From Octopus sinensis (lineage: Eukaryota): a stretch of 9,914 bases of DNA. The stretch is taken from positions 1 through 9,914 of the forward strand of contig NW_021827684.1 in NCBI RefSeq assembly GCF_006345805.1. Reading direction: 5' to 3'. Both the position numbers and the translations under genes were made by a program. Positions within the stretch are counted from its first letter, which is position 1. Each line of letters starts with the position of its first letter. The notes beneath the pieces were generated by a model. The model was not told the DNA's origin and did no database searches. It saw only the letters and a list, made by a program, of their open reading frames with translations. Shown here piece after piece: positions 1 to 9,914 of this stretch.

Positions 1-215
1 TACCTATCTATCTATATCTATCTATCTAGCATTATCTATCTATCTACTATCTATATAGCTATCTATCTATCTATCTATTTATCTATCTGTCTATCTACCT
101 GTCTGTCCTGTCTGTCTGTCTGTCTGTCTGTCTCTCCGTCTGTTTATATTATTTCTATATTTATCTATATCAGTGTTTCTCTGTGTATCTGTCTCTCTGC
201 CTTTCTGTCTCTCTG
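1..215. repeat. Compound (TATC)n to (TGTC)n tetranucleotide microsatellite, degenerating into TC-rich sequence
   Basis: Read directly: tatctatc... switches to ctgtctgtc... around position 90-130. Confidence 0.95.
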
Positions 216-456
216 TCCGAATGTGTGTACGCACGTGTTAACGTTGTTCTTTTTCTTTTTCTTTCTTTTTTCTTATTTGTATCTATATACACACGCGCGC
301 ATGTAGACATGCACCCCCATTATTACGTTCATTTTGTGCTGGTTCAACTGAGAAAAAATTACTTTGGTAACCATGCCTTAATTCTTGCCGTGATTTTGTG
401 CAAGTTTTCGAAGGCAATTAATTTTCAGTTCGTTCAATCATATATAAAGAGAGTGA

Positions 457-528
457 TATACATACATACACACACATACATACACACACATACACCACAC
501 ACACATACATACATACATATATATATAT

Positions 529-595
<67 letters not shown>

Positions 596-615
596 TATAC
601 ATACATATATATATA

Positions 616-693
<78 letters not shown>

Positions 694-704
694 TATTATA
701 TATG
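457..704. repeat. (CA/TACA)n followed by long (TA)n microsatellite
   Basis: Read directly. It produces the YIYI/HTHT pseudo-ORFs. Confidence 0.97.
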
Positions 705-1650
705 CATATCTGGCACAGGACGTCACGAAAGTGTACAACAAAAAATTCGAATCACGAGTACATGGAACATGAACTAATGGAAAACAAAACAAACAACATA
801 AAGAACGACCCTTCATCAGTTGTCTGTTTTTCTAGTCTCGTATTTCGAGCATTTAACAACAATATACGCTTTCGATAAAACAGGTGCTCCCGCAAAGCAA
901 ATTAAATAATATTTAGGATTTTTGCGGAGGGGCAAAATTGGTAACATAAACAGGACAGTGAAATTAAACAGGAAGTGCTGCTAAGCCTAATCGAAGTAGT
1001 GGTGGCAAACGCGTAATTCAAGCTCGGACAGGAGACGAACAAGAACACGTCTTCCTTGTTCCAGCTACAACGGAGAGAAAGAAATACAAGTTAAGAGAAG
1101 AAAGAAATATGGCCGATGGTCTCGTGGGAGCCACGTAAGCTAGGGAGGAGGAGTGAGGGAGAGAGAGAGAGAGTGACAGAGTAATAGGATAGAATAGTGG
1201 GAGAAGAGGAGGTAAAAGAATAAGATACAAAGGCAAAGAATTCACGAGAAAAATAATTCTTGAAAAATGAATTTACTAAGATATAATTAATCTTGTTATT
1301 ATCTGGAATGACTATTTTAAAAAATTATAAAAACCGAATCAATGATATAGGCGACGCAGACGCGAGAAAAGCATTAAATAGCGGAAGGATTAAAATTAAT
1401 CAAAGGACATACAAAGTATGTCTACCTACTGGAAATAAAAGCCAAAACTCATATTTAAATCGCCAAAATACATTGATAATAACTACAAATCAGGTTAATA
1501 AAATCTCCCAACGTACATTTAAGTATTTGGACTCACGTGGACCGGTTTCTGCACTGGTAAAAAAAATCGCCTTAGCTCCTTCAGATTCCACGATATTTGA
1601 TTTATTTTACTCCATAGCAAGATTGCTGAATTTCCTCTCGCCAAATAAAT
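705..1650 (-). mobile_element. Probable Penelope-like retroelement 3' end (decayed endonuclease C-terminus plus pLTR/3' region) abutting (TA)n
   Basis: Minus-strand translation of ~1650-1530, allowing frameshifts, reads IWREE-x-SAILLWSKINQISWNLKEL..FYQCRNRST*. This resembles the Penelope GIY-YIG tail (LC..EK..I...LN.R.E...CRH). The downstream region carries a hammerhead core at 808-868, and hammerheads are typical of Penelope pLTRs. Family assignment is inference. Confidence 0.45.
808..868 (-). ncRNA. Candidate rearranged (non-circularly permuted) hammerhead ribozyme, copy 1
   Basis: Minus strand: CGUAU-A-UUGUU-guuaaau-GCUC-GAA-AUACG-agacuagaaaaaca-GACAA-CUGAUGA-A-GGGU. Stem III is CGUAU/AUACG, stem I is UUGUU/GACAA and stem II is GCUC/GGGU. 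The AUA triplet is at 865-863. Confidence 0.6.
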
Positions 1651-1663
1651 AAATATGCAATAT

Positions 1664-1832
1664 GGGCACGGGGGGTAACTGTATGGTGAGAAGCTTGCAG
1701 CTTGCAACCCAATCATATGGCTGTGGTTTCAGTCCCATTACGCAGTACCTTCGGGTAAGTGTCTTTTGTTATAGCCTCGAATTTACCAAAGCTTTGTGAG
1801 TTGATTTGACAGTCAGAACTGAAAGAAGACTA

Positions 1833-1837
<5 letters not shown>
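1664..1837 (+). mobile_element. tRNA-derived SINE, 5' half (family A head), diverged
   Basis: Aligns by eye with 6423-6583 and with the reverse complement of 2370-2522. Degenerate B box ggtttcagtccc. Ends in ctgaaagaagactatcgta before (CA)n. Confidence 0.85.
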
Positions 1838-1871
<34 letters not shown>

Positions 1872-1890
1872 TGCACACATATATATATAT
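1837..1890. repeat. (CA)n/(TA)n microsatellite
   Basis: Read directly. Confidence 0.95.
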
Positions 1891-1899
1891 TATTCTTTT

Positions 1900-2060
1900 T
1901 TTTCAGTCATTTGATTGCGGCCATGCACAGCCGTTAGTCGAATAAATTAAACCTAGGACTTATTCTTTGTAAGCCTAGTACTTGTTCTATCGGACTCTTT
2001 TGTCGAACCGCTAATATATGGGGACGTAAACACATCAACATCGGTTGTCAAGCGATGCTG
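1900..2060 (-). mobile_element. SINE family A, 3' half
   Basis: Highly similar to 6265-6422 (cagtcatttga.tgcggccatgc ... ggacttattctttgtaagcctagtactt ... ggggacgtaaacac ... catcggttgtc). Confidence 0.85.
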
Positions 2061-2260
2061 TTGTTTTTCTAAAAATCTTTTTTCGTTTTTTTAATGGATT
2101 GACACGATTTCTATGTAAAAAAAAGTCATTGATTAAGTATAGTCATGCCTCGCTGCTTTTTGGTTATGTCGCCAATGATTAGGCTCGATTTAAAAAAAAC
2201 AATGCACACACATAAAGGAGGTGCTATAGTACTATTCCACAGCCATACCAACAATCCAAC

Positions 2261-2322
2261 ATGCCCCCATCATCAGCTGCCCTACGGATATCATTATGGT
2301 TTCGACACCTGGGCAGTACCAT
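2261..2322 (-). ncRNA. Candidate rearranged (non-circularly permuted) hammerhead ribozyme, copy 2
   Basis: Minus strand: AUGGU-A-CUGCCC-aggu-GUC-GAA-ACCAU-aaugauauccgua-GGGCAG-CUGAUGA-U-GGGGGCAU. Stem III AUGGU/ACCAU and stem I CUGCCC/GGGCAG are both perfect. The GUA triplet is at 2319-2317. Stem II is short. Confidence 0.65.
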
Positions 2323-2369
2323 TCAATCCGGCAGTGTCAACAGCACTAAAATAAGTGTTGATTGGGAAC

Positions 2370-2522
2370 ACGACAGGCTTCTTTCATTTTCCGTCTACCA
2401 AATCCACTCACAAGGCTTTGATCGGCCCGAGGCTGTAGTAGAAGTCACTTGCCCAAGGTGCCACGCAGTGGAACTGAACCCGACACCACGTGGTTCGGAA
2501 GTAAGCTTCTTACCACACGGCC
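2370..2522 (-). mobile_element. tRNA-derived SINE, 5' half (family A head)
   Basis: Reverse complement matches 6426-6583. It has an A-box-like ggccgtgtggtaag and B box gggttcagttcc. Confidence 0.9.
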
Positions 2523-2523
2523 T

Positions 2524-2558
2524 CACATACACACACAGACACGCAGACACACATACTC

Positions 2559-2590
<32 letters not shown>

Positions 2591-2611
2591 GTACACATAT
2601 ATACGCACACA
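2524..2611. repeat. (CA)n-rich microsatellite
   Basis: Read directly. Confidence 0.95.
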
Positions 2612-2692
2612 AGATGGCCAAAAGCCACGCACAAAATAAGTTTGATACGCTTGGGAATTGTCAAAAACACTCTTCAATTTTTTAAAAAAGAA

Positions 2693-2758
2693 TAAAATAA
2701 AATAACAACAACAACAACAACAACAACAACAATAATAATAATAATAATAATAATAATT

Positions 2759-2796
<38 letters not shown>

Positions 2797-2854
2797 AATA
2801 ATAATAGTAATGATGATGATGATAATAATAATAATAATAGTAATGATGATGATG

Positions 2855-2900
<46 letters not shown>

Positions 2901-2972
2901 TAATAATAATAATAATAATAATAATAACGTAATATATATATAATGTTAAATACGTGTATATATATATATATA
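2693..2972. repeat. Compound (AAC)n-(AAT)n-(GAT)n trinucleotide array followed by (TA)n
   Basis: Read directly. It includes a repeated higher-order unit (gat)n-(aat)n-agt-aat. Confidence 0.97.
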
Positions 2973-2979
2973 AACATAG

Positions 2980-3160
2980 ATTTTTTTTATAAGCGTTGCA
3001 ATATGTATTGTACGATACAAATAAGCTTATAGTTTTTCGAACGCAGAATTTACGTTAGAACAGTAGAAATACTTACAAAGCTGAAAACTTGTTAACACCC
3101 ATGGGACTCGCACCCACATCCTAAATGTTTTGGCTCGTGACTTTTGGTCCATCCTCTATA
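2980..3160 (-). mobile_element. Possible old tRNA-derived SINE (degenerate head, A-rich tail)
   Basis: The minus strand has a T-arm/B-box-like gtgggtgcgagtcccat (3117-3101), one mismatch from GGTTCGAGTCCC. It lies ~40 nt after an A-box-like tagaggatgg, and there is an A8 run at 2988-2981. Confidence 0.3.
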
Positions 3161-3162
3161 CA

Positions 3163-3415
3163 TATGTGTGTATGTATATATGCATGCATGTTTGTGTGTG
3201 TGTGTGTGTGTGCGCGCGCGCGTGTTTGTGTGTGCGTGCGTGTGTTATGTTTGGTTCTCACCGCTGCTTGAAAACCGGTTTTTTAAAATTTTTTTTAAAA
3301 TAAGTGCTGCGGGGATCGAGTTGATTTGTTTGACTAGAATCCGTCAACACAATGCTCCAGCGTGGCCACAATGCAATGACTCTCGATCAAACAGAAGTAA
3401 AAGATTAAAAGATTA
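3163..3415 (+). mobile_element. Diverged SINE family A 3' half with its internal (TG)n
   Basis: (TG)n is followed by gcttgaaaaccgg ... ttgatttgtttgactag ... tgctccagcgtggccacaatgcaatgact ... gtaaaagattaaaaga, the sense version of 6248-6422. Confidence 0.75.
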
Positions 3416-3477
3416 CTAAAATTTTAAAGCAAACAGCGTCACTGCTGAGATTAGAGATTTGTATTAGTTGATATTTT

Positions 3478-4460
3478 AGAATAGAGGATTGTATAGAGAA
3501 GGAGATAACTCCTAGCATACCACTTCTGAGGAATATTCATGAAAGAATGTTGCAGGCTGCACTGAGTGAGAAAGTGATCAGTGACGATGGTGAGACCCTC
3601 CAGGAGTACAATATAAGGATTAATAGAGAAAAGATCATCAAATGCAAAGAGAAAGTCATATACAGTGAGTTGTTTCTTTAGCAAACATCAGATGAAGCTG
3701 ATGAAGAATCCTGGAAACGATTAAAGCATGTTTTTTTTTAAAGAAGGGGGCAAAAGGACTGATTGTTGCTGCTCAAGAACAAGTTTTATGAACCAACTCA
3801 GTCGGGAATAGCATTGATAAGACAGCAGTATCACCTTTGTATAGATTATGTAGAAAGTCATCCGAGACAATTGGACATATGATCAGTGGATGCTAAAAAC
3901 CGACCTAAAAGGAGAACAAAAGCACCATGACAAAATGGTAGTGCAAATACACTGGGAGTTGTGCGGGAATTATGGGCTAGAATGTTCCAACAAATGGTAT
4001 GAGCACCAACCTTTGCCAGTAGCAGAGAATAATCAAGTGAAACTCATACGGGATAAACGAATATACACAGACAAAAAGCTGTGACACAACCGACCAGATA
4101 ACACTGTCCTACGTAAGGAATCCAAAACAACGGACCTTCATCAACGTAGCTTTACCTGCAAACCAGAATATTGTGAATACAAAAAAAAAAAGAAAGGAAG
4201 TCGAGAAATACCAAGACCTAGCATAGGAAGTGAAATGCATCCATAGAGACTCAAAAGTAAGTGTGGTATCTATTGTGATCAGTGCACTTGGGACCATCTC
4301 AAAGAAAGCAATGTTCTGGCATCAAAAGCTACAGATACCAGAACTTAGGAAGTATTTTCAGTTGGCAGCAGTACTTGGAACAGCTCGTTTGTAGAAAAGT
4401 GTTGCATCTCTAAGCTGTGGGAGGGGAGCTGAGATGTGACATAGATAACTCAGGAGAAGA
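3478..4460 (+). mobile_element. 5'-truncated, decayed R4/Dong-clade non-LTR retrotransposon (post-RT region, CCHC knuckle, restriction-like endonuclease, short 3' UTR), copy 1
   Basis: Translation across stops and frameshifts: RIEDCIEKE..LLRNIHERMLQAALSEKVI..QTSDEADEESWK..GLIVAAQEQVL*TN..(Y)RLCRKSSETIGHMISGC..HHDKMVVQIHWELCGNYGL..WYEHQP..NRPD..VEKYQDLA..VVSIVISALGT..LGTAR..KVLHL* (stop 4411-4413). Followed by taataa. Confidence 0.9.
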
Positions 4461-4466
4461 TAATAA

Positions 4467-4512
<46 letters not shown>

Positions 4513-4514
4513 AA

Positions 4515-4564
<50 letters not shown>

Positions 4565-4612
4565 CAACAACAACAACAACAATAATAATAATAATGATAA
4601 TAATAATAATAA
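4461..4612. repeat. Compound (CTA)n-(AAT)n-(AAC)n-(AAT)n microsatellite between two Dong-like copies
   Basis: Read directly. Confidence 0.97.
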
Positions 4613-5645
4613 TATGTACCAAGAAAAAGGGGGAAGAGAACTTATTGGATGCGAACACAGCTTTAGAGCAAAAGAAAACAACATAGCATAGGATGTAAAA
4701 AAATGCCACATAACCGTTAATATTAGAAGTAGGAAGGTCAGGTTTGTGTAGGATGAAAGATTGCAAAGATAAAGCATTATACAAGCAACTGAAAAAAAAA
4801 ATGAAACTGAAAATAGGTGGGTAAAGAAAATAATGCATGGACAATTTCATAGGGAAGTTGAAGATAAGACAGTCAGAAGAAAGGTGGCTGTGGATGACTA
4901 AAGGTGATTTAAAATCGGAAACGGAGGCTCTAATCTGTGCTGCCCAAGAGCAAGCACTAAGAACAAACTACATAAAATACAAAATAGACAACACAGCAGA
5001 AAGTGATAAGTGCAGAATCTGTGGAAAAAACGGTGAAAGCGTATGGCATATTACCAGCCAATGTACGCCACTAGCCCAAAAGGAATATAAGAGACACCAC
5101 GACAATATAGCCAGGCTTGTCCATTGGACACTTTGCAACAAGTATGGACTTGACAGAGCAAAAAATTGGTACGACCACAACCTGAAAATGTCGTCGAAAA
5201 TAGAAATGCGAAGATCCTATGGGATTTTGATTCAGTGCGACAATGAGATTGAGAATAGGAAGCCGGACATAGTCTTATTTGAGAAAGAAAACAAACTATG
5301 CTGGATCATAGATATAGCATGCCCAACAAGGTATGTGATAAGGAAGAAAGAAAAGTTGAGCGATATGACAGGTTAGCTTGGGAGGTTAAGCAGTTGTGGT
5401 TAATGAAAATGGTAGCAGTAGTACCAGTAATTGTTGGAGCCCTGGAAACAGAGAAAAGATCTTGAGAAATACGTGGAACAAATAAGGACTGCAATAAGGG
5501 TTGAGCACTTGCAGAAAACAGTACTGCTTGGAACCGCTCGAATACTCCGGAAGGTGCTCGAAAAATAAGAGGCGTTATCTTAGTTCATTGGTAGTGAACA
5601 GCTGACACTGTAGTACATCTCCAGCGTTAGAAGCTGTGCAAAGGC
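4613..5645 (+). mobile_element. 5'-truncated R4/Dong-clade non-LTR retrotransposon pseudogene, copy 2 (different subfamily, better preserved)
   Basis: YVPRK-GGRELI..MHGQFHRE..WLWMTKGDLKSETEALICAAQEQALRTN; CCHC knuckle CRICGKNGESVWHITSQC; HHDNIARLVHW; RLE core RKPDIV...IIDIACP...KVERYDRL; VVPVIVGAL; LQKTVLLGTARILRKVLEK* (stop 5566-5568). Flanked on both sides by (AAT)n. Confidence 0.93.
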
Positions 5646-5702
<57 letters not shown>

Positions 5703-5708
5703 CATAAT
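5646..5708. repeat. (AAT)n tract at the 3' junction of Dong-like copy 2
   Basis: Read directly. Confidence 0.97.
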
Positions 5709-5812
5709 CCTTTCTGAACTTTCTGGTTTTCGTCACTGGTTACCAATTATCTTTAAAAATTTTCAACGTATCATATAAATATAAATTTGAATTTGAATTG
5801 GAATTTTTTTAT

Positions 5813-5921
5813 TCACACACACACACCACACAACACACACACACACACACACACAACACACACCCACACCACCCACACACACACCACACACACACACACA
5901 CACTCACACACACACACACAC
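5813..5921. repeat. Imperfect (CA)n microsatellite
   Basis: Read directly. Confidence 0.95.
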
Positions 5922-6247
5922 AAATCAAAAATTCACACACCTCACCTCCGTTTTACATTTACACACATATACTCATACAGAGTTGAAATGTCCCTACAAT
6001 CATTTTGCCATTACCCCTTCCTTCCTTATTCATCTATCACCCCTTCCTTTCTCATTCATATGCTGTGACGGAGAAAACCACAAGAGTATTACTATAGAAG
6101 ATTATCTTTCTCGTATCTCCTTCCCCTCTTTGTGTGCATGCGCAGCATCTATGGTAACTATGGAAACAGAGGTCTTCGCCACGGTGATGTGTAAAGTACT
6201 CACTTTTGATTGGCTAAAATACCCAAAGTTTGCAAATTTTAAAGGCA

Positions 6248-6422
6248 CTCTTTTACTCTTTTACTTGCTTCAGTCATTTGACTGCGGCCATGCTGGAGCA
6301 CCGCCTTTAGTCGAGCAGATCGACCCCAGGACTTATTCTTTGTAAGCCTAGTACTTATACTATCAGTCTCTTTTGCCGAACCGCTAAGTTACGGGGACGT
6401 AAACACACCAGCATCGGTTGTC
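6248..6422 (-). mobile_element. SINE family A, 3' half with (gtaaaaga)n tail
   Basis: Matches 1900-2050. The tail reads ctcttttactcttttac on the + strand. Confidence 0.9.
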
Positions 6423-6597
6423 GGAGTGGCTGCATGGTAAGTAGCTTGCTTACGAACTACATGGTTCCGGGTTCAGTCCCACTGCGTGGTACTTTGGGCA
6501 AGTTTCTCTTCTACAATAGCCTCGGGCCAACCAAAGCCTTGTGAGTGGATTTGGTAGACGGAAACTGAAAGAAGCCCATCGTATGTATATATATATA

Positions 6598-6628
<31 letters not shown>

Positions 6629-6653
6629 TTGAGTGTCTGTGTTTGTCCCCCAA
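6423..6653 (+). mobile_element. SINE family A, 5' half (tRNA-like head, internal TA/TG repeat), inverted relative to its adjacent 3' half
   Basis: A box-like gtggctgcatggtaag and B box gggttcagtccc. Homologous to 1664-1837 and 2370-2522. Confidence 0.9.
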
Positions 6654-6788
6654 TAATTTTTTAATTATGGATTTGTAGGAAAAATGAATTTTATTTTCAT
6701 AATTAGTATACAAGACGTAATCCATATACCAAATTTGAAAAGAGTTGGAGCAAGATTGTAAACAGTGATGCAAACCATGAAAATCCCT

Positions 6789-7003
6789 CCCTTCTAGCAT
6801 AGGCACAAGGCCTGAAATATTGGGGAGGGTACTAGTCAATTAAATCGATCCAGTATTTCACTGGTACTTAATTTATCAAACTCCCGAGAGGAATGAAAGC
6901 AAAGTCAACCTCGGCGGAATTTGAACTCCGAACGAAGCGACGGGCGAAATACCGCTAAGCATTTCGTCCCAGCGCGCTGACGATTCTGCCAGCTTGCCGC
7001 CTT
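6789..7003 (-). mobile_element. Second tRNA-derived SINE family, near full length
   Basis: The minus strand starts aaggcggcaagctggcagaatcg (A box-like) and has B box gagttcaaattcc. It continues gccgaggttgactttgctttcattcc...gataaattaagtaccag, resembling the conserved central domain of Nin/Deu/Meta-type SINEs (from memory). Confidence 0.85.
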
Positions 7004-7062
7004 AATAACAACGACGACAACGACGACGACAACGACAACGACGACAACGACGACAATAATAA
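7004..7062. repeat. (GAC/AAC)n trinucleotide repeat with aat ends
   Basis: Read directly. Confidence 0.9.
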
Positions 7063-7213
7063 GCGAATTAAATCCGCAGTGAATAATGAACATCGTAGAC
7101 GTGTGTCAGCGAACTTCCTTTGAGGGAAGGTGAAATCTGAGATCATCGCCAAGCAGGTTTTAAGAAACCGCAAAACAATGTAAGAAAATTATGTTTTAAT
7201 GTGAAGTCATTTG

Positions 7214-8194
7214 GGCGATCTTTCGTCTCTAGTACACCTTTCCGTCGATTTCCGTAAAAATTTTTTTTTTTACATATGGGCTTGCGGGAACTTTTGAAGT
7301 AATATACATACATATACATATACACATACACCGAGTAAAAAATTTCAGTTATCTCTTTCTTTCACACATTACTTCTGTATCTTCACACACACTAACAGAA
7401 GCACTTCACTTACACAACATACTGTCTGTCTCCCACACCCCATCAAACACACACACACACACACACATGTACATCAATGCTCCCATGCACGGTAACTTCA
7501 AAAGAACTTCCCTCATCATACAATCGCTTTCTCTTAGTCACTTTCGCTCTCATTACTTTGTAGTGATCCTATAACGGCGCGCGCTCGCGCACCGCCCATT
7601 TGTATTTCGCGCGTGTTGGTGCCTTTACCAAGGCAGAGAGAGGAAGGGCCCTCTCGCGCATGCGCGAAGCACCGGAAGAAGAACCCTTTTGCCTACGTAG
7701 CAGTTAGCCGAGGCAAGGGGGTCGTAAGACGTTGACCACCAGCGTCCAGCAGCAGCGGCGACTTGGGACGGCAGCGATTGAAGGAGACGGTCACGCATAT
7801 TTTCTCTCCGTTCGAACTTGCTTCTAGCAGTCCTTACCAAAAGGCCTTTAACCTGGATTGTTGCAGACATCATCTTCTTCCTCCTGACGCCATTTTGACC
7901 CGTTCTGTTTTTGGCGGCTGAACATTGTAAATATTACAATCGATTAACTTTCAGCCTTGCGCGCCCAGAACCAAGGACATCAGATAACACACTTATTGTT
8001 ACTGTTACCAAGAAAGAGAATCTGGATTATTAAAGCAACGGCTAGTGATTGCCTCTTGCACCCCAAAAGTGCAAGAGAAGATACACTCACTAAGTTCGTT
8101 ACAACTTCAAAAGTTCCCGCAAGCCCATATGTAAAAAGAAAAAAAAAATTTTACGGAAATCGACGGAAAGGTCTACTAGAGACGAAAGATTGCC
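7214..8194. mobile_element. Non-autonomous DNA transposon with ~87-91 bp TIRs
   Basis: 7214-7300 (ggcgatctttcgtctctagtacacc...gggaacttttgaagt) is the reverse complement of 8104-8194, with 2 substitutions plus differences in the A/T runs. Flanking direct repeat aagtcatttg at 7204-7213 and 8198-8207. No transposase ORF is visible. Confidence 0.92.
7570..7920. promoter_or_regulatory. CpG-rich promoter-like segment inside the TIR element
   Basis: Marked GC/CpG enrichment relative to the flanks. Perfect palindrome tcgcgcatgcgcga at 7654-7667 (NRF1-type GCGCATGCGC), ETS-type accggaag at 7671-7678, YY1-type cgccattttg at 7888-7897. Confidence 0.5.
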
Positions 8195-8586
8195 GTAAAG
8201 TCATTTGAGGAAACCAAAAGATTTCTTTCATATATGAAGTATCCAAAGTATAGTTTCTCCCAGATGCGTTTCTCACAGCAAAACATGCGTGAAAGAGTAA
8301 ACAACATAAACTGCGATATCCGTATACAACAGAACTGAGAACAAAACTGTGAGTACAAGAATTAATCACATATGCATTCCTATTTCTACATACATGCACA
8401 CTGCTGTTTTTCACTTATACATCAACAAATATGTTTATACAATTCACACTCGAACACGTACGAGCTTCTTTATACGCGTGAACAAAACAAACATCGAACG
8501 CACGGTGTTTAAATGACTTTAACAAAAGATACAACAAACTTCATTTTAAACAGTGTAAAGGAGCAGTTGTACTCGGTGACGAAGCT

Positions 8587-9460
8587 ATGAAGAAGAAAGC
8601 AATAGAGGGTGAATTTCGTTCTGCAAGCCTCGGGCGATCGCGATACGAAAGAAGCCGTAGCATACGTTCAGGGACGGTGCTTTGTCAACACATTAACGCT
8701 GTAAATATGGACCTATCTTTTAATGTCACTACCCAAAACGGACAACAAAGCCAGAAGAGAACGATGGACCGATGACGACTACCTTGAAGTGATATATGCA
8801 TTCTACAATGCAGCACTATACCCAAAACGGATCTTTTCGCTTTGACCGGCAGATTTTTAAAATAATTTCTTTGTAACTAAACACTTTTAAACTTCGTATA
8901 CTGGTAGAATGTGTTTTATAAAACATCTTTTTCTCTTGGCTTTCTTGAGAAAATTCTGCAGTTTGTAAGCTATTTGTTCTTTAATTTCTTGCATTTCGGC
9001 AATTTCAACCAATCAATGACGTCTATTGAGGTGAATTCAATTTCAGCCGGAAAATGTTGTTGCCAGAAAATGTTGTTGACAACGATCCGGCAGAAATTGA
9101 ATTCACCTCAATAGACGTCATTGATTGGTTGAAATTGCCGAAATGCAAGAAATTAAAGAACAAATAGCTTACAAACTGCAGAATTTTCTCAAGAAAGCCA
9201 AGTGAAAAAGATGTTTTATAAACACATTCTACAAGTATACGAAGTTTAAAAGTGTTTAGTTACAAAGAAGTTATTTTAAAAATCTGCCGGCAAAAGCGAA
9301 AAGATCCCCCAAAACACACAGGAATAATAATAAAAAAAAACATGAGATACGGAAGAAAAATAATAAAAGTATAAGGAAAAACAAAATACTATTTCAAATG
9401 TCCGACGATACATGATAGAGAAGGGAAAGTCTCCAAAACCGAAATAGACAAATTCCTACT
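8587..9460 (+). pseudogene. Decayed N-terminal region of an R4/Dong-like ORF, interrupted by the MITE
   Basis: 8723-8828 reads MSLPKTDNKARRERWTDDDYLEVIYAFYNAALYPK. After removing the MITE and one TSD it continues, with frameshifts, HEIRKKNNKSIR..SNVRRYMIEKGK-VSKTEIDKF. This resembles the R4/Dong N-terminal pattern R..WT.E....V..C/AYY...YEIW....LANVRR.I....L...E. Recognised from memory; start uncertain. Confidence 0.6.
8829..9307. mobile_element. Foldback MITE: ~222-bp inverted arms, 34-bp spacer, 8-bp TSD cccaaaac
   Basis: 8829-9051 is the reverse complement of 9086-9307 with about 7 differences. Termini are ggatcttttcg...cgaaaagatcc. The sequence cccaaaac is at 8821-8828 and 9308-9315. Confidence 0.97.
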
Positions 9461-9700
9461 GTAAATATTCAATAAAATTAACAACGCTGTCACACACACA
9501 CACACACAACATGTACCCTACAGGTCGGATACCAAATAGAACACAACTCTCATTACACACATAACACACAATACAAACACTAATACAACAAAAGACTCGG
9601 GGAAGAGTTTGTACTCCCCCCACCCCAAACCCCACAGTGCTGCACACACAGATAACAGAAAGTGACACAGTAGAAATTTACCTGAAAGCATCAGATGTCG

Positions 9701-9721
9701 AATAATAATAATAATATTATT

Positions 9722-9812
<91 letters not shown>
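9701..9812. repeat. (AAT)n microsatellite
   Basis: Read directly. Confidence 0.97.
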
Positions 9813-9914
9813 GACCTCTACTGTAGGAATGAACAGTAGAATGAACAGTACCTATCTAGTACAAAGGACTGGATGCTGCGACTTGTGTGCGAACACGAAA
9901 GCAACAAAAGCTGC
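9811..9914 (+). mobile_element. Start of a further 5'-truncated R4/Dong-like copy inserted in (AAT)n, running off the window
   Basis: KTSTVGMN-[12-bp duplication gaatgaacagta, frameshift]-YLSSTKDWMLRLVCEHESNKS resembles the post-RT segment K...IGL..YL....DWML.LV..HE. It begins directly after (AAT)n. Confidence 0.6.

Follow-up and report, generated by a model that had tools for sequence, protein, structure and literature searches.

Known scrambled hammerheads and Penelope-like elements

The hammerhead ribozyme was split into three blocks, S, G, and C, by Eckert, Friedrich, Weinberg, and Weinberg (2023; PMC10085705; this and the other papers cited were available to us in part), who described the HRIMA-1 motif and variants of type SGC. 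Cleavage of type SGC was shown in vitro, all of stems I, II, III, plus a further I-II helix being required, and in the available text the published examples come from metatranscriptomes only, none of them from genomes of known organisms (PMC10085705). Types CSG-1 and CSG-2 are known from two metagenome sequences (PMC10085705), and a paper of November 2026 mentions the 2023 SGC work just in passing in the portion available (PMC13725137). Ribozyme permutations that are not circular had previously been seen only in RNA of unknown origin and in two metagenome sequences, with no biological role known.

Minimal type I hammerheads were reportedly found in 2014 by Cervera and de la Pena in the pseudo-LTRs of Penelope/Poseidon elements. 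Naiads are described as lacking canonical hammerheads in the available parts of Craig, Yushenova, Rodriguez, and Arkhipova (2021; PMC8557442), where 18 of 54 Naiad families are flagged (10 as “HHR_core” and 8 as “HHR_half_core”) with no structure given. Our literature search, which covered few subscription journals and no bioRxiv supplements, turned up no earlier account of an SGC or CSG hammerhead, either from animals or from Naiads.

Here we analyze a stretch of 9,914 nt from Octopus sinensis (contig NW_021827684.1, positions 1 to 9,914), all of which is referred to as the window. The reading that we consider likely is that two loci in it are SGC hammerheads near the 3' end of Penelope-like retroelements, the autonomous Naiad in the case of locus 2 and a non-autonomous, retrozyme-like family in the case of locus 1.

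Two scrambled hammerhead motifs in the window

A sequence-only reading of this DNA had pointed to two minus-strand motifs, at 868-808 and 2322-2261, in which the hammerhead core occurs in an order that it called Z-Y-X, and had interpreted them as a retroelement-borne family of rearranged hammerheads. That order is S-G-C, thus the topology is not new but is the type SGC published in 2023 (PMC10085705). When the window was searched with a descriptor covering all six block orders, as that reading had proposed for Z-Y-X, both loci were recovered as the only SGC matches and zero matches of other orders were found, including the canonical circular ones (CGS, GSC, and SCG). No match of any order appeared in 300 dinucleotide-preserving shuffles. 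The blocks are as follows.

858-868, minus strand: locus 1 block S (stem III strand 868-865, U16.1 at 864, H17 = A863, stem I strand 862-858)
839-850, minus strand: locus 1 block G (stem II strand 850-847, GAAA 846-843, stem III strand 842-839)
808-824, minus strand: locus 1 block C (stem I strand 824-820, CUGAUGA 819-813, extra A at 812, stem II strand 811-808)
2311-2322, minus strand: locus 2 block S (stem III strand 2322-2319, U16.1 at 2318, H17 = A2317, stem I strand 2316-2311)
2296-2305, minus strand: locus 2 block G (stem II strand 2305-2304, GAAA 2303-2300, stem III strand 2299-2296)
2267-2282, minus strand: locus 2 block C (stem I strand 2282-2277, CUGAUGA 2276-2270, extra U at 2269, stem II strand 2268-2267)

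Both copies have a complete core (CUGAnGA, GAAA, UH, A15.1-U16.1, and G10.1-C11.1), and the cut is predicted 3' of A863 in locus 1 and 3' of A2317 in locus 2. The spacings given earlier are correct (16 and 13 nt from H17 to GAAA, Y-to-X linkers of 14 and 13 nt, for loci 1 and 2, respectively), as are the NUA triplets at both loci and the extra nucleotide after CUGAUGA (A812 and U2269). Two details needed revision. Stem I of locus 1 (UUGUU/GACAA) does pair, but it has been shortened by a copy-specific 3-nt deletion, the stem I of the family having 6 pairs, and the GGG after CUGAUGA is present in the locus 2 copy yet is specific to it, the family majority being GGAGG. Stem II of locus 2 consists of 2 pairs (G-C and G-U). 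The insertions at both loci of the window are old, and these copies may be silent themselves.

The expectation that descriptors of types I-III would miss such motifs was borne out. An Rfam search of the window, at E values up to 10, found no hammerhead (the sole matches were microRNA-like noise from repeats), and the descriptors of the Naiad paper had found no canonical hammerhead in the elements described in its available text (PMC8557442). A tRNA search of the window found none. The same reading had pointed to a reported precedent for rearranged hammerheads in Xenopus, which was not found in our literature search.

Host elements of the two motifs

Each motif is placed near the 3' end of an abundant repeat, with at least 2,075 candidate copies in the genome for the repeat of locus 1 (family B) and at least 1,669 for that of locus 2 (family A). 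Both families have a fixed 3' end that runs into (TA)n and ragged 5' ends resulting from 5' truncation. Partial tandems and inversions are seen as well, and in all these features, including the position of the fixed 3' end at microsatellites, both families are like Penelope-like elements. In the window, the relevant features are these.

505-703, no strand: (TA)n microsatellite that borders the family B copy at its 3' end, a typical insertion target
706-1225, minus strand: 5'-truncated family B copy with locus 1 (unit about 890 nt, with partial tandems and inversions)
887-930, minus strand: hairpin upstream of locus 1 block S
2214-2370, minus strand: 5'-truncated family A copy with locus 2, the 3' end (3' UTR end) of a Naiad

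Family A matches the 3' ends of Naiad_Obim and Naiad_Ovul when compared by eye with the published consensus sequences (file S5, PMC8557442). Its long copies carry a decayed reverse transcriptase (RT) gene, with the motif about 850 nt downstream of it; RT motifs A, B', and C lie in decayed frames upstream of the family A 3' end in two extended copies (L130 and L145), where Pfam RVT_1 is matched at an E value of 8.5e-4, with a score below the Pfam cut-off. The N-terminal GIY-YIG endonuclease and the CxC and DKA motifs were not reached in seven extended family A copies, all of them 5'-truncated or decayed, and among 99 matches there was no intact Naiad ORF, the best open frames being at most 320 aa. 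These sequence comparisons identify locus 2 as the 3' end of the published octopus Naiad, a Penelope-like element. The proposal that the motifs are borne by retroelements is thereby upheld, in that both loci lie in high-copy retroposon families and one of them is the end of a published Naiad, and the interpretation as a whole (retroelement-borne rearranged hammerheads) is supported. Incidentally, one of the extended family A copies (L145:3064-3303, minus strand) contains a second retroelement protein fragment upstream of the Naiad remnant, to which Pfam gives no support; judging by its motifs, we take it to be Penelope-like.

Families B, C, and D are made up of non-coding units, about 750-890 nt long, that are present as partial tandems and inversions. 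The long family B copies contain no coding frame, and the non-coding tandem unit of this family, with one hammerhead in each, is a retrozyme-like trait. The fixed 3' end of the window copy lies about 155 nt downstream of the predicted cut, and family C has a hairpin that by eye is similar to the one at 887-930. Families B and D are 73% similar, similarity between B and C is weak, and outside the motif none of the three has sequence similarity to family A, so that the Naiad is only a candidate as their specific mobilizer.

Other repeats occur in the window. SINE-like abundant repeat copies are present at 1670-1830, 1890-2060, 2370-2520, and 6250-6580, and one of these adjoins the 5' junction of locus 2 at 2370. 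Two decayed LINE 3' fragments on the plus strand (3480-4420 and 4680-5600) each comprise a zinc-knuckle region followed by (TAA)n and presumably resemble R4/Dong-type elements. Nested near-perfect inverted repeats at 8829-9307 (137 nt at 99% and 88 nt at 95%) are MITE-like, and inverted arms seen by eye at 7200-7330 and 8090-8200, flanking about 800 nt of GC-richer sequence, are possibly a DNA transposon derivative.

Copies across the genome

SGC cores occur in about seven families of this genome. Two exact patterns for blocks G and C only had 1,988 and 1,675 matches (at least 3,663 together), with 0 for the reversed-pattern controls. Loci chosen on the GAAA and CUGAUGA blocks alone, with no pre-filter for pairing, were examined for a block S in the right place. 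Among the first 30 loci for each pattern, 21 and 17 have an upstream block S that completes stems I and III, whereas the downstream counts are 0 and 2 of 30, and distant windows gave 2 and 1 of 150. A looser pattern brings in families F-H (L417-L429), in which 10 of 14 matches complete an SGC core and some members have a CUGAAGA variant and a stem I of 7-8 pairs. Its 19,008 matches (control, 139) are unusable as a copy number, about half of them being family E; by eye, the first 100 comprise 51 of family E, about 45 of SGC type, and 4 that are unclear.

Across families B-D (15 sequences), compensatory changes are found at 3 of 5 pairs in stem III and 3 of 6 pairs in stem I, and further ones are seen when family A is added in a block-anchored table, although the rows used for pair counts were pre-filtered for pairing and come from related sequences, and so are not independent. 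The “full covariation” claimed from the two window copies holds for stems I and III but not for stem II (see below). At the 11 core positions, variants number 16 of 396 in family B (413 of 4962 outside the core), 7 of 555 in family C (401 of 6793), and 21 of 449 in family A (406 of 3933), so core variation is about half of that in the flanks or less, the flanks including low-complexity runs. The catalytic nucleotides and NUH triplets are all kept across families, and the extra nucleotide after CUGAUGA is present in 133 of 133 intact copies (A in 96, U in 34, C in 3), under a filter that required this spacing. On the strength of block S completion above the controls, compensatory changes, and low core variation, these alignments indicate that the motif is under selection and not accidental.

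It might be argued that short motifs were juxtaposed by chance, or that the cores are debris of type I hammerheads, amplified passively with the repeats. Family E (L410-L416) gives this some substance. This repeat, which is of very high abundance, has a minimal type I-like hammerhead in canonical order, with a 6-pair stem II in 4 of 7 members and a stem III that is short and palindromic. Another GAAA stands upstream of the core, SGC pairing occurs in 0 of 7, and the family inflates the loose counts. However, the shuffles gave no matches, independent families keep the pairing with different sequences, and Naiads of other phyla show the same handedness (see below). Owing to the compensatory changes, this explanation is effectively refuted, and we consider it very improbable.

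Stem II, the fourth helix, and folding

The short stem II is a weak point of the structure. In families A-D, 2-4 pairs can form, changes are one-sided only, and the pair tables show no compensatory change. For the I-II (fourth) helix, duplex energies give no support; a candidate, picked by eye on the same sequences on which it was then scored, is 76% paired with both-side changes at 4 of 6 pairs. A competing hairpin is possible in family B, between block C and the tail. Single-strand folding z-scores (+2.1, -1.8, -0.5, 0.0, and +1.8) are unremarkable, from a method that cannot show three crossing stems.

These features bear on the possibility that the motifs are real hammerheads that cut only as dimers, in tandem transcripts, or with the help of the element protein, like the minimal type I hammerheads of other Penelope-like elements. 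The short stem II, a I-II helix that is only a by-eye candidate, and the presence of the elements as partial tandems and inversions would all suit it, and dimer cleavage of Penelope hammerheads was reportedly described by Lunse et al. in 2017. Protein assistance has been proposed for the Poseidon hammerhead (PMC11167929). On the other hand, stems I and III here have 5-8 pairs and are not palindromic hairpins, and dimers are not demanded by the SGC topology, because published SGC ribozymes, whose S-to-G linkers are about as short, undergo cleavage while being transcribed (PMC10085705, in the text available). We regard dependence on dimers or protein as unlikely and retain folding in cis as the preferred reading.

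Insertion 5' ends and the predicted cut

If element RNA is cut at the predicted site, the 5' ends of insertions may record it. Copies were collected by a 3'-terminal anchor alone (96 of 652 for family C, 70 of 70 for B, and 70 of 143 for A) and their 5' ends mapped against the predicted cut, with references containing an inversion or microsatellite left out. In families B and C, 128 copies were at risk, and 32 of these (15 of 52 in B and 17 of 76 in C) have their 5' end in the 25 nt on the 3' side of the cut. The 25 nt on its 5' side hold 6 of 96 ends (Fisher p = 2e-4), and the 25 nt that follow the first window in the 3' direction hold 4 of 132 (p = 1e-7); the junction background is 63 of 1262 (5%). 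Of 301 sliding windows, the best has its start at -1 relative to the cut. A replicate anchored on blocks G and C (56 copies after removal of three duplicates and one family A copy) gave 9 of 54 vs. 5 of 214 (p = 3e-4). In families B and C, about three quarters of arrivals at the cut read through. In family A, no pile-up reaches significance (7 of 56 compared with 2 of 49; p = 0.17; 8% background). In two copies (L079 and L258), internal deletions have one end at or beside the predicted cleavage site.

The pile-up in families B and C is as expected from cleaved templates and suggests them, with transcription start or RT stalling as the alternatives. Because the junctions are spread over 0 to +23 (about 24 nt) instead of sitting precisely at the cut, this reading has to assume trimming or joining by microhomology.

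The same data could be read as a core that is a conserved but non-cleaving RNA signal, such as a protein-binding or RT-positioning fold, with the pile-up marking a transcription start or an RT stall. The pseudo-LTRs of Penelope-like elements hold the transcription start (PMC8557442), and the dispersal of the junctions, the absence of a pile-up in family A, and the squid and coral Naiad consensus motifs with no paired stem II (see below) would fit such a signal. Yet the onset of the pile-up is within 1-2 nt of the predicted scissile bond, and the catalytic nucleotides and NUH triplets are kept in all families. A stall is also difficult to place, in that an RT coming from the 3' side has stems I and II already open at this point, and the preceding 25 nt have a low end rate (the 4 of 132 above). 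A non-cleaving signal seems to us improbable, a little more so even than a requirement for dimers, and cleavage by SGC hammerheads is the reading that we carry forward.

Naiads beyond this genome

Of the 54 published Naiad consensus sequences, 53 were inspected by eye over their last 200-290 nt, together with motif matches (file S5, PMC8557442). Clear scrambled cores were recognized in 14 of the 54 families, and none in the examined part of the others. Complete C-S-G cores are present in seven nematode families (three from Nippostrongylus and one each from Haemonchus, Heligmosomoides, Ascaris, and Pristionchus), with stems that are fully paired, sequences that differ, and I-II helices of 7-16 pairs. 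Another seven families have S-G-C cores, namely two from octopuses, one from a squid, three from corals, and one from a spider, and a ctenophore Naiad has a weak one; in those of squid and corals, stem II is unpaired. The spider element, Naiad_Smim, has a long hairpin between blocks S and G. In this selenoprotein-encoding Naiad, the hairpin may be what is annotated as a SECIS element.

Circular permutation converts SGC, CSG, and GCS into each other. A single rearrangement, with later circular permutation in tandem elements, would therefore account for both forms, and the shared handedness suggests that SGC and CSG derive from one scrambled ancestor. We also considered whether the SGC form arose from a decayed upstream type I copy, given that family B has another GAAA upstream of its block S, and no tandem trace supports this. 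The broadest form of the proposal is that scrambled (odd-handed) hammerheads are the ancestral and active Naiad ribozyme, that one non-circular rearrangement was subsequently permuted in a circular manner into SGC (cephalopods, corals, spider, and perhaps ctenophore) and CSG (nematodes), and that cutting occurs in vivo, the cut site being fossilized in the 5' ends of thousands of insertions. We see the case for this extended version as evenly balanced. If true, non-circularly permuted ribozymes would be among the commonest ribozymes of many invertebrate genomes.

Several molluscan Naiad families seem by eye to carry other structured RNAs. In the mussel and clam elements Naiad_Mgal, Bpla, Mphi, Scon, and Mmer, a 3' motif resembles, as we take it, the twister ribozyme. 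Naiad_CGi, Sglo, Olur, Tgra, Pmar, Skow, and Pfla (oyster, ark clam, and hemichordate) have in common a conserved 3' motif of about 60 nt, which is a candidate self-cleaving RNA because it is placed where other Naiads have a ribozyme.

A model for the elements

We infer that SGC motifs self-cleave after H17, and propose the following sequence of events. The transcript of a tandem element would fold in cis, the three mutually crossing stems rebuilding an ordinary hammerhead core, and the folded RNA would then cut after the NUH triplet, releasing unit-length RNA. The element RT would start within this RNA at a point 100-260 nt downstream of the cut, using a nick in (TA)n DNA; internal initiation of this kind at AT-rich nicks has been demonstrated for a Poseidon element (PMC11167929). 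Where the template is linear and cut, the RT would run off at the cut and leave short copies, and on uncut or circularized RNA it would read through, leaving long copies and partial tandems.

The ribozyme of the autonomous Naiad is probably slower, with its 2-pair stem II and no pile-up. This would fit the need for an uncut or circular template, because cut linear RNA cannot in this way give a copy with the ORF. In vitro, insertion of a Poseidon element does not need hammerhead cleavage (PMC11167929, in the portion available), so the role of the ribozyme may lie more in processing RNA than in insertion.

Significance and comparison with known systems

These results place scrambled hammerheads in animal chromosomes, in thousands of copies, and in a named retrotransposon clade. 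SGC and CSG cores would answer the question of why Naiads seemed to have lost the hammerhead, and the families supply many natural covarying sequences for structural and kinetic work. Comparing insertion 5' ends with a predicted cut offers a genome-only route to the open question of whether Penelope-element ribozymes cut in vivo. In practical terms, all six block orders are needed in repeat annotation and ribozyme searches.

Compared with type I hammerheads in the pseudo-LTRs of Penelope/Poseidon elements, the SGC motifs occupy the same place in the terminal repeat and likely have the same task in tandem-transcript processing, but the former have the canonical circular order C-G-S with no crossing stems, whereas the stems here cross (PMC11167929). 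Animal non-LTR retrozymes resemble families B and C in being non-coding, tandem, hammerhead-bearing, non-autonomous, and Penelope-linked, and differ in having a type I hammerhead and a unit of about 170-400 nt, against type SGC and about 750-890 nt in mostly partial tandems (PMC7229834; 10.64898/2026.07.22.740005). The element of locus 2 is like the published Naiads in its (TA)n targeting, 5' truncation, tandem and inverted insertions, and decay in cephalopods, whereas the scrambled block order itself is absent from the available part of the Naiad description (PMC8557442).

The closest relatives are the published SGC ribozymes, with which the copies here share the S-G-C order, the full core, three crossing stems, and a short S-to-G linker, and, in the case of SGC-1 and SGC-3, the extra nucleotide after CUGAUGA (PMC10085705). 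In the available description, the published forms have a 5-pair stem II immediately followed by the required I-II helix, compared with 2-4 pairs and a helix candidate only in the octopus, and they come from metatranscriptomes, whereas here SGC is DNA-encoded in retroelements (PMC10085705). Type CSG has the same handedness as SGC and was absent, by the six-order descriptor, from the window and the fetched loci. Judged on block order, core, and stems I and III, the octopus motifs are members of type SGC, and what is new is the variant and its host context.

Follow-up and report, generated by a model that had tools for sequence, protein, structure and literature searches.

Non-circularly permuted hammerhead ribozymes have been described as type SGC (HRIMA-1) and type CSG, and type SGC cleaves in vitro (Eckert et al. 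2023, PMC10085705). In the accessible part of that report, the SGC examples come from metatranscriptomes and the CSG examples from metagenomes, and a search of RefSeq 85 for SGC gave none in known organisms. The minimal type I hammerheads of Penelope-like elements (PLEs) have an extra nucleotide between A9 and G10.1 and a G10.1-C11.1 pair, and read-through or circular templates have been proposed to give tandem copies (PMC4209133, in excerpt). For the Poseidon element, the available text of PMC11167929 describes internal initiation that gives the tail, and a hammerhead that needed protein and was dispensable for insertion in vitro. Naiad PLEs are described, in the part of Craig et al. (2021, PMC8557442) available to us, as being without a canonical hammerhead, with eight of them flagged as containing a "half core" whose second half lies 35-50 nt away on either side. 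A 2026 preprint on retrozymes (bioRxiv 10.64898/2026.07.22.740005) uses, in its accessible part, type I models only, and another 2026 paper, as excerpted, cites the non-circular permutations merely in passing. Our search of open-access PubMed Central and bioRxiv returned no paper that places SGC or CSG hammerheads in Naiads or in any eukaryotic genome. Here, we describe a motif with the SGC order in a high-copy repeat of Octopus sinensis.

The motif at 868-808 and the repeats around it

The window, i.e. the whole stretch of 9,914 nt that was analyzed, contains all hammerhead core bases on its minus strand at 868-808, with the blocks in the order S-G-C (cleavage site, GAAA, CUGAUGA). Judged by its sequence, this order is a non-circular permutation, a type SGC hammerhead, and the cut in the window copy is predicted at 863/862. 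The features referred to below are the following:

431..444, minus strand: remnant of the "head" segment, repeated as a 3' tail on the far side of (TA)n
460..703, no strand assigned: (CA)n/(TA)n tract, which in longer copies lies inside the unit
705..1225, minus strand: body of family A (subfamily A1), a 5'-truncated non-coding retroelement unit
808..824, minus strand: Block C, with a stem I strand, CUGAUGA 819-813, extra A 812 and stem II strand 811-808
839..850, minus strand: Block G, with stem II strand 850-847, GAAA 846-843 and stem III strand 842-839
857..868, minus strand: Block S, with stem III strand 868-864 (U16.1 = 864), A17 = 863 and stem I strand 862-857
824..883, minus strand: helix P0 (883-877 with 830-824), 7 bp, which extends stem III through an internal loop
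1224..1584, minus strand: family B, a separate tandem-unit repeat, 5'-truncated, abutting family A with an overlap of 2 nt
1533..1584, minus strand: decayed hammerhead motif in canonical order, belonging to family B (type I-like; 24 of the 25 B copies could be parsed)
2221..2364, minus strand: fragment of a Naiad PLE 3' UTR, with S 2322-2311, G 2306-2296 and C 2282-2267

A descriptor for all six block orders, with an extra base allowed, matched the entire window at 868-808 only, and any six-order match was absent from all of 3000 dinucleotide shuffles of 705-1650. The G811-C847 pair is present beside the single extra A (812). Relaxing stem II to 2 bp revealed one further window site, also S-G-C, at 2318/2303/2276; applied to 53 other loci, the relaxed descriptor returned four Naiad motifs and one canonical hammerhead, and nothing else. 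An Rfam scan of the window at E<=1 gave no match to a hammerhead family, which is expected because the block order is pseudoknotted. The original prediction of a rearranged hammerhead within 705..1650 is thus borne out by the complete core, the S-G-C order, the single descriptor match and the shuffles, and so are the distances that it gave (measured here as ~103 nt to the (TA)n tract and 665 nt from the QCRNRST* stop). The bulged stem I of 8 bp that it drew has to be given up, as it is the product of a 3-nt deletion in the Block C strand that is private to the window copy and leaves 4-5 bp, and it borrows an AAAC strand that belongs to helix P0; the family has 6 bp.

A genome search with 705-1000 gave 3360 first-look candidates, 40 of which were scored. 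Besides the window, 29 loci align with ~700-1225 at 81-88% identity, and all of them end there. A 20-nt motif of subfamily A1 had 454 exact matches in the genome (control 0). Two further subfamilies were found, A2 with 2779 search candidates and A3 with 903 exact genome matches to a 19-nt motif (control 0), and the pairs of subfamilies compared are 68-76% identical. The family A unit has no ORF, measures ~0.7-1 kb and is present in many hundreds of copies. It is circularly arranged: the head segment opens long copies and recurs as a tail behind the (TA)n tract in 5/30 A1, 4/30 A2 and 10/65 A3 copies. Among 30 head sites, 19 end at or just after ~12 nt past the head motif and 11 continue into the unit, five of the latter following a previous unit head-to-tail. 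Head-to-tail periods range from 660 to 983 nt (7 copies), and inverted 5' pieces occur in 3/30 A1 and 14/65 A3 copies. At one head motif (L399:1500), the tail ends right after what looks like a 5' splice donor; the 5' regions of Penelope elements are reported to contain an intron. Loose ends in RNA reads and the downstream flank of L037 show signs of further family-A-like subfamilies.

Family A has the features of a non-autonomous Penelope-like unit: it forms partial tandems, is truncated at the 5' end, carries inverted 5' pieces and a 3' tail, and sits at microsatellite targets. The insertion traits given for PLEs in the accessible part of PMC8557442 match the 5' truncation, partial tandems, inversions, tail and (TA)n of family A. 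A search for reverse transcriptase (RT) at 225 family A loci found none, and the only RT among the 30 head loci belongs to a separate Neptune-type element. Since no ORF with RT and GIY-YIG, as in an autonomous PLE, was found attached at any of the 225 loci, family A is better described as a non-autonomous unit than as a demonstrated pLTR.

Family A stops at ~1225 and is followed by the unrelated repeat family B (1224-1584), for which 1277 genome candidates were found, with a period of 455-480 in 4 copies. The two are hardly associated elsewhere, with a B match at 1/254 A loci and an A match at 0/34 B loci; their junction in the window arose either by a template jump or by a later insertion. 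The decayed stretch that had been read as ending in QCRNRST*, and as a possible end of a GIY-YIG protein, lies in a frame full of stops, and its DNA (1556-1533) corresponds to the G and S blocks of the family B motif, i.e. the GAAA-CCGG-UC|CACG half. A frame of 121 aa on the opposite strand (1287-1652) gave only a sub-threshold Pfam match. In the 24 parsed copies of the family B motif, CUGANGA is found in 18, GAAA in 22 and the palindromic CCGG-UC in 17; 19 of them form five or all six of the stem I pairs. Core position 7 varies freely, and stem II is irregular at its base, with A opposite A in the window (1533-1584). With its palindromic stem III, family B fits the class of minimal type I Penelope hammerheads, as far as these are set out in the excerpt of PMC4209133.

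The assignment of 705-1650 to a PLE therefore holds for the insertion structure and fails for the boundaries and for the GIY-YIG link through QCRNRST*: the stretch is not one element, the (TA)n tract is not its end, as the first segment of the unit recurs behind it (444-431 in the window), and extension of the family led to no attached RT and GIY-YIG ORF. The tandem structure that was looked for is present in the head-to-tail copies.

Canonical minimal type I hammerheads were also seen in other repeats, in the flanks of L040, L034 and L002 and at L118:1375, and one of these repeats has the GCUC-GAAA block common to A1 and A3. Elsewhere in the window there are two decayed 3' parts of non-LTR retrotransposons with trinucleotide-repeat ends (3450-4420 and 4610-5640, plus strand; zf-RVT match at E 7e-4, below the cut-off), and a long inverted repeat at 8829-9307 with arms of 137 nt (99%) and 88 nt (95%), which is MITE- or foldback-like. 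Very common SINE-like repeats, found in many of the fetched loci, lie at ~1700-2060, 2370-2520, 6260-6580 and 6800-7000, and 7560-7930 is richer in GC.

Naiad elements and a probable mobilizing partner

The second S-G-C motif of the window, likely the "copy 2" of the original prediction, has its cut predicted at 2317/2316. The repeat at 2364-2221 has 1753 genome candidates; its 3' end is sharp and is followed by (AT)n, and its 5' ends vary. The motif lies downstream of the RT, on the RT strand, at 12 of 30 Naiad RT loci and also at L103, and by eye Naiad_Obim and Naiad_Ovul, from the PMC8557442 supplement, agree with it both in RT DNA and at the 3' end. Pfam gave no RT match on the decayed RT pieces upstream of the Naiad 3' UTR. 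The stems differ wholly in sequence from those of family A (stem I 6 bp, stem III 5 bp), and the layout is the same; stems I and III are paired in 86-96% across 28 parsed copies, and stem II has 2 bp followed by a mismatch. Behind divergent Naiad-like RT loci, related motifs were also seen by eye in 6 of 20 cases. The Naiad copy at 2364-2221 strongly supports the suggestion that this lineage may use a rearranged hammerhead.

The last ~600 nt of 26 of the 54 Naiad consensus entries were surveyed by eye, with names assigned by table order, which proved correct for the entries that were checked. C-S-G with three stems and a bridging helix was recognized in seven (Parc, Nbra-1, -2, -3, Hcon, Hpol, Smim) and S-G-C in two (Obim, Ovul); four others (Lpol, Dst-4, Esco, Chem-3) have S-G-C with stems I and III and an irregular stem II, and the remaining 13 of the 26 ends viewed have no hammerhead recognizable by eye. 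SGC or CSG in 9/26 ends would explain the "half-core" flag, and of the eight Naiads so flagged five resolve fully by eye, two partly and one not. In Naiad-4_Dst and Naiad-3_Chem, S-G-C stems I and III pair well and the strand before GAAA seems, by eye, to pair upstream; these two possibly represent a further hammerhead variant. We consider it likely that pseudoknotted hammerheads with a non-circular permutation are in wide use at the 3' ends of Naiads and of their non-autonomous passengers, with SGC in octopus and CSG in nematodes and a spider.

The enzymes of Naiads probably also copy family A. This partner is proposed because the architecture of the ribozyme is common to both, namely the S-G-C order, the extra base, the short S-G linker and the layout of stem III, internal loop and P0. 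DNA similarity of family A to 112 Naiad-related loci was absent beyond separate neighboring A copies. A direct link to family A was likewise missing in 20 divergent and 30 close Naiad RT loci and in the 30 head loci; the RT beside one family B copy had none either, and an insert in one A2 copy turned out to be another repeat. A decayed Neptune/Poseidon-type Penelope element (L041:7400-8200) is a chance neighbor of B, and another (L426; G000:C1:94154500-94164000), with RT, Cys linker and GIY-YIG-like region, is a chance neighbor of A.

It is possible, though we think it the less probable case, that the ribozyme is correctly identified and that family A is moved by another Penelope clade of the Neptune/Poseidon type, with SGC being independent of the Naiads; this doubt concerns the mobilizing partner only. 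Such a partner would agree with the lack of a sequence link between family A and Naiad loci and with the presence of other PLE RTs in the genome. It leaves unexplained, however, the order, extra base, S-G linker and stem III-P0 layout common to the two, and the sole Neptune-type element beside an A copy, which was tried as partner and rejected, has its own 3' end on the other strand.

Stems, predicted folds and possible traces of cutting

Pairing was counted in copies anchored on the blocks (29/30 A1, 30/30 A2 and 39/47 A3 copies parsed, the 47 being what is left of 65 after 18 copies lacking the upstream flank were dropped). A MAFFT alignment of the three subfamilies sets A2 off by two columns and was left out of the counts. 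At stem III positions 1-4, the commonest pairs are A-U, U-A, G-C and C-G in A1; G-C, C-G, G-C and C-G in A2; and A-U, C-G, U-A and C-G in A3. Stem I is identical among the subfamilies at positions 1-4 and reads, at positions 5-6, U-A and G-C in A1, C-G and C-G in A2, and C-G and G-C in A3. Five of the 10 positions of stems I and III thus differ among the subfamilies, each on both sides and with 0 pairs broken, a compensatory signal of about five events, resting on three related subfamilies. A3 was retrieved with a pattern for block G only, and its block S, which lies outside that pattern, is complementary as predicted. Within the 60 A1 and A2 copies, 89.7% of cells are paired, compared to 39-62% for slid partners, and there are 92 double-change cells versus 41 in shuffles (0/500 reach it), a count that is inflated by kinship; the number of pairs showing a double change is 6, which is at shuffle level (342/500).

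The core is conserved among copies, as the original prediction would have it, with CUGANGA, GAAA and U-H kept in 21, 28 and 28 of 29 in A1 and in 26, 21 and 26 of 30 in A2; the values for A3 are 27 and 35 of 39, GAAA being fixed there by the search pattern. Most individual copies are decayed, and the six-order descriptor is passed by only 8/30 A1 and 13/65 A3 copies. In each of the four families (A1, A2, A3 and Naiad), the commonest state has all catalytic bases and the U-H cleavage triplet (AUA, GUC, AUA and GUA), and variation is confined to free positions and paired stems.

Stem III together with P0 appears in the predicted minimum-energy folds of the window copy and of one copy each of A1, A2 and A3. 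P0 is paired in 94.5% of cells in A1 and A2, without covariation, and has one double change in A3 (by eye). Stem II is weak, 3-4 bp with G-U, and is 94% paired with one-sided changes only and no double change. A helix between the distal ends of stems I and II is 85% paired at the +1 register, with little covariation; one column off it is 38% paired, and the +1 register competes with P0. An alternative helix from RNAalifold (columns 8-11 with 34-37) covaries in A1/A2 and was rejected for a mismatch in A3 seen by eye. The minimum-energy fold of A1, A2, A3 and the consensus, computed with a program that folds nested structures only and not pseudoknots, contains a hairpin (790-823 in the window, minus strand) burying CUGAUGA and the stem I strand, which could act as an off-switch. 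This hairpin and the decay of most copies speak against efficient cutting. Folding z-scores for family A were unremarkable.

Traces of cutting were sought in the 5' ends of genomic copies. Around 14 of the 65 A3 copies picked by block G begin within 12 nt behind the predicted cut (by eye). In a retest, 70 A3 sites were picked by a motif 60 nt further downstream, with few loci overlapping the first set, and 68 were mapped; 9 of 58 at-risk 5' ends fall in the 13 nt behind the cut versus 2.4 expected (p about 0.001), two of them exactly at the predicted cut, and the other 49 copies read through the site. Five of the nine ends sit at AAT/AT and could join (TA)n by microhomology, and in A1 the excess is not clear (2/30). 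Reads of family A are present in three raw RNA runs, and no pile-up of starts or ends was seen at 863/862 in these unstranded, fragmented runs (one study, ~6% read), which have little power. A joint expected of a circular RNA was not among the listed reads either, the two stretches compared being ones that do not cross the unit junction.

These data also suit, to some extent, a fold that is conserved in master copies and is non-catalytic or nearly so, marking where the RT binds or stops, with the excess of 5' ends due to stalling or microhomology. The weak stem II, the conserved hairpin competing for the core, the read-through of most copies (49/58) and the Poseidon hammerhead, which in the available text of PMC11167929 cut only with the help of protein and was dispensable for insertion in vitro, all point in this direction. 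We nevertheless regard it as unlikely, given that the catalytic bases and the U-H triplet are retained as the commonest state in all four families while only other positions vary.

The blocks could also come together from two tandem units, or from two molecules, to act in a canonical nested fold, e.g. S and C with the G of the next unit, so that no pseudoknot would be needed. Head-to-tail copies of family A do exist, the minimal Penelope hammerheads act as dimers (PMC4209133, in excerpt), and stem III of A2 is palindromic. The stems III of A1, A3 and Naiad are not, however, and stem III and P0 form locally inside one unit in the predicted folds; moreover, Naiad_Ovul is listed as being without a pLTR, and the Naiad ends of nematodes and the spider place three stems and the bridging helix within ~80 nt (by eye), which together make a dimeric fold improbable. 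That short motifs fell into this order by chance in AT-rich repeat DNA, as the short stems and the extra base allowed in the descriptor might suggest, is scarcely credible in view of the 0/3000 shuffles, the five double changes with 0 broken pairs, compensatory changes that already contradict it, and the specificity of the relaxed descriptor in the 53 other loci.

A proposed permuted retrozyme and its relatives

Our preferred reading is that 705-1225 is probably a non-coding high-copy repeat with a Penelope-like insertion structure and a conserved SGC hammerhead, predicted to cut RNA as a pseudoknot at 863/862. Family A would then probably be a Penelope-type retroelement of the non-autonomous kind and amount to a retrozyme whose ribozyme is permuted. 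Cutting by its motif is likely only partial. Under this model, transcripts longer than one unit would be cut slowly and partially by the ribozyme. Uncut or re-joined (circular) RNA would give more-than-unit copies that read through the site, and cut RNA would give copies with a 5' end just behind it, often with a fold-back inversion. Reverse transcription would begin internally, ~12 nt past the head motif, and thereby produce the tail.

If the reading is correct, non-circularly permuted hammerheads would for the first time be known from chromosomes and from eukaryotes, in thousands of copies, and the permuted hammerheads of Naiads would have gone unnoticed because only nested descriptors were used. 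An animal genome with such permutations supplies a host, their genetic setting and numerous natural variants, whereas the examples of 2023 had no identified host. Naiads are said to thrive without the hammerhead of other PLEs, a published puzzle to which a permuted form would be an answer; the ribozyme would then be more general to the class, and genome-wide censuses would have overlooked a topology.

Compared to the available description of type SGC in PMC10085705, the family A motif has the same S-G-C order, a full core, a short linker between stems I and II and a size of ~60 nt, and validated type SGC has the same short S-to-G linker. Family A differs in being chromosomal and high-copy and in its Penelope-type extra base, weak stem II and P0, and it has no well-supported helix bridging stems I and II. 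With the minimal type I Penelope hammerheads, as excerpted from PMC4209133, it has in common the extra base between A9 and G10.1 and the G10.1-C11.1 pair, and it departs from them in its full 5-bp stem III and non-nested order. It resembles the Naiads, as far as the seen part of PMC8557442 describes them, in (TA)n, 5' truncation, partial tandems, inversions and tail; unlike them, it encodes no GIY-YIG or RT, and it has no DNA similarity to the Naiad loci compared. The non-LTR retrozymes of the 2026 preprint are, in its accessible part, likewise non-coding tandem units with one hammerhead per unit and presumably PLE-mobilized, but their hammerheads are type I, whereas the order in family A is SGC and its units of 0.7-1 kb are mostly dispersed and truncated. 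The topology of the ribozyme is known; the kind of host and of element in which it is found here is new.
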